Positions 1-64,000 of a stretch of DNA of 64,000 bases are shown in pieces (positions within the stretch are counted from its first letter, which is position 1; each line of letters begins with the position of its first letter). A model generated the notes under the pieces. It was not told the DNA's origin. It saw only the letters and a program-made list of their open reading frames with translations, and made no database searches. The translations under genes were made by a program, and so were the position numbers. The stretch lies in the NCBI GenBank assembly GCA_010093605.1, contig MU004184.1, positions 1,808,801 through 1,872,800 of the forward strand, read 5' to 3'. This DNA is from Lophium mytilinum (Eukaryota).

Positions 1-1423
1 TCCGTCGCTCGCCGCTGCTCTGGCCTACAGTCCCTTCCGAGACTTCGCCGCCGAGAAGCGCCCGACTCAATATGGAGTCATTCGCATCGAGAATGTATGC
101 GTCTTCCATCCTTTTTGCCTTTCCTAATGGCATGCTGACGCCCTATAGGCTCCCTACGCCACCATGCGCAATGAAGTTCTCTCTCTGCTTGGCAAGACTG
201 CTCGTGTCGTCGAATATCCGCCCGGTTCCTCCAACTACGCCGTTCATACCACCTTCGACCGTCTAAGCGGCAAGGCATACAACACGTTCGTTGAGGTCAA
301 TACAGAAGCTGAAGCGCAGCGTCTCGTCCGCCAGTTTGCGAAATACCAAGATTCGCACAAGCACGGCCGCAAGCTCGGAAGTCGGCCCATCTACGTTCAT
401 CTTTCGGATCAAGCAGAGCTCATGGAGAGCATCTTCCCGCGCGTCAAGTGCGTGCAGTGGAACGGAACAGATCCTGTGATTCAGGCCCCCGGTCCTGGCG
501 AGTCCGGATTCGACGCGTTTCTGTACGAGGAAGAGCTACGCGGCATGATGCGCTTCGCAGAGAAGCCCGGACGTGTAAGTGTTCTGCCATACCTGATAGT
601 CTACTGAGGGTCCTCTCGCCTGGTGAATCTCTGGACTGACGCATGTAACAGACTCAATTCTGCAAAGACTGCCCCCAGCGCGTCTATGAGGCCATGACGA
701 CGCTCCTGCAGAAGTTCCCCTGGGGTGCCCAGCACCTGTACACGCTCCGCGACCGCAACATGCTGTTCGCATACCTCCAACAACTCGTCGAAATCCTCGT
801 CGAGAAGCTGCCGGGACTGGCCCCAGAGCTTGTGAACAAGCTCACGCCGCAGCTACTGGGCAATCTTGTCCAGACGGCGTGTTCTTGCGGTGGCTTCTCG
901 TCCGCACAGCAGGCCCGCCTCGTAGTCGCTTCCGCTGGTGTTTTGAACCTTGGGATCAATCTGCACCCCCTCGCCGGCGCCGTTCCGTTCGCAGTCCTGT
1001 CGATTGCGTACGACAGGGTCCAGGGCCCAGAGAAAGCCCTGGTGGATGTAAGTCGCATTTCTCCCTTACCTACCTACGCAAACGTCCCTTCAAGTCACCG
1101 TTCACCCCAAGCCACCCTTCATACGATGCTAATGCGACCAATAGTGGTACGTCGTGCTGATCCGGGAGGCGACTGGTGTGCCCGGGGCCCTCGAGCCCGA
1201 GGTCCATGATTGGGCCATCAACCAGTACCGGGGCGTCTTCCCGGGGTCCACCTTCGGCTGGTACGCCCTACCAGCCTCGTACCAAGCCCAGCTTGGTATG
1301 ACAATGGCGGAACTTGCGACCCTCGAGGCGCGCGAGTTCTCGCGCCTGGTAGGGCTTATGCTGGAGGTGGGCCGCGCGCGCCCCGACCTCGTCCCTCTGG
1401 CTCCCGCCGCCCCCGTTGCTTAG
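1..1423 (+). CDS. Fungal hypothetical protein with an RRM-like (alpha-beta plait) domain; 5' end lies outside the window
   Basis: Spliced ORFs 164-607, 694-1209 and 1154-1423 are joined by GT-AG introns (~94-148, 575-650, 1048-1144). Motifs YGVIRIENAPY...TFDRLSGKAYNTFVEV...RKLGSRPIYVHLSDQAELMESIFP resemble a conserved fungal RRM-like family. GC-rich codon usage; TAG at 1421-1423. Confidence 0.6.
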
Positions 1424-1710
1424 GCACGGGGAGGGGGCGAAGTTGGTGGCTGCGACTGCTGGTTGGGCGGTGACTTTGTGCATTGCGTGGGCGCTTTGGG
1501 CGGTTCTCTCGTGCTTTCGGTCAGTTCTCGGTAGATTCTGTGGTGGTTTTTGGTGCTTCTGGGAGTAGACAGAGGCGTAAAAGGGGTGGCAGGGGGGGGG
1601 AGACTGAGACTGACATTTCCTTTGTTTTTCCTTTGTTTTCACGGGAGACCGACCCTAGAAATCGAGGCTGAATTGCCGATTCTTTGCGATATTGCTTCAC
1701 TATGCGAGAT

Positions 1711-2745
1711 GTCTCATGCCTATGCATGATTTGAAAAACAGGATGTAAAGGTTTGGAGACCGTGAATTAGCTTGTGGTTACTGCTAACATGAATCTAGGT
1801 ATCTAAACTATATGGTCTTATATCAGGCCTCTGTTATTTATGCTTTGAAAGCTAGCTGAACGACCTGAGCCGCCTCATGCCTATGCAAGAAATGAAAATC
1901 AAGATGTAAGAGTTCGTAGGCTGCAAATTGAGTTCCAAGCATAGCTGACCGCATATCTAGGTATTAACTCTTCTAGGCGTGAAATCGCGGCTTTACTGCA
2001 TCTGAATTTTCAACTACAAAACCACGCGAGCCACCTCTTGCCTATGCATGATTTTCGAAACGAGATGTAAAGGTTTGGAAGCCGTAAATCAGGTCGCAGA
2101 TACTAATGATCGATTACTAAGAGTACTTTTTACGAGACGCTAGATTGGGGCTTTAGCGCGTGCGAATTATCAGGCTCTTTAAATATCCAAGACACCTTAT
2201 GCCTATGCACGATTGAATAAAACGGGGTATTAAGATCTAGAGGCTGTAAATCACGTCGCAAGTACTGCTACTTAGAAACAGCATGTAGATCTTACTAGAA
2301 CCTAGAACAAGGCTTTACTACGTACAGAAGCAGAACCGTATAGTGTCTCAGCGTGATGAACGAAGAACGGCTCGTAGCGCGACTGCGAGGCGTGGAGAAG
2401 GTAGAGGTCGAAGCCGCGCTAATTTTCTAGGCTTCTGAAGTATCTATAACACCTTATACCTATATAAGAGTATAGAAGTAAGATGTAATAGAACTAGAAG
2501 CGTAAATTAGCTTTTAGTTATTGCTAATCTAAAGCTAGATATACATTCTACCAGGCCCTATATTGGACCTAAGTTGCTTGCGTTCTGCTACTACACTGGG
2601 CTATCCGAGGCGGGAATTAGGTTGCAGTTATTACTAATCTGTATACAGATGTAAATTCTACTAAACGCTGAATGAAGCCTACATTACTTGCTCTCTACCA
2701 ACATATCGGACTATTCGAGCCACCTCATGCCCATGCATAAAAGTC
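1711..2745. repeat. Degenerate tandem repeat, 161-bp period, about 6-7 units
   Basis: Anchor (A/T)TGCCTATGCA at 1716, 1877, 2038 and 2199 (spacing exactly 161), then mutated copies at 2456 and 2727, each followed by related GATGTAA...GTAAAT..G..G...TACT.(C/A)T segments. Confidence 0.85.
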
Positions 2746-2766
2746 CGAACGAAAAATAAAAGACCT

Positions 2767-3780
2767 CTAAGCCTCGAACGTCAAATTCGCAACATGCTCA
2801 TTAGCAAACATCGGGAAGTAATCCGTCGTATAATACCACGCCGGCTTAGCCATCGTATCTGAAATCAGCTTCCCATTAATCGTCAAATTCTGAAACTTTA
2901 CAAACTTAATCCCCCGCTCCTCATTATACCCCAGCAAGAGCGACGGGCGCGCGTTCTCACCCGTATACGACAAATCCTTAATCGTCACATTCTCGATGCC
3001 TCGCCCGGGTGACGTGTTATACATAGTATTGTACGTAATCCGCATGCTAACCAGCCGCCCAAGGCGGAAGTCCTCGACGCGGATATCCTCAATATGCACG
3101 TTCTGGATGAAGTTGTCGTCGCCGGGGTTGATGGCAATGCAGCCCTGGTACCACATCTGGAACTCGCGATGGTCGAGGATGTCAATGTTGCGGATCGTAA
3201 CGTCGCTCATAGTCTCCGGGTTGGGCGTGTTGCCGTGCGTTCCGATGTTGCTCGGGTGAGCGACGTCAGCCCATAGCGCCGAGTTCTGGATCGTGATGTT
3301 TCTCGAATCCCCCGAGTAGTTCCAGCGGTGCTGGTAGATGGCCATGTTGTCGTCCGAGTTGCGCATGAAGACGCCGTCGATCAGAGTGTCCTGGCAGCAG
3401 AAGAGGTCGATGCCGTCGCCATTGCCCTTGGAACTGAAGGAGTGGACGTTGCGGATTGTGAGCCCTTTGACTTCGCCCACGGTTACGGCATAGCCGTTTG
3501 GATCGGGCATGGTGACGCCTTCGATGCTGATGTCGCTTGAGTATTCGGCTTTTATTGCCCCGGCGGGGTTGTTGTAGAGGATGCCGCGGCCTCGCACGCC
3601 TGCGTTGGTCACGTTCCCGAGATATACGTTGGCAGTGAGTACTGCGCCGCCGGCTAGGTACACAGTCTTGCCGCTAGGGACATTCAACTGGTTGCCGTTA
3701 ACACTGTGTACTCCGGGGCCGTAGTAGATCACGTCTGGGTCATCCTCAGATGGGACGTTGTCCTCGATATCGTTGGTCAA
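2767..3780 (-). CDS. Pectin-lyase-fold (parallel beta-helix) glycoside hydrolase, GH28-like; apparently 5'-truncated
   Basis: 337-aa intronless ORF with DVIYYGPGVH, VYLAGGA, GDGIDL, RNSDDNMAIY and WADVAHP motifs. No in-frame ATG or signal peptide at the ORF start. Confidence 0.7.
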   Translation of the reverse strand: MTNDIEDNVPSEDDPDVIYYGPGVHSVNGNQLNVPSGKTVYLAGGAVLTANVYLGNVTNAGVRGRGILYNNPAGAIKAEYSSDISIEGVTMPDPNGYAVTVGEVKGLTIRNVHSFSSKGNGDGIDLFCCQDTLIDGVFMRNSDDNMAIYQHRWNYSGDSRNITIQNSALWADVAHPSNIGTHGNTPNPETMSDVTIRNIDILDHREFQMWYQGCIAINPGDDNFIQNVHIEDIRVEDFRLGRLVSMRITYNTMYNTSPGRGIENVTIKDLSYTGENARPSLLLGYNEERGIKFVKFQNLTINGKLISDTMAKPAWYYTTDYFPMFANEHVANLTFEA

Positions 3781-4083
3781 ATCATCTGATCACGCCCGTG
3801 ATAAAGGGCGAGGCTGACGCACACTGCTCCTGGCGAGAATTTATACTCACAAGGTCCACTTAGTTCATACTCTCTCACGAACCAGAGCTGCATCGCGGGC
3901 AGGAAAAGATCTTGCATCGCCAGCATAGATTCTTGCCTCAGCAGCGATAGCCTCGCTAGGATGTGGAGAGTGATACATGATACAAGAGCATCTAGTTAAG
4001 GGAAAGCACAGCAGAACAAAATGCCACCACACTTACTGCAAAGCTAGCTATACAAGTATTGCGTGACCGAATAACCGCAGCGA

Positions 4084-6575
4084 TTACCAACCAAATGTCT
4101 CCGTGTGCAGAGCAACCTCTTGCATTTTGCCCTCCAGCACTCTTCGCTGTAGTCTCGCCACAGCATTCGATAGATCAGCTTTCATACTCTCTGGTCCACA
4201 ACCTACACGACGCCATGTCAGTAGCCGACTCCCAACTCTCACAACACTTCCAAGACTCGGAGGCTTACTTAGAACAATGGCCCGGTTACCATCCACCAGG
4301 CGCCCCAGCACACCGCTCAATATCGGTTTCTGGTAGCTTACCATAAGCATCTCGTTCAACTCCACTGGGCCGCTCTCCATCTTGCCAACCTCCACAGCTC
4401 TAGCCTGATCCTGATTTCCCATTGCAACCATCATCTCGTAACTCCACCCACGACTCCCCTTCGTCCTACCCACGCCTCCGTACACCGGGCTCGGACAAAT
4501 CGGCATCTCTACACTCTTCCTCATTTCCGCTGCCGAGCCCGATCTCAAGCCAACGTCCTCTTCACTCCCTACCAGGATATCTTCCCCTCCCGCAGTCACA
4601 AACACCTCAATCCCGACCCTCGCCTTCCCTTTAATGTCCCTAGCGTCTCTCAAGACAGTCTTGATCTCCTCCCTGACCCAACCGATCCACTCAGCACTCC
4701 TAATCATCCACACAAGATGCAACCGCGTCGTTCTTACCTCATCATCCCGCATAGCCCTCGAAATCGTAAGCAACTGCGGCAACACAGCCGTGATCCCACT
4801 CCCACCCGCCACACAAACAACCGTATCATACAGCCTATGCAGCGGCCTCGCATGCCCACCATACGGCCCATCGATGATCGTGCGGAGAGCTAGGCGTTTG
4901 ACCCTTCCCTCCTTCTCCCTCTTCCTTTCCCCTCTTACAACAACCTTCTCCTGCACCACTTTTTCCACATCCCCACCAATTTCAATATTGGAAGCTATCG
5001 GGGTTACAACTCCACTCCCCGCCGGACTCGTACTAGTCTCCTCAATCCCCTCCACCAACCCCCCCTCACCCAAACGCCGCGTAAACCCCCGCTGCGCTCT
5101 CACTAGAAACACAACCTCATTTCCCTCCTTCCTCCCGTCCATAATCTCATCATCTCGCGCAGGCACGCTCGCGATTGTAAAAGGGTGGTTCGCAAACCAC
5201 GAGATTTGAGGCAGGCGAATGAAAGCGTGTTGTCCCGGTTTCCAGGTCATACCGCGCGGTACCGAGACACTGACGCGGGTCATGCGGCCAGGGAGGTGAG
5301 TGAGCTTTGTTGGAAAGCCAGTGAGAGAGCGGGAGTAGAAGAGGTTAGGGTGATTGAGGCCACGGATGAGGGAGGTCAGTGCCCAGATTACAACGGTAGC
5401 GTAGAGGTAGGTCGGCTGTGGGGCGTGAGTGGGAGGGTTTGAAGGGAGGGAAAAGGAGAGGGGTACGGACGGACATGTATTCGCCTCTTGTGTGCCAGCA
5501 GAGTAGTGCGAGGTAGGCGATAGCGAGAAATATGTGGGTGTAGGCGAAGAGCTCGTAGGCGCGTTTCCGGAAGTAGGGGAGGGAGAGGAGGGCGAGGGAG
5601 AAAACTGTGGAGTAGAGGGGTGTGCCAGACAGCTGGGAGGAGGTATGGTATTAGTTGATGCTTATTCGGTTACTATAGTAATGTCAATGCTGCTTACCTC
5701 ACGTCTCTCGTCTTTGTAGAGCTGATTTAGCATAGACCATCCGCCGTCGCGGATAGGGGAGATCAAATGGGGTATCTGCGGAGTATGTGAGTACGGTACA
5801 TTCAGGTGCGAAAGCATTACTTACCATATGTATCGTAGAGAAACAGAAGAGAAGGTATGCGCAGTAACGATGGAAAATGGTAAGTTTCGTGTAGCAGATG
5901 CCGGTCAAGAAAGTGATGATATTGACCTTGCCTGCCAAAGCAACAAGGAGTGGTGTCAATGCTCTGGCATTTTCGAGGAAGGTCAGAACAGGGTATCATA
6001 GATTGAAATGGTGTCGACGTCAAGGTCAGGACTTACGAGATGATGAAAGCACACCTCACAGACAGTGGCGGAGATCCGAATCTGAACAACGACCGAAGGT
6101 ATACATGCTGTGGCCAAGGGAGGATGGTGAAGAAAGCCGTAGAGAAAGCGAGCAAGGATAGAACACCGAATGAGGTTTGTCGTAGACCAATCGCTCTTCC
6201 AAATCGTCCATTCAGTCGTCGATACGTAAAATACCGCCCCAATGCAACAAGTCTGTGGGTCCAAGATGGCCTCAGCCGCTTTCTGCTCTTTTTTCGTGGG
6301 AGGGCATGGTCGCTCAGGATGTGGTAGAGATGTATGATGACGAAGACCAAAATCCAGAAGGAGTAAAACCAAACGGTGTACTTCCCATATTCCAACTGGC
6401 TCAACAGCGGCGCAATCCTCTCCGACTCCGCGAACCCAGCTATAAACGCTGTACATGTATCATTTGTACAATGAGGATCTTTTATTGGTAAATCCGCCAC
6501 AGATACATTGGTTGGAAGAGGAGTGCCAGGCCATCCTGGCGGCGCATACACCTGATCCGTAGGGCTCGGCGCCAT
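4084..6575 (-). CDS. Ferric/cupric reductase transmembrane component (FRE family), full length
   Basis: Multi-exon model can be reconstructed in frame. Heme His pairs (IFHRY...TIH; YTHIF...CWH), PGQH, HPFTIAS, IDGPYG, VAGGSGITA, CGP and terminal HTETFGW. Confidence 0.9.
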
Positions 6576-7401
6576 CGTCAAGTCCAAGCACCGGTTATGT
6601 CAGACCGTTAGGAATATGACGTGCTCTGGACCATCTGCGGGGAAGGGCGGATTGCTAATGCTCATCGATCTGGACTGCAGAGGTCCTTGTCGCCAGGTCT
6701 TTATCAAGCACCGGGTCCCTATCCTCGTGTGACAATTTCCAATCGAGCTTCAGAGCACAGTATTGATCTCACATGTACTCCCTCCATGGTCCGGAAGGCA
6801 CCTGGCGATATCGAACGATAGTGGTCAAGGCGTGGTGAAGTCATCCAGCATCCAGAACCATCAACGCCGGCTCATAATGGTGGAAAGCCTGATGCTTATC
6901 GCACGGAAGAAGTCTCTCCGGATTTAGAGCCACCCCGCGACGCCCCACGGGGTACTCCAGAGTACATACAGAGGTTAGCGAGCAGTAACCTGGAACATAT
7001 CTCCTTACTTTCGTCGCCACTTCAATTCAGGGCAGATGCCTAATTCGACCGCATCGATATGACACGACATGAAAACGTCTTTAAGGCTGATATCGGGTGC
7101 GACAAGGGGCGAAAAGGACACGAAAAGGGAAAGTTAGACACGCAGGAACATATTGGCACGGAACCGAAGAACGTCATAGCATGCATGAACACGACATTGG
7201 CAGGAAAAAAATCCCGAAAGAGACGGAAATAAGTACGGACTGAAGTCAAGACAGAGAAGGGTAAAGTTCTTAATATTTTGAAAGAGCTATTGGATGATAT
7301 GCGTTAGCGGACACGAGACATTTTCATATCGTTAAAACCAACTGTACAAGTCGTGTCCGATTTTTCTTAATCTACCTCGGACTCCAGTGCCAGAAGCCAA
7401 A

Positions 7402-9197
7402 TTAATTCTTCACATACAGGTCGACGTAAGTGTCAACATCCATCTCATCCAAGGTCTTGGCATCCGTGCCGAGCTTGACGAGTTTGTCGACGTGTTCGGC
7501 CGGGAAATGCGGTCCGAGATGCCTCTTGTACTTTTCGAGAATATGGGGTTTCGCCTCATCACGTCGGAGCCTGTGGCCCAACGGAACCTCAACAACTTCC
7601 TCATCGAGGACGGTTCCATCCTTTAGCTTCACAGTCAGAGCGTTGGAGATAGTGCGCTTCTCTGGGTCATGGTAGTCGGCGGTGAACTTGGGGTCTTCCA
7701 CGCAAGAAATACGTTGTCGGAGAGACTCGACGAGGGCTGATGTTGCTGCCTCGCCGCCATCGGAGTAGTCGGTAGCTTCTAGACGGTCGAACACAAACAT
7801 GGTGGACACCATGTACTAAGAGCTTGTCAGTGATTCATCTCTCGAAAACAGGTTGCACACGTACCTGGACGCAATGGTCACGGTCGGCGAAGTTGTCCAT
7901 GGGCTTGAATTGTTTGTCGATGATACGAATGCAAGCTTCGTGGGTCCTGTTTACAACGCTATCAATGTCTTCGGCGGTCTTACCTAGCGCCTTTAGCTTC
8001 TTGTTGAGCTTCTGGGCGGCCTCGACAGCGGTTTGGGAGTGAAATTCAGCTACAACAGACGGTTAGGAGTGATTACAATATGTGCTTCGGGGAACTAACC
8101 CGGGTAAGAGACCTTGAAGAGCACGTTCTCCATGACGTAGCTGCCATACGGTCTTTGGAACTTGAAGGGCTTGCCACCAAAGTTCACATCGTAGAAACCC
8201 CATGTTGGAGCTGACAGAACTGTGGGCATTCCACCCTCGCCACCCGCTACTTTTAGGACAAGGTTCACAGCCCTTTCGCACGCATTTCCGGCAGCCCATG
8301 ACTTTCGCGACATGGTGTTGGGGGAATGCCTGTATGTCCTCAAATCTTGACCGTCAGCCCATGCCTGGGAGACGGCATCCCGTGTTTGAGACTCGGTCAA
8401 GCCAAGCATCTGAGACACAACGGCAGTGGAAGCGACCTTAACCAACAAAACATGGTCCAGGCCGACCTTGTTGAACGAGTTCTCCAGGGCCAAGCAGCCT
8501 TGAATCTCGTGTGCCCTAATCATGGCCTCGAGCACATCCTTGATCTTGAACACCTTGCCGTTGCCCACGTTGCCGCCGGCCTTGTTTGTCCGCGATGCCC
8601 AATCTGCAACAGCCAGAATAGCTCCCAGGTTGTCTGAGGGGTGACCCCACTCAGCAGCCAGCCAGCAGTCATTGAAGTCCAACCACCGGATCGTGGCACC
8701 AATGTTGAAAGCGCCCTTCACGGGGTCAAGCTGGTAGGGCGTACCGGGGACTTTTGTGCCGTTTGGCACCACGGTGCCTTTCACTACCGGGCCGAGGATA
8801 TTCGTGCATTGTTCGAATTCAAGTGCTTTTAGACCGCAGCCCAGAGTGTCTATTAGGATCCACCGCGCGGTATCGATCTATTTAGAGAGCATTAGAACAC
8901 TTTCTAGGAATACGGTGAGGGGTATCATACAGCGAGTGGGGTATCGACTGCCACATTGTGCACATAGTTGGCGATGTCCTTGATCTCGGGGTCGAATTCG
9001 CGGTTGCTCGGCTCGATAGGAGCCATGCTGCGGAAGGGGGATGATGTCGAGAAGGGAGCAGCAATGGCAGCACGTTGGAGGAGGGGAGTGCGGGTCGCGG
9101 CGAGAGCAATTGGCCGTGTTGCTTTGCAGGCGATGCTAGCTCGCTGTCTAATAGTGCGGGATGCGGTGCTGCAGAGGTTGCGACTGAAGGCCGACAT
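7402..9197 (-). CDS. PDH1: 2-methylcitrate dehydratase (MmgE/PrpD family), mitochondrial
   Basis: Presequence-like N-terminus; [64 protein letters not shown] and PLGHRLRR. Confidence 0.95.
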
Positions 9198-10030
9198 GAT
9201 CAGATTAGCCCCGTGCTGTACCTGGACGTTGTCAATGCAGTTCAGGCAAAGGAAATTGAGCCCGTACGCGAAATTCTGGGGTTTGTGGAAAGGTCAATTG
9301 GCGGATGAAGCTCTCGACTTGTATGAGGCGGGACGGGTAGCGGGCACGGCGAGCGGTGCGGGATCGCAACCCTCGGTAAACTTCGGAAGAGTAAATCCTT
9401 ACACCACCACAAAACCGAGCCAGCTGCTGAAAGTTTGGGTGGCCGGCGGGAGGATAGCGCTTTGCTCCAGGTATCCGAAGATTTGGATAAGAAACGTGGT
9501 CTGGTACGTGGGCAGGTTGTCGAGTATTCTAACGGTTCTATCAAAATCATCTTCCCCGCACTCCGCAACTCTCCATCCTCAAGAGCTTCGGCATACGCCG
9601 ACATATTTTACCTATAGCTTTCAAACGAGACCGAAGTCGGGTAGTCATGTGCCCGGAGAAAGGGGCCAGACGCAATCTAATAAGTTGTCTTTACCTCTTA
9701 GGCCGAGCGGCTTTGAGCTTTTTGCTTCGAGTCTACCCTCGGCATAAAAAGGCTGCTGTCTGGTATTGTCCTTTTAACACGTTTCTTTCCTTTGTTTTCA
9801 AACTTCTGGGCTTCCCAATCCTACAAAAGTTCAAGGAGTGGAGATGTCTTAGGTTGACTTTGGTTAGGAGTTCAGTCAGAATCTAAGAAGATAACATATA
9901 CTCTGGTCTACTCTATGTCTACGCTCTAAAGTTTCCAATATCTCATCTCTCGAACCCTACTCTACTCTCTCGAAGCGTTCGAAGTCACTTTCTACTAGAA
10001 GCCCCTGAGATCTGACCCAATATCCGCTTC

Positions 10031-10888
10031 CTACTGTTGAATTGGGAAGCCAACGCCAATCAAGAATGCAGGCTCCTCAATGTTGTGATGTTGATAGCTA
10101 TATAGAGTCAGTAGGCATCGCTCACATTCCAGTCTAAACTCACCTCAACACACCCACAGCCCCTGGCTCCAACATCATCGAAAGCGGAAACTCCATCGGA
10201 TACTTCAACCACCTCTTCGTGAATGCCCTCAACAAATGCCCATGCGCCACAAGCACTACATCACAAGCCTTCTCCCCATGCATATTCGCGGCCTGAAAGC
10301 CATGGATGTCTTTGATCAGATCATCAAGCCTCTCTGTAACCTGCTGCGCAGATCTATGGAACTTGTCAGCACCCACTCATGAACCGTCCAAATCTGGATA
10401 TCACTCACTCTCCCTCCTCACACCCGTCCCTCCAAATATCCCACCCGTTCCCATCTAATCCCCTACTCGTCCTCCCCTCCCTAATCTCGTGCGTCTTCAA
10501 CCCCTCATACAGCCCGTAACCCCACTCTGCTAGTCTTTCCGTCTCGCTCACTTTCCCCTTTTGATCTAGCTGCTTGCCGTGCTCGCCGAATGCTAGCTCG
10601 AATGTTTTCTGGGCACGTCGTCTGGGACTGACGAAGATATGGGCAAGTTTTGAAGGGTCCACCAATTTGCCAGGACCTACGATCATGGCCCCTGAGGCAA
10701 GAACTTGGGCTTCGCCGTGCGGAGTGAGCTCCAGCTCGGTTGTGCCGGTGTAGCGGCCGTTTTTGGACCATTCGGTTTCGCCTGGGCAATACTTAGTCCC
10801 AGTAGTTTAGATGTGAGACTTCATTGAAATGTCTAATACCGTGTCTATAGAGGAAAACACGAGGGGTGCCAGCATCTTTGTCGGTCAT
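10031..10888 (-). CDS. SHB17: Histidine phosphatase (phosphoglycerate mutase family), sedoheptulose-1,7-bisphosphatase-like
   Basis: RVFLYRHG/ETEWSKNGRYTGTTELELT, SPRRRAQKT, EWGYGLYEG, WDIWRDGC, VAHGHLLRAF and YQHHNIEEPAF across 5 exons. Confidence 0.88.
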
Positions 10889-11468
10889 CCTGGTCGCTGG
10901 TTTTGAAGCTGTTGCTGAGGTTAGGGAAGGGCATTTAGATCAGACGAGAATATTTACGGCAGAAAAGAACAGAAAAATACCCTCGCTCTTGAAGTAATAA
11001 TGTGAGAAGTGTCTGACAATGGTTGCTCCAAAATTCTCACAACTCCTTCGTCACTTCTAGGGTTTGGGAAGATCTAGAATACAGTTGGCGAGAATACTGA
11101 GCATGAGAGACACAGTCCGAGAAATGATTAGATATGATTGAGATACTGAGATCTCCCTTTGCGAGCTTAGAGGAGCTCAGGATTTGGAGATCTGCAGACT
11201 TGAACAACTCATACGATCTCGCACCGGTCTTCGGGATGCATTGGACCACGTGGGGGTGTTGAGTTTTTGCTATTCATCACCAATGAAACCGTACTCAGCC
11301 ACGGTAGTGCGCTTAACTTTAGAAGCTAGAACGGAATTACCATATCTACAGGGATCTTTGTATTCTACTCAAGATTACAGAGAACTCGAAGGTGGTTTCA
11401 CATTTTCACGTGACTCTCGGGGTCGCTCGAATGATTTTCCGAAGCGTGTCCGCGATCTATGTCAACGA

Positions 11469-11482
11469 AGCTCATCGGAGCT
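11469..11482. promoter_or_regulatory. Possible proteasome-gene (Rpn4-type) element: AGCTC...GGAGCT inverted pair
   Basis: AGCTCATCGGAGCT ~210 bp upstream of the RPT4 ATG. GGAGCT is the proteasome-associated motif described for filamentous ascomycetes. Short motif, could be chance. Confidence 0.35.
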
Positions 11483-11685
11483 GTCACCACCTTGCCTCCA
11501 CATAGTAGCTGCGACCCCAGTTCACCTATCTTCGCTCATCTTGGAACCTCTCCGTCCGCTAGGCCGACGCCCCCGAAACGCAACTTACAACTTCTGGATC
11601 TCCGACGTAGGCTTCCAGCCGCGTAACTGCTTCGTGAACCACCACCCTCCTCCAGCTACCACACCTACACCCACACCCAACCACG

Positions 11686-13045
11686 ATGAGCGGCAGCGAT
11701 CCGGAGCGCGACCATGCGCTGGAGGAATACAAGGATAAGCTGATGGACTCTAGGGAGTGGGAGGCGAAGCTGAAGGCGCTACGGTTGGAGATCAAGGGAC
11801 TACAACATGACTTCGATGTCTCGGAGGACAACATCAAGGCGCTGCAGAGTGTAGGGCAGATAATAGGTGAAGTGCTGAAGCAACTGGACGAGGAGAGATG
11901 TGGGTACTCCCGGAGGTACTGCGAGCAGGCAGACTAGCCCGCGTTGCGACTTCAAGACCAGCAGCTGACAGTTCCCCAGTCATTGTCAAAGCATCCTCAG
12001 GGCCTCGATATGTCGTCGGTTGCCGATCAAAAGTCGACAAAGCGAAGCTGAAGCAAGGAACTCGTGTCGCTCTCGATATGACGACTCTCACAATAATGCG
12101 GATGTTGCCACGCGAGGTAGATCCGCTCGTCTACAACATGTCCTTGGAAGATCCCGGCCAGGTCAGCTTCGGTGGAATTGGTGGACTGAATGAGCAGATT
12201 CGAGAACTGCGGGAGGTCATCGAGCTACCACTCAAGAATCCCGAGCTGTTCTTGCGAGTTGGTATCAAGCCGCCGAAGGGTGTTTTGCTGTACGGTCCCC
12301 CTGGTACCGGAAAGACTCTTCTCGCGCGTGCTGTGGCTAGCAGCTTAGAGACCAATTTCTTGAAAGGTAAGTTCCCAGGTCGTCGAACTGTCTGATCCAA
12401 GACTGACGGGTCACAGTTGTCTCCTCCGCCATCGTGGACAAATATATCGGAGAATCAGCGCGCCTAATTCGAGAGATGTTCGGGTATGCCAAGGAGCACG
12501 AACCATGCATTATCTTCATGGACGAAATCGACGCTATAGGTGGACGAAGATTCTCGGAAGGCACATCGGCAGATCGGGAGATCCAGCGGACGTTGATGGA
12601 ACTGCTCAATCAGCTAGACGGCTTCGACTACCTTGGGCAGACGAAGATCATTATGGCAACAAATCGACCGGATACCCTGGACCCCGCGCTTCTTCGAGCT
12701 GGACGGTTAGACCGAAAGATCGAAATTCCCCTGCCAAACGAGGTTGGGCGGCTGGAAATCATGAAGATCCACGCACAGGGTGTGCAGACGGAAGGCGAGA
12801 TTGACTTTGAGAGCATTGTCAAGATGAGTGATCAATTCAACGGTGCTGATTTGAGGAACATCGTCACTGAAGCGTACGTTGACTCTTCCGAATTCTATGT
12901 ATAATCGCTAACCTAGACACACAGTGGCCTCTTCGCAATCAAAGACTACAGGGACGCCATCAACCAGGACGACTTCAACAAAGCCGTTCGCAAGATGGCT
13001 GAATCTAAGAAGCTGGAGGGCAAGCTGGAGTACCAGAAATTGTGA
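11686..13045 (+). CDS. RPT4: 26S proteasome regulatory ATPase subunit Rpt4 (10B)
   Basis: [35 protein letters not shown] Walker [10 protein letters not shown] Walker B, C-terminal EGKLEYQKL; 3 introns. Confidence 0.97.
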
Positions 13046-13243
13046 TGAGAGCATCGATCCCTTCGGTTCTACCCTAAACAAGTTCTTGAACATCAGCTCT
13101 GGCGTCTATGGCGCCCTCGGCACATAGATCATGTAGTATAGTAGCTAGCTAGATTCTGCATGACACTCAGCTCGTCAACTATTAGCAAGCAAGCATCACG
13201 AGCATGTTTTCAACCATAGTCCTTTTTTGAACGTTGATCTCGT

Positions 13244-14215
13244 CTACGATGGACCATACACCAGACACTCCATCTCCACACCTTTTAGGCCCTCGATCTC
13301 GAGTACATTCTGCCCCTGAAGGTCCCACCTCAACTCTAATTCCCCGAAGTAATTCACAGTCTCTGAAACCTTTTTGAATCCAACACTCTCGAACAGCCGT
13401 ATACTCCGTGCATTCTCCCCATCGATCTTCACGCGAAGATACCTTAGATCTAGACCAGATCCTGTACCCTTACCACCTTCCGTGCCATGACCCTTGCTAT
13501 ACTCACCAACGATAGCAGGAATATTCGACACGATATACGCCAAGAACGCAAGCAGGACCGCTTTCCCATACCCACTCCCCTGCAGCTCTTTCCGCGCTAT
13601 CATGATCTCGATTTCGCCGATGATGCTGCGTTCCTTGACCGCATCCTCCTCTTTTAGGGATTCTTCTGCGTCGTCGTCCTCGTCGTCGTCGGCTTCGCAG
13701 AGGAAGAGGTTCACATCGCCGAGCATGCGGTCTGGGGCGTCGTGTTCGGTCGGCGTCACTACTTGGGGTCTGAGAGTCGGGGCAGTGCAGACTATGAAAG
13801 TGAGTTTGTCGTGGTCCAGGCGCCAGCTGCGCTGCATAGCGTATTCTTCGGAGAGCGTGAGGGGTTCGGAGGCGGTGGCTTTTTGTAGGGCCTGGCGTGG
13901 ATGTGTGAGTGGAAGGATGGGGGTTGGAGAATGGAGATTGATTGAATTGAAATTGATGTGAATGATGAATTGGACCTTTTAACTTTGTTTACATGCTTGA
14001 TGGAAGGTGTTTGAAGAGACTTGAAGTGGGACCTAATGGTATAGTGAAGGTGTGAAGCCTTACCTCATCTTGCATCCATTCGTGATATGTTGGTACGTGA
14101 TGCTCTGAGTATGGCACCAGAAGGACTTTAAGTGTGAGGATCGCTGGTCCTGAGAATTAAACTTGAAATCTCGGAAACACTTAGGGTTCAAACCTGTCTT
14201 CTCGTTCAACAGCAT
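13244..14215 (-). CDS. NAT9: GNAT N-acetyltransferase, NAT9-like
   Basis: MLLNEKT/AILTLKVLLVPYSEHHVPTYHEWMQDE/ALQKATASEPLTLSEEYAMQRSWRLDHDKLTFI, GDVNLF, EIEIMIA...GYGK. Confidence 0.88.
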
Positions 14216-14419
14216 CTTTCTTGAGCAGCTCTAATTTCCTCTGGTGTTGTTGTAGATGCGATCGATCATCGTGCCTAGTAAAACCTGGGAGCGCTAGGGT
14301 GTCATTTCGGAAGCGAGATTACTTCGTATTCTGGGACTCCATCTCAACATCATCCGTTTTGCTTCCACCAGCCCTTTCACGATGAACGAGTTCGATTCTT
14401 CTAGCAATCAGCAGCAGCA

Positions 14420-15697
14420 ATGGAAAAAGTGCTAGTCACGGGCGGGACCGGTTTCCTGGGCTCAGCAATCGTCAAAGCACTCCTAGAGACGAAGAAATAC
14501 AATGTCACGGCCCTAGACATCAACCCGCCGTCATTAGGCACAGCATCGTACCCAGATGTCAATTATGTCCGCGCCAGCGTGTTAGATATTGAAAGCATCC
14601 AGAAAGCAATTGAAACTGCTGAACCAGCTGTTGTGATCCATACCGTCGGGGTTTACCACACTGATGGCAGAAGATACAACCAGGCAGGCCGAGAAGAGCT
14701 GTTTGGGATCAACGTCACTGGTACGAAGAATGTGCTGGAAGCTGCAAGAGAGTTTGGAGTCAAAAGTTTCGTCTATACGTCGTCTTGGGCGGTTGTGATG
14801 GACGATTTGGAATTTGATCATCCGAATATGGATGAGGATTCACCGGTCGGACATGCGAGTTTGCTGTATGGACAGTCGAAGGCAAGTATACTTCTCTTTA
14901 AATCGAAATTCGAGTCAAGTTTGCTTTTTCCTTGAAAGTCTCATATAGATGAGACTTCCCTATTCCTGGATGTTTGCATCATCACGGAATCGGAACCTTG
15001 TTCAATTCCTTTTTCTAGCTTATTCGCCTTCTTCTCTAGAGTTCTTCAACTGACACCAAAAAGACTGCGGCCGAAAACATCGTACTCGGTGCCAATACGT
15101 CCCAATTCCGCACCTGTGCCCTTCGCCCCTCCGTCATAATAGGCCCTGGCGACCCTGCAACCATTCCCATCCTCCACGCATGCATCCGAAAAGGGGAAAC
15201 CCCATTCATCATCGGAAGCGGCCATAACCTCACCGACTTCGTCTACGTTTCCAACATCGCCGACGCTCACATCCTCGCCGTTTCAAACCTTCTCACTACA
15301 GGCTCTGCCGCTGGCGAGGCATTTTTCATTACGAATGGCGAGCCGATATCTATGAGAGACTTCTGTCTCGCGGTTTGGGTAGAATTCGGACATGTGCCGT
15401 GGTTTGAGATTAGGATTCCAGAGTCGCTGGCGTGGGGATTGGGATGGGCGGCGGAGTGCGTCACGTGGTTTACTGAGCAGCCGGCGACGTTGAGTAGAGG
15501 GGCTGTGAAGGACGCGTGTCTGTCGAGGTATGCAAATATCGACAAGGCCAGGCGGGTGTTGGGATACGAGCCTAGGGTGGGATTGGCCGAGGGGACAAAG
15601 TTGGCGTGCCAGGTATTCATTCTTCTCTACCCTACTACGACAGTTCTGACACGTACGATTGAAGGAGTATAAAAATCGAATATCGCACAAGCGATGA
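14420..15697 (+). CDS. 3-beta-hydroxysteroid dehydrogenase / sterol-4-alpha-carboxylate 3-dehydrogenase (ERG26-like extended SDR)
   Basis: VTGGTGFLG Rossmann motif, YTSS, YGQSK catalytic motif, RPSVIIGPGD, DFVYVSNIADAH, GEAFFITNGEP; 2 introns, the first GC-AG. Confidence 0.88.
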
Positions 15698-16057
15698 TGA
15701 CCATACTACGGGCATCTAGTGTTCGCTTCTCTCAATTCACCATCGCACTTCACTCCCGGTACCTACATGCCATGTGGTCTCAATGCAGTGCGCGGCAATC
15801 CCAAGCCAGCCAACGTGGCGATGGCCCTGATGGCCATAGGTGAGGGGAGGCTGATGAGCGGATCGAGTATCGGTGACGATGTCGCATCTAGCCCCGGCGC
15901 GCTAGTGAAGTGGTGAACGACAGGCGAAGGTGAGATGGCATCGGTGGAATGATCATAACCAGCCGAGGTGCCTCACTTACGCAATTCCTCATAGTGACCT
16001 TTTTGACATGTGACACCCTGAATCAGGGTATATAATTGAGTTTATTTTGGCTCACTC

Positions 16058-16290
16058 CAACTAACCAATAGTCCACCTGGTTCTCCTCCCCCTCCGAGTT
16101 GACTACAGAACCGACGAGCCGGCCGACGCATTCGACAGCTCGAGGTCCTGGGTTCGAATCCAGCCTCGAGAACTAGCCTTACGGCACTTGCAATAAGCTA
16201 ACCTACGGGCGTGAGCGAGTGACTTGGCTACGGAGATAAACCTGGAGAACGGGTTTTCTACGCCTTCCATCGGGGAAGGTGGCTTTTTGC
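16058..16290 (+). ncRNA. Candidate RNA polymerase III-type structured ncRNA or tRNA-derived SINE-like element
   Basis: TATA-like TATATAA (~16029), A-box-like TAGTCCACCTGG (16069-16080), perfect B box GGTTCGAATCC (16151-16161), several hairpins, T5/T6 runs at 16284 and 16301. Does not fold as a tRNA. Confidence 0.35.
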
Positions 16291-17380
16291 TCTTTCAATC
16301 TTTTTTAGTCTATCTATCGGATAGTAGAGTGCGGTGCTTATGCTATCCCTTTTTTAATACTATTTGCGGCCAGTAGCTCGTCACGTTAATAGTAAACTTC
16401 AGTTTCAATGCTGGAGTCTCTCGCACACCGATGGCCTTCATCATCACAATCCCTGGCTCAACGAACTTATAGAACTGCCTCACCCCCAATGTTAAACGCT
16501 TTCCCAATTTCCCTCGATTCGTCATCCCGATCACCCAATGTTGAGGTTGCCATGCCGTCGCTGGGTCGTTAATTTGATCCAGGACACTCCTAGAACCGCA
16601 GTTCCATGTAATATACATATACCTCGAATTTGCTTTCCTGAGATGAGGAGACTACAAGCTCGCCATGACGAATATTGTTGCGCTCTGACTTCTTTTTATA
16701 AAAGATTCAGCAGCGCCAAGAAATATGTCACGTGCGCATCAGCTGATGATGTCCAGTGGAATGGTCCGGAGTCGGCGACACTATGAGGTCTAGACCGTTG
16801 ATAGGCCGACTGAGCCTGCTCTGCATCGTGAAGCGGGAGATTGTGGGGCATACATACATGCGAGTCTGATGCTAGAAAAAGAGCAATGGGCGTGATAGCT
16901 AGTAATGGATGAAGCAACATCCCCGTCCTTAGGGGTAAAAATTGGGGAAGCAAGTGTAGTAGACGATAGAAGCAAACCTTAGGTGACTAGAAATAAATGT
17001 GTCGAGGTGAGCTTAGCTATTTGAAATCATTTACGTAGTCTTCTCACTCCTGGAGAGTCCGTATGCTATTGGCAAGGTTGATGGCATCCAGAAGACCTTC
17101 TACCATAAATCTTTCCAGATCCTTCATTCCTGTGTCTTAAAGAAGCTTGATATGCGCTGGGGGGTTGCCAGACGTGAGAGAATTCAAAAACACTAGAGGG
17201 TATTACATCGAATTTGCTACCCAAAACGCCCCATGCCACGTCCACTCAATCCATTCATGCATCATGCGCTCGCGCCTCACCAGCCCAACATAATTATAGA
17301 GGCCCTCCCTCCGCCTCCTGTAATGAATATACATCCCACTCACGCGCCTATCCCGAGACGCCCGAAACCCCCAAGCACAC

Positions 17381-18061
17381 CTACTGCTTCTTCTTGCCCG
17401 CGGTCTTCTTCTCCTTATCCGCCTTATTCATTGCCTCAATCTCCGCATCCTCTTTGCGCTGCGCATACCACTGCCCCGCCTGAAGCACCAACACACCGAC
17501 CATCACAAGCGCGAGGATAGTGTTGCTCGCCGCAAACACCCTCAACGTATCCTCGCGCGAGATGTAATCGCCCGCCTCCGCCGCAGCATCAACCACCGGC
17601 GTCTCGCTTTCAATGAGCTCCAAATTTCCGTAGATGCCCGCGCTGATGACCTTGAGCCCCTTGACAACGTTGGTGATATAGACGGTGATGCCGGACATGT
17701 AGAGCACGAGGGCAGCGCCGTCGAAGAGCATGTTGGCTTCCGAGGGCTTGTAGAGCTTGGTGAGGAAGCCGAGGATGCCGACGGCGATAGATATGTGCAG
17801 GATGCGCGAGATGATCGGCGGCGAGTTGTAGAGGAAGCGGAGGTGTTCTTCGAGGATCAGGTAGTAGGGTTCGCGGTCATCTGGGGTCGCCCAGAGGACA
17901 TTGTAGTCGTAGGGGAAGTTGGAGAAGAGAATGCCAAGGAAGAAACATGTTGCTGTGTTTGCGCGACGGGTTAGTCGTGGTGTTTAGAGATGGGGTGAGG
18001 TGGGTGAGGAGCACGTACGCCCGATGATGAGGAATGTCGCGAAGGAATTCGGTGCGGGCAT
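17381..18061 (-). CDS. SHR3: ER membrane chaperone for amino-acid permeases
   Basis: SFATFLIIG/PTCFFLGILFSNFPYDYNVLW, KLYKPSEANMLFDGAALVLY, LRVFAASNTILALVMVGVLVLQAGQWYA, Lys-rich tail; 1 intron. Confidence 0.92.
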
Positions 18062-19698
18062 GATTGCGGTTGCTGGATTTGATCTCAAGAAAGTCCTGGT
18101 GTTTAGAGAGACGGAGAGAGATCAGCAAGGGTTTTGAGTGTATGATAAACGTTGCAGAAGAAGGGTAGAGAAGAATGGAAGCTTATCGGCCCTGGCTGCT
18201 AAGCGTGGTGGAGGCAAGCGTAGATTGCATGAGGAAGGTGGAGGAGCTGTGGGTCAGCCTCGTCGCGCATGCCGAGTGCTCAACCCTTCTCTACTGCGCG
18301 CCATTAATCTTAAAGCTTTCTAGAATTCACAATTTGTGTTGGAGGCTGAAGTGGCGCCCGTTTCCTGCCTAGATGAGGTGAATTGGGTATGCCTCATCTA
18401 CGGTTCCAGTGATGTTCGAAAGCCTCACCCGATTCGAGAACTGCAATTGAACTTTAGAATGCAAAACCAAGTGAAACAAGGTAACATTTTATTCGAACCA
18501 GTTCACTCTACACTGAAACTATATAGCATTTCGCCATCGCGAAAGTTCGTGGGACAATGCCATGGAGCGTCTCTATCTCAAGAGATTTGCTACTCGGGTT
18601 GCTCTGAAGCATTCTCGGAAATCTGAATGTTAAAGAAGCTCTTCACCTTGAGCTACATGGACTCTCAGTGAAGCACTTCAATCGGTGGCAGACAGCTGTG
18701 TATTCTACACGAAACAGAGTGCTTGACGCGTGTGCCACATCTCACGCACAGTGTGAATAAATAAGGTAGCACTCTGTTCCAGACGAGCAAGTGCGCGTGT
18801 ATGCCACTGTTTGGGGCGCTTCAATGCATTTTAGGGCATTTAACAAGATACAAGCTCTTCATTATGGAGTCTTTGCAAGCGCGTTGAACCACTTCAAGCA
18901 AGCTAGCTTAATAGCTCTCCGGGCCACCTCAGATGATACCAGAAGAGACTGCCTTTCTTCAACCAACCCACAGTTTCTTTCATCTATCAGTAATCTCCCT
19001 CCTCGCCAGATATTCTCTATGACTAGAATAGCAAGAAGCGGAAGGCGAAAGGCACACCCTCGTCGTCATCATCCAAGCAGAGCGTGCTCAAGAGCGGACC
19101 ACCGATTCATCTCCGCCACATCCCATGCCAGGAACGTGTCCTTAGCCTGTGAGGAAGCAGCAAACCTTGAAGATGGTAGTGATGCTGAAAAGGACGCCAT
19201 AAAGACAATGGAGGAGATTTATGTAAAGCTTGCCAACGACCTTGAGGACCTCACGATCACAATCACCACTCCCAGTGTCATCCCCCGAGTTTCGCAAGGC
19301 ATACAAGATGGAACCCTTGTGTGCTCAAGTCGAGAGCGCCCAGCGGAAGAACGAGCCCCTCATCTTGGGCTTCACGACTGCTTTCAAGTCCGCACCGCAG
19401 ACCCTCAGCCTGGCGAGTAGCCCTGGTCTTCACCGACAAGAGCAATAGATGCCGGCCAAGTACTCGATCTTAGGTCCAGAACAGGAAGGTAATACCTTGT
19501 AGAACCGCAGTTCCATTATTCACTGGCTTATCACAATCATGCTTTGGTAAATCTATACCTGCAAAGGACTTTACCAGCCTCTCTCCGCCGCAGATGCCAA
19601 AGACGGAGTGCAAGATAGTAACTTGAACGCGGAAAAACAGAGAAAGCATGGAGATTGGCAAGTAGGGAAACGTAAGCAATTGCTTGTGTATACCTGCC

Positions 19699-21010
19699 TA
19701 GCGCCGTCTGAGGTAATCTGAGTTATCCCAATAATCGTGAAGCCATGCTTTTGGCGAGTCTTAAAGCTCTATAAGCCGCCTCAGACGATATCAAGGTAAC
19801 CTAACACTTTACCTTCAACGGAGCTACGAATGCGTGCGAAGTTCAGTTCTGAATATTTCCTGTTATTCTCAGGCGTACACCTGCGCGCATTTTCTACATT
19901 AGCCTAGCACCGTCTGAGGTCCTCCAGCAGATCGTGAAAGATCATAAAGCCATGCTTCTGGCAAGCCTGAAAGCTCTCCAAGCCACCTCAGACGGTGTTA
20001 AACTGCTTAATTATAGCACTTTTTCTTCCGCTCCTGCCCCCCACCCGCCACGCTAGGCATAAAAAGGTAGCACGTTTAGCAAGCATTTTGCCTTATATGT
20101 TCCATATCTCTCTGCCGCTGCTTATGGTGCTTCAACACATTTTCAAGAGTATAGATAAGATAGAAGATACTAGCTTTAGGCTATATAAAAACTTGTTAAA
20201 GCACTTCAAGCAGTAGCAGGCAAGTATACACACAACCGCACGAGGTAGAATTCTTACTGAGGGCCTACCTTTAACATGCTTAGTGTATTCGATAGAAGGC
20301 TAGCTAGGGATAACGGGTTTGTAAGAGCGAAAGAGGGCTCGTATGTGTGTTGCTAACAAGGCAATCAAGCCTTCGCTACCTGCTCGAGGCGACCAAGCTA
20401 AGCGGCCAGCTCCAAACAAGCGGCTCGTTCAAACCAGATAGAGGCTACTGTGTAGGCGTAGACTCGTGGGCTTTGTCGTAGGCGTTGGCGAGGTCCTACT
20501 AACATCGTATTGACGCCCACTGGTTGTCGTCGGGCCCGTAACCCTTCTGGGCGACAAGGTATTGGACGACTTCCTTACGGTGTCGTCTAAATCGGCGAGT
20601 TCATCTCGCGATGATCTTGCCAACCTTATAGTAGGCGCTGACGTTGTTGTTATGGTCGTCTTCCACGGCGGCGGCTTTGTCGGCCACCTGCCGTTTATAG
20701 AGGTCGGTGATCGAAGCCGGCTCTAGAAGCTCTATAATTCAACGGCCTACGCATTGCTGCCCAATTTTAAGTGTACTCCGAATATCTTGAAGCCTCCGTG
20801 TAGGCGAATTACCTAGAAACTTATTGAAGCATTTTGATAAGTAGTAGACAATTTGTATACAGAAAACAGGTTGCAAGATGAATGTGCCCCCCTTTTCCCG
20901 CTTAGCTTGATGCATTTCGCCCCCGTCTGAGGTGGCCGGGTGAGCTACAAGTTTGCCAGCGTTGATATCTCAAAAAAGGTGATAGCATCCTGACGGACCT
21001 CAAGCGGTGA
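19699..21010. repeat. Cluster of ~95-bp repeats with terminal inverted repeats (MITE-like)
   Basis: Copies at ~19699-19793 and 19905-20000, plus an inverted degenerate copy at ~20919-21010. The second copy has TAGCACCGTCTGAGGT...ACCTCAGACGGTGTTA (15/16 inverted match). Confidence 0.6.
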
Positions 21011-21400
21011 CAAACAGGCATGCAAAAATAAAATTAGTGTGTTACACTGTACTTGTTACGGACTTAGATTGCCACTTCCTCTTAATGCTAAGCGGCAGTA
21101 AAATTTAACGGTAGTCAAGAGTAGATGTGGCTAAAAGCTGTTGTATTGATGATGGTGAGGAAACTTGCTACGTATTCGGGCATAGGAGGGAAAATAGGTA
21201 GGCGGCTGAGTAAGCAATAGCTAGCAAAAGAAGGGGCAACAACACCTAGAGCCGAGGTGAAAAAGTGGCATATTCTACCCTTCAAAGTTCTTTAGCGCGA
21301 GCCGCTAGAGCACGTTCGTTTAAGCGTGTCCAAATCTGCACACAACGTCCCTTCCAGGGCCCAACAGAGAGCAAAAAAGGAGCGAAAAAATTAAAAATTT

Positions 21401-21519
21401 ACACACAACAGCGGGAATTCACTAGTGGTCACCCACCTAATTACTAATCCGCCGGTTGGTAGCTTCAGTATGCGAGATCGGACGGGATCGCCTGTTTTCT
21501 ACCACCTATGGTCGTGTGT
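21401..21519 (-). rRNA. 5S ribosomal RNA (dispersed copy)
   Basis: Minus strand reads ACACACGACCATAGGTGGTAGAAAACAGGCGATCCCGTCCGATCTCG...GGATTAGTAATTAGGTGGGTGACCACTAGTGAATTCCCGCTGTTGTGTGT (119 nt, complementary ends), followed by T-run terminators. Confidence 0.93.
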
Positions 21520-21952
21520 GGAGGGTCTTGCGAAATTTTGCAATAATATAGTATAAAAGAGATGTTTGGGGGATTGTAGTGCAATGGTGGGTTTCCATCT
21601 GATCGAAATTGAGATGGTTGATGGTGATGGGGCAGGGTGTCGGTTCGAGTCTCAGGGGGTGAAATTTTTATGTCTGGGGTTTTGGGTCGGGATGAGGGTT
21701 TCAATGCACATCTGCGAAAAGCACGACGGCGTATTCTACGGACGGCATAAGACCTAGGACTGGAGTCAAACGCTGTCTGGATTCACAACATTCTACAAAA
21801 AGAACCTCGATAGAAGTCCGGCCAGCCGATGCTTTGCTTTAAGCAGCAACCTTCATTGCATCCCTTGACCCATCCTCTATTGCACTACACTCCTCTAAAG
21901 TATTCTACCATACTATATGATTGCGAAGTTGTAAATTTTACTTCACTCCTCT

Positions 21953-21998
21953 ACACACGACCACATGTGGTAGAAAACAGGCGATCCCGTCCGATCTC
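21953..21998 (+). pseudogene. Truncated 5S rRNA copy (5' ~46 nt only)
   Basis: ACACACGACCACATGTGGTAGAAAACAGGCGATCCCGTCCGATCTC nearly matches the 5' end of the neighbouring 5S gene, then similarity stops. Confidence 0.85.
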
Positions 21999-22622
21999 TC
22001 GATATTTTCTCACGAGATTGCCACGTGATTGCTTGTTTTGAACCCAATTTTTTTGAACTCTACGTTATCGATAAGGAGGCAACCTCAACGGTGCCGAGCT
22101 GCCACTTTGAGTCTGATCCTTCGAAAGTATTAGCATTGCGCCACGACGGGCTGAGGGCTACGCGTACATCCATAGTAGCTTGGCCTATCTAGAATTAGAG
22201 TGCCCCCTTTTCCGTGCCTTTGGGTGGTGGTAGCAGAAAGATGTAAAGCGCAAGTTTAATCTAGAGCATGTATCACTCCCTAGGAATGCAGCACTGAAAA
22301 GGCATGTCATTACATAAAGCCTAGTTACCACGAATAAACGCTTAAATATGCCAAAATCCAACGCTCCAATGCAAATGAGCCCATTTTCGCCATATACGTT
22401 ATCCTCCAAAGGTGGTATCGTTCCTCTCCAACTGTCAAATCAAATCATACACGCTCAAATTCATGGATGGCAATCAGTGCGGCGGCCTTTCAACCGCTAG
22501 CCGCGCACATGAGAGCCGGCCAATCCCCAGAGGCAGCTGTCTCATACAGGAGACGGGGGATCTCAATTTCAGAACGATATGTCGAAGCCGCAGATATCAA
22601 CTGCGACTGACTCTATCAAGAC

Positions 22623-24775
22623 CTAGCCGTGGTTTTGCACAGGCGCGTACCCGTTGGAGTTGAACATGGGCGGCGCGTGTTCCACCGGAGGAGAGTAAAG
22701 AGCAGGCGGCATGTGTGTCATCCCCCCAATGCTCTGCGGGCGCTCGTAGGCAGTACTAGCGGTGAGAGGAGAGGTTTCTGCAATGGCAACGGCTGCGCCC
22801 TTGTCCATGCTACCGTGGTGGGAGATTTCGCCATGGTTGTCGTGCTCCTCGTGATGGCCATGCTCTTCATCATCGATCGCATAGGGCGCACCGCTCTTCT
22901 TCAAGCGCCAGTTGGCGAAAACAGCGGAGACGCGGTCGAAGATGAGAATCAGAAAGATGATGACCAGGCACGTTGGGAGAACGGCGGGGCTGGAGATGAA
23001 GTTGTAGAGAGCGTCCTCGTTCGAAACAACAGCGACCAGGCAAGCGCTCACGCCGAGCATGAGCGCGCGAATGAGGATGGAAAACCAGTCGAAGATATCG
23101 GATTTGTTCTTGCGGATCAAGATCATGAAGACGAGCGAACAGGCAATGAGCAGGGTAAGGGAGGACCAGTAGTAGACGTAAATGACGCGCCAAGCGTGAA
23201 ACATGATTTGTGTGGCGGTCAGATCCTTCATGCCTGCTGTGTCGGGAATCTTTACGCCAAGGGTTTCGTAAAGGGCACTCGTGGTGTCGATGAGGAGAGT
23301 GACTAAGTCATCTGGGTACTCGATGGACCACGAGGTGTAGGTCTGTTGGAAGGAGGTGGTGTTTGCTGCAGAACATATTCCAGTCGAGTTTGCGATCAAG
23401 GTGAGTCTGTCGTTGAGGGCCGGCATGAGGTAGGCAGCTTCAGCCTTCTTTTCGAACTGGTAGTATTGAATCTTCTTCGCGAGGGCATTCGCAAGATCCA
23501 TACCGTCGAGATGTTCCTTGACGCAATATGTCCAGAAAGCTTTGTCGACCTTTAGCATTTGCAAGCTGACATATCGAGCCAATGCAACTTGCTGAGAGCC
23601 TTCCACTAGGCCAACAATCGCGAGGTGTAGAGGGAAATGCAGAACAGACCAGATCTGCTGCCGTATTGTGCCGTAGTGTCCGTGGGGAGAGTTGTCGAAG
23701 TACAGCATCCAGACGAATACCTATCGGGGGTTAGGACTATTAGCTTCATATTAATAGCTGGGTCGGATGATCTTACCAGAACGAGGATGATGCAAATGAC
23801 GAGAAAAGATCCGGAAGGATCTAGACCGTACTTGCCCATCATTTTGCTGATAGTCTTGGTTACACCAATAGCACCCTCCCCAATGACAATCAAGGTGAGA
23901 AGCCCCATGCGCTCGACTAGATGGGTTTTCTTGAAGCTCAACATGGTCCAACAGCACGAGATAGCTATTGATCCAAAAGACTCCAAAAACATCACAATAT
24001 ACCAAACAACGTAGATCCTCCTGTGGCCAATGGAGTTTTCCTTGAACGCTGGAGTCATGCCCACGAAAACGATGGTGGCTGCTAGATAGATGAGGATATT
24101 CATAATAAGAGGGATGTACAATTTCTTGTACTTGGAGACTATCGTAGAGATGAGGACGACGATGTATTGAAGCGTAAGCAACGCCCTGCTCAGAACGAGG
24201 ACGTAGCAGAGAATTCGAAAGTTCTGTGCAGTGCGTTAGTTATCATGCAATGCTGTAGCAATAGCGGAGGCGTGTACTGAGTTATTGATCTTCGTAGGAT
24301 CTTCACCGTCACTCTTCTTCTCGTTTGGTTGAAACTTGGAACCCACGAGCGACAATCCAATGAATGCAATGAATTGGACGGTTTTGCATGTTCGCTCGAA
24401 GATTGAATCTCTGGCAAATCGGACATCGTGGAGCGTGATCTGGAACCAACTGCACCATAGAATGGCAAAAAACCCAATGTACGCGTATAGAGTATCACTG
24501 TCGGTAATAGAGTGATAGGCGGTGAACGTGGCGAGATTGGCCACGAAGAACAGATCGAAGAATAGCTCGAGAGTATTGGCCTCGTGTCGCTGGGAAAACA
24601 CAAGATGCTCCTTACTTGCACCTTGTAGGGGGTTCTCAATCCAGGGTACGATCTTGTGAAGCCTTTTCAGGTGCTTCTGTGCATCGCTGCAGTTTTGTTA
24701 GCCTGCGATGAGAGATTGAAAAGAGGAGTGAACGTACACTTCTCTCTTCTTAGATCCATGAACGCTGATACCCAT
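22623..24775 (-). CDS. Low temperature requirement A (LtrA)-family multi-pass membrane protein
   Basis: HEANTLELFFDLFFVANL, HDVRFARDS, HLVERMGLLTLIVIGEG and QIWSVLHFPLHLAI; 4 exons (ATG at 24775, introns ~24737-24687, ~24287-24227, ~23776-23722). Confidence 0.85.
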
Positions 24776-26531
24776 GTTGAACGCGGAACAAAGACAATGA
24801 ACTGAAACGCGTTATGTGGACGAAGTCGAGATGGAGCTGAAAACGGAGATCTCGAAGACGCGCGGGGAGAGGAAATATAAAGTATACAAGCGGCCGTGCG
24901 GGAGGGGCGTAGAGATCGTACGTCCAACACCGCTGTGATCGTTTTGGCCTTTTCCTAATTCGCATCGAAGCGCGATGAGGCTGGAGAGCAACCCTGCATG
25001 GCTCCAACAACATGCTCCAGGTTTGGACCGGGGAATGGCCGTGGGGGCTGAGTGGGAGGTCCATGAGAGGGCAGCATGGCTCAGGAGCGGTGCCAAGATC
25101 ATCCAAAGCTGTCAAGCTTTAGCAGATTCTGGACCAGCGCGCTTGATCATGCCGACTGGGGCAGAAATCTGCAGGATTCAGTGTTTGTATGATGCTATTC
25201 CGAGCCGACGTGGACTTTGCTTTGCATGCTAATAGCTTGGTATATCTTGGCAGGGTGAAATTAACCCGAGCTGAAAAGCTTCGCGTGTCTTGACCGACCC
25301 ACAGACATGAGGATGCCGTGTTCGAGGTCATAGGCCTCTTTTTTTTTTGGAATCCAGATGTGACTCGGAGAACAGTCGTGGCAAGGGACTCGGACAGTGG
25401 TTGATACTACCTCAGCAGAGCGCCCTGCTGGACAGCCACCACGCTACTGGGCGGTCAACGGCCATGCTGCAGTGTGGCAGTCTGTCACAGGCCGTTGGAC
25501 GAGTCGGGAGCGAGGCCTGCTCCCTGCGGTGATTCCTGCGGTGATTATTTGGGTCCGGTGTGTGGTCTGGAGCACGGAACCGCTGTGTCGTTTGCACCCC
25601 GAAGCTAGCGCCCTCCCGTAACCGATTTCTTTGTGGCAGTGCAAGCCTTTTCCAACATCATGCCTCTACCCTTCCCCGCCTATACAGCTCTACATGCGCT
25701 CATCATCAGCCTCACCCAGACATGCTGAGTTTCACCCCTGGTCTTCTTACACACGCCATGAATTGCTGGCAAACAACGACCAACGGGTTAGCCAAAGGCG
25801 CCTCTCATTTCAAGCAGGCCCCAGCCGTTATGCTAGCGCCGATCGTAATCGTTTCATCGACCACTTACCCAAAGCGGGGACAACAGGGTCCAGGCAGCCC
25901 TGTCAATTTCTAATAATTATCTGCCAAGCCTACATTTTGCTGACCGGTGGGTTCTCTCCTCTTCCCTATATAGACATGGAGAGATTTCTTCTCGGAGCCT
26001 CTAGGCCACACTCTAAATCTACCCTAAAGCTAAATCTACCCTAAAGCACAGCCTTGCTCTTAGAATTCAGATGCAATAACTATGTCCATATAAAGATCCA
26101 GGGGCTCCTTCACCCTGGTTAGGGCGTGATATTTCTGGGCAAAATGAGCCGGGTAGCGTCTGCCACGTAGAGGCAACTGCGACTATCTCTTATAGCCATG
26201 TGAGTCAATTGTATTGCCAGGTGTCGGCATAGAGAAATATGACATACATCTTCCATCTTGTCTTTACTTTAGGAAGAGGTGTTAGGGTCTAGGCTTTGTT
26301 ATTCATTGGTGCTGATCAAAGCTTTTTGTCCGAAACCCCAGCGAACGCGTGCTTTCCGGATGTCGCGACAGGGTAGTTGAAGCACGCGTCTGAGAAGAAG
26401 AGGAAGTCATGTACTCGGGGTGGTGGTAAATCTTCAAAATCTAACATCAGGGGACTCGATTGCTGTAAATTACTCATGTCCTGCTCGGATGAACTCTAAA
26501 TGCGCAGTCATACCTCCATCAATTTGCGATA

Positions 26532-27779
26532 TTACCACCTTCCAAGGCCCCCGTCCCTGACGTCCCCAAGTTCCGTCCACTCCCCCTCACTAGTAATCAC
26601 CGTCGTCTTCGTCCTTGACCCTCCCGACCCTTCCCCTGCCTGGTAATTCTGGAACAGCGCCTGCCGACTCGACTGCTGTGTCGAAACATACAATATCCGG
26701 AACGACGCCAAGCTAACAACGATAAGAGCGACTGAGAGTTCGACCCCAGACCAGCACACCAGCCAACTCAGGTCTAACTTTCCGTGCTGGGGCGCGAGCG
26801 CGATGCGGATGATAGCGATGATGATGACGAAGAGGGTGAGGGAGAAGATGCCGAAAAGGGCGAGCTTGGTCCAGGTCTTCAGACGGATGCGCCAGAGGAC
26901 GTTCGTTGAGAGGAGGATTACTAAGGTGGAGTTAGCGTGGGTAAGACTGAGGTATTGCTGTGTTTGGGGGAGAGTGTGGAAGCTTGTGCGTACTTGAGGC
27001 GTCAGTTAGCACGTCCAAGGCCGTTGTTAGGCGAAGAGTGACGAATTCGAAGGTTGTGGTGCGAGGCTCCATGCAGATACCTGCAAAATCAGTATATGCT
27101 GTACTCCGAAGGTAATCGTGTGCGTACTGATCATCTTCATGCCACTACTAGTAAGACAACGATAGTCGATAGTGCCAATGCATACCATAAAGGACGCAAC
27201 ACAAAAGCCGAGAACCGCATACCAAGTAATCCGCTGATTAAGTAGTTTGTCACCGAAATTCCGAAAGAACACAATGAAAGAAATCTTGATGCTCCATAAG
27301 CTGACATATGACAGTATATATGCAGCCAGATTCCCTCGGATCAGGCGTTCTACCCGCTCTAGAAAATCCGCGGGAATGGCGTTGACCTGGCCGGTTGCAA
27401 GGGCAAGATCGAAGTAGAGTTCTTTGCGAACGTGAGTCCATATCGCGGCATTGGCGACTGATAGCACCCAGGCCAAAATGACAAATGGATCATCTGGCTG
27501 CAGACGGTGCCATACTTTGAGGCGAATGCAAATGCGGGCGGTTAGGAAGACGAACGAAACAGCGACACCAGCCCAAAGACTTGCCTTGTGGCAGTTAGTC
27601 AACTGAGTACATACATGTAACATGTAATATGCAACACGCAACGGGAAGGATCGAAGGTTCTCTTCACACGATCAAAGGTTTGAGAAGAAAGTAATGCTTA
27701 CAATAAGTGCCGTCTCCGAGACTCGGCCAGCCGATACTGGCGCGTTACCCGGCACTACGAGCTCTGGTGAATTCGACAT
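26532..27779 (-). CDS. PTH11-like (fungal rhodopsin-domain) integral membrane protein
   Basis: Multi-exon 7-TM pattern: RICIRLKVW...DDPFVILAW, SLWSIKISFIVFF, ALDVLTDAS, GIFSLTLFVIIIAIIR, WSGVELSVALIVVSLASFR. Confidence 0.8.
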
Positions 27780-28581
27780 GACAAATGATTACTGGTACTC
27801 TAGCGAACGGATGTCAGCCTCGTTTTATGCCACTCGACATTCGTGAATAGTGTCGGTCCCCGATGATTTGACTGTTTCATGCGATTCCGACCCTCCTTCC
27901 CACGAAACATGGATTGCAGGCATTAGCGATGTTGCATTCCGGCTAGCAAGGGATAGAACGACTAAGATGTTTATGCGTTGCGCGGTGTTACAGAAAAGAA
28001 AAGGAGTGTGCAATTTCGCTCTCAGCTTTGTCCGAGCTACGCCACTGTCAATCATGTACTGATCTACATATCCGTGGATTCGCCACCGCCATGAGTATGC
28101 TCGGGTCTTTTCCGATGTTTTGATGGAAGGCGAAACCGTTGTGGTCTTTCCATCGAAGTCACGTGACTATCAAGACCCAGCTAACCCGCTTTGCATTAGC
28201 CTGTCCCGCTTCTCGTTTACATAAGCTGGCTTCCCCCCTTACCTTCTATTCTCCGCCAAATTCTACCCATACCACGTACGTGAGTGCGACAATACGAGAC
28301 GCGGAAGTGCACCATCCGAGCCCTAGAGTGACATGATAGCCTAATGCACTCCGGAGCAAGGCTGTGCCACAATCAATCATGCCCAGGTGGAAGGTATGAT
28401 CTGCCCGTATACTCGGGTCCACCGTAGGGAAACAAGAGAGTCTGTGCAGCCAAACACTGTGCCACGGTAAGCTATTAAATCAGAGTCTTATCGTAGTCAG
28501 TTTAGGTTGTTAGTTTTGCTCAAATTCACCGTTCGAATCCCTCCATTCGTGTATTACTCTTACCCAGTCGCTTTACCCAAA

Positions 28582-29912
28582 ATGCATCCGATCGTCTATC
28601 TCTTCGCAGAGATTGCTATCACTGTCTTTGTCATTGGGTTCACTCCGCCCAACTCGCTTTTTCGGTTGGTGGGATTACTGGCAGTCGCCTTCTGCGTGTT
28701 CCAATGCATACCACTCTGCATGCCTTACATGATCCGAACGCCCTGGGCAGCTCTCGTGGGTGGCTATTCGGTCACATATGCGTACCACTATCTTGATGTC
28801 GCTCTTCTCAGTCGCTGGAGCTTTGAACAAGGAGCGCCAGTCAGCGGCCTCACGAAACCGTCCACCGATGTGAAAGGCTCTCAAGCAATCTCAGCGCCTA
28901 GTGGCAGAAACCCTATCATCCAACAACTCTTATTCGGATTGAAGATAACTTTCTCTTGGCGATTCATCGACACCCCATACCAAATTAAGAATGTCCCTCC
29001 AGTCATCGCAAAAAACCGTAAAGACTTTCTCCTACGAACGTTCGTCACGATTGCTATCTCATACGTTGTGTTGGACATCATCAGTTCAAGCAACGATTCA
29101 GCAATTGCCTCCAAGTTCCTAGGACTGGACAAAGTTCCTTTCCTGACTCGATTGAACCAAATCAGCGCGGAAGAGCTAGTTATACGGGCCTTCACCGTCT
29201 TGGCTGCAGGCATTGGCCTCAACTGCGTTCAGGGAGGTATTTACCACGTTTTCGCACTCCTTGCTGTCAGCTCGGGCATTTCTGAGCCATCAGAATGGCC
29301 CCCATTCTACGGATCGGTGCGCGCAGCGTACAGCCTAAGAGCATTCTGGAAGTTAGTCACCGATCACATTCCTACTGTTGACTTGGGCTAACCCAATGAA
29401 GTATCTTCTGGCACCAAACGAACGCAAGGAAGTTCTCTTCCATCTCTCACTACACCGTCCACAATGTGCTCATGCTTCCTCGTGGCACAACGATCGCGCG
29501 GTATTTGCGAGTTGTGGCGGCTTTCATGTCTTCAGGAATCATGCACCTGCTGGATGACCTTTCTTCGGGCGTCTCAGTTCACGATTCGGGCGCTATGCGT
29601 TTCTTTGTGGCTCAAGCTCTGGGAATGATCATCGAAGACTCCATCACGAGAGTGTACGGAAGTCTTCCGAAAAGAGCGAAATTATCCAGGCTTTTGGAAA
29701 GAGTCGTCGGTTTCATCTGGGTTGCATTATTCCTGACTTGGTCTGTCCCTGCTTATATGTACCCGATGATGTGGCGTGGGAATCTGGGATTGAACGACTC
29801 CACCATCCCCTTCAGCTTCTTTGGCTCGAACGCGGAACGTCTCCAGGCATTGGCGTGTCTGGCAGCCGCTGGCCTTGTTTCGCTCTCTGGGATTAGGTTG
29901 ATGGGCGTGTAG
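28582..29912 (+). CDS. Membrane-bound O-acyltransferase, TRI7/wax-synthase-like (MBOAT_2)
   Basis: WPPFYGSVRAAYSLRAFW/(N)IFWHQ and AFMSSGIMH motifs; several TM segments; 1 intron (~29351-29401). Confidence 0.87.
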
Positions 29913-30377
29913 GTCAGTGATAAGAGAGACCGGTAGGATTGCGGCGTAGTCGAAGGTGCATCTAGACTGGCTCTGAAATCCAAATACCCGGCCGAGATAC
30001 TACGTGGAATTCAAGGCCCAACCGTTTCCGTTGGCAGTACCGTTACATCTCCCTTGCATAGGCTATAGTTGGGAATGTGTCACTACATCCCCACGTGAGG
30101 CGTAGTCGCAGGATTCAGCATCTCCAATTATCGCGGCGAGAACATGACAAGGATTCTAATCCAATGGAGCAAGTGAGTGTTGTCTTTACCTCCTCCTTTT
30201 CTTACTAGCTCCTACAGAAGAGAATTTAGGGTCAATTTCACGTGATATCCTATCAGGCTCGTTTCCTGTACTATCAAAAGCCCGATTTCGCCTCTAGCTC
30301 ACTTCTCCACAAGTAATCAAGCCAGTCCTGCTAGCTCCGGCCAATTTCCACCCAGTAACATTACTGCTGTATGGAAT

Positions 30378-32414
30378 ATGGATCACTCAACGAACTCACC
30401 CACGGAAGAAGAGCGCACCACTGAGGACGCCAAACCCGACGCCATCAAGGGTTCATCACAAGGCAGGGAGGAAAGCAATGAAACGCGAAACATTGCTTAT
30501 TTACGCTCGTGGCGTCTTTTGCTCGTCATCAGCTCTCTCTGTCTCGGCACTCTCCTCGTAGCTATCGATACCACCATTATCGCTGTTGCAGTTCCAAAGA
30601 TATCCACCTATTTCGGGACCTTCGATGATATCCAGTGGTACGGATCGGCATATCTCCTCACGGTCACCGCCTTTCAGCCAGCTTTCGGAAGCCTCTATAG
30701 ATACTACGGCGCAAAAGAAATATACCTTATTTCTATCCTCATTTTCGAAGTTGGATCGATCCTTTGCGCCGCCGCCCCTAAATCTTCGGTCTTCATAGTT
30801 GGCCGAGCAGTAGCAGGAGTCGGAGCCGCGGGCTTATATCAGGGAGCTTTAGCAATTGTTGGCCTCACGGTAGACCTTACGAAACGCCCTCTATACCTCG
30901 GAATTGTGCTCAGCGTGTTCGGAGTCGCGGTCTGCTTTGGCCCACCGTTGGGAGGAGTCTTTACAGATCATTCTTCGTGGAGATGGTGCTTCTGGATGTA
31001 CGTTCATAGATTTCTAGCTCCGATACAACTATCGCTGATGGGTATTTCAGAAACTTGCCTATCGGAGCTGTGTCTTTGATTCTCATAGCAATCTTCCTAA
31101 AGATCGAGCAGCATCAGGAGGAACTGTCCCTACCATGGAAGGCAAAAGTGAAGAAGCTTGACCTTATGGGAATTTTTGCCATCATTGGAGCCGTCTCCTG
31201 TCTGATTCTCGCTCTCCAATGGGGGCAGGTGGGCGGTCACTGGAGCGAAGCAAAGGTCATCGGATGTTTTGTCGCCGCATTCTTGTTAACAATTGGGTTC
31301 GGATTTATTCAGTGGAGAAAGGGCGATTCAGCAACAATTCCTTTGAGGATCCTTAGCCAGCGGTCCATCTTCATGGGTGCTTGGTATCTATTCTTCCTGG
31401 AAATGGCAATTTATGTTGTGAGTTCCGAGTATCCACTATTGAATTCGCAGCAGTCCCACTAACATAGATGAAGGATCTCTTCTACATCCCCTTCTACTTC
31501 CAATCAGCACAGCTTATTTCCGCAACTTCTAGCGGTGTTAAGGCGGTTCCTCTAGGACTAGCCCAGATCATCGCCATCGTTATAGTCGGAGGCATAGTCT
31601 CTAAGTTCGGACACTACGTATGCTATATTTGTAGACAAGGTTTCTTAACTGACCCTTCTTAGGTTCCCTTCATGGTGCTCGGGCAACTTGTTACAATCCT
31701 AGGAACAGCATTGCTCACTCATATTATTGTCAGCACGCGATACGTTCTAGTTGCGATCTACCTAGTAATATCTGGCATCGGTTTTGGCATGGGTCTCCAA
31801 ATGCCTTTCACAGGAGTTCAGGCAGTATTGCCGTAAGTAAATGCTCTCTCGGAATTTCATGTATCCCTATTCGAACTAATCTGATAATCTAGGGGTGATG
31901 AGGTACCAATTGGCAACGGTGAGGAAGCCCTGCATCAATGACCACCAGAATTGATAGGCTAATGTGTTTCCGTAGCTATCATGGTATTCTTCTCTCAGCT
32001 TGGGGCGTAAGTATCTCTTCACCCAAATCGGATTTCGCTAAGGATCATAGCGGTATTGCCATTGCGATTGCCCAGAGCGTCTTCGCCAGCAGTCTCCAAC
32101 ACGACATTACCCATGGAGTGCGAACTCAAGATCCACGATTCGCAATGGTCCGACCTGCTGCTGTGATTGCCGCAGGTCCCACTGGGCTCAGGGCTTTCAC
32201 CCATGATGCAGTCGTTTTGACATTTCTCCAAGGTTGCTTTGCTCATGCTGTGAGGAATACGTTATTTGTAGCATTAGCTACCTCGATCATCGCGGTGCCT
32301 TTTGCACTCGGAATGCAGTGGTTGAATGTGAAGAAGGTCAACAAACATAATGCGATGCTTGAATGGCCAGAAATAAACGGGAGTCTCGAGAACAAGGATG
32401 TGACACCTCCGTGA
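30378..32414 (+). CDS. MFS drug/toxin efflux transporter (DHA2/14-TMS type)
   Basis: LLVAIDTTIIAVAVPKI, WYGSAYLLT, FEVGSILCAAAP, GRAVAGVGAAG, GPPLGGVFT...SWRWCFW/(I)NLPIG; multiple introns. Confidence 0.92.
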
Positions 32415-32996
32415 TCACTGATAAGCACAATAGTATTAGAAGTATAACGTATGTTTGACCGGTCACCGAGCTTCCGCAAACATTAGAGTTCGCATAAAAC
32501 AGTCAAATTCTCTCGCGCCAGTAAAGGTCCATGCGTGGAAAAATCTAGTAACAAGTCTAAAGCTGGGACAGCGCGGCCTGGATGCTGGCTGCGTCCCATA
32601 CTAGCAAGGGAGGAAGCACAGCATTGCCACAAAGTCCAACGAACGACAGAAATACCACAGCGCTTTCCTTTATCATACATGCATATTCCGGGGTGTCGAT
32701 ATGGCCGAGGGTCTGAAAGCTAGGTTTGGCCCCATCAGCTCATTCTACGCCGCAATGAAGCGTACGATGCTACCATGAACATTCCAACCCAGAGGACTTC
32801 CTCAGGTATTTCTCGGGGAGTACAGTACTGCAAGCAATGCAGCTGATAATAGGCTGACCGAATGCGGTCGAGACAGTCGGACCGGAGCCCGAAACAATGA
32901 TACAAAAGACTTCTTCTTTCTTATTGAAGTGAAAGAGATTGTACTGACGCTTCTAACGATCTGAGAACTCTCAAGGTTTTCACTCTTAAAATAGAA

Positions 32997-35091
32997 ATGA
33001 ATTCGACACACATTCATCACAGTGCCCTCAAATTGGCGCAAGCTTCAATGCTGGAGTTTGAGCCCAATGGGGGTATGACACCCCTCACCAGAAGTCTTAC
33101 ATACCTTCTAGCATTCCTTGCTTTATGGAGAAGTCTCGTCGTCTTTCGAATGCATACTAGACGCCCTGTGAGTATTACAACGAAACATCCTCTGAGCCTC
33201 CAATGCTTCGTCTAACCGAGATATAGAGAAACCTCCCCATCAAATACCAATATTTTGCTATCGGAAAATTATTCTTCAACTTCGACTTCATCCTCGAAGC
33301 ACCCTCTCGAATTTTCCGTGGATATCACGACCTTGAAAAGATATCTTTCGCGCTCCCCACTTTGACAGAGTATCAAGTGCTTGCGTGCTCAGACCAAGAC
33401 GTGAAGGCTGTTTGTGAGAGCTCGGAGCGGACGCTTTCGTTTCACGCGGCTATGACTGACGTAAGCTTTTCCTTCGATAACTTAATTTGACAAATTACTG
33501 AGTTTGACCCAGCGCCTTAAGCATAAGTACACCATGTTTGGATTCGAGCACAACGACGTTGATCCCCATAACGCCGTTCCGGCCCGCACTCTGCGGATTT
33601 TATTGAAGAAACATCTACCGGCATTGAGGCCGATTATCGAAGCTAGAGTGAGAGAGGGCTTTGAGAAAGAGCTTTGCAAGATTAGCAAGGATTCGAATGG
33701 TAATGCTGCGACATTATGAAGCTTTCACTACTAACGTGTCGGTGAAGGATGGAGTAGCGTCTCGGCCTTCGGCCTATCTAAACGGATTACAGAGCGAGTG
33801 AATAGCCAGATCTTTCTCGGTACTGAACTAGGTACGATCGAAACATGTGTTTGACCCCGGATAATATGACTGATACTTTCAAAGCCAATGCGTCCGATTT
33901 TATGATCTCTGCCATCCGATATAGTCACGATGCGATAGTTGCGGCGGAGATATGTCGACAGCTACCCTCAATACTCACGCCGTATGTATCTCGTATCCAT
34001 GCTAGATGTATTGCTAACATCCAGCAGCATCGTAGCTCCAGCGATCATGAGGTGGAGTGGAGCCATGAAGGCGGTTGCTGCATCGATTAAGAAAGTTGTT
34101 GAGCAGAAATTACATGAGATCGACTCTGAATCCAGCTCTATACCCGAACATGTGAGCCCTTTTCGAAATGCTACCTCTTGTCGTGCTAGACTGACGTAGA
34201 CTGAGATGGACTGCTTGCAATGGGTCATCGAGTCTTCTCGTACTAAAGCGCAGAAGACAATTGATCGATTGGTGCAGCAAGTAGGGGCGGTGTTTTTTGC
34301 TGCTGCTCATCAGATGCCTATGGTAAATCAATCACCTTTCCAACCCTTGCAAGCAACGTCAGCTCATGGTAAATCAGGCTCTGGTATACGCACTCTATAG
34401 TATGTGCGATCATCCAGAGTATGTCGAGCTTCTTCGAAGTGAAGCAAAACAATACATGGACTCTGACATCGGAGATTCTTTCAAACACATGCATCTCTTA
34501 GATGCTTTCCTTCGTGAATCGGCACGGCTCAATCCCCTGGACGCATGTAAGTGGCAGTTCGGCGTATAGAGCGGGTACTTTCATGGCCTGCGAGCTAACA
34601 ATAATATGAGTGTCTATTCAAAGGAAAGTCCTTGAGCCTTTGAGCTTACCTAGCGGAGGTCTTATACCAGACGGCAACTTGATAGCAGTGCCTCAACAAG
34701 CCATTTTGAGAAACAGTGATCTCTACCCTAATCCAGAGTGTTTCAATGCCTACAGATACTTCCCAGTTTCTGTTCAAGCGCATCCAGAGAGGGCACAAAT
34801 GAAGACGCAATTCACGGACGTGAGTCGCGCTTATTCATATTGGGGATCAACTCGAAAACCATGGTGAGCGAAACCACCCAGGAAATACTGGATGTCTTCG
34901 CTGACACAGCATTGAGTCCCGGGAGATGGTACGTATCCGAAACCTTGAAGGTGGCGCTTGTACACCTGCTCATGAACTACGACTTTAAATTGGAGGACGA
35001 GGAAGCGTCAAGATCATTTTTCTGGACTACTGCGATTGTCCCCCGTCTGCGGACGAAGATTGTTATGAGAAAACGAGAAACTAGCGAGTGA
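32997..35091 (+). CDS. Cytochrome P450 monooxygenase (ent-kaurene-oxidase-like, secondary metabolism type)
   Basis: I-helix FAAAHQ, ExxR (LRESAR), YPNPECFNAYRY, and heme motif WGSTRKPC/PGRW split by an intron; many short introns. Start codon uncertain. Confidence 0.85.
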
Positions 35092-35169
35092 CTGTAATCG
35101 AAAGGGGAGGGTCTGTAACGCAGAACATCATGGAGAGAGTGTGTCAATGAGAATCGAAACCATCACAGA

Positions 35170-35733
35170 TCATTCCTGCTTGATATCGAAAACTCCTCTA
35201 GCCGCCTGCTGAAACTTCTCGTCCTCAACCCCATTCAACCATTCTTCTACCTCGCCCAGATCCTCTTTACTCAGCCCCTCCTTCCTCCGACACAGCAAAT
35301 TAATCGCCGATGCCGAGAATAAAGTCTTATGCGCAAATACAAGCATCCAATCCCCACCGTCGCGCGCCGTGAAGCTCAGAATCTCCCACCGTCCACGAGC
35401 AACCCTAAGAAGCCCCTTTCCCTGCCACGTGTATGTACCCGTCTCGCCGTCTACCGGAGTGTCTTTCCCGACTACTATTTTGACAGTGTCCGAGATCATC
35501 GTTTGGTAACATGCGGTGTCCTCGATATGAGAACCCGAGGGAGCGGGGTTGTAGTGGAGGCGGACGTTACGTTTGTCTTTCCAGAAGGGGTTGGAGGAGC
35601 GAAGGATGAACCAGTCTCCTGTGAAAAGGTCGGAGAGAGGAGCTTGGAAACTGGGGAGGGATGTGGGCTTAAGATGGAGTGCTGTTGAGGGCGGGCGGAA
35701 GTGAGGTCGTGGGAATAAGGTTGGGAGAGACAT
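35170..35733 (-). CDS. Lipocalin/calycin-like hypothetical protein (~187 aa)
   Basis: GDWFILRSSNPFWKDKRNVRLHY, YTWQGKGLLRVARGRWEIL, WMLVFAHKTLFS...LLCR pattern typical of a fungal calycin-like family; intronless. Confidence 0.65.
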   Translation of the reverse strand: MSLPTLFPRPHFRPPSTALHLKPTSLPSFQAPLSDLFTGDWFILRSSNPFWKDKRNVRLHYNPAPSGSHIEDTACYQTMISDTVKIVVGKDTPVDGETGTYTWQGKGLLRVARGRWEILSFTARDGGDWMLVFAHKTLFSASAINLLCRRKEGLSKEDLGEVEEWLNGVEDEKFQQAARGVFDIKQE

Positions 35734-37536
35734 GCTTCTGAGGGCAATCAAACAGAGTCGAGGTGCTTCCTGACTAGAGGGCTTATTTGAGATACTTTCT
35801 TCGAACGACAAATTGAGCTCGGCTCGGTATATGTAATTCTGATAGGAGACTGAACTCGAAGAGACCAAGAGACTCCTGGGAGTCAACAGGAGGGCCAAAA
35901 TGAGAGGCTGGCGCAAGGGAGGATTGAGGCGAGGAAATTGAAGCTAGGAAATGCTCATCCGCTCAAATGGCTCTATATGCTACTGACAGACTTCAACGTC
36001 TTCTGTACCATACACCCTTGCTTGTCATCGGCAATATGTGAAAGACCGTTCAGTTTTGTGGCACCTGCCTAGCTGCCTCACAGCTAGGAATACAAAATAC
36101 TCGGAGATGTGGAGAGAATGTTCTCTTGCAGAATTGATGTAACCTATCATAGCCTAAAGCAGTGTTCCATGCACGGATGGTACTCCGCGACATTCCCTGG
36201 AAGGGCCACGAGTCAACCGCTGTTCCAACCCTTCGCAGAACGAGATCAACGAGAACTTGAGTGATGCAAACTTTTCAGTAATTAAATTTGATTAGCCAAG
36301 ATAGGTTGCCTCTTCCGGAAGACTGAGAGATTGAAGAGTCACGTGACCTAGACTAAATCTGGATAGTGCTCAAAATAAACACAGATCGATTGCTCATCAG
36401 GCGTGCAGCGCGACTATTAGGATGAGTTTTATTTGAACGACACCTTTCTTACTCCTGGTTTATCCTTTCCATCCTCTTTCTTCAAACTTCACAACCTCAA
36501 CGTGCTTTTGGATTTTTGGCACGAATATCTGGAATATACACATTTCTATTTTTAGAATCTCAAGCTTTCGAGGCACAGTCGCCTTCCTTTCATCAAGACA
36601 TCATCAAGAACTAAAGTTAGCTTACTGACTATGGCGCGTCGACGATAGAGGAGGATTTTGAAGAGCTTTTGAACCTTCACCACCTACCAGAAAGCATGAA
36701 GGACGGATGAGGATGATCCGATTTGTAGGGTCTTTGCAACGCACTGTCAAGACTAGCGAAGCTATCCATAAAATCTCCAGTAAGTTGAGCGTCCAGCTTG
36801 GTAAAACCTACCCAAACTGACAGCTTGGCAGCACAGGCAGGAAATTCATCTCCATTCAAAATTGGCCACCACAACTTGGGGGGCCAAAGCCAAGCCTTTT
36901 GGTGCGTTACGACAAGGTAACGAGGTAACGCCGAGGCAGATTCGAGCGCATCCCGTGCCCAAGGTTTCAGCTTCATCATCCAGAACGTTCGAAGATAGAT
37001 TCTCGGATGGGAGTTCATCGATATTATCAGAGTCGCTGGCTCAGTATGAAGTTGAAAGCCGTTCAGGAGCCTTGAAGTCGGCGAACCCGATATAAATGTT
37101 TCAAACGGCCTGAAGTTTTAGCAGGTCACCCGTCGTCTGGGTTGATCAGCGCTAGAACAACGCCCAGCCAGCTGCAACAGCTCATCTCGCGTGCCGTCTG
37201 TCGTCATTTGGACCTGGGCCTTTTGAATGTTGCAACAAGCAGGACGAGAACGCATTTCTCGTCTGGCGATGCTCCCGTAAGTTCTGAATACCAGGTCCCG
37301 GCTTCAAAGACTCTGAACATCCTGCCGAGAATTACTACATACAGGGGTAGGACCTCGATGTGTAGATTAGCTTGATTAGCGCGCTTTTGTCTTGACGTAC
37401 GTGGACCTGGGAGGCGGAATTAAGGGCTGCGCAAGTGCCCTGATTACGTCTTTCCTCGGCGCATTTGTAGTTATCCAAGATCGAAGTTATTCCTATCCTC
37501 AACACTCCCCGCTCTTAGTAGCTACGAAACAACAAC

Positions 37537-38572
37537 ATGGCGCGTAAAGAGCTGTTTACACGTCGTTTGCTGCAGCTGTACTTGTTAACTTGCCTCTTCA
37601 GCGCAGTACGCGCCCAGACAACGACTGCGGCCCCTACGATACCACTCATTACTGACTTGAAGTTCATTGGCTATTGGTCTCCAACAACATCAGGTGGCTC
37701 TGCATGTGAGTGCTGCTTCAATCCTTCAAGCCCTTACGCGACTCTGATTGACGGTCCTTAGGGGAACCTCAATATTGCCCATCGGATTCGACATGGTATG
37801 AGACCTCGACATGGGGTCGATGCTGCCCAACCTCTATAACTAACGCAGACTGTTCCATGTGGACGGCTTGTGCTAGCACGTCAGTAATATTTGAGTCTGG
37901 AGGCGGCAGTGCTACGTGGTAGGTCTACCTTCGCGCGTTCTTTCGCAACATAATCTAATCATACCGCAAAACAGTGGGACCGCGAATTCTGTTTGCCGCA
38001 CTGCTACTATATCTCAGGATTCCAATGACCAGAAACCATTTTTATACGTTGGGTGCGGAGCGAACAATTGGACGGCCTATAGGACACCTCCTGAAGCAGT
38101 AGTCATAACGCTCACACCGACTGCTAAATCTACGGGCTCCTCGTCGACCGGCACTGCCACAACCTCCAGCGCGACATCCTCCGCAACCTCAACTCCGAAG
38201 AAGGACTCCGATAGCAAGATATGGATTGCAGGCGCTGTGCTCGGGCCAATATTTCTCGCTGCAGTCGCTGGCTTGCTGTGGTACATATGGATGTTGCGAA
38301 AAAGAGAGGCGCAAAAACGGGACGAGAGCGCTGCTCCAATGATTGCTCCTGCCGGCACATACAATCCAGGAGCAGACCCAAGGGCGTCGTACCAGTCTGC
38401 TTACTACCAACAACCATATCAGCAGAATCCTTTCGGAGACCAATCCTATGCGTACAAGAGCCCGGATCTGCAACAACAGCCTCTACAGACGGAACCGGTG
38501 GAGCTTAGCTCGGTACAAGCACCTGTAGAAGCTCCGGCTGAGCCTATGAGTCCAGTGGAACGACGGCGGTGA
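37537..38572 (+). CDS. Single-pass cell-surface protein (signal peptide, Cys-rich domain, Ser/Thr stalk, TM, Q/P-rich tail)
   Basis: Signal peptide ending SAVRA|Q; Cys-rich middle exon (CPSDSTW...GRCCPT...CSMWTAC); S/T stalk; IWIAGAVLGPIFLAAVAGLLWYIW followed by RKR; 2 introns. Confidence 0.8.
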
Positions 38573-39791
38573 GGGACCAAGAAGCGCACCAGGACCTAAA
38601 TAACTTGAACGATCTTGTTCATAGCACGAAAACATTAGAAGCATACGACGCGATCAGATCAAGTGCACGATTCGCCTCATGCCTGAAATCAGTTCAGATC
38701 GTCTCGTCTGTTCGTCCCAGTGCCCGACACGTCCAGGGACAAACAGGATGTCGTTGATTTCTCTGTCAACGCCGCAGCGAGAAAAACTTCTACGACGCTT
38801 CTTCGATGAACCATTACATGAGCGATTGTCGACAATGGGCTATGTCGAGAGATCTCGTCTGTAGTTTACAACTCCCAGCCCTCAAAAGCCTTCTCGTCTC
38901 GGTGTTAGGACTCATATGACAGTGGTGGGGAGATTCTTCCGCCACCCAGCTCCACACGACAGTCATAAGTTTCGCCAGTCTATGATGGCGAGGCCGTTCG
39001 CCCCCTCTGGACTTTGATAAGGTTCATTGGCTTTTTTTCGACCTGCTACACATTCGTATTGTAGCCACACACCTGCGGTTGCTTCCTTCACTGGACAATG
39101 TCTGCGTTCAACTAAAGTCATTAACCTGACCATTCCGAGACGAGTCTAAGACAGGGGCGGGATACGTGTGATTTACAGAGATGAGACGTTGTCGCCGAAA
39201 AGTGTTGTTCACAACGGCCTTGGTCGACTGATCGGGCTTCCTCGACAGGACGATTTGCGTAGGACTAGGCGCAGGCCGCAGACCGCAGCGCAATACGAAT
39301 CAGTCTTTGATCAGGAAGCTAGTCCGCAAATGGGAGGATACCGCGCTCTCCATGAACAGCTCCAGACGGTACCTTCGCGAGGGAACACTGGAGAGATATT
39401 CGTCATGGCCCAGTCTCGAACTGAAGCGGGATGGCTGCAATTCTGTCGAGCACGAGATACGGCAACTCTGCAAACACGTGGATATTCATGGTATTAGTGT
39501 CTCGTGTTTCCAGCCTTCGAAAACGTCCGTATGTAGGAAAAACTGAGTGGCAGCTCAAGGGCGCCTCTCAAGCTCGACCGAGATAAAAACAACCGATATG
39601 ACGCCACCCAATGTGATGTACTCATCAATGTGCACTGCCATGGATCTGACTTCTCGATGGTTTTGATGCAACTCCTCCGCACGAACTGATCTATCCCACC
39701 AATATGACCTCGTCCCCACAGTAGATCCGCCCCACCTCCATTCTCCACTTTCGAAAGCTTCGCCCCCTTCGCATGTTCCCCGACACTCCAC

Positions 39792-40046
39792 CTAGTACGG
39801 CTTCCACCGAATCTGCGCGTTGTTGGTAGGGTTCGCAGCCGCCTTCTTCTGCGCCTCGAGCTCGGTCTCGTCGAGATCGACCTCGGTGACGGCCCCGCGG
39901 GTAGTACGCTTCTTGACGTTCAACCAAATCATGGTGCCCAGGATCAGGATGAGGATGAGGCCTAGTGGGACACCGATGCCGATGGCCGCTTTGTCTTTGA
40001 GGGCGAGGCGGGGGAGGAGGCGGTGAGTTGGGGTTGTGGAGGACAT
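39792..40046 (-). CDS. Small single-TM hypothetical protein (84 aa)
   Basis: ATG-initiated GC-rich ORF with LKDKAAIGIGVPLGLILILILGTMIW followed by KKR, a common fungal small membrane protein pattern. Confidence 0.5.
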   Translation of the reverse strand: MSSTTPTHRLLPRLALKDKAAIGIGVPLGLILILILGTMIWLNVKKRTTRGAVTEVDLDETELEAQKKAAANPTNNAQIRWKPY

Positions 40047-42020
40047 GGCTGTGGTCTTGTCGTGGCTTCGAAGTGTTCGAGGCGAGAGTGGTTTGGTCGT
40101 GGGTTCGGGTCCACCAGAGAGGTAGAATAGTGGCAGATGTATGTGGAACTGGGGGTGGTGTTAGAAAGTGAAACAGAAGCACAAGTGCCCGCTGGCCGCT
40201 TCCGCTCGGGTTACAAAAGCTGTGATACTCACTCGAAGTTACGCTTTGAAGGAGGCACGAAACCCAATCTAAAAATCGCCGAACACAACACACTGATCCC
40301 ACAACACTCTTGTCAAGTTCAAACACAAAAACACAAACCCAGCAGCAGAATCAAGAAAGAGCCCAAGAACCGCTCCAACCCGCGGCCAAGCCCATACTTA
40401 TCCCCAACCCCAATCACCCCGGCCCCAAAATACCCACCTCGTAAACCTGACCTACCTTTCCCATCCCAGCCAGAGCCTTACTCCCAAAACCCCCGTCCCT
40501 CTCCCCATCCAACCAATCACGCCATCCATCGCCCAGCAATCACCAGCGGAGATCGCACGCGTGGTTACTCACTCCAGCAACTCGCCCGTGCGAGCTGCCT
40601 TTCGCGGAAAGTAAGCGCGGCGATCAGTGTGCCTCTACCGAGCTGCCTGTTTGCGATCGCGTAGGGCGCTGTGCGGCGGCTTCGATATTGCATGGGGAGC
40701 GGGATTGGAGGGAGGGGGTCAAGCTTTTGGCTGGCGCCGCTGGGCGTAAGCGTTTCGCGGAGAGGGCGGTTTGGGGAAGGAGGCCTGCGGGTGAGTGAGG
40801 CTTTGGGTGCATTTGGCAGAGATCGGATCGCGGAAGGTGGAGTAGGCCGATGTCCCAATAGATTTCTTTGTTATATATATACGAACTTGACTGTGACCTG
40901 ACCGCACTGTATATTGCTACAGTGGAAACAGGTAAGGTAAGTAGGTAGGTTTAGATAATGGGCAGGATGTTGGTCACGTGATTTGGGACTTATCGCTATA
41001 TTCTCACGTCAAACACAATTTGAAGGCAGCTGGAATGATAGGCTCAATTTACGAAAGTACTGTGCCTAAAATTAGCGACTGCTTAACTTGTAGAGCTCTC
41101 ACGAGGTTCCCGTATAGATTAGCTCTATGGAGCTAAGATATACGACTAAGGAGGTTTTATGATCTGGTGCATGTAAATATGAGTGCTAAGTGAGTGTAAT
41201 AGTAGGACCAAGTATCATACCAATCTACAGTTAAAGCAAATTTGCATCGCAACAGCACCATACTCTTTCAACAATGCTCCGTACTAGATGGAGCCTCTAG
41301 CACGCACACGCTTACGAAGTACCCGAGGCCGAGGCTATGCTCTTAGCATGGGGAGAAAAGCCTGTATAAATTGGCATCACCAAAATTTGTTTTCAGAGGG
41401 TACTTAACAGGAGCCTGCTTTCTGTAAACAATTTTCGAGCGAACTTCCCCTCAGATCAAGCCGGTCCGCCTCTTTACGCCCAACGGTGTTTTTCTGTCGG
41501 AAATAGAATAACCACGGATCGTGTCGCTATGAAATCGCATCAGATCAGCGCCATCTTCAGAGTCCTCCTTGGTCCTCCTGGGATACTAGCTGCGTCTCCT
41601 CTTCATTCCCAATCCTCTCCAACGATACGAAGATCGGGCAGAACAGTAGCAATGACCAGACGAATCAAGTCAAGGGCAATGTCCCAGAAACTACCGTCTG
41701 ACTCTTTAAGTGGTTCTAGTCTCCACACACCGCGTACGATTATGATACTGAAGGGTAGAAGCCAGACGAACGTCTGCTGCTCACAGGTAATGAGGTGAGA
41801 GAAAATTTACCTGCGCCCGATCTCGAGGTTCGATATTGCCAAGCGGTGCAATGCTGCGCCAGGCCAGCTCAGCCTCACAGGAGGCATATCCAAGATTTCT
41901 CGGCCCCCATATCAAGCCAAGAGCCCTGCAGATCGACTTGCGAACATCGTCGACGTCCAGCCTAGGCCGTGCTGGAGCGGAGCCTACTCATCGATAGCTT
42001 TGTCTTATATATAGGTCAAG

Positions 42021-45000
42021 ATGACCTCGGACGTCACGGCCCGCGCGAAAGCGGCAGATACGATTACACCTGGCAAGGACATCTGCCTGCTTGCGCTCGA
42101 TGGCGGCGGTGTGCGCGGCCTCTCCGCGCTTCACATCCTCAAGCAGCTCATGGAGCTGGTAGACCCAGAAAACCCACCAAAACCATGCGACTACTTCGAC
42201 CTTATCGGAGGCACCTCAACGGGAGGCCTCATCGCCATCATGTTGGGTCGCCTGCACATGAACGTGGACGAATGCATCACCGAGTACAAGAAGCTCTCAA
42301 CGAGAGTTTTCACGAAGATACACCACCGAATAAATTGGAAGGGAGATGTGCAGGGACGGTTTGATCATGAAGCTCTCGTGCTCGGTGTGCAAGAGCTTCT
42401 TGTGTCGAGAGGGTTGGACAAAGATGTACTGCTTAAAGATGCAGCGGGAGCCTCTGGCTGCAAGACGTAAGTTGCCTGTTTGCACTATTGCTCAACCTGG
42501 TTTAGTCGTCGCTGATACTGAATACTCCAAACACAGCTTCGTCTGTGCTACAAGTGAACTGACAGGCGACACCGTCATCCTGTCGAGTTACTTTTCAAGA
42601 AGGAGAGGTACCTCGCTATTGAACGTAGCCAAGGTGTGGGAAGCCTCGAGAGCTACTTCTGCAGCTAGCTCCTTCTTCGATTCCATTCAGATTGATAGCG
42701 AGGGTTTTGTGGATGGCGCTAGTGGTGCCAACAATCCTATCGACGAGATTTGGTCGGAGGCTCGAGACATCTGGCGTGAAAGCAGTGACTGGAGACTAGA
42801 AGATAATCTCAGATGTCTCGTATCCATTGGGACTGGAGTACCTACGCTGAAGCCTTTTGGGAAAGACGCAATCAAGATTGGGAAGTCCTTGGTCTCCATC
42901 GCTCTGGATACGGAACGCAGACATAACACGTTCCAGAAGCATCATTCTAGCTTATTCCGAGAGAATCGCGGTTTTCGCTTTAATGTCATCCGCGGCTTGG
43001 AAGACATTGGGCTGGAAGAAGCGGACAAGCAAGGAGATATCCTTGCCGCGACACGGAGATATACGCAGTCTGAGGACATCTATGATCGGATGGAGGCATG
43101 TGCGCAGGCTCTGCATGACAGAAAATGTGCGTCTACCGCTTGATATTTCGAGAAGTTCTACCTTCGACCGTGGACGATAACGAATCATGTTTTTCGTTCC
43201 TGCAAGCTAATTAGTCTTTCATAATGTTTAGGGTTTTGGCAGACCGTTCAAGAAGTTTACTCGAAGGACAAGCAATATGATTTGTCGTACTCTTTTTCCG
43301 ATGACTCGCCTCTTCGTGAGCAATACTTCATGCCATATTGCAATACCTCTAGTTTCCGAGCATGGTGCGAGAACAAGGCAACAGGATTACGATGCGAACC
43401 GCCACCAAATGCACCGTGGCCTACCCGCTCTCTTGCTGCATTCATCCTGGATCAACTGCGCGCTATAAAGCCTCGATCTTTTTTGAACACAACAGAAGAC
43501 GTAAATGTCCTAGTCGCACGTTGGGATTCGTCAGCGGATGGCAGCCTCAAAGATCTGCACCAGGTCTGGCTCTCTTTGCTCGGCCAGACTTTGAAGCTGA
43601 TTCTAGATCGATATTTGAACGGCAATACACTAGAACACGAGCTTGAACACACTGCCCGAAATTTGCTCCCAATTGCCGCCTGTCAGCAGTTCTATGTAGC
43701 CAGAAAATATGGTCAGCAACGTGTTCAATCCGGCCAGCTTCTAGCGACCTTGAAAAGCATTCTACTGGACAATGACGAACCAGTCGTCATGGTGCTATTA
43801 GGGAGTGTAAAAACAGAGCATTGGATGAACGTAATAGGGTCACTTGCCGCAAACTCTACGACAAGACATATCAAAATCCTCCTCTGTGGCGAAGTGAGCG
43901 ATTTGGGATCACCGAATTTCCGGCACTTCGAATCGATCGACGCGAAAACTGAGTATAAAGGTATTTTGGCCGGATGATAGACTATTTGCTTACTGACAAA
44001 TTCGCAGAGTGTATACAGTCGCTCTGCTTAGATGGTTATCGCGATCGTCGGGATGAAGTAGCGATCCGAGAACCAGAAACCAATCAGTGGATCTGGAATC
44101 ATCCTTCATTCCAGGCATGGGCTTCGTCCAAGACTGGCGTACTCTGTATTCTAGGAAAACCCGGCAGCGGCAAATCCGTCTTGGCTAAGACAATTCAAGA
44201 GAATGAGGTTGCTAAATCCACGGTTTCGAGCTATTGGTTCTACAGTAAACGGAAAGGTGAAAAATACACCAGCCACGCTTCTCTCATCCAGACAGTTCTC
44301 TGCCAGATATTGGAGTCAAATTCAAAATATCTTCCCTACTATTACGACTCGTATCGTAGGAGGTACCCAGAACGAAGCATTTTGACTATAGAAGACATGA
44401 TATGTGTTCTGAAAAAGATCGCTGAAGCTGGAGAAAGCATATTCTGCCTGATCGACGCCCTTGATGAGGCAGATGACGATACGATTTTGCATACGATCGG
44501 CGACCTTGTTTTTCACACTCCGAACTCTCGGATGAAATTCATCATCTTGAGCCGTCCTTTGCCTTGTCTCGAGCAAAAGCATTGGCTAGATTACAGTGTT
44601 GTCCTCCAAAGGGAGAATGAACCAGATGTCCAGAGAATCATCGACGCGGGACTGAAGCGCCTCCAAGAAGCCATGCATTCTCTTGATAGCGACGAGGATA
44701 CGGACGGGGAGGACGATGACTCGCCATCTATTCGGCGTGGGCCTTTGAGGACTAAATCAAGTCCTATGCACAAGACGTCTCAACGGCGCATAAAAGCTCG
44801 ACATCCAGAACAGACCGACATGACGACAATTCGAGAAGCCTTACTCCTCCGCTCCGACGGTGTGATTCTTTGGGTCGCCCTATGTATTGAAGAACTCCTT
44901 AAGCTAGTCAGAAGCCCATTATTCAGAACCCACCAGTTGAAAGTCAAGATCAACAGCCTGCCGGCCGACATGACCGATTTCTATTCTCAGATTGTGCACG

Positions 45001-48000
45001 ACTTACAGAACGCACTGAGCGAGGATGACCTGGCGGTAAGTCGACAAGCCTTGATGTGGGTCGCTGGGGCAAGTGAGCTAGGAACATTTCATTTGCAGGA
45101 GCTCTGGGACGCTCTTGCAGTCTCGGCGCCGCCCACAGGACCCATACCGGAGGGAGATGATCCTATCGTCTTCAACAGAATCCAAGTAAGAACTTGGAAT
45201 CAATTTCGCCGTACACTCCAGAAATTGTGCGGGCCCTTTATCGAAGTCTTGCCAAGCGAGTCAGATGGACATTCTCAGAGTGCACCGAGAAAAGAGCATG
45301 CCGGTCCAGAGTCCATCGTCCAATTGATGCATCAAACGAGTAAGGACTTCTTGGGAAACCGCGATGACGCAGGTCCATTGCATTTCACCAGGGAGGCCGC
45401 AAGAGCGTTTGTTATTGATGGTATAATCCGCTATTTGATCACATCCCACACCTACGTACCAGAAATCCAGTCCTCGCCCTCGCCCGACTGGATATTCCAA
45501 TGGGTAAAGTCCGTTGATAATCTTACCGCGTACTTGGACGATAGGAAAATGCTCCATTTTGCTCTTGCGGTCTCTAAAAGCGAGCAACTGGTGGTGGACG
45601 TAACTACGGCGATCGCGCGAGCATGTCTACTTCCAAAAATGCAGATCCACGATGCCAACGTCCAACTGCATGATAAAGCTTTCGATGAAATCCCCCAGAA
45701 GCTCATGGGTTTTATCGGGGCAGAGTCCGCGCTTGTTGGTAGATTGTTTTATAACGCAGTCACTTATGGTCTTTCAAATGCCGTCGTCAATCTACTAGAC
45801 ATGTCCATGCTAATCGAAACTTGGTGGCCTCAATTCGAAGACAGTGTGCTCAACGCTGCATATTTGGCTGCCTTGGATCACAACATGAACGAACTAGGGG
45901 ATCTTTTATGGACTGATGCTAGAAAGGAAAAGTATAACGTTTTTTCACTCCCTCCGAAGATACGAGCACAAGCCTCTTCTCTAGGTGAAATCTCTGGGGA
46001 CGAAGATGACGTCGAAGTAGCGATATCACGGATCATCAGCCGCTGGCAATTATTGGAACGGCGTGGCACTATTGGCACTCTTGGGGTTTGCGCGCTTGAT
46101 TCCAAGGCTCGAAGCAAACCAATCAGTAGACTCCTAGAGCAAATCAGCCAAAATGCTGAGTTCGACATCATAATGTTCGGGGATAAAAACATTCTGGACG
46201 AGCCAGTGGAGAATTGGCCGCCCTGCGACTTCCTCATCTCGTTCTTCTCGGGAGGCTTTCCCCTTCAAAAGGCCATTGACTACGTAACGCTGCGAAAGCC
46301 ACACTGTGTGAACGATCTACACATGCAGATGGCTCTCCGGGATAGACGAGTGACCCTTGCATTTCTCGATGAAATAGGTGTACCTACCATTGAGCGAGTT
46401 GAAGTGAACCGAGATGGGGATTTTGCGATGCCTTACGCAGTCCTTATCCGGCGAGTGAACTCGGGTTCCGGACTTGTTACACTCGAAGAAGACGGTGATG
46501 TTCTCGTCGTTGGCGTAAAACGACTAAGAAAGCCCTTTGTGGAAAAACCAGTAGACTCTGATGACCACAATATCTACATATACTTTTCGAATGATCAGGG
46601 CGGAGGAGGAAGAAGGCTTTTCCGAAAGACTAACAACAAGAGTTCAGAGGTAGATGAAACTCTCCATGTCCCCCGAGCCATTACGGAACCTGAAAGCAGC
46701 TACATATATGAGAAATTCTTAGAAGCCGAAAATGCGGAGGACGTCAAAGCATATACCGCCGGTGAATTTTATTGTCGTGCAGAGACAAGGAAGGCTCCAA
46801 TAGTCGATGGCGTTGTCAAGCGTAATACTCACGGAAAGGAGATTCGCTACATCACAAGTTTATCCCGCGATGAAACTAGGATGGCGTCCAAAATTGTACA
46901 AGGCTTCGGCCAGACAGTCTGTGGTTTTGGCATTATCCGTTCGAATGGTCAGAGCTACGTCCACAGCGTTAGTGGTTGGAGCTTGGTGAAGGACAATGCA
47001 GAGTATTCGAAAAATTGCGCCGCCGTCTTACGACAGTTGTTCATCGATGAAACCAGGAATCGTGAATTACCCCGAGGTCTGGCCAAAACTTTTATATCCA
47101 GGAACGTACAATCTAGGTCCGTTCAGGCTTCATTTAATAAAAAATTGGAGTGGGACCTGCCAGAGTTGAGTACCGCCCCCAAAGGCCATGAATACAACGA
47201 CCTATATCCTATTCAGCTCCGCCGTCACGAATCAAGGACGCTACCCGGAATTTCGAAACACTTCGCTCCGTCATCATTGCGCAGTCCAGTAACAGGGTCT
47301 GGAGGATCAAAACCTTCAAGTCTACCCTCGTCCCGCGACATTAAGTATGGACATAATTCAGGGTTGTCCTCCAGTGGTACCTCTGATAAGAAATCACCGA
47401 TGGCGTGGAAGTTAAAGGGGATCGTTGCAGTTCACAGCCATGGAGACAGCACCCCTAAACAAGATCTCGAGTTCACTTTTCACACAGACCCATTCATTGA
47501 CTTACTCGAAGGCCATGGAAATGAAGTGACGTTGACAAAACAGTCTGCCATCACGCGCCTACAATCAGTCGCAGACTCAGCGCTCCATGTTGCTGCTGAA
47601 AATGCCGATGATTTGAGAAAGCTCAATACCGCGCTGCAGAAGACAGTCAAAGAAGTCAAACTGTCAACCAAACCAACCGATTTTGGATCACCTCCTGTTC
47701 CTGAACAAGTTAATTTGGTTATACATCTTGGAAATGACCCCACTCATGCACTCATTTATCAAACACGAGAGCTAGCAGAAAACTTCCGGCGCGAGTTCCT
47801 TCTTATGAACGCGGAGCTTTTGGGTGACTTGCATGTTTTCTGCTCTTCAGAGGCAGCAGCATCGTATACCGCACATATATTTACCGCGAGGTTGTTAGGC
47901 TTCAATGATATTCCTTCGGACTTCATCCAGGAACGAAATGACCTCCTCGGCGATTCTTTAGATGCCACAGGTCAGCTAGAAACGGCTCAAAAGCAACTCA

Positions 48001-49089
48001 ATCAGCTCTTGAGAGAAGAGATGAAACCCTCCGCTCAATCTGTGTGGCCTTTGGATATGCCAGAACCCTCAGTTGTTGGCAAGCGTCTCCACCAATCGAT
48101 TATAGCCAACAGAACGACAGTGCTGCTTAACTTTTCGAAGTTGAATTCGGCAAATATCAACCTTGTTCAATCCCGATGGTGCTCAGGACAAGATCCGTAC
48201 CTCTTTATGGATCGCTGGGAGAAGCTCCTTGCCAGAATTTGCGGCGCCCCCAGAATTGACCCAGCTCAAATCGTTGAACTTTATAACAGTCTCAAGTTTG
48301 ATGCTGTTCACAACCGAGAATTTCTCGAGTGGTGCTTTACACCGACTGATCCAACAAGCAGCGACAGCCGCGAAGACACCATGGCCAACTACTCCACCCT
48401 CCACTCACGAATTCCAGCTCCCGCGCAACACCAAGACAACTCACTGAAACGACTTCATGAGCTGTGGCATCTTTGTAAAACTATGTTCGATTACATATAC
48501 CCACTGAAATACGGCACTACGAGTGGCGACAAGCTAGAGATTGGTCTTCTGTACTCCCTACCACTGCTACAAGAAGTTGTCCAAGATCTGGAGGAGATGC
48601 AGGCATCTGACGACTCAAAATCCTTCTTTTATTTCACAAACAATTCCCACATGTACACTCTTCTCAATTGCATTCTTGAGGGTACTTTGAAGTCAAAGAT
48701 GGCTACAAATCAAATCCCCACGCTTGATTGTCTATCCAGCATGTGTTTTGAACTCTACGAGAGGCACTCTTCCAATTCAAGAGAATTTGAATACAGCCTG
48801 AAGATCACCCTAAGTCCAGGTTGCCACGCCTATGACCCTCTAAATACGTAAGCATAGCATCCAGCTCAACTTGATACGATACTGATTCCTCGTAGTGTGG
48901 TTGATTCCCATCATGCAATCTTCAGTGCACCCCGAAGGGACTTGACAGGGCACATCGACTGGAAAGAAGCAATAGAAACGCTTCGTGTTTCAATCCAAAG
49001 GTACGTCTAATCAAGCACGGTCTCGGTACTAAAAGGTCTCAAGCTAATATCTATTTAGAATGAAGCTGCCTAAGTCGTTCATGACCTAG
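42021..49089 (+). CDS. NLR-like protein: patatin phospholipase - degenerate NACHT - NACHT - helical region - Vip1/Asp1 (PPIP5K) pseudokinase/pseudophosphatase; ~2246 aa
   Basis: Exons 42021-42466, 42537-43126, 43232-43960, 44008-48847, 48896-49000, 49059-49089. All introns are GT-AG with branch sites, and the coding total of 6741 nt is in frame. Patatin DGGGVR, GTSTG, DGA. NACHT GKPGSGKS (44154-44177) and IDALDE. PPIP5K GVCALDSKARSKP...WPPCDFLISFFSGGFPL...RNTHGKEIRY...LSPGCH...KLPKSF. Confidence 0.9.
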
Positions 49090-49473
49090 TCGGAGCCAGC
49101 ATTTGGCGCCTCGCCTCATCGTTTGCCTCACATTTCTTCTGCTTGACTCAGCGAACAAGTCCTGAATTCTAAGCCAGACTTAGAGTGGTGTACACGCCTC
49201 ATCTCACCCTCGCGGAACGCTCACGTTGACTTTCCCCTTTCAAATCCTTATAGGACTCATCCCAAACTACTCGCCGGTGCTATCAACCTTCGTCTCTTCG
49301 CATTCAATGCTTGCTCAATTCCCAGGCAAACCGAGCCTAGACTCAGGCTGGCAGATTGCTGGAATGGGAAAGCTGGAAAGTAAAAAGAGTGCTACACACG
49401 GACTGCATGAGCTACCATCATTGATACTGGTCGTGAACCGTCGAACGATATTCAATAATCAGAAAGTAGCTAT

Positions 49474-50342
49474 TTACAATTTCTGAGAGCTGAACATGCG
49501 AAGGACAGCGTTCATAACGAGGACTATCGCGCTCTCGAACAGGTAGATTCTAATATGATTAACGTGAAAGAAGAGTAACGGTAGTATGAGAACTGATCCG
49601 ATAAGGTGAATCTTATAAAACCACCAGTAATCTCTGCGACGGAAGAGTCCAGTGGAAGTAACTCCAAGAGTGAAAAGAATAGCAGCGCTGATTAAAGCAA
49701 CTACGATGTTCGAATGCCGAATACTTGTCCAAAACATGTCTATTTGCACAAAGAAGATGCTGTAGAGTGATATGTGGATAGCGAAGAAGGCAATGATAAT
49801 CTTTCCAGTGACCTTATGTACCGACATATTCAGTGCGTAGGATCTCTTTGATAGGAGCTGAAGAGGTGAATATGGATGCGGCATAGCGAGGAGGTAGTGC
49901 ATCGGTAATTGGGAGGCTGCGATGAGACCAAATCGCTTAGTGAGGTGCAAGTAATCTATGCTTGTCAGTGTTTAGTCTCTAATCTAGGATAGGAGCTTAT
50001 GGTACCAGGCGCGGTCTCGGCGATGCACAAGAATCCCAGCCATGAAGTCCAGGCTAGTCCGAATATCCATTGTCCATACGTGCCATATCCCCTGCCCACA
50101 TTTACGCCCAATTTGAAGTATAGGCTTCTTGCAATACGAGCCAGAACGGCTACGCTGCCTTTCTGAGATTTTCCCGCGAGCTTGCTGACTGGGATCGAAG
50201 CAGCGAAATTGCAGAACAGGATGATTAGGTGAACTATAAGTTGCGAGATCTGTGCTATATTCGCGTACTGATCTAATCGAATACGTCGCTGCACGATGAG
50301 CTCAGGCGTTCTTGCAAGAAATTCGTACACAAGATAGCTCAT
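49474..50342 (-). CDS. Ferric-reductase-like transmembrane (heme b) domain only; no FAD/NADPH domains
   Basis: Two exons (intron ~50005-49958). DYLHLTKRFGLIAASQLPMHYLLA; His pairs VHKVTG...IHISLY and KIHLIG...FFHVNH; stop directly after the last TM helix. Confidence 0.75.
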
Positions 50343-50927
50343 GGTGATAGGCTTTGTTGTTTATTTCGTGAACAAGCGTGAAATGTGGGAGGTAGGAGAG
50401 CAATACTACAGGCAACATGTCTTGTATTTATACTAGTATCGAGCTCGTATACTGTAGACTCATTAATAATGCTTTGGTTTATACTGCCTTATTTCCGAGA
50501 ACTGTAATCACAATCTCGCGGATACCTCTATTAAGCTGCGTTGGGTTGAAGGTTAGACGAGGAATTACGGCACCAGTCCATATCTGGTATGGGATTGACC
50601 TTACGAGTTCTTGAGCCCCACAAGCCGCGCGGGAAGGTCCACCAAGCTTTAGGCCCGCGCGCAATGTCGCACTCTATCGTGCATGTAACCCGCAATGGGA
50701 AGTTTCCTCTTTCCCGCGCGGAAGACGTTTGTAATCAGTATCCTCTTGTCTAAAGAAGAGGAGGTCGGGCAGCTAGGTTATTCGCTCTGATAGGAGGGAT
50801 TTTAGACGGACTTCTTTTAATCTTCACGCTGGTTCATCTTGAGCAGAATAAGTCTTCATATTCTGCATCGATTGCTGGCCGCATACTAACTAGTGCTGCA
50901 TGGCGCACTACCACGGTGGTAGTCCAT

Positions 50928-51675
50928 CTAGAACTTAACGTAACCCTGCCCTTTGACAAAGGTAGCGTGCCATGGCACCTCTCCCTCTCCGCTTGCGAGC
51001 TGAGCGAAGAAATCGGCATGCGCGTCGCCGTCAAGCTGCATGCCCTTCTGGCTGCCATCGGCATTGCGCTCATCGGCGTAAAAGAAGCTTTTTGGAGCAT
51101 TAGTCATGATCCATCTCCTCTTCAGATCAAAGTTGAACTCACCGGTAGCCAAGCTTAGAGTACTGAGCGTCTGCCGCGCCAATAAGATAGGCAGAGGCCG
51201 ACTTGCCAATGCCCAAGGTCACCGTGAGCAGTATCGGGCCGATCCCAGTGTTCTGCTTGTTGCCCGTGTAGATAAACACCTTCTTAGCGTCCTTCGCGAG
51301 GGTCTCCCAGCCCTTGACAGCTTCCTGGGCAGCCGCGTAGACAGACACGGTGTTGGTGTTGAGGTTGGATGCAAGGCTTTCCGCCGGGATAGAGAAGAGG
51401 TCGTCACCCGCAGGCGGCGTGAAGGCTGCAGCGTTGTATACTACGACGCTCGGCGCGCTTTGGAACTCTGCCTTTACGGCATCGAAGACTGCCGGAATCG
51501 ATGAAGGGTTAGACAAGTCTGCTTTGACAGACAGATAACCCTCTGCAATTTTGCCCTCTGTGGCCTGGCGAGAAGCGATGGCCACAGAATAGCCTGTGTT
51601 CGCAAACTGTTTGGCGACCGCGGCACCGACTCTGGGACCTGAGCCGAGGATGAGGGCGACGGGCTTAGAAGACAT
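50928..51675 (-). CDS. Short-chain dehydrogenase/reductase (atypical)
   Basis: VALILGSGPRVG, KADLS, VVVYNAA, FIYTGN, LGIGKSASA and FFYADER; 1 intron. Confidence 0.85.
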
Positions 51676-51939
51676 GGTTCTGTAGCTGCTGTATAGGGGT
51701 GGGAGTATGAATAAGGTGGTTGCTGTTGCTTTGTGTAAGTGAGATGCAGCATATTCTCCGAGGCATTCATACTTATTTATACGCAGACATAGGCATTCGT
51801 AAATGCCCTCCAGTCTGACAAACATTAATGTTGGCTTCTCAACGTCTTCCTCGTTACTGAAGCATGCTTCAATTGTGCGCAAATCAGAGTGGTGGATTTC
51901 GGGCCATGAGACCCACAACCCGCGCGGGCGTCCAGTACT

Positions 51940-53757
51940 TCAGACCAATAGAGACATATACCCCAAGCTGCAGACGCACGCCGCAAAGTCTGTGTCGATA
52001 GTCAGCTCGTCTCTGCACTTCCAGACGTTCTCCATAACCTCCAGTGCCTTCCGCGCGGCTCCAAAAAGTCGATGCGGGACCAGCGCATCGGCCATGGCCC
52101 GAAAGCGGCATTCCTCCCCAGGCTCGGCCAGGCAGCCGGTCATGCAGAAGGGCCACACCATAGTCCGCAGCAGCTCGGGGGCCGGCATTTGCTCCAGCAG
52201 CGCTAGTATTCGTACCACGTTTTCCCGGACCTCAACGCTCCTGGGCTGCCACCCAGAGACCACAACGGAGAGGTAAAGCAATGCGGCATGGGCCCAGACA
52301 CGGGTGACAAATGCGGTGCAGCCGCCCGGCATAGGCGGAAAATGGTCGTTGTAGAAGGTGAACAAGCCGAGCGAGTTAGTCTTGGGCGTGGTTGCTGCGG
52401 CGTCGAGGCGCGCGAGGTTATCGAGCAGTGTCTGCTTGATTGCCGACGCGCGCGCCACAAGCTCCATCATATCGAGCTGCCCAGCCTTTTTTCTTGACTT
52501 CTTCCACGCGTCGAGCGCAACTATCTCGCCGATCTGCAACATGACCCAGTTCTCGCAGCCGATAAAGTCCTCGAGGTTCAGAGGAGGCCTCTCATCGAGG
52601 CTACCACCGTTCGTGAGAAGTCGAGCGTGATACTCGAGCAATCTAGGTGGTTCCTCCATGCATGTGCTGGCGACAATGTCGTCCGCGATCAGAAGCGCGG
52701 AGTAAAATCGGAACGCTGCTTGATCTGAGTTCCAGGCTCCGCCCTGTTGAGACGTTATAGCCCAGAGTGGCCGTCCCATATGACTCAGGACATGGTATAA
52801 AGTAGACAGCTCGCCGCGGTCGAGGACATTCTCTGCGGCCCGGAAGATCTGTCTGAACAGCGTGATAGCCGCACCAAGGTGCTTTCGACAGTTCTCGAAG
52901 TTCCCGACCGAGATCTCGAACCGTTGTAGCTGGATAATGCTTCCCATAATTCGGGAGATTTTGACTATCAGGTCTAGCGTATTGCTTGAAGCAACTTCCT
53001 GGAGGTTGTGCTGGAGCATCATAAACGTTACACCCATCTGCTTCAGAAGTTTTTCCCAAGCGAGGGTCTTGCATACGATGTGCCCCGAAATAGCGCCATC
53101 CATGGCGACTGAGACAAAGTATGTGCTGAGGCAAAGTGTGGTGTGCCACATGGCCTGATTGCCCACAACAAGCTCTATGATCCAGCTGCGCCCACCCTCG
53201 AGTAGAGGGGGCTTGTAGAAAGGGAATAGAAACGGGAAGAACTGGTCAAAGTAGAACATCATGAAGCGGCGGTCGAGCTCTGAGTCCCCCGGTTTCTCAT
53301 CAGCTGAGTTGTTTAAAGACAACATGTCGAGCCTATTCCAGGAATCTCGGTGAGCATCGCTCGGTGTTGTTTTCGTGCTAGGTCGCGTACGCGTAGAGGG
53401 CCAACCAGGACTGGAGTCTAGAGCCGGCTCGCCGTGAAAGGGCGGGCACTTTGTCGACGCACTCTGTCGGTTGAGTCCGCCCGTAGCCATCCCAGCGTCC
53501 TTGTCAAGCTCGGCGGCAATGGGTTCTAGGATATCTGTCGGCAGGGTCCCACGACGGCGCGCGGCAGCACTCTTGACATTTTGCTTGATCTCTTCGGCTT
53601 TCTCTTTCTGCCCAAATCCGCCGTCCATCCATGACGGCTTCTCGTCGCCAAAGTGGCAGGTAATCTGCAGTGTTGAGCAGTTCCTGCATACTGGCCGTAT
53701 TTCATCGCACCGCTTCTTCCTCAACCGACACGTCCAGCAGCCGTCGTAGCTCTTCAT
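51940..53757 (-). CDS. Zn(II)2Cys6 transcription factor with fungal-specific TF domain
   Basis: GCWTCRLRKKRCDEIRPVCRNCSTLQITC zinc cluster; C-terminal GCENW and WPFCMTGCLA motifs; intronless. Confidence 0.93.
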   Translation of the reverse strand: MKSYDGCWTCRLRKKRCDEIRPVCRNCSTLQITCHFGDEKPSWMDGGFGQKEKAEEIKQNVKSAAARRRGTLPTDILEPIAAELDKDAGMATGGLNRQSASTKCPPFHGEPALDSSPGWPSTRTRPSTKTTPSDAHRDSWNRLDMLSLNNSADEKPGDSELDRRFMMFYFDQFFPFLFPFYKPPLLEGGRSWIIELVVGNQAMWHTTLCLSTYFVSVAMDGAISGHIVCKTLAWEKLLKQMGVTFMMLQHNLQEVASSNTLDLIVKISRIMGSIIQLQRFEISVGNFENCRKHLGAAITLFRQIFRAAENVLDRGELSTLYHVLSHMGRPLWAITSQQGGAWNSDQAAFRFYSALLIADDIVASTCMEEPPRLLEYHARLLTNGGSLDERPPLNLEDFIGCENWVMLQIGEIVALDAWKKSRKKAGQLDMMELVARASAIKQTLLDNLARLDAAATTPKTNSLGLFTFYNDHFPPMPGGCTAFVTRVWAHAALLYLSVVVSGWQPRSVEVRENVVRILALLEQMPAPELLRTMVWPFCMTGCLAEPGEECRFRAMADALVPHRLFGAARKALEVMENVWKCRDELTIDTDFAACVCSLGYMSLLV

Positions 53758-54294
53758 TGCGATAATTAAGTGGCATGCAGTGCGGCCGTGGTGATACTCG
53801 GCGGTGAACCGTGAACGCTGATGGCTTACAGCATGGGACCAGTTCAACTTCGTATTGGTCTATTGATATTGGAATGACTAGAGCGATTCAGAAGTTGTCA
53901 ATGCGAAGCAGAAATGGCGGTCTGCTACAAGTTTCTTGTTTAAGCAGATAAGACATTGGCCCTAGTAGAATCCCTAGACTTGACTCGAAGGGCTAATGAA
54001 GGGAGAATGTTACATTGTTTAGCATTTTGAACAGCTTTGAGATGGATGCATTGTTTTGGAGAGGGGTGAGGTACAGAGCACCGCCGGGCTGACTAAGACA
54101 AGAGCTACCTTATCGATAACGAACTTCGGATAAAAAATCTATGAAGATCGTGAAACTGGTGAAACAGAAGCACCATTGAAGACAACTAAAGCGCAGACAA
54201 TATACCCTGAGATGCAACCGAGAGTCGAAGAAATGCTGCTAGCTCACATATAACATACATTGCCGCTTCACACGGCCTGAAGTACTACGCCGCC

Positions 54295-57126
54295 ATGGCG
54301 CAAAGAACGAGTATTACCACTACCTACGACGTGAGCAGGAGCATCCACCCAATATACACCGGAGGAAGCGTTGCGCTCGCCCAGGACGGAAGATGTCTTG
54401 CGACATGTGTCGACGAAGATGTATTACTTACCGACCTAGCTACCGGTGAAGAGCTTGCGCGCATTGAAGGAGTGGGTTCCAGAACTTGAGCCTCTTGAAA
54501 TTTAGAGTACTGACAATAGTGTAGGATGGAGAAGCTGTAACCACACTATCCTGTTAGTACAACCCGAAAGAAACATTCTATAGCCGGGAAGCTCATCAAA
54601 ACAGTGACCCCAAGTAACTCGCACCTAATCATATGCTCGCGATCACTCTCCATGCGAATATACTCCCTCTCTCCCACCCCAGATAACACCGGCCGGATTC
54701 GCACAGACCTTATTCGAACGTTGAAACCGCATAGCTCGCCTGTTGTGACTTCGAAGGTAGACAAGACGGGCACATTACTTGCGACAGGAGCTGCAGACGG
54801 CACCGTGAAAGTCTGGGATATCCAAGGCGGATTCGTCACACATACCCTCCATGGCCATGGCGGGGTCATTTCCTCTCTCCTATTTTTCGAGGTTGAGGTA
54901 CCTACACAAGATACCGCGAAACGGGGCAAGGACAAAAAGAAGAAGACTCAGGCGCAAGAAAATGCTGAGGGAGAGACAACGCTGGGGTATCGATTAGCTG
55001 TTGGCGCGGAAGAGGGGAAAATACGGATCTGGAATCTCCATAAACGGACCAGCGTCGCGATCTTGGAATCTCACGTCTCTGTGGTTCGCAGTCTGGATTT
55101 CTCGCCGCAGGAAAACGCACTGGTGTCTGGAAGCCGGGACAAGACTGTGATAGTGTGGGATTGCCGGACATGGAAGATACGGAGCACAATCCCAGCTTAT
55201 GAAGGCGTGGAGAGTACTGGATTCTTGCAAAATGGCACAGTGATTTATACAGGAGGCGAGAATGGGACTATCCGCTTATGGACAACAACAGGAGGTGGAG
55301 AAATCACAGTGGAACAGAAGGCCGGCATAGAGACTGATGCAATTCTGGACGTCATACACCACGAAAACCTCCCATTTCTTTTATCCGTCCACGCAGACCA
55401 AACCTTAGTCTTCCACTCCTTAGATCCACTGAAGGGCAACGCGGAAGAAGGAAAGTTGCAACCTCTGCCTATCCCCCGGCGCATATCTGGAAACCACGAC
55501 GAAGTGATCGATTTGGCGTACATTGGCCGATCTCGCAGCCTCCTAGCATTAGCGACGAACTCGGAAGACATTCGGATAATAAGTTTGGAATCCAACAGCA
55601 ATTCGGAGGACGACCCCATCGGAGGAACACATTTCGGAGCAGATGTTGCTTTACTCAAAGGCCACGAGGACATCATAATCTGCTTAGATGTGGACTGGTC
55701 TGGTCATTGGCTTGCAACCGGCGCTAAGGATAACAATGCTCGACTATGGAGGCTGGATCCCGACAGTACCTCATACACTTGTGTATCGACTCTTGTTGGC
55801 CACGCTGAATCATTGGGGGCGATATCTCTCCCACACGCGGCTCCTCCTAGAGGCACCCCTGCATTCGAAACCCCCCTTGATCATCCCCCCAAATTTCTCA
55901 TCACAGGGTCTACAGACAAGACCATAAAGCGCTGGGACACATCCAGTGCACTAAAAGGAGGTAAAAAAGCGTCGCGGGCCACATACACTCGCAAAGCACA
56001 CGACAAAGACATCAACGCCATCGACATAAACCACAACTCAACCCTCTTCGCCTCCGCATCGCAAGACCGCACCGTCAAAATCTACTCCACCGAAGACGGC
56101 GAATCCCAAGGCGTTTTACGCGGCCACCGCCGCGGCGTATGGACCGTCAAATTCGCGCCCAAGGACACTCCCTCCATCGGCTCTACCGGCAGCAAAGGCC
56201 TCATCGCCACCGGCAGCGGCGACAAAACCGTCAAGATCTGGAGTCTCGCCGACTACAGCTGCCTCGTAACGCTCGAAGGCCACACCAACAGCGTGCTGAA
56301 GCTCGTGTGGCTCGCCTACAAGCCCGTCGACGCCCGCGACAAGCGCGGCGCACAACTCGCTTCCGCGGGCGGCGACGGCCTCGTGAAAGTGTGGGATACG
56401 GCCAGCGGCGAGGTGTCGTGCACGCTGGACAACCATACCGACCGCGTGTGGGCGCTGGCCGCGAACCCGACGTCGGACGCGATGGTGTCGGGGGGTGGTG
56501 ATAGCGTCATCACGTTTTGGCAGGACACGACGACGGCGACGATGGAGGCGGTGGTGGCGGCAGAGACGGAGCGCGTGGAGCTGGATCAGAAGCTGCAGAA
56601 CTATGCGCATAAGGGGAACTACCGCGAAGCTATTACGCTCGCGCTGCAACTCAACCAGCCCGCGAGACTGCTGGGCCTGTTCAAGGGTGTCGTGGAAGCG
56701 GAGACGCAGGAAGAGGGCAGTCTGTCGGGCTTGAAGGCGGTGGATCACGTGCTGGCTAATCTGGCGGACGAGCAGCTTTTCAAGCTGCTGCTGAGGATTA
56801 GGGATTGGAATACGAACGCGAGGACAGCGCCCGTGGCGCAGAAGATACTGTGGACGCTGGTGAAGTCGTATCCGGCGTCGCGCTTTGCGAGTCTGAAGCC
56901 GACGGGGAAGGTGGATGCGAAGGGGAGTCTGCGGGATGTGCTGGACGCGCTGAAGGCATACACGGAGCGGCATTACCGGCGCGTAGAGGACCTTGTGGAT
57001 GAGAGCTACCTGCTAGACTTTACGTTGAGGGAGATGGATGAGGTTGTGGGCGGAGGAGAAGACGCGATGAACGGGCTCACCCTAAATGGTCAGGATGCAG
57101 ACATGGTGATGGTGGAGGTGGAATGA
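54295..57126 (+). CDS. UTP13: U3 snoRNP/SSU processome WD40 protein Utp13
   Basis: PIYTGGSVAL, many WD40 repeats (LATGAADGTVKVWD, GHEDII, AHDKDINAID, GHRRGVW), Utp13 C-terminal RDWNTNAR...YTERHYRR; 2 introns near the 5' end. Confidence 0.96.
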
Positions 57127-57164
57127 TAGCCTGAGAATTTATCTGTGCTTGTTTACTACGATAC

Positions 57165-58160
57165 TCATTTCTCTTCTCCGGTGCACCTTGTGATCTCCAC
57201 TCCGTCCTGTGAAACAATCGTACATTAGACGGATGAGCAGTATGAAGTGGGGGTTGGCGGAGAAACTTACCGGCTCACCAGTCGGCTCGAAGCTATGGTT
57301 GATCCGACTCTCATACACGAGATTCGGGTTCCCCTTCGACGTATGCTCTAGCTCTGCTTGCCCAAGCCGCTTCGCGTACTGCTGCGCCGTCCGCCCAGGG
57401 AACCGCGGATCCACCCCGTCGCCCACAACCGGGCCCTGCTTCGCTGCCTCTCTCTTCTCTGCCACACTGCTGCGGACATACTCCAGATACGGCGGGTTGC
57501 CAGGCGTGATGACATTATCAGCAGCAAGCACCGAACCGGGTGTGATCAGCTTTAGCTCCTCGCATAATTTGAGATCGGTGGTGTAGGCCGGCTTGTAATG
57601 GTCCAGGAACATGAGATCGATGTGCTTTAGCTCTCCTGATGCGTGCAGCCTGCTGATTGAAGCGTCGCTGGAGCCCACGACTACTTTCACCGTGTCTGAG
57701 AGGCCGGCTAGAGCGACGAGGCACATGATGACGGCTGCGAATTCGGGATTGCGCTCCAGACTGATGTATCTGGAGCCAGAGCTTCCAGAGCGACGCACGG
57801 CGTCGCCGAAGAGGATGCAGGAGTAGCCGCAGTAGCCGCCTAGTTCGACCTGGTTTCCTGTTAGTAAAGGGTGTATCATGGCTGCAATCGTGCGCGCCTG
57901 ATGCTTACCATAGTCTCTGGCTTGGCTTCTTCGATGAGGTCGGTGACGATCTTGCCCTTGGCCTCGCCAACGTTCATGAGGTACTTTTTTGTTCGGGCGA
58001 ATTCGTCTATGGCTTGGAGAACGCGCTGTGGAGAGCCGCGGATTTCGTCAATGTCGGGCTTGTTGTGGATGAAGTGGAGGAGCTCGACTTCGCGGCCGTC
58101 ATCGAAGAAGACGTCGCCTTCTTTTTTGACATAGGCGTTTCTCTCGTCGAAAGAAGGCAT
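57165..58160 (-). CDS. COMT: Catechol O-methyltransferase
   Basis: YLMNVGEAKG, ELGGYCGYS SAM-binding motif, FLDHYKPAY, GSVLAADNV, PGNPPYLEYVR and DGVEIT; 2 introns. Confidence 0.92.
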
Positions 58161-61100
58161 TGCAGCTACTTGGAGGGTGTAGAAGAAGAAAAGATGTAAT
58201 TAGCTTTCTTGAGATGACGTGAGTTGAGTAATACTCGTCGGGCGTTGTTGGAAGTGGAAAGCACGAAACAGGATCTATTCGTAGGGGGTTGCCAAATGAA
58301 TGAGAATTGGGTATTGAACAAAAACGTATTGAGTGAGAAATTGATAGAGTGCTTCGACGCGGATTAGACGCGATGATAAGTACTTTAAGATGGCTGGTAG
58401 CTTAAAAGGGGACCCAGTTATTGCAATGCGTCTAAACGTGCTGCCGTGCTCCCAGGAGCAGAATAGCAAAGCGTTTTCAGAGTTGGTATGGTAGTTCTTC
58501 TCTTTTTGATCTACGAAAAGAGAGCTAGTTGACGTGCTGGGCGTGGGTTTGGAAGGGTTCTCCGCAATGAGGGGAAGTTTCTCCGAAGTGGGGAAATTCA
58601 CGCCGAGAGCAGTCCTCAAAACCTCCTCACGGCTACACCAAACATGATAGTGACAGCGTTCCACGCATATCATTCTATAATCTTGATGAGTCAAAACGAA
58701 ATTCTGTGTAAATTAGTGGTTTGTTCCTAAACTCAGAAGGTCAATTAAGTTGCATGGTTGAGTTGTCATCCCCTTCGTAGAAGTAAAAGCTCAAGAAGTT
58801 GTTGACTTCTGCCAATATTATGGTAGTGGTCTTGGTGGGTTCACCGCAAAGTGTACGTGACATTGCGTGAAGTGCTTTCTAGATCAACGATATTCGATCG
58901 TGCCCGTGTACGTAGTTTAGAGTCAGGCTAGAGAGGCGCACCAATGCCTAAATGCAACTCCTCTTCGGTGTTGAACGACGGAGAGCCCTGCTGTAAGATT
59001 GTCCAAATGATAAAGGTCCCCAAGTGAAGTTCACACTATGAGAGGAACAATTTAGAGTGCTCCAAGTCGCTAATCAAGACTTACTCAATGTAGTATTGAG
59101 AATTTGGGAAACCAACGATATAGTAGCAATCGTGAAAGACGATAATTGAAAGCGGAGAAGACGTAGTATGCATATAGAGTATGTTGCAACAGCACTTCCC
59201 AGCCTGATATCCACAGCTGTAACAGCAGATAATCAGATTTGATCGACACGTCATGCTGTTATCGAGAAAAGGGGTAACATAGTCGATGCGACCTCGGAGA
59301 ATATCGCATCGATCAAAACCTACGACCGAGTCGGGTCAATGCCATACCAGCAAGGTTTCACCTTAAAACGCCTGAAGTACTATTTACATCTAGCGCCAAT
59401 GGCCGTTCCCCCACAGAGCCTCGTGGTTCACGTGACACTGTTGAGCAACGGTACACCAGCGGCTGTCCTGCAGTGAAAGTGTAACGGCTACAAGAGGAGT
59501 GTCTCATTGGCTTCTCCCGAGGCAATGTTTGTGCTCACGCAACCTCAACTCGTGGATGACACCTGTAGGTTATCTAGCCTATCCTCAGCCACGGGTTTGG
59601 GGTGGCATATCGGGGACGCTTCGGTGTACATCACTGAACCCCCCAAGAGAAATTCGCTCTAATATCCTCGGGCATGGCCTAATCTGTCGGTGAAACTCGC
59701 CCAGATTCTTTTTTAGTACTGTAACCCGTGATGACTCAAGTCAACGTGCATCTTCCTCGGCTGCATGACTGAATTCATGCCGTAGTGAAGGGAGCCGGGT
59801 CATGGTGGTCTCTAGATGGTTAACGAACAGGATAAGTCCTCTGGAGAAGGGATACCTCGGAACATATCTGGAGATCGGTGTTAGATATAGATGCTGTTGG
59901 TAGTCTAGGCTTCCATCTTCAGAGAAAGTCGACATGTATAAGCTCGAAGTCGAGACTCGGTCATGGTAGAATGACAAGCCCCGACGGAGGAGCTGCTCCT
60001 ACTGCAATGTGACTAGGGAGCTGCACTGTGATTTGCGATACCCGAATGATTGGCGGGTGGTTGGTGCTGGGGCACACCCCCAACACTGTGGCGGCAGGCC
60101 TCGTCCAGCAGGAGGGCTGTAACTCGACGCGTTTGGAGCCGAATGGCACGATAATCTCCGAGCACGACGCGGGGAGCGCGCTGGATCCAACGCTCATGGC
60201 GTCTTTGGGAGGCTGTTGGTGTTTGCATCGACGCCATGGTCAACCACCTGCCCACGCCGTCGTCGCTGACGCTGATCTTTCCGATGCGAGACTACTGTGG
60301 GAGGCACAGTTCGCCGAGAGCTCTCCGCAAATTGGATCGTGTGTCTGCGCCGGCTGGTGTCCCGCGAGCACTGGCTGGCGGGCTCTGGCGTGGTGCTTGG
60401 CCTCTGCGAGATAGCAACCCCGTGGGCAGGGGGCACTGTGCGGATGAGCCCTTATGCAGGCTGGTGGGGTGTATAGAGGTGAAGCTTGACATCGGACGGG
60501 TGGGTGCATGCAGGGCGTCTGACGTAGAGGCAGCGGATGCAGGATAGATGAAGATGTTCTCTTGGAGTTCTACGGACAGCGGCACCCGCATCTCGATATC
60601 GCTAACGATGCCGGCCAAGGGGCCTTGGGCCCAAAGAAAGGAGTCGGGGCGCGGCAGCTGGCAGTTGCAGGTGTCCGGGGAGGGCTTGGCCGATCAGCTT
60701 TAGACAGCAGCCGGGTCGATTTCCAGGGGCATTTCTGCAAAAAAACCGTTTTGGGCTAACGGTACCACGCAATCAACGGCCTCTTTCTCTTCTGCCTCCT
60801 GTCCGCTCCCATTCCCGTCCCGAGCATCCTCTCACGCGCATATCACGACTCCCGCCCGCGACTCCCGCCACCAACGTGCCCGGCAGAACCAAAGGTGCGA
60901 GTAGGGCCGCGGAAGAGACGGTTGAAGCGTAAAGCACCACACCTGAGCCCAAGCTCTCCGTTCCCTGCACGCCTCCCACGGCCTTCCTTGTCCCTGCAGC
61001 TCGCGACCACGCTCCTTTACTCTTGTCTGCATCTTCACCTCTCCATTCACAACTGCCCACGTCGGCCTGCCCTCTCAACGTCAACCCACGATCCCTGACT

Positions 61101-61407
61101 CGACACGCCTCGCGTTCCTCCAAAGCGTCACGCCATCCCCATCCTCGAGTCCGCTGCGGCCGTGGACGTGCGTTGTGCAGAATCCTCTACTTCCGTGCCC
61201 GCAAGGAACGCCCCGTCTTCGTGATACCTTCCCCACGACGCTTCTGCAACGGCTGCGTCGGCCATTGACCTCTCGTACCCTGCCGCCAGGGTCTCTACCG
61301 CCCGAGGATATGACCACGACGAGGTAGACTCGAGATACACTTTTCAGGGCACTCGGCTTGCTTAGCCCTGAGCTCGTAGCGCTGAAAGACCAGTCAAAAG
61401 AAACACC

Positions 61408-64000
61408 ATGGCGACCACCCTACCACGACCATCGCGCCCGTCGCTGAATCCACCTACTGGCCCTCTGCCCTCGCTGCCCGTCCCAAAATCCAGGAAGAGC
61501 TCGGTAGGCTCCATCAACGAATCTTCCGTCCCGAGCAGGCGGGGCTCCGGCGCGTCGCTGCTTCCTTCTACCACACGAGCTCTGTCCTCATCAGCTCTGC
61601 CTCAACGCCCCCCCAGGGCCCAATCCAGCTCGACTTCGAATGTGCCGACCTTGACTGCCAATGATTCACCACACATGCTCCCCCCGGGCAAGGGCCTGCG
61701 AAAGACAATCAGCATCGGAGCCTTTCCTCAACCTCCCAAGTACGTCGGACGGAATTCGAGCCATCCACCCAGCCCCCTCTCCACGAGTTCAACTCCCGCT
61801 GGTGCTTCTCTCGACCAACGCGTCTCCGCTGGCCCCAAAGCTGTGCCTTCGCGAGATAGTAGCCTGAGAATGAAGAGCCCTCGACTTTCAAGTCGAGGAG
61901 GCGGGCTAAAGTCGCCACTGACGCCTCCAAGCCTCGCCGGCGAGAGCAGAACAGCACCAGGAAACACCATGCTCACCCTCCCTTCCCCTCCTCAGAGTCG
62001 AAATTCGTCAGCGCAAGACTCATACGCGACGAGCTTCGAGGATATCAACGAGGAGGAGCCGAGGGGTCGCGCAGACAACAAGTCGGGAACAGACAGACAC
62101 TCAACACACAAGGAAGGGAAGGGAAATGTGATTGTCAGTGTTCGCGTGCGGCCTGACGCTAGTATCAACGACGGGAAACATGACGAGTGGGAAGTCAACG
62201 CCAAAAAGTCGTCAGTGGCTTATAGAGGGCGGGAAGGCGGGGACTATGTTTATGGTGGGTTACACGCAACTGCACGTGTTCTGATCGGGATCTGACTTGA
62301 GACACAGACAATGTTTTCGACACGCAAGACAACAACGCACGAGTGTACGACGCAGCCGCGAAGCGTTTAGTGCGACGAGTGATGGAGGGTTATCATGGAA
62401 CAGTCTTCGCATACGGCATGACGGGCACTGGAAAGACCTTTTCCATGCAAGGTACCGCAACCTCCCCAGGTGTCATTCCACTAGCTATCACGGACATTTT
62501 CTCTTTCATTCGAGAGACTCCAGACCGCGAGTTTCTTCTCAGAGTAAGCTATCTTGAGATCTACAACGAGAGGATTCACGATCTGCTATCCTTGTCGACT
62601 GCTACTGCGATGAATGGTACTCTACTACCACAAGAAGAAATCAAACTCCGGGAGGACAGCAAGCGCGGAGTCTACGCCACTCCTCTCAAGGAAGAGATTG
62701 TACAGAGCCCTACACAACTTCTGCGCGTCATTGCCAGAGGTGACAACGCGAGGAAGGTGGCTGGAACTCAGTACAATGCACGCAGTTCTCGCAGTCACGC
62801 TGTGGTCCAGATCGTTGTGGAAAGCCGCGAGAGACAGCCACCAGGAGGTACGAGCTTGCAGGACAGCAAGCGATCTGCAATTGCTCCAGGAGGAGTCCGT
62901 GTCTCTACGCTGAGTCTCATTGATTTGGCGGGATCCGAGAAAGCAGCGGAAAACAAGGAGCGAAGAACTGAAGGTTCCCACATTAATAAGAGTCTGCTGA
63001 CATTGGGGACTGTCATCGCGCGCCTCTCGACGGACAAGGAAAAGGCCGATGCGGGCAAGGCAGGGGCAAAAGGAGACAAGCATTTACCTTACAGAGACAG
63101 CAAGCTCACTCGACTCCTCCAGGGCGCTCTCTCTGGAAATTCTCTTGTTAGTATTCTATGTACGATTCAGATCGGTTCTACGGGCAGCGTTGCCCTTGCC
63201 AACAGTCACACTGGCGAGACGATCAACACTCTAAAATTTGCTTCGAGAGCCAAGAATAATATTGTAAGCCACGCAAAGAAGGCGGAAGACGGTCTTGGGG
63301 AGAGAGCTCTTCTTGATCGGTATCGCATAGAGATCCAGGAGCTCCGCAAGCAACTAGAAGAGAAGTCGGCGAAAGAATCGGGAGAGGTGGTCAAGGAGGT
63401 CATCATAAGAGAAGTCTTGAAAGAGGAGGAGAAGGAGAAAGACGAAGAGGAGGAAAAGGCACGGGAAATAGAAGCGGAGCAGCGGCACGAGGAGCAGATG
63501 CTCGAGATGCAGCTTGCCAGGACCGCTTTGAAGGAGCGTATCGAGCATCTAAACCGCCTGATTCTCAGCTCCAAGTCGCTGGGAGTGAACTCTGGACGGT
63601 CGTTTTCCTCCATGGGCCTACACAACCCCACCCACAACCGTGGGTCGATATTAAGCAACAGCGATTTCCGGCCTGTATCAGCAAGGTCTTCGGCGAGCCA
63701 TTCTGCACTCGAGGTTCCTGCCGTCAATAGAACGTCGTCGGGAGGCTCAGGCGGCTCGTTTCCGTCCCCTCCAATCGGCACAGCAGTTGGGGAGACGCCG
63801 TCCGAAGAGGATGACTCTCTAGGCGAGAATGGAGATGGCACAGCCAGCCAAGCGGCACAGATCCGGGCATTACAGGCGGACCTCTCTGACAAGAACCGCT
63901 ACATTGGTACGCTTGAGAAGAGATTACTACAGGCGAGGCGATCAAGCCAGTCACGTGTTTCGATGAGCCTGTCTCACAAGGTGATTGGGGGCGACGAGGG
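61408..64000 (+). CDS. KIP2: Kinesin-7 family motor (Kip2/KipA/Tea2); runs off the window end
   Basis: Long S/P-rich N-terminus, then GNVIVSVRVRP, YGMTGTGKTFSM P-loop, SYLEIYNE, SSRSH, DLAGSE, HINKSLLTLG, HLPYRDSKLTRLL and a coiled coil; intron ~62255-62307. Confidence 0.95.

Follow-up and report, generated by a model that had tools for sequence, protein, structure and literature searches.

A patatin-NACHT gene of Lophium mytilinum with a fused Vip1 copy, a predicted pseudoenzyme and candidate sensor domain

The window analyzed here, a stretch of 64,000 nucleotides from the wood-inhabiting fungus Lophium mytilinum, raises the question of whether a patatin-NACHT protein truly continues into a Vip1/Asp1 (PPIP5K) enzyme, and of what such an enzyme would do there. 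The initial annotation had described a gene of 2246 codons with five introns at positions 42021-49089. Our rebuilt model, on the forward strand (+) as are all features below, matched it exactly in coordinates, length and introns: six exons total 6741 nt, end in a single terminal stop, and are separated by five GT..AG introns of 70, 105, 47, 48 and 58 nt. The encoded protein contains, in this order, a patatin domain, a NACHT domain, a winged-helix/helical region, a PPIP5K kinase and a PPIP5K phosphatase.

Exon 1 (42021..42466) supplies the start codon and the first part of the patatin domain (Pfam Patatin, 2.7e-13), in which the model reads an oxyanion motif DGGGVRG at residues 27-33 and GxSxG as G-T-S66-T-G; exon 2 (42537..43126) encodes the remainder (Pfam Patatin, 1.9e-6), with Asp208 in FVDGASGANNP. 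The catalytic signature of patatins consists of the motifs of a Ser-Asp dyad (GxSxG, D-G-A), and both this dyad and the NACHT Walker motifs are intact in the Lophium protein. Beyond intron 2 (43127..43231), exon 3 (43232..43960) encodes residues 346-588, which link patatin to NACHT; no Pfam family was found in this spacer, which aligns with patatin-bearing relatives such as P0141, P0143 and P0151. Exon 4 (44008..48847; 4840 nt, residues 589-2201) then runs uninterrupted through the NACHT, the winged-helix/helical region, the kinase, a linker and most of the phosphatase. The NACHT/NPHP3_N nucleotide-binding domain (44079..44555) contains Walker A GKPGSGKS at 44154-44177 and Walker B CLIDALDE at 44445-44468; on the ORF pieces searched, Pfam NPHP3_N matched at 2e-27, and Pfam NACHT at 2.8e-4 (21.2 bits, under its cut-off of 26.7). 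The post-NACHT region (44733..46067, residues 831-1275) is a predicted winged helix followed by some 200 helical residues, and includes an ANK-like element, GLSNAVVNLL (45768-45797), and a native C-terminal motif, DDVEVAISRII (46005-46037). The junction with PPIP5K, at ~46066 (residue 1275), had been claimed to lie inside one uninterrupted exon, and indeed it is internal to exon 4, whose stop-to-stop frame (43959..48851) is open across 1630 codons.

The PPIP5K part had been described as both enzyme domains through a native-like C-terminus, which is what we found. It consists of an ATP-grasp kinase domain, a predicted pseudokinase (46068..47057), a poorly conserved interdomain linker (47058..47396, residues 1606-1718) and a histidine-acid-phosphatase domain, a predicted pseudophosphatase (47397..48847). 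Both halves match solved Vip1/Asp1/PPIP5K2 chains (kinase 1e-112, to 9gr8_A; phosphatase 3.3e-94, to 9grh_A), and the ORF pieces match Pfam PPIP5K2_N at 3.2e-34 and His_Phos_2 at 9.7e-26. Exon 5 (48896..49000) encodes the last part of the phosphatase domain (…HIDWKEAIETLRVSIQ), and exon 6 (49059..49089) closes with …MKLPKSFMT and a TAG stop at 49087-49089. The resulting C-terminus, HIDWKEAIETLR...KLPKSF, is native-like, as canonical Vip1s carry VKLPKSF there.

The deposited annotation presents a different picture. Its model P0001 (KAF2499675.1) is a PPIP5K-only protein of 1025 aa that starts at an internal Met (residue 1214 of our model), exactly what one would expect of two separate genes, an NLR and a PPIP5K-like protein. 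However, there is no stop codon between the two parts, either in Lophium or in a second lineage described below (locus L001), so that the upstream NLR gene would be left without a stop codon of its own. P0001 begins within the helical domain that the NLR clade conserves, ahead of the C-terminal motif of that clade, and its end (“...SIQRYV”) results from reading into intron 5, which is spliced out in RNA contigs. Contigs derived from cDNA (run X1) have all five introns spliced at the predicted sites, with joints at 42466>42537 (intron 1), 43126>43232 (intron 2), 48847>48896 and 48998>49057 (cut +2). A single contig of 6941 nt, spanning 43232-49956 with introns 3, 4 and 5 removed, bridges exon 3 to exon 6, covering exon 4 whole and crossing the NACHT-PPIP5K junction; the contigs are no proof of one single transcript, and an additional internal start is still compatible with them. 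We give almost no credence to two separate genes: the Lophium locus is one transcribed, spliced gene, a patatin-NACHT member with a fused VIP1 copy at its C-terminal end, and the public annotation is wrong in starting a PPIP5K-only protein at the internal Met. The deposit of Cenococcum geophilum 1.58 likewise divides the fused copy into two gene models.

Intron 2 is both spliced and retained in the RNA contigs: a contig of 164 nt runs through 43098-43261, and retention leads to a stop at 43141-43143, where the ORF ends (43143). Contig depth was ~107 in exons 1-2 vs 15.8 in exons 3-6, a measure that cannot rank parts of one gene against each other. Given this difference in depth and the occasional retention of intron 2, the main product of the locus may be a short protein with patatin alone.

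We then considered the receptor to which PPIP5K is attached. The initial annotation saw no repeat domain, and took the enzyme to stand in the place of the repeats. The first part held in that no Pfam repeat was found in the fused protein, even at E up to 10; the space before PPIP5K, however, is filled by ~450 conserved residues of the winged-helix and helical region, including the one ANK-like motif. The AlphaFold model of this region (pLDDT 79.3, pTM 0.78) gave, for its residues 80-230, winged-helix matches to ORC/Cdc6, Apaf-1 (Z 5.9), CED-4, Avs3 and SAMD9, all with Z <=6.5 and thus in the noise range for helical models. In the predicted structure, the ~200 helical residues matched MIF4G/HEAT-like and designed helical repeats weakly (Z at most 6.1), and a Foldseek search with the post-NACHT model returned nothing at E up to 0.001. 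The second part of the claim did not survive comparison with relatives. All 19 fetched relatives align as far as model residues 1078-1260 and 0/19 beyond; the C-terminal motif, searched as a strict regular expression, lies 2-72 residues from the end in 6/19 of them, and 15 residues ahead of the kinase in both fused proteins. No Pfam repeats are listed for the 46 closer patatin-NACHT relatives, among which 14 list Patatin and 2 PNP_UDP along with NPHP3_N/NACHT; patatin is counted among the N-terminal domains of fungal NLRs (PMC12881547). Among the 56 NACHT-side matches, PPIP5K2_N is listed only for the Cenococcum cluster. PPIP5K is therefore an addition to a complete member of a repeat-poor patatin-NACHT (NLR-like STAND) clade, and no substitute for repeats, because the native C-terminal motif of that clade is still in place ahead of the enzyme.

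The same genome encodes a separate canonical VIP1, P0280 (KAF2501233.1; 1515 aa), located on another contig than P0001 and with all motifs canonical. Aligned to it, the fused module shows 40% identity in 894 columns and 54% in a further 159. In our tree the fused modules group together (SH-aLRT 99-100) and adjoin canonical Dothideomycete Vip1s (93-94), on long branches. The module is thus derived by duplication from the VIP1 of the fungus itself, and comprises the PPIP5K kinase and phosphatase core.

Searching other fungi for this fusion, we found the same gene, with full architecture and the same exon layout, in a Cenococcum-like genome (locus L001), so that it is seen in two related lineages only. 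The equivalent of exon 4 is uninterrupted there too, open for 1728 codons; Walker A GKPGSGKS and Walker B CLIDALDE are identical, and the patatin domain (residues 18-345), at 78.5% identity, is the most conserved part of the protein.

The two copies differ in their catalytic residues. In the Lophium kinase, the equivalents of Asp1 D321, D333 and N335 are replaced by Gly (46929-46931), Ser (46965-46967) and Ser (46971-46973), at columns invariant in 20/20 canonical Vip1s; these residues are essential in Asp1, whose kinase activity the substitutions D321A and D333A abolish (PMC9239264). In the phosphatase, RHADR, also invariant in 20/20 canonical Vip1s, has become SHGDS (Ser 47436-47438, His 47439-47441, Ser 47448-47450), SSERR has become SSEAA, and KESH has become NNSH; Asp1 R396/H397 are described as pyrophosphatase active-site residues (PMC9239264). 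SHGDS is common to Lophium, P0125 and L001, with SSEAA/SSERA for SSERR and NNSH/KRSH for KESH, the His residues being kept. The phosphatase lesion is hence shared by the two lineages, and the loss of the kinase metal site is confined to Lophium, since the Cenococcum-like copies keep the triad. Overall, 24 and 22 of 153 invariant kinase columns (24/153 in Lophium) and 80 and 69 of 239 invariant phosphatase columns are changed in the fused modules, against a median of 1-2 in canonical Vip1s. From the 24/153 changed columns, the chance of losing all three metal-site residues would be ~0.4%. Judged by these residues, having lost the kinase catalytic-metal aspartates and the phosphatase RHxxR arginines, the Lophium copy is a predicted Vip1 pseudoenzyme, catalytically dead in both domains. 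The Cenococcum-like copy could still be an active kinase; as it keeps the kinase triad, catalytic death would not be a defining feature of the fusion.

The lesions might simply be the decay of a redundant duplicate, with the fusion an expressed but functionless accident of evolution that is being lost. The lost catalytic residues, the many changed invariant columns, the long branches and the split of the C. geophilum 1.58 copy into two models would all fit. Against it, the frame is intact over 2246 codons in Lophium and 1728 codons of the exon in L001, and the introns are correctly spliced. Synonymous sites between Lophium and L001 are saturated (pS 0.70-0.82), so that drift would have erased the identity retained in the kinase (64%) and phosphatase (54%); the unconstrained linker provides a yardstick of drift, with 24.8% identity and a pN of 0.56, vs 0.17 in NACHT, 0.26 in the helical region, 0.22 in the kinase and 0.29 in the phosphatase. 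These values indicate purifying selection on both enzyme domains of the fused copy, which are about as conserved as NACHT, and we regard decay as very improbable. A non-immune regulatory fusion is somewhat easier to accept, although still unlikely: NACHT-patatin and the Vip1-like part would act in phosphate, lipid or membrane signalling, for instance as a scaffold tethering the phospholipase to Vip1 partners, and would play no part in recognizing non-self or damage. Consistent with it, the neighbours are ordinary metabolic or housekeeping genes, with no other NLR or het-type gene in the window, the Cenococcum-like kinase may be active, and most fungal NLRs are reported to be without known function (PMC13449251). 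Yet the clade to which the first two thirds of the protein belong has the build of death-effector NLRs (Patatin in 14/46, PNP_UDP in 2/46), the patatin-NLR PLP-1 executes cell death (PMC12881547), and a signalling enzyme would be expected to keep its catalysis, which appears lost in both Lophium domains.

A closer competitor, which we consider fairly unlikely, is a ligand sensor in place of a protein bait: the pseudo-kinase pocket would bind InsP6, 5-InsP7 or ATP and keep the NLR off while occupied, and depletion of or change in PP-InsPs, whether caused by phosphate stress or by antagonists' effectors of the NUDIX or phytase type, would free it. Lophium keeps 9/9 Asp1 substrate or nucleotide contacts (K43, R123, H204, R223, K224, K260, R285, R293, K341), only the metal ligands being lost, and the Cenococcum-like pocket is fully intact; moreover, pathogen effectors hydrolyse InsP6 and PP-InsPs, and Bs7 recognition of XopH/AvrBs7 needs their catalytic sites (PMC12578338). 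The 9/9 contacts are, however, not significant, as with 129/153 invariant columns kept they would be expected with a probability of ~0.2 by chance (our own arithmetic). Nor would a sensor in the kinase pocket explain a phosphatase that lacks its phosphate-binding arginines in both lineages and is nevertheless conserved. If such a sensor were real, it would make a metabolite-guarding fungal NLR, wired straight to a second-messenger pool, the cell's own InsP6/PP-InsP, and firing its phospholipase once an antagonist's effector or severe phosphate stress had emptied that pool; conflicts between fungi and microbes, like those of plants, would then be fought over PP-InsP signalling.

The reading we favour, with a confidence slightly better than even, is an integrated-domain NLR in which the putative Vip1 pseudoenzyme serves as bait or sensor. 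The Vip1-like module would be the integrated sensing domain of the receptor, mimicking Vip1 and holding the NACHT switch off. An agent targeting Vip1 would bind or modify the bait, upon which NACHT would swap its nucleotide and oligomerise, and the clustered patatin phospholipase would attack membranes and kill the compartment, as described for PLP-1. Lost catalysis would avoid a second, unregulated source of PP-InsP turnover and preserve the look of the target. As trigger, we only modestly prefer a protein factor that a microbial antagonist supplies, or an incompatible variant of self, over a small-molecule ligand. Vip1/PPIP5K proteins are not known to be the target of any effector or toxin. 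The plant-pathogen effectors described in PMC12578338 degrade InsP/PP-InsP metabolites, not the PPIP5K enzyme. The integrated decoy proposed at the outset is thus strengthened by the separate VIP1, by a copy that seems dead yet constrained and by the second lineage. A metabolite-sensing pocket is a live mechanism as well; “decoy” is one of two.

The initial annotation knew of no earlier description of the architecture. A 2025 paper had already put forward putative integrated decoys for fungal NLRs (PMC12258605), therefore only the choice of the PPIP5K domain appears new; His_Phos, PPIP5K, PF00328 and PF18086 are absent from 17 supplementary files of that paper. Fungal NLRs are numerous and almost none has a known trigger; the Lophium protein names a candidate in its own sequence. 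It offers a testable hypothesis, that fungal conflicts involve an attack on, or surveillance of, either the Vip1 protein or the pool of inositol pyrophosphates. It also carries the idea of fungal integrated decoys outside Sordariales and to an enzyme other than a protein kinase, and would show how a pseudoenzyme forms step by step in nature, the phosphatase having been lost before the kinase. The fusion had been hidden by two public gene models, which are corrected here.

The fused module resembles canonical Vip1/Asp1/PPIP5K in its two domains, their order, the linker and the C-terminal KLPKSF motif, but lacks the N-terminal disordered region and the C-terminal tail, and in Lophium other residues stand in for the metal ligands of the kinase and for the arginines of the phosphatase RHxxR motif. 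The unfused patatin-NACHT relatives (e.g. P0141 of Periconia digitata, 1238 aa, P0151 and P0143) share the same patatin, spacer, NACHT, helical region and ANK-like element, and some the C-terminal motif. They are 27-35% identical in the HSP over NACHT and the helical region, and P0141, P0143 and P0151 align in a single HSP from about residue 3-18 to 1190-1210; where Lophium and Cenococcum have PPIP5K, these relatives have short or unrelated tails.

In plant NLR-IDs, for which the integrated decoy model was reportedly set out by Cesari et al. in 2014 (cited in PMC12258605), a host protein has likewise been duplicated and one copy fused to an NLR as bait, with the original elsewhere in the genome. 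Their integrated domains include HMA or WRKY, and the bait has often lost its own activity. The Lophium fusion differs in belonging to another kingdom, in having NACHT and not NB-ARC, and in its phospholipase executioner; no paired helper NLR was found in the 64,000-nt window. Neurospora crassa PLP-1, a patatin - NB-ARC - TPR protein that monitors the SNARE SEC-9, shares the N-terminal patatin phospholipase on a STAND ATPase; its death response depends on the P-loop as well as on patatin activity, and it is proposed to follow guard-type logic (PMC12881547). In contrast to the PLP-1/HET-Z type as described there, with NB-ARC, TPR and a linked SEC-9 partner, Lophium has NACHT/NPHP3_N without Pfam repeats, and while PLP-1 watches a separate protein, the Lophium protein carries the presumed watched protein in cis. 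Nine Sordariales T-NACHT NLRs with a C-terminal CHK-2/PRD-4-like PKinase, a proposed integrated decoy, also have a complete canonical NACHT NLR with an extra C-terminal domain, derived from a conserved single-copy host enzyme by one integration event with the parent gene retained (PMC12258605). Compared with these, the Lophium module comprises both domains of a PPIP5K core, ~970 residues in all, with both active sites degenerate, and the fusion is found in Dothideomycetes, on a repeat-poor patatin-NACHT clade.

A gene joining patatin, NACHT and PPIP5K domains lies exactly where the initial annotation placed it (42021-49089, forward strand), with six exons (42021-42466, 42537-43126, 43232-43960, 44008-48847, 48896-49000 and 49059-49089, all +) that join into a 6741-nt coding sequence for 2246 aa. 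The five introns, of 47-105 nt, are GT..AG and have fungal-type branch sites, and the frame 43959..48851 runs for 1630 codons without a stop. The three domains claimed were all recovered by Pfam: Patatin in exons 1 and 2, and NPHP3_N/NACHT, PPIP5K2_N and His_Phos_2 in exon 4. E-values against solved Vip1/Asp1/PPIP5K2 domains are 1e-112 and 3.3e-94 for the two PPIP5K halves, and the patatin dyad and the P-loop are intact. Base composition over the region is unremarkable, and nearby ORFs encode ordinary proteins (ferric reductases, an SDR, a Zn2Cys6 factor, Utp13, a methyltransferase, an MFS transporter, PrpD and a GH28 enzyme). No second VIP1 or other NLR was found within the 64-kb window.

The fusion, sought in other fungi, was found in a second lineage. 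Among the 120 matches listed, the best non-self match (P0002) was the only one with NPHP3_N and PPIP5K2_N in one protein; the other 119 had PPIP5K2_N and His_Phos_2 without a NACHT-type family. Its 90%-identity cluster contains named Cenococcum geophilum proteins and P0125, a 1661-aa ORF running uninterrupted from NACHT through kinase to phosphatase. The whole gene is also present on a metagenome contig, L001 (93% identity to P0125), in the exon layout seen in Lophium: patatin exons, then a spacer exon, then an exon 4 that stays open for 1728 codons. Compared with Lophium, the patatin part of L001 is 78.5% identical and the remainder ~50%. Its flanks show no synteny with the window (16 tiny HSPs of 10-28 residues each). 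Our metagenome scan for more lineages reduced 437 pattern matches to this one confirmed locus, and revealed no further lineages.

Transcript-type data came from X1, a public run available as contigs only and labelled "RNA?", its type being uncertain on record; we treated it as derived from spliced RNA or cDNA since five GT..AG introns are missing from its contigs. It contains 95% of the sampled words of the fused gene. All five introns are skipped at the predicted boundaries. One contig of 6941 nt spans 43232-49956 but lacks introns 3, 4 and 5, and it bridges the NACHT-PPIP5K junction, as the initial annotation would predict, and a second (41218-43127) has intron 1 removed; a single molecule is not provable from contigs. 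That an NLR and a PPIP5K would be two separate genes is very unlikely, since no stop lies between the two parts, intron 5 is spliced although the deposited model leaves it in, and the layout is kept in a second organism. An assembly chimera was rejected, given the identical junction in the independent cDNA-type run and in the second organism's contig.

The same run offers several side observations. Intron 2 is retained in one contig (43098-43261, depth 46) and spliced in another; retention leads to a stop at 43141-43143, that is, a patatin-only product of ~350 aa, and we regard such a short isoform only as a lead. The contig with exons 1 and 2 has a depth of ~107 and that with exons 3-6 of 15.8, but contig depth cannot rank gene parts. 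The former begins at 41218, ~800 nt 5' of the ATG, as might be expected from a long leader or a different transcript; a separate low-depth contig has a CT..AC joint (41163>41221), equivalent to a would-be GT..AG intron on the minus strand. At the other end, the 6.9-kb contig runs to 49956 before departing from the window sequence, and overlaps a convergent ferric-reductase-like gene (49474-50360, minus strand; Pfam Ferric_reduct, 7e-17); the 3' ends may overlap, or the assembler may have joined two transcripts.

The deposited annotations represent the fused gene only in pieces. The Lophium mytilinum protein KAF2499675.1 (P0001; 1025 aa) is 100% identical to the window and covers the PPIP5K part only. 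Compared with 45882-49089, it starts at an internal Met (residue 1214 of our model) that falls within the NLR's conserved helical domain, and it ends ("...SIQRYV") by reading into intron 5, which is spliced in the X1 contigs, so that the native "...MKLPKSFMT" end is missing. The matches included no deposited model of 886-2821 aa that is 100% identical to the NLR part upstream. The copy of Cenococcum geophilum 1.58 is also split (P0121/P0126), into a NACHT + kinase-N-part model (1025 aa), whose end diverges from P0125 and L001 after "...SSLH.PRA", and a phosphatase model (823 aa) in which an insert seems to have been left unspliced. This split could be due to a frameshift in that strain or to a mis-called intron.

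We then consider the NLR part. A query with the NACHT and the downstream 690 residues gave 56 matches: the Cenococcum cluster, KAF2499675.1 itself, 46 proteins of 890-1623 aa with 28-35% identity, and eight weak ankyrin-bearing NLRs. The 46 proteins combine NPHP3_N/NACHT with Patatin (14), PNP_UDP (2) or DUF7791 (6), with no repeat family listed. All 19 relatives fetched align to our model until residues 1078-1260 and never further; in three patatin-bearing ones (P0141, P0143 and P0151) one HSP spans the model from about residues 3-18 to 1190-1210, and the other four patatin-bearing relatives give two HSPs or stop earlier. With strict regular expressions, an ANK-like "GLxxAxxNLL" element was found in 14 of the 19 and in both fused proteins, and a "DVEDAI..."-type motif 2-72 residues before the C-terminus in 6 of the 19, a search that misses variants visible by eye in P0138, P0143, P0149 and P0151. 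In Lophium and P0125 this motif lies 15 residues ahead of the first kinase motif. From the alignment limits and the motif position we infer that the PPIP5K module was joined to the extreme C-terminal end of an already complete NLR from a repeat-poor clade. The proposal that it took the place of a repeat domain does not hold, given that the relatives' clade is repeat-poor and the module follows the native C-terminal motif. In one member of the same NACHT clade, P0146 (Talaromyces proteolyticus, 1554 aa), the N-terminus is of PNP_UDP type, and the C-terminal tail, past the stretch that aligns to the Lophium helical domain, contains a Zn(2)-Cys(6) domain; tails of this clade may collect other foreign domains too.

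Pfam searches at E up to 10 over residues 830-1275 and 346-588 found no repeat and nothing above the cut-off. AlphaFold predicts residues 830-1275 to be helical, apart from a small hairpin (pLDDT 79.3, pTM 0.78). The model had no Foldseek match in the PDB at E up to 0.001, and its best Z in VIA-align wide was 6.5, within noise for helical models. Within this piece, model residues 80-230 weakly resemble the winged-helix domains of ORC/Cdc6/Apaf-1/CED-4/Avs3, and residues 250-446 short alpha-solenoids: weak matches to a predicted structure, which nevertheless form a coherent pattern.

A separate, intact VIP1 is present in the Lophium genome, as the initial annotation anticipated. This protein, KAF2501233.1 (P0280; 1515 aa), retains all catalytic motifs and lies on another contig (2.85 Mb) than the fused gene (2.48 Mb). 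A canonical Dothideomycete Vip1 query reached it as a member of a Mytilinidion cluster; it is unnamed among the best 120 of 5032 matches. The enzymatic function thus has another possible source, and the fused copy, judging from its sequence, could not supply it anyway. Against KAF2501233.1, the fused module shows 40% identity across 894 aligned columns and 54% across another 159. Quick maximum-likelihood trees placed the two fused modules as sisters (SH-aLRT 99 and 100), on very long branches next to canonical Dothideomycete Vip1s (94 and 93). An AU test did not reject their grouping with the Pleosporomycetidae-type canonical clade (p = 0.43) and rejected grouping with only Mytilinidiales/Gloniaceae/Lepidopterella sequences (p = 0.001), both groups having been named after the tree was seen and long-branch effects applying. 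The simplest reading would be one duplication of a Dothideomycete VIP1 and one fusion, followed by fast divergence.

We aligned the fused modules to 20 canonical Pezizomycotina Vip1s and examined the columns invariant in all 20. In the kinase, CGFD, IDVNG and CHAETRK read CGFG, HSVSG and CRAETRK in Lophium; the Cenococcum-like copies keep the first and third, and the D and N of the second (NDING). In the phosphatase, RHADR reads SHGDS in both, SSERR reads SSEAA in Lophium and SSERA in the Cenococcum-like copies, and KESH reads NNSH and KRSH, respectively. Of 153 invariant columns in the kinase, 24 and 22 are altered in the two fused modules, as are 80 and 69 of 239 in the phosphatase; when a canonical Vip1 was left out and compared with the remaining 19, the medians were 1 and 2 (maxima 5 and 11). 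In Asp1 numbering (8e1h chain position + 29), the Lophium kinase carries D321G, D333S and N335S. According to PMC9239264, a study of Asp1, D321 and D333 bind the two catalytic metals, D321A and D333A abolish activity, N335A retains 45% activity, and R396 and H397 belong to the pyrophosphatase active site. The Lophium module is thus a predicted pseudoenzyme. Since P0125 and L001 keep the kinase triad and have their phosphatase lesions in common with Lophium, the phosphatase was probably lost first, in the common ancestor, and the kinase later, in the Lophium line only.

In exon 4 of Lophium and L001, pN was 0.17 in the NACHT, 0.26 in the helical region, 0.22 in the pseudo-kinase and 0.29 in the pseudo-phosphatase; thus both presumably inactive enzyme domains are conserved about like the NLR core. 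The interdomain linker (pN 0.56, 25% identity) is an unconstrained segment that has drifted. Synonymous differences are saturated throughout (pS 0.70-0.82; JC-corrected dS undefined or >2), so that we report pS and pN and no dN/dS value. This pattern argues that the module is retained for a role other than catalysis.

By analogy with PLP-1, the patatin NLR of Neurospora crassa, and with integrated-domain NLRs, the Vip1-like module would be the sensing end of a receptor, its perturbation would release NACHT oligomerisation, and this in turn would trigger phospholipase-driven death. We favour a role of the module as a protein bait, because the entire core of two domains has been kept, whereas catalysis was dispensable. 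Alternatively, the kinase pocket may sense InsP/PP-InsP: the known plant-pathogen effectors described in PMC12578338 attack the metabolites rather than the enzyme, and the contact residues are intact in Lophium, although its retention of 9/9 other scanned contacts (K43, R123, H204, R223, K224, K260, R285, R293 and K341) is not statistically remarkable.

The architecture had been put forward as undescribed. This stands for the fusion itself, as literature searches for NACHT and PPIP5K together and for related terms found no account of it, but not for its kind: putative integrated decoys in fungal NLRs are already in print (PMC12258605), with tables that list other enzyme modules too, and 17 supplementary files of that paper do not contain His_Phos, PPIP5K, PF00328 or PF18086. 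For PLP-1, PMC12881547 reports that death requires patatin activity and the P-loop, and that the protein binds its partner and self-associates. Set against these known systems, the fused gene appears to be a novel case of a kind recognised only recently, and its comparative support is unusually complete.

Follow-up and report, generated by a model that had tools for sequence, protein, structure and literature searches.

A Patatin-NACHT receptor gene of Lophium mytilinum with an entire Vip1 body at its sensor end and a kinase-like domain stripped of its metal ligands

The PPIP5K/Vip1/Asp1 proteins (structures 9GR8/9GRH, 8E1H and 3T7A) are bifunctional inositol pyrophosphate kinase-phosphatases. 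In Asp1, the substitutions D321A and D333A abolish activity (each below 5% of wild type), N335A keeps 45%, and H204, K260 and R223 are essential (PMC9239264). In ScVip1, K414A-D487A is the kinase-dead form of Raia et al. (PMC11836120), and either R547A or R551A by itself cuts activity to below 3% according to a review (PMC13573052). The isolated ScVip1 kinase domain is reported to be lethal on low phosphate, whereas the kinase-dead form is not (PMC11836120), and in fission yeast an excess of 1,5-IP8 proves toxic (PMC8749416).

Fungal receptors of the NLR type include Neurospora crassa PLP-1 and Podospora anserina HET-Z1, in which an N-terminal patatin phospholipase is followed by a P-loop NOD. 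PLP-1 is built with NB-ARC and TPR, its cell death requires both patatin activity and the P-loop, and it monitors the essential host protein SEC-9 (PMC12881547). In NLRs with integrated domains, described in plants and, with a CHK2/PRD-4-like kinase, in Sordariales, a copy of a housekeeping signalling protein lies at the sensor end and is proposed to serve as bait (PMC12258605). The LRR sensor domain of the plant helper NLR SlNRC2 binds IP6/IP5 at a site to which LRR and WHD residues contribute, and the cell death triggered by this receptor depends on the ligand (PMC11338831).

Here, we describe a gene that draws on all four systems, found in a window of 64,000 nucleotides of Lophium mytilinum (contig MU004184.1, assembly GCA_010093605.1). 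It is an NLR with an integrated domain. Like PLP-1 and HET-Z1 it starts with a patatin phospholipase, but its switch is of the NACHT/NPHP3_N type and is followed by an enzyme-derived C-terminal module in which Pfam finds no repeats. Both domains of this module are homologous to PPIP5K/Vip1/Asp1 and share the ATP-grasp fold, the inositol-phosphate cage and the ATP contacts. Unlike those enzymes, the Lophium copy lacks the metal ligands, reads SHGDSTP at the phosphatase motif and is fused behind Patatin-NACHT, and it is similar to the inactive forms engineered as Asp1 D321A/D333A and ScVip1 K414A-D487A or R547A-H548A-R551A. In contrast to known integrated domains, the borrowed unit is a small-molecule kinase-phosphatase that replaces the sensor rather than extending a full tripartite NLR, and the gene has no head-to-head partner: Pfam found no other NLR, and hence no paired helper, among the window ORFs of at least 170-200 aa that were checked. 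The candidate inositol polyphosphate site at its sensor end, a likeness to SlNRC2, would be a borrowed enzyme pocket. Titles and opening abstract lines of the literature on PPIP5K with NACHT, PPIP5K pseudokinases and Cenococcum geophilum NLRs held no description of a Patatin-NACHT-Vip1 fusion, and PPIP5K and His_Phos_2 are absent from the main text and from 12 of the 17 supplementary files of PMC12258605.

Architecture and transcript of the fusion gene

The features of the gene are given below. P0001 is the 1630-aa product of the uninterrupted ORF 43959..48851 (+ strand), L001 is a Cenococcum-like locus with the same fusion, and X1 is a sequencing run recorded as 'RNA? (a guess)' and read as RNA because its contigs are spliced.

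42021..49089, + strand: whole gene, six exons; spliced ORF of 2246 aa reading Patatin, NACHT, Vip1-like kinase, Vip1-like phosphatase
42467-42536, 43127-43231, 43959-44005, 48848-48895 and 48999-49056, + strand: introns of the gene, all GT..AG, from spliced contigs of X1
42021..43126, + strand: N-terminal Patatin-like phospholipase (effector) domain, exons 1-2; PF01734 (Pfam) matches the two exon ORFs at E 2.8e-13 and 1.9e-06
44079..44555, + strand: NACHT-type NTPase (NPHP3_N); Pfam PF24883, E 2e-27, P0001 aa 41-199
44556..46064, + strand: post-NACHT helical region and fusion junction; BLASTP against non-fused relatives, and the Cenococcum protein
46065..47060, + strand: Vip1/PPIP5K kinase-like (ATP-grasp) domain; P0001 aa 703-1034, from PDB phmmer, PF18086 and AF2/Foldseek
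47061..47393, + strand: inter-domain linker, nearly unconstrained; 25% aa identity and dN 1.03 against L001
47394..49086, + strand: Vip1 phosphatase-like domain (His_Phos_2), exons 4-6; PF00328 E 9.7e-26, 9grh E 1.5e-94

The spliced ORF, rebuilt from the joints of the X1 contigs, runs from an ATG at 42021 to a stop codon from 49087. Spliced RNA contigs indicate a single mRNA for the 2246-aa protein; one of them, 6941 nt in length, runs from 43232, spans NACHT and the two halves of Vip1 and ends past 49600. Read support for the joint 43126>43232 is weak (one 59-nt contig, 29 nt on one side); the frame stays open across it, and colinear Patatin-NACHT relatives, which align from residue 12-23, back it as well. 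In the public annotation the gene is split, which hides the fusion. That annotation or assembly might have joined two neighbouring genes is ruled out by the 6941-nt contig over the NACHT-Vip1 junction, by 1630 open codons and by the single ORF at L001. The kinase-like domain lies in the frame of P0001. The claim of an integrated PPIP5K kinase domain, made in an earlier note from the window letters, is borne out by a full domain in frame behind NACHT on one spliced mRNA. The span proposed there (46066..47060) ended correctly, but its first base misses the frame by one: the domain reads from 46065.

The Patatin domain carries DGGGVRG, GGTSTGG (GxSxG) and VDGASG at full-length residues 27, 63 and 207, which we take to be the oxyanion hole and the Ser-Asp dyad. 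The NTPase has a Walker A motif, GKPGSGKS (44154-44177), and a Walker B-like motif, FCLIDALDEA (44442-44471); in the Pfam search of P0001 the PF05729 NACHT profile itself stayed below its cut-off (21.2 against 26.7 bits). When the spliced protein was compared by BLASTP with non-fused Patatin-NACHT relatives (P0123-P0133), homology stopped at about P0001 residue 636-650 (about 45870-45910); the Cenococcum protein is colinear over the junction, with 57% identity. The Vip1 module takes the place of a tail of ~190-230 aa in the non-fused relatives, and it occupies the position of a C-terminal repeat sensor such as WD40, ANK or TPR, of which Pfam found no family. The gene is an expressed NLR-type receptor with a whole Vip1 body integrated at its sensor end.

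The kinase-like domain and its metal ligands

In a PDB phmmer search the kinase-like domain matches ScVip1 (9gr8, E 8e-113), S. pombe Asp1 (8e1h, 1.3e-105) and human PPIP5K2 (3t7a, 1e-76), and Pfam recognises PF18086 in it (E 3.2e-34; 117 bits, cut-off 35). Its AF2 model (pLDDT 83.4) superposes by Foldseek with TM 0.90 on 9gr8 and on ligand-bound 8e1h. Median identity to canonical kinase domains is only 62%. The window reads CGFGIIR at 46920-46940 and YVHSVSGWSLVK at 46956-46991, where 9gr8, 8e1h and 3t7a have CGFDLLR and YV(I/C)DVNG(W/F)SFVK. Three codons are concerned, which the earlier note had called correctly to the letter:

46929..46931, + strand: GGC, Gly for metal ligand Asp1 D321; GAC (Asp) in orthologue L001
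46965..46967, + strand: AGC, Ser for metal ligand Asp1 D333 / ScVip1 D487; GAC in L001
46971..46973, + strand: AGT, Ser for metal ligand Asp1 N335; AAC in L001

ScVip1 D487 is placed in the DVNG motif by the spacing K414-D487, equal to K231-D304 of chain 9gr8. The Asp of this motif had been named as the residue mutated in kinase-dead Vip1 D487A and Asp1 D333A, in agreement with the inactivity of D333A (PMC9239264) and with the kinase-dead K414A-D487A form (PMC11836120). The triad replacement needs at least four nucleotide changes, and the adjacent near-invariant positions offer no acidic replacement for the lost ligands. A sequencing or assembly error at the triad is ruled out by an X1 RNA contig that covers 44006-48847 without a differing letter.

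Alignment to Vip1, Asp1 and PPIP5K2, the check that the earlier note had suggested, finds the ligands replaced by G, S and S and the remaining pocket preserved. In the printed 8e1h alignment none of the three metal ligands (D321, D333, N335) is kept, as against all nine residues of the inositol-phosphate cage (Asp1 K43, R223, K224, K260, R274, R285, K290, R293, K341) and all five ATP contacts (R123, K197, H204, E248, D258). The basic motifs formerly listed for the substrate pocket are present and map onto this cage, whereas the claim that Mg/ATP catalytic residues are lost holds for the magnesium ligands and fails for the ATP contacts. Among 60 near-invariant columns (at least 98% in 172 canonical kinase domains) 56 are kept, and the four that differ are the three Mg ligands and an F to L change in SFVK (hypergeometric p 1.2e-4 for three ligands among four changed columns); the column counts are borne out by a separate MAFFT alignment with 36 sequences. 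At the 85 columns conserved to at least 95%, the window-only changes are D289G, L291I, D301S, N303S and Y315S, so that three of the five fall on the ligands (p 1e-4). The loss is thus selective, as had been claimed: it falls on the Mg ligands and spares the other 14 ligand contacts. With its metal ligands replaced by G, S and S, the domain is a homologue of PPIP5K/Vip1 kinases predicted not to be a competent enzyme member. Since Asp1 D321A and D333A lose activity, phosphoryl transfer has almost certainly been abolished.

Departures from D/D/N are rare. A search matched 239 proteins, of which four end before the triad and 235 span its columns at least partly; among these 235, only P0001/P0002, P0172, P0267 and P0274 depart. 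Independent triad-dead Vip1 paralogues, present as unrelated fragments, occur in three other lineages in the representative search. This search covers clustered proteins, where clusters hide members, and listed canonical proteins besides the three fragments.

The phosphatase-like half and the Cenococcum-like orthologue

The phosphatase-like half scores 91 bits against PF00328 (cut-off 23.6), and its active-site motif is altered:

47436-47456, + strand: SHGDSTP in place of RH[G/A]xRxP; His kept, both Arg replaced by Ser (ScVip1 R547, H548, R551)

The set holds RHADRTP or RHGDRTP in 302 proteins and SHGDSTP in five, every one a copy from the window or from Cenococcum. Near-invariant phosphatase columns are changed in the window at 17 of 57 positions, substrate-channel K and R residues being frequent among them, and 13 of the 57 are changed in the Lophium and Cenococcum-like copies alike; seven near-invariant positions have a different replacement residue in each lineage. 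In the 9grh alignment, read by hand, the outer InsP8 site shows K558E, K605D, K732Q and K817R, while of the GAF residues E576, K623 and K627 are kept and Q625 is S. Such changes predict that the phosphatase half is disabled in both lineages, with its basic substrate channel largely lost. Since this channel is so heavily changed, conservation of the kinase pocket would not be mere inertia, and the statement that ligand binding was kept can apply to the kinase half only.

At the Cenococcum-like L001 the same fusion is a single ORF that retains D/D/N, with none of the 17 contact residues lost. Triad loss common to all NACHT-Vip1 fusions is thereby ruled out, and because the orthologue retains D/D/N, the death of the kinase, as read from these residues, is a Lophium-lineage event rather than a trait of the fusions in general. 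None of the 17 flanking ORFs of L001 matches the window, so orthology rests on sequence and architecture. Within the searched collections the fusion occurs in only two lineages; with the phosphatase-like part as query no further orthologue was found: the query matched itself at 1370 bits, and the hits that followed, from 470 bits down, were canonical Vip1 throughout. Two gene models of C. geophilum 1.58 (P0142 and P0147) are broken within the kinase-like C-lobe. In a quick tree with a long branch the module groups with Dothideomycete Vip1 (SH-aLRT 99), and the integrated domain is thus homologous to a free-standing, host-type protein. The whole-module branch is 3.64 for Lophium against about 1.3.

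A site-wise dN/dS across homologous fusions, proposed earlier as a check, could be followed in part: dS was saturated or uncomputable for most regions (NG86, YN00), and dN relative to the linker, as internal rate yardstick, and relative-rate counts were used instead. Against L001, dN is 0.26 for the kinase-like domain and 1.03 for the linker of the same gene, about four times slower. At 114 kinase-domain columns conserved to at least 90%, 10 changes are window-only and 12 orthologue-only (chi2 0.18); over 207 columns of the phosphatase-like half the counts are 33 and 17 (chi2 5.1). Without excess change relative to the triad-keeping orthologue, the kinase-like domain is under constraint, which argues against decay.

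Possible roles of the integrated module

We consider a pseudokinase domain, coupled to NACHT and with binding of inositol poly- or pyrophosphates most likely kept, to be the leading reading of the locus, at a probability of roughly 0.4. With cage and adenosine/phosphate contacts intact, the pseudokinase would most likely still bind inositol poly- or pyrophosphates, perhaps together with nucleotide. Patatin would be the executioner and NACHT the switch, with the Vip1 body placed where a C-terminal sensor normally sits. The phosphatase half may have been disabled before the split of Lophium and Cenococcum while the kinase half stayed under purifying selection, and the three Mg ligands would later have given way to small neutral residues in the Lophium lineage. 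Loss of two carboxylates should leave a more electropositive pocket. In Asp1, binding of IP6 or 5-IP7 brings lobe closure and loop ordering; here closure, or its prevention by an occupant of the pocket, could be relayed to NACHT and so control oligomerisation and Patatin-mediated cell death. SlNRC2, with IP6/IP5 at its sensor domain (PMC11338831), sets a precedent, and the toxicity of the isolated ScVip1 kinase domain (PMC11836120) and of excess 1,5-IP8 (PMC8749416) offers a rationale for a dead kinase.

Several observations weigh against a pseudokinase sensor. The orthologue with D/D/N implies that the ancestral fusion needed no dead kinase, so the Lophium state could be recent. The Lophium branch is longer over the whole module, and the phosphatase-like half has a window-only excess. 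Conservation of the pocket is also expected for folding or for mimicry of Vip1, the fusion is confined to two lineages of the searched collections, and saturated dS precludes a branch-specific dN/dS. A fuller version, in which the metal-free pocket binds 5-InsP7, InsP8 or InsP6 without turnover and lobe closure sets NACHT autoinhibition, is unlikely as it stands. If it were true, Patatin-mediated death would track the inositol-pyrophosphate level, and thereby phosphate or energy state, or else an antagonist's interference with that level; the triad-keeping Cenococcum-like copy would represent an enzyme-competent precursor state, and the triad-dead paralogues of three other lineages a recurrent recruitment of Vip1 as binding module.

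The module may instead be a protein bait, an integrated decoy that mimics free Vip1, so that a protein targeting Vip1 triggers the NLR and small-molecule binding is irrelevant. The trigger might come from an antagonist or mycovirus, as an effector or toxin, or be an allelic allorecognition partner. This somewhat doubtful alternative fits the position of the module C-terminal to the NOD, the usual place of sensors and integrated domains, its substitution for the tail of the non-fused relatives, and the integration of the entire body, from kinase to phosphatase end, with its fold kept. The seven phosphatase positions that diverge between lineages are as expected of a diversifying recognition surface. 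To our knowledge, no effector that targets Vip1 has been described. A faithful mimic is expected to keep the phosphatase channel, yet the 13 shared column changes damage it in both copies, no paired helper NLR was seen among the window ORFs sent to Pfam, and the buried ATP contacts, all five kept despite saturated dS, would be needed by a bait only if its stability depended on them. For fungal NLRs, decoys built from integrated kinases have been suggested (PMC12258605), and SEC-9 monitoring by the Patatin NLR PLP-1 (PMC12881547) sets a comparable precedent. The kinase would then have been killed only against unopposed IP8 synthesis, since toxicity of the unopposed kinase would account for the triad loss (PMC11836120). 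On the sequence data, a bait and a ligand sensor cannot be told apart.

Recent loss is distinctly unlikely. On this account the ancestral fusion had an active kinase, which the Cenococcum-like copy may still have, and the Lophium module is dispensable or starting to decay. The intact contact residues of the orthologue agree with it, as do the broken C. geophilum models, which suggest a locus dispensable in some strains, and the longer branch and phosphatase-half excess of Lophium. Neutral decay would, however, spread its changes, and instead they concentrate on the ligands without an excess in the kinase domain; the 2246-aa ORF is intact, its five introns are correctly spliced and it is transcribed. 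Residual or altered catalysis, as phosphate transfer or ATP hydrolysis through other metal ligands or a different mechanism, is highly improbable: Asp1 N335A is partly active (PMC9239264) and the Asp1-essential H204, K260 and R223 are all present, but D321A and D333A each nearly abolish activity there, and here both ligands and N335 are gone with no acidic residue taking over nearby.

Recognition targets are known for very few fungal NLRs, and integrated domains in them have been proposed only recently, and for protein kinases. The orthologue with every catalytic kinase residue and the Lophium copy minus its metal ligands form a natural matched pair. If the Vip1 body is a sensor, it would link inositol-pyrophosphate signalling to the control of a fungal NLR, where so far only IP6/IP5 binding in a plant NLR is on record; if it is only bait, some antagonist is predicted to target Vip1.

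A Patatin-NACHT-Vip1 transcript

The NACHT domain, both Vip1 parts and the Patatin domain belong to one transcript in Lophium mytilinum. The gene is assembled from the following features.

Features of the fused gene (window positions, or residues of P0001, the product of its longest ORF)
43959..48851, + strand: single open ORF encoding P0001, 1630 aa, no interruption
P0001 aa 41-199, + strand: NACHT-type NTPase (NPHP3_N; Pfam, E 2e-27)
P0001 aa 707-795, + strand: N-terminal PPIP5K kinase domain PF18086 (Pfam, E 3.2e-34)
P0001 aa 1151-1616, + strand: branch-2 histidine phosphatase domain PF00328 (Pfam, E 9.7e-26)
42467-42536, 43127-43231, 43959-44005, 48848-48895, 48999-49056, + strand: five GT..AG introns, skipped in X1 contigs

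Pfam places a Patatin phospholipase domain, split over two ORFs, upstream of P0001. X1 is the only public run covering the stretch, and its contigs are spliced. One of these, 6941 nt long, runs from 43232 through the NACHT, kinase-like and phosphatase-like domains to beyond 49600 with zero differing letters, and joining the exons yields a single 2246-aa open frame (ATG at 42021, stop codon from 49087). Patatin and NACHT-Vip1 exons lie on different RNA contigs, and the joint between the Patatin exons and the rest is spanned by a 59-nt contig, one side of which measures 29 nt. The open frame supports this joint, as do Patatin-NACHT relatives that lack the fusion and are colinear with the full protein from residue 12-23 to about 1208-1222. 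Intron 43127-43231 is spliced in the 59-nt contig, whereas a 164-nt contig (43098-43261) reads through it unspliced, and there may thus be a separate shorter transcript with Patatin alone. The protein contains the motifs DGGGVRG, GGTSTGG and VDGASG of Patatin as well as a Walker A (GKPGSGKS) and a Walker B-like sequence (FCLIDALDEA).

No second NLR was found among the long window ORFs submitted to Pfam; matched neighbours include an MFS transporter, a Zn2Cys6 factor, an SDR, Utp13, a methyltransferase and a kinesin, and several ORFs had no match. The best protein match is P0002, a 1025-aa public L. mytilinum model (100% identical), which begins at an internal Met, residue 643 of P0001, and comprises only the two Vip1 domains, Patatin and NACHT being missing. 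It spans 45885-48848, compared with 42021-49089 for the RNA-based gene, and ends …SIQRYV rather than in the RNA-supported …SIQRMKLPKSFMT, which uses intron 48999-49056.

The kinase-like domain

The alignment with Vip1, Asp1 and PPIP5K2 proposed in the earlier note gives whole-domain matches of 46065-47060 to solved PPIP5K kinase domains: ScVip1 9gr8 (E 8e-113), Asp1 8e1h (1.3e-105) and human PPIP5K2 3t7a (1e-76), of which 9GR8 is the ScVip1 kinase domain (PMC11836120). Asp1 numbering was carried over through the 8e1h alignment (chain index + 29; verified at D321, D333 and N335). In the Asp1 studies, a nine-residue cage is described, E248, K197, D258, R123 and H204 contact ATP, D321 and D333 bind metal and N335 lies at the gamma-phosphate (PMC9765450); H204A, R223A, K260A, D321A and D333A each have <5% of wild-type activity, and N335A retains 45% (PMC9239264).

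Mapped onto Asp1, the Lophium domain has Gly, Ser and Ser in place of the three metal ligands, and the D>G, D>S and N>S codons reported earlier match exactly. The claim that the Mg/ATP catalytic residues are gone therefore stands for the metal ligands and falls for the ATP contacts, all five of which are kept; the claimed retention of the basic substrate pocket is borne out by a cage identical to that of Asp1 (9/9). Of 301 gathered proteins 239 match the domain, four of them ending before the triad; the remainder are D/D/N where covered, bar P0001/P0002 and three unrelated sequences (P0172, P0267, P0274).

Sixty columns are at least 98% conserved across 172 canonical kinase domains. The window alters four, namely the metal-ligand triad and the F of SFVK, which has become L; the probability of the three named columns all falling among four altered is 1.2e-4. 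In 36 sequences aligned separately with MAFFT, 14/14 non-metal contacts are invariant, and D289, D301 and N303 nearly so. With the 14 contacts kept, this pattern argues for the selective removal of catalytic residues that the earlier note had proposed. An AlphaFold2 model of the domain (mean pLDDT 83.4, pTM 0.83; low confidence at residues 125-133 and 246-250) superposes on ScVip1 and ligand-bound Asp1 with TM 0.89-0.90.

The three unrelated sequences have also lost the triad: P0172 (Cladophialophora psammophila, 1237 aa) reads G/N/K, P0267 (190 aa) H/G/H and P0274 (308 aa) N/G/K. In P0172, RNGDH takes the position of RHxxR, and the N-terminal 300 aa are rich in Cys and His and match no Pfam family. 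Their cages are partly eroded, against an intact one in the window. None lies near the window's copy or another of the three, the nearest canonical Vip1 sequences being those of Rasamsonia, Aspergillus and Talaromyces (P0172), of Lachnellula, Marssonina and Oculimacula (P0267), and unnamed sequences and Ustilaginoidea (P0274); dead Vip1 paralogues thus seem to have arisen several times.

History of the fusion

Searching with the NACHT part brought up a Cenococcum geophilum cluster with 57% identity over 943 colinear residues, which extend past the junction into the N-lobe of the kinase. The full architecture is present in its member P0146 (1661 aa) and in L001, a metagenome contig 93% identical to P0146 in which Patatin exons precede a single 1728-aa ORF. 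Both read CGFDILR and FINDING, and L001 keeps 17/17 contact residues. A quick tree, which has long branches (3.64 for the window) and lacks canonical sequences of the same order, joins the three fusion copies in a clade (SH-aLRT 100) that groups with the 18 Dothideomycete Vip1 sequences (99). The fusion is known from two lineages only in the collections searched, and no synteny was found between L001 and the window. Since the orthologue keeps D/D/N and the copies form one clade, sequence comparison indicates that the fusion arose once, with a kinase half that was probably still competent, and that the Lophium lineage lost the triad, a loss that took at least four nucleotide changes.

Gene models of the C. 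geophilum 1.58 reference strain split the orthologue into two proteins, P0142 and P0147, compared here with L001:12722-13100. P0142 ends …SLHTPRA plus 15 residues absent from every + strand frame of L001, and the first residues of P0147 translate the kinase-like C-lobe out of frame (frame 2 at L001 12894-12960, the ORF being in frame 1); P0142 and its cluster-mates carry RRLFGK. L001 and P0146 seem to have an intact locus, which in some other strains looks disrupted or polymorphic. Within its phosphatase-like part, the L001 ORF (9944-15130) includes an in-frame stretch of ~47 aa (…NTAREYSETHEIRQ…LIPR), missing in P0146 and the window and also present in P0147, which is probably an intron that stays in frame by chance.

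Read against ScVip1 9grh (ScVip1 residue = chain index + 533), the window's phosphatase active site has R547S and R551S, with H548 kept; in ScVip1, R547A, H548A and R551A each leave <3% activity (review PMC13573052). The outer-site lysines read K558E, K605D, K732Q and K817R; among the GAF residues, E576, K623 and K627 are kept and Q625 is S. Fifty-seven columns are at least 98% conserved across 229 canonical phosphatase domains; 13 of them are altered in both fusion copies, six to the same residue (including R1160S and R1164S) and seven to differing residues; four more are altered in the window only and one in L001 only. With 13 columns altered in both copies, and K or R at many of the altered positions, the phosphatase half appears to have been disabled, and much of its basic channel stripped, before the two lineages split. 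Both Vip1 enzyme centres are thus predicted to be disabled in Lophium, with the kinase pocket kept. The seven differently replaced positions (P0001 1171, 1256, 1337, 1344, 1517, 1562 and 1591; window 47469-48731) may result from a relaxation of constraint, or the former substrate channel may have become a recognition surface that diversifies.

A putative sensor and its alternatives

The favoured reading, to which we give a probability of about 0.42, is a pseudokinase whose predicted pocket would still bind an inositol poly- or pyrophosphate, possibly together with a nucleotide, and would hand closure of the kinase-like lobes on to the NACHT. Asp1 closes and a loop becomes ordered upon IP6 or 5-IP7 binding (PMC9765450). 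The ScVip1 kinase domain by itself is lethal on low phosphate, the kinase-dead form not (PMC11836120); kinase inactivation would therefore be sensible where the phosphatase is dead. A related idea is the plant NLR SlNRC2, whose sensor domain binds IP6/IP5, ligands that the receptor needs for its cell death (PMC11338831).

A pure protein bait for a factor that targets Vip1 is a rather unlikely second. Related ideas are the Patatin NLR PLP-1, which guards SEC-9 (PMC12881547), and integrated CHK2-like protein kinase domains of Sordariales NLRs, proposed as decoys (PMC12258605). Neither a NACHT-PPIP5K fusion nor a PPIP5K pseudokinase was found described in the literature covered, which included 12 of the 17 supplementary files of PMC12258605.

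A recent loss in which decay is just setting in is improbable, and the rates bear on it in both directions. Between the window and L001 dS is saturated, and dN is 0.21 in the NACHT core, 0.26 in the kinase-like domain, 0.37 in the phosphatase-like domain, 0.56 at the junction and 1.03 in the inter-domain linker. With the canonical consensus as outgroup, 10 window-only against 12 orthologue-only changes fall in 114 kinase columns at least 90% conserved (chi2 0.18), and 33 against 17 in 207 phosphatase-like columns (chi2 5.1). The Lophium kinase-like domain is therefore no more eroded than the triad-keeping copy, which fits continued constraint or recent loss. Three hits on three ligands are not explained by neutral decay following a first hit. 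Residual catalysis by this G/S/S domain is very improbable.

The nearest non-fused relatives are the Patatin-NACHT proteins P0125, P0127, P0129 and P0132 (Xylaria, Chaetomium, Parastagonospora and Diplogelasinospora; 28-34% identity), the first three with C-terminal tails of only ~190-230 aa. Precomputed Pfam lists gave a repeat domain in none of the four, which would make them an NLR-like clade that lacks the classical repeat sensor. The Vip1 body lies C-terminal to the NOD, where non-fused relatives have the ~190-230-aa tail, and this position identifies it as the sensor part of the Patatin-NACHT receptor.

Follow-up and report, generated by a model that had tools for sequence, protein, structure and literature searches.

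A patatin–NACHT protein of Lophium mytilinum with a complete Vip1-like module predicted to have lost both enzymatic activities

Integrated decoys are central to plant immunity. Fungal NLRs are numerous, and to our knowledge almost none has a known ligand. The C-terminal position is where NLRs carry the sensor; in Neurospora PLP-1, NB-ARC binds the nucleotide and TPR repeats form the sensor. In every PPIP5K, an ATP-grasp kinase domain precedes the phosphatase domain.

PLP-1 is a patatin NLR that senses SEC-9, a conserved host protein, and the available part of its description (PMC10197012) gives it a patatin-like phospholipase at the N terminus as death effector, a STAND NTPase in the middle and a recognition part at the C terminus. 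Integrated decoys in fungi were proposed only recently. The accessible sections of the paper on Sordariales NLRs (PMC12258605) count patatin as one of the canonical N-terminal domains found in fungal NLRs and report putative PKinase (CHK-2-like) integrated domains, which, as in the NLR-IDs of plants, are duplicates of a cellular protein at the C-terminal end of the NLR and follow a bait logic.

The Lophium mytilinum protein described here has the same three-part arrangement as PLP-1. PLP-1 recognises a separate protein, however, while the L. mytilinum protein has a NACHT/NPHP3_N domain, no detected repeats, and a built-in copy of a host enzyme. It shares with the NLR-IDs a non-canonical NLR domain that duplicates a cellular protein (Vip1). 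What is integrated here, however, is an entire bifunctional enzyme (~975 aa) in which both centres appear to be inactivated, and it replaces the canonical repeats rather than following them. The phosphatase domain of S. cerevisiae Vip1 (ScVip1; 9grh and 9grn) resembles the C-terminal part of the protein in whole-domain homology, Zn ligands, nucleophile His, KLPKSF tail and a preceding homologous ATP-grasp kinase domain. On the other hand, the RHxxR motif of ScVip1 reads SHxxS here, and the module is fused behind a patatin–NACHT protein. The S10 table of PMC12258605, which lists 185 non-canonical domains of 4613 Sordariales NLRs, has neither His_Phos_2 nor PPIP5K2_N. No published description of this patatin–NACHT–Vip1 fusion was found in the literature.

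Domain organization of the gene

The window is the whole stretch of 64,000 nucleotides of DNA of L. mytilinum, a dothideomycete, that was analysed. The locus at 42021-49089 (+ strand) is one ORF with five introns, encoding 2246 aa. The spliced coding sequence of 6741 nt is in frame and has one stop, which is terminal. The domain order is patatin, NACHT, helical region, Vip1-like kinase and, at the C terminus, Vip1-like phosphatase. The features are as follows.

42021-42466 and 42537-43126, + strand: patatin-like phospholipase domain, exons 1-2 (Pfam PF01734)
42467-42536, + strand: intron 1, absent from the RNA-like contigs of runs X3 and X4
43127-43231, + strand: intron before exon 3, joint 43126/43232, GT..AG, X3 and X4
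43232..43960, + strand: exon 3, patatin–NACHT linker, homologous to the N terminus of P0003 and to P0243
43961-44007, + strand: intron after exon 3, joint 43958/44006 (+2), GT..AG, X3 and X4
44079..44555, + strand: NACHT/NPHP3_N NTPase domain (Pfam PF24883, E 2e-27; residues 41-199 of reading frame P0001)
44556..46055, + strand: helical post-NACHT region (aa 200-623), then a fusion-specific linker (aa 624-699), by identity to P0003
46056..47048, + strand: Vip1/PPIP5K-like ATP-grasp kinase half (9gr8, E 1e-111; 8e1h, E 2e-104; Pfam PPIP5K2_N, E 3e-34)
47049..47399, + strand: Ser/Pro-rich linker that joins the kinase-like half to the phosphatase-like half, from the translation, unaligned to solved structures
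47400..49089, + strand: Vip1/PPIP5K-like histidine-acid-phosphatase half (exon 4 to 48847, exons 48896-49000 and 49059-49089); the stop TAG of the gene is at 49087-49089
48848-48895, + strand: intron of 48 nt, GT..AG, joint 48847/48896 in the 6941-nt X3 contig
49001-49058, + strand: intron of 58 nt, GT..AG, joint 48998/49057 (cut +2) in X3

The Pfam matches to PF01734 (E 2.8e-13 and 1.9e-6) jointly cover profile positions 1-190 of 191, and reading of the sequence finds GGGVRG, GTSTG and DGA, which we take to be the patatin motifs. In the NACHT domain, Walker A is GKPGSGKS (44154-44177) and Walker B is LIDALDEA; PF05729 scores 21.2 bits here, under its cut-off of 26.7. The effector and NTPase motifs are thus intact, and the protein combines the features of a fungal NLR, a NACHT NTPase with Walker A and B and a canonical N-terminal effector domain (patatin).

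Pfam gives no family for the exon 3 linker and, at E values up to 0.01, finds no C-terminal ANK, WD40, TPR or HEAT repeats in the protein. An AF2 model of the helical region (pLDDT 70) is all helical plus one small sheet, and structure searches with it return weak fold matches only. Cryptic helical repeats may be present in this region.

The X3 contig (6941 nt) is composed of 43232-43958, 44006-48847, 48896-48998 and 49057-49600+, with GT..AG at the joints. From the linker exon, this spliced RNA contig extends through NACHT and the two Vip1 halves, a span that does not by itself prove one single transcript. The terminal introns were placed at 48848-48895 and 49001-49058 because the joints of the RNA-like contig are found there. 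The contig continues into the next gene, which is convergent.

Residues lost and retained in the two enzyme halves

The phosphatase half matches Pfam His_Phos_2 (PF00328, E 9.7e-26, above the cut-off) and the ScVip1 structures (9grh, E 1e-94; 9grn, E 4e-93). The phmmer alignment pairs query residues 7-487 with chain residues 3-457, showing homology over the whole domain with its GAF and α-helical insertions. To score the invariance of residues, 118 canonical fungal Vip1 matches of full length were aligned with MAFFT. Four segments of the active site region differ from this canonical set.

47436..47456, + strand: degenerate catalytic loop SHGDSTP, for RHADRTP (canonical R, H and R, each 118/118)
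47724..47747, + strand: HLGNDPTH, for KWGGEPTH (118/118); K644 to H and hinge G647 to N (canonical, each 118/118), Zn ligand H651 retained
47847..47861, + strand: SEAAA, for SERRV; R687 and R688 to A and A (canonical R, 114/118 and 118/118)
48633..48650, + strand: FTNNSH, for FTKESH; K990 to N and E991 to N (canonical, each 118/118), H993 retained

Codon 1160 of P0001 begins at 47436, which places SHGDS of the catalytic loop at 47436-47450. The preliminary description had reported SHGDSTP at 47436-47456, and translation and alignment to 9grh/9grn agree with it to the base; the other three segments, which it had also listed, are paired with their ScVip1 counterparts by phmmer. The aligned pairs are SHGDSTPKQ and RHADRTPKQ, HLGNDPTHA and KWGGEPTHS, SSEAAAS and SSERRVL, and FTNNSH and FTKESH. 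The alignment to the Asp1/Vip1 phosphatase domain extends over the whole domain, with both Arg residues of RHxxR replaced. Across eukaryotes, RHxxR is present in 66 of 69 cluster representatives, and in none are both Arg residues missing.

The losses at 118/118 positions are R547S, R551S, R688A, K556D, K558E, K644H, K732Q, K990N, E991N and G647N, and K605 and Q625 are likewise replaced. Overall, 20 of the 35 near-invariant basic residues are changed in the phosphatase half, compared to 0 of 25 in the kinase half (Fisher p 8e-7). Lys and Arg residues number 45 in the phosphatase half; in canonical proteins the median is 65 and the lowest count 57.

Mutagenesis of ScVip1 bears directly on these positions (Raia et al. 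2025, PMC11836120, accessible sections). The single mutants R547A, H548A and R551A each strongly lower 1,5-InsP8 hydrolysis. The K558/K605/K732/K817 set and the hinge set P553V/G646V/G647A are inactive when mutated together, mutation of the K554/K557/K644 set lowers the activity, and E991A activates the enzyme. The crippling effects of R547A and R551A bear out the earlier statement that the RHxxR arginines are needed for catalysis. From these mutants, inositol 1-pyrophosphate phosphatase activity is predicted to be absent in the L. mytilinum protein.

Other parts of the domain are maintained. The nucleophile His (equivalent of H548) is H1161 of P0001, and all four Zn ligands named in section 6 of PMC11836120 are retained (H651, C793, H836 and H1064, the last located by counting along the alignment and assuming no indel). 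The equivalents of D550, P553, K554 and G646 are also kept. The near-invariant hydrophobic positions are unchanged in 71 of 101 cases (70%), and of the 30 that differ, 14 carry a conservative change. The spliced C terminus, ...RMKLPKSFMT followed by the stop, fits the canonical consensus ...TVKLPKSFLS.

Twelve residues were examined in the kinase half, 11 from the Asp1 alanine scan together with D333, and changes are limited to the three metal ligands. The equivalents of Asp1 D321, D333 and N335 are G991, S1003 and S1005 (46929-46931, 46965-46967 and 46971-46973), at columns where the canonical fungal Vip1 proteins have D, D and N (118/118 each). Asp1 kinase activity is abolished by D321A and by D333A (PMC9239264, accessible part). 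The other nine residues, K43, R123, H204, R223, K224, K260, R285, R293 and K341, are the scanned basic and His contacts to ATP phosphates or inositol phosphates, and all of them are retained. All 25 near-invariant Lys and Arg residues are kept as well. The changes are selective in pattern, with the near-invariant basic residues all spared in the kinase half but mostly changed in the phosphatase half. Judging from mutagenesis of the yeast enzymes, the kinase centre would be dead through the loss of exactly three metal ligands. Inactivation of both enzyme centres, as proposed in the preliminary description, is supported by these losses at invariant positions.

Proposed role of the module

A duplicated Vip1 module has been fused to the C terminus of a patatin–NACHT NLR-like protein. 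Both enzyme centres are predicted to be dead, and the phosphatase has given up most of its basic PP-InsP-binding surface, with its core and structural Zn site kept. In the mechanism that we propose by analogy to PLP-1 and the plant NLR-IDs, the module would be bound or modified by a Vip1-targeting foreign factor, or its conformation would be disturbed in another way. The NACHT NTPase would then be freed to oligomerise, and the intact patatin phospholipase domain would carry out membrane damage and cell death. The module is thus probably a double pseudoenzyme that takes the place of the NLR's sensor. It would be folded but non-catalytic, act in recognition or autoinhibition, and serve as an integrated bait mimicking the fungus's own Vip1. 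The patatin–NACHT NLR context was not mentioned in the preliminary description, which had suggested that the module is a bait, a scaffold or an autoinhibitory sensor; this context makes the bait or sensor reading concrete.

We know of no Vip1-targeting effector, and literature searches for a pathogen factor that targets Vip1 found nothing relevant. The more general proposal, a fungal NLR with a complete, doubly inactivated Vip1 as its sensor, either as bait for a microbial or viral factor or, through its kinase-like half, as a direct receptor for InsP6, 5-InsP7 or ATP, has in our judgment an even chance of being correct.

The gene offers a concrete case that can be put to the test, since the enzyme integrated in it has been studied in detail and both assays and solved structures exist for it. 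Whether the Vip1 module has lost its activity, whether it still binds ligands and which partners it has are all directly measurable. If the bait reading is true, Vip1 or the inositol pyrophosphates would be a target of antagonists of fungi, and if the inactivated Vip1 copy does serve the NLR as its sensor, Vip1 or PP-InsP signalling would be a guarded hub of fungal innate immunity. A ligand sensor would link PP-InsP signalling to NLR activation, coupling the levels of a nutrient messenger to patatin cell death. As a natural double pseudoenzyme of the PPIP5K family, the module would also reveal which residues are dispensable while the Zn site and core persist.

The alternative that fits best is a metabolite sensor. 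Binding of inositol (pyro)phosphates or a nucleotide by the module would fall mainly to its kinase-like half, the PP-InsP or energy status would be read directly by the NLR, and the dead phosphatase would be a structural partner only. The retention of all 25 near-invariant Lys/Arg residues and the nine scanned phosphate contacts in the kinase half, with loss of only the catalytic metal ligands, is the pattern expected for a binder without ligand turnover. However, the binding of ATP by ATP-grasp enzymes depends on metal ions, the ligands of which are lost here. In the phosphatase half, 20 of the 35 invariant basic residues are gone, as are most of the PP-InsP-contacting lysines that were tested. 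The equivalent of Asp1 R223 is missing (R to G) in P0003, the related fusion described below, so the family does not as a rule keep every basic kinase residue. Moreover, a decoy that mimics the surface of Vip1 predicts the same retention. We consider the metabolite sensor unlikely.

Constraint, origin of the fusion and gene model

A second organism has a fusion of NPHP3_N and PPIP5K2_N (P0003) that is 57% identical to the L. mytilinum protein. The identity is 67% for NACHT, 62% for the kinase half, 60% for the helical region and 39% for the fusion-specific linker, so that the kinase half is about as conserved between the two fusions as NACHT and the helical region. The L. mytilinum module nests within dothideomycete Vip1 (clade support 1.0), and the P0003 module is its sister inside this clade (support 0.947). 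The fusion is old, since the lineage that has it in common is just 57% identical, and this comparison points to a fusion that predates the species. No canonical L. mytilinum Vip1 is present among the 120 matches listed.

The relatives of the NLR part, P0242-P0249, are patatin–NACHT proteins that lack the Vip1 module. P0243, a protein of 1238 aa from Periconia digitata, has the same order of patatin, linker, NPHP3_N and helical region, with 35% identity over residues 16-1195 of the L. mytilinum protein, but it stops at the end of the helical region, where the Vip1-like module starts.

The module has diverged strongly. It differs at 117 of 407 near-invariant columns, where the median for canonical proteins is 1 and the highest value 9, and its terminal branch in the tree is 1.41 substitutions per site. 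The phosphatase half, the fastest-evolving part of the protein, is 47% identical to canonical Vip1 (53% divergence), compared to ~73% among the canonical proteins. Such fast evolution would be expected under relaxed constraint just as much as in an arms race.

A decaying, functionless appendage, in which a recent in-frame duplicate of VIP1 behind an NLR-like gene is drifting and its open frame is a leftover, would be consistent with this long branch and the 117 changed positions, with the two dead active sites, and with a fusion known from two or three lineages only. However, under a model of unconstrained mutation for 487 codons the frame is open in 0 of 200 runs at 20%, 40% or 55% divergence, which excludes neutral decay for most of the divergence. 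In the window, P0001 (43959-48848) has 1630 stop-free codons from NACHT to phosphatase, and the preliminary description had claimed about 1000. Both terminal introns, which it had considered spliceable in frame, are removed precisely in the X3 RNA contig with GT..AG borders, and the canonical KLPKSF motif follows. Together with the retained Zn ligands, the shared old fusion and the restriction of changes among the tested kinase residues to the metal ligands, these observations uphold its argument against pseudogene decay, and we regard such decay as very improbable. A spliced ortholog in a close relative shows 29 synonymous and 11 non-synonymous changes among 40 listed of 104 differences (N-terminal exons). 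For the phosphatase half, we infer constraint from the frame and the folding residues rather than from dN/dS, because sequence searches found no second sequence or ortholog of this half.

The deposited gene model splits the locus. Its P0002 (1025 aa) starts at an internal Met and has PPIP5K2_N and His_Phos_2 only, which, together with the inability of contigs to prove a single transcript, would favor two genes, a patatin–NACHT protein and a separate pseudo-Vip1, for example a dominant-negative or scaffold partner of Vip1. There is no stop between the parts over ~650 codons, however, and what lies between them is conserved as coding sequence, its two segments being 60% and 39% identical to P0003. 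P0003, an independent gene call, includes both NACHT and PPIP5K2_N. P0002 terminates in QRYV with the last intron (49001-49058) unspliced; since the RNA contig removes this intron, the model is not well supported, and there is little reason to expect two genes.

Finally, residual phosphatase activity that relies on the retained equivalent of H548, with other residues replacing Arg, is extremely doubtful: the nucleophile His and the equivalents of D550, K554 and H993 are kept, and E991, the alanine mutation of which is activating in ScVip1, is N here, but R547A or R551A alone already strongly lowers ScVip1 activity (PMC11836120, accessible sections), and both Arg residues are gone here, as are R687/R688 and another seven residues of the hinge or the substrate contacts.

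Losses and retentions in the two enzymatic halves

The long open frame, whose product is P0001, and two frames upstream of it encode the following domains, as identified with Pfam.

P0001 aa 41-199, + strand: NPHP3_N/NACHT (E 2e-27)
P0001 aa 707-795, + strand: PPIP5K2_N (E 3e-34)
P0001 aa 1151-1616, + strand: His_Phos_2 (E 9.7e-26)
Two frames upstream of P0001, + strand: patatin, together a complete domain

The kinase-like half matches the kinase structures of S. cerevisiae Vip1 (ScVip1; 9gr8, E 1e-111) and S. pombe Asp1 (8e1h, E 2e-104). The phosphatase-like half is aligned over query residues 7-487 with the Vip1 phosphatase structures 9grh and 9grn (E 1e-94 and 4e-93). An AF2 model of the helical region (P0001 aa 200-690) reaches a pLDDT of 70.4. 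Foldseek finds no match to it in the PDB at E up to 0.001 (NLRC4, E 0.36). In a wide VIA-align search the highest Z score is 8.2, for a designed helical repeat and AAA+ lids, and Apaf-1 scores 6.3 over 191 residues. All of these matches are too low to be trusted for a helical model by the tool's own advice, and the region may hold cryptic repeats.

The module was aligned with ScVip1 and 118 full-length canonical fungal Vip1 proteins (P0004-P0121), the check proposed in the preliminary description, and the four motif changes read there are reproduced. The RHxDRTP motif is SHGDSTP (47436-47456), paired with RHADRTP of ScVip1. KWGGEPTH is changed to HLGNDPTH (HLGNDPTHA pairs with KWGGEPTHS), SERRV to SEAAA (SSEAAAS pairs with SSERRVL), and FTKESH to FTNNSH. 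The columns of R547, H548, R551, K556, K558, K644, G647, R688, K732, K990 and E991 are each conserved in 118/118 canonical proteins, with 114/118 for R687 and 117/118 for K605. Overall, 117 of the 407 near-invariant columns are changed in the window protein, while the canonical proteins have a median of 1 and a maximum of 9. Across eukaryotes, 66 of 69 loop-covering representatives (50%-identity clusters) have RHxxR and three have other degenerate forms; both arginines are lost in none. The motif deviation is far past chance.

Residues of the phosphatase half (ScVip1 numbering), mapped to those studied by Raia et al. 2025 (PMC11836120); Lys557 of that paper is taken as Lys556 of the alignment, assuming the same residue
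Catalytic loop: lost R547 to S, R551 to S; kept H548, D550
Near active site: lost K556 to D, K644 to H; kept K554
Outer substrate site: changed K558 to E, K605 to D, K732 to Q, K817 to R
GAF site: changed Q625 to S; kept E576, K623, K627
Hinge: changed G647 to N; kept P553, G646
Downstream Arg pair: lost R687 to A, R688 to A
Second motif: lost K990 to N, E991 to N; kept H993
Alpha-helical insertion: changed S821 to A; kept D819
Zn ligands: kept H651, C793, H836, H1064 (none lost)

In ScVip1, each of the R547A, H548A and R551A mutations alone is reported to greatly reduce 1,5-InsP8 hydrolysis, and joint mutation of four outer-site Lys residues, or a hinge triple mutant, to inactivate the enzyme (PMC11836120). 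Near-invariant basic positions of the phosphatase half are changed in 20 of 35 cases, with just 2 conservative changes, and near-invariant hydrophobic positions in 30 of 101, with 14 conservative. The half has 45 Lys and Arg residues (canonical median 65, minimum 57), and it is 47% identical to canonical Vip1 proteins, which are about 73% identical among themselves. Judged by these residues, the core and the metal site are kept and the substrate surface is erased.

Degenerate catalytic loops are seen in three other PPIP5K-like proteins, all of them cluster representatives: RHGDL in P0355 (615 aa, His_Phos_2 only), RNGDH in P0363 (1237 aa, PPIP5K2_N and His_Phos_2) and RNADH in P0406 (453 aa).

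In the kinase half, the loss falls on the three catalytic metal ligands and on nothing else among the residues compared: Asp1 D321 is replaced by G, and both D333 and N335 by S (46929-46973). The D321A and D333A mutations are reported to abolish the kinase activity of Asp1 (PMC9239264). Twelve residues were compared, 11 from the alanine scan of Asp1 in that paper together with D333, and nine are kept (K43, R123, H204, R223, K224, K260, R285, R293 and K341). In this half all 25 near-invariant basic residues are kept, whereas the phosphatase half has changes at 20 of its 35 (Fisher p 8e-7). Its identity to canonical Vip1 is 60%, compared to 73% among the canonical proteins. The motifs of patatin (GGGVRG, GTSTG and DGA) and of NACHT (Walker A and Walker B) are intact, so inactivation would be confined to the kinase and phosphatase centres of the appended module, the rest of the protein being spared.

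The fusion in other lineages

In a second fusion protein, P0003 (1017 aa, cut by the contig end), NPHP3_N is joined to PPIP5K2_N within a single frame, and P0003 shares 57% identity with the window protein. The identity is 67% in the NACHT domain, 60% in the helical region, 39% in the linker and 62% in the kinase-like half. FastTree, run on the Vip1 alignment, places P0003 as sister to the window module (support 0.947), and the pair falls inside a dothideomycete clade of 38 sequences (support 1.0). The terminal branch of the window module is 1.41 substitutions per site, and the median patristic distance from one canonical protein to another is 1.01. Judged from these sequences, the fusion is no private accident.

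P0003 has a Gly at the equivalent of the essential Asp1 R223 (RRLFGK; aligned to P0001 889), which points to inactivity of its kinase half as well, through a different substitution. Its contig stops short of the metal-ligand positions and of the phosphatase half.

Spliced contigs of a third organism, a close relative represented by the sequencing run X4, match the window at about 96% identity across the exons for patatin and the linker. The differences number 104, of which 40 are listed, and among these 29 are synonymous and 11 non-synonymous. Over the Vip1-like part, X4 has one 35-nt match only (47759-47794), with loose ends on both sides. In one X4 contig, a 126-nt segment of exon 3 bounded by GT..AG is missing (43710-43837), in frame (42 codons); this would be an additional intron, or else a deletion in the linker of that organism.

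The closest relatives of the NLR part (P0242-P0249, 26-35% identity) are without the Vip1 module. One of them, P0243 of Periconia digitata (patatin and NPHP3_N, 1238 aa), is aligned with window-protein residues 16-1195 and stops there. A word-indexed search for a second pseudo-phosphatase, covering proteins of 268-854 aa, found only canonical-like fragments. With phmmer, run exhaustively over 1.84 billion representatives, the top match other than the protein itself has 397 bits and 47% identity; relatives more than 50% identical would be hidden within the window protein's own cluster in such a search. Neither the word-indexed search nor phmmer over the cluster representatives found an ortholog of the phosphatase half for dN/dS.

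A proposed role for the module

In the proposed mechanism, the patatin domain would be the effector, NACHT the switch, and the sensor position would be held by a folded, catalytically dead copy of Vip1. Because of this placement, and the precedents of PLP-1 and integrated-decoy NLRs, the module is probably an integrated bait or an autoinhibitory sensor, with a selected, non-catalytic role in recognition or regulation. These are the two closest functional precedents. PLP-1 of Neurospora is, like the window protein, a patatin NLR; its C-terminal part is reported to recognise the SNARE SEC-9, and cell death to need its patatin domain (PMC10197012). Integrated-decoy NLRs are known in plants and have been proposed for Sordariales proteins with a C-terminal protein-kinase domain (PMC12258605).

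NLRs that carry an integrated non-canonical domain are already known as a kind. What is new is that a whole bifunctional PPIP5K has become a double pseudoenzyme and holds the place of the sensor. A literature search, including fungi, found no description of a NACHT/NLR architecture with PPIP5K or inositol pyrophosphate. His_Phos_2 and PPIP5K2_N are both absent from the 185 non-canonical domains of 4613 Sordariales NLRs in the S10 table of PMC12258605.

The main rival is a metabolite sensor acting through the kinase-like half. The basic residues kept in that half are compatible with it, beside the lost metal ligands, and we consider it unlikely.

Drift would account for the lost residues by relaxed constraint, and is improbable. 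The preliminary description had favoured a non-catalytic role over pseudogene decay. Under a neutral model of unconstrained substitution (487 codons, 200 runs per level; conservative, as indels are ignored), stops average 5.4, 10.4 and 13.8 at amino-acid divergences of 20%, 40% and 55%, respectively, and 0/200 runs are stop-free at any level. With this result, the precise splicing, the kept Zn site, the C-terminal motif and the age of the fusion, neutral decay is rejected for most of the history of the module, in agreement with that earlier view. Function may have been lost very recently. The reading as a bait or autoinhibitory sensor is the one preferred here.

Gene model, lesser rivals and genomic surroundings

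The frame 43959-48848 (+) is stop-free over 1630 codons, where about 1000 had been noted before. The spliced exons give a 6741-nt CDS with a single terminal stop, encoding 2246 aa, and the phosphatase-like half is encoded at its 3' end. The five introns are GT..AG segments, each absent from the contigs of the run X3 and present in the DNA contig of the run X1.

42467-42536, + strand: intron 1
43127-43231, + strand: intron 2
43961-44007, + strand: intron 3
48848-48895, + strand: intron 4
49001-49058, + strand: intron 5

X3 therefore behaves as RNA, although it is not recorded as such and its status is a guess, judged only from these five joints. A 6941-nt X3 contig covers the linker exon, NACHT, the helical region and both Vip1-like halves; it is an assembly, which is no proof of one transcript, and it also continues into the convergent neighbour gene. 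Both terminal introns are removed from it and the CDS stays open, bearing out their expected in-frame splicing. Intron 3 is confirmed by P0003, whose TEYKECL segment crosses the junction. After splicing, the C-terminus reads RMKLPKSFMT and is aligned with TVKLPKSFLS in the consensus of the canonical proteins.

The deposited model P0002 (NCBI name Lophium mytilinum) is 100% identical to the window protein and holds only the Vip1-like 1025 aa (45900-49089). It starts at an internal Met and ends with QRYV and a stop within the unspliced last intron. The fused protein of 2246 aa, with that intron removed, has the support of the RNA-like contig and of the conserved KLPKSF tail. Two separate genes, the arrangement that P0002 would fit, are quite improbable. 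The other lesser rival, residual phosphatase activity, is scarcely credible with both loop arginines lost, H548 and D550 being kept.

An in-frame GT...AG segment at about 45037-45108 was rejected as an intron: it encodes the conserved LMWV...LQELWDAL, is common to P0003 and is present in the RNA contig.

Intron 2 is retained in a 164-nt X3 contig (43098-43261, depth 46), alongside a spliced 59-nt contig (depth 18.7). Its retention would stop the frame at a TGA (43141-43143) and give a patatin-only protein. The depth of the X3 exon 1-2 contig is 107, compared to 15.8 for the 6.9-kb contig, contig depths being weak evidence. The exon 1-2 contig extends upstream from the ATG at 42021 by about 800 nt (about 41217-42020) with no joint reported, indicating either a long 5' UTR or an overlap with an upstream transcript.

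The neighbouring genes are ordinary (ferric reductase-like, Zn2Cys6 factor, Utp13, kinesin, MFS transporter and others), and neither an NLR cluster nor a transposon signature was found within the 64-kb window. Directly downstream is a convergent gene.

49474-50360, - strand: ferric-reductase-like gene (Pfam Ferric_reduct, E 7e-17)

The 6941-nt RNA-like contig runs about 725 nt past 49600 into this gene, and thus two transcripts overlap or were merged in assembly.
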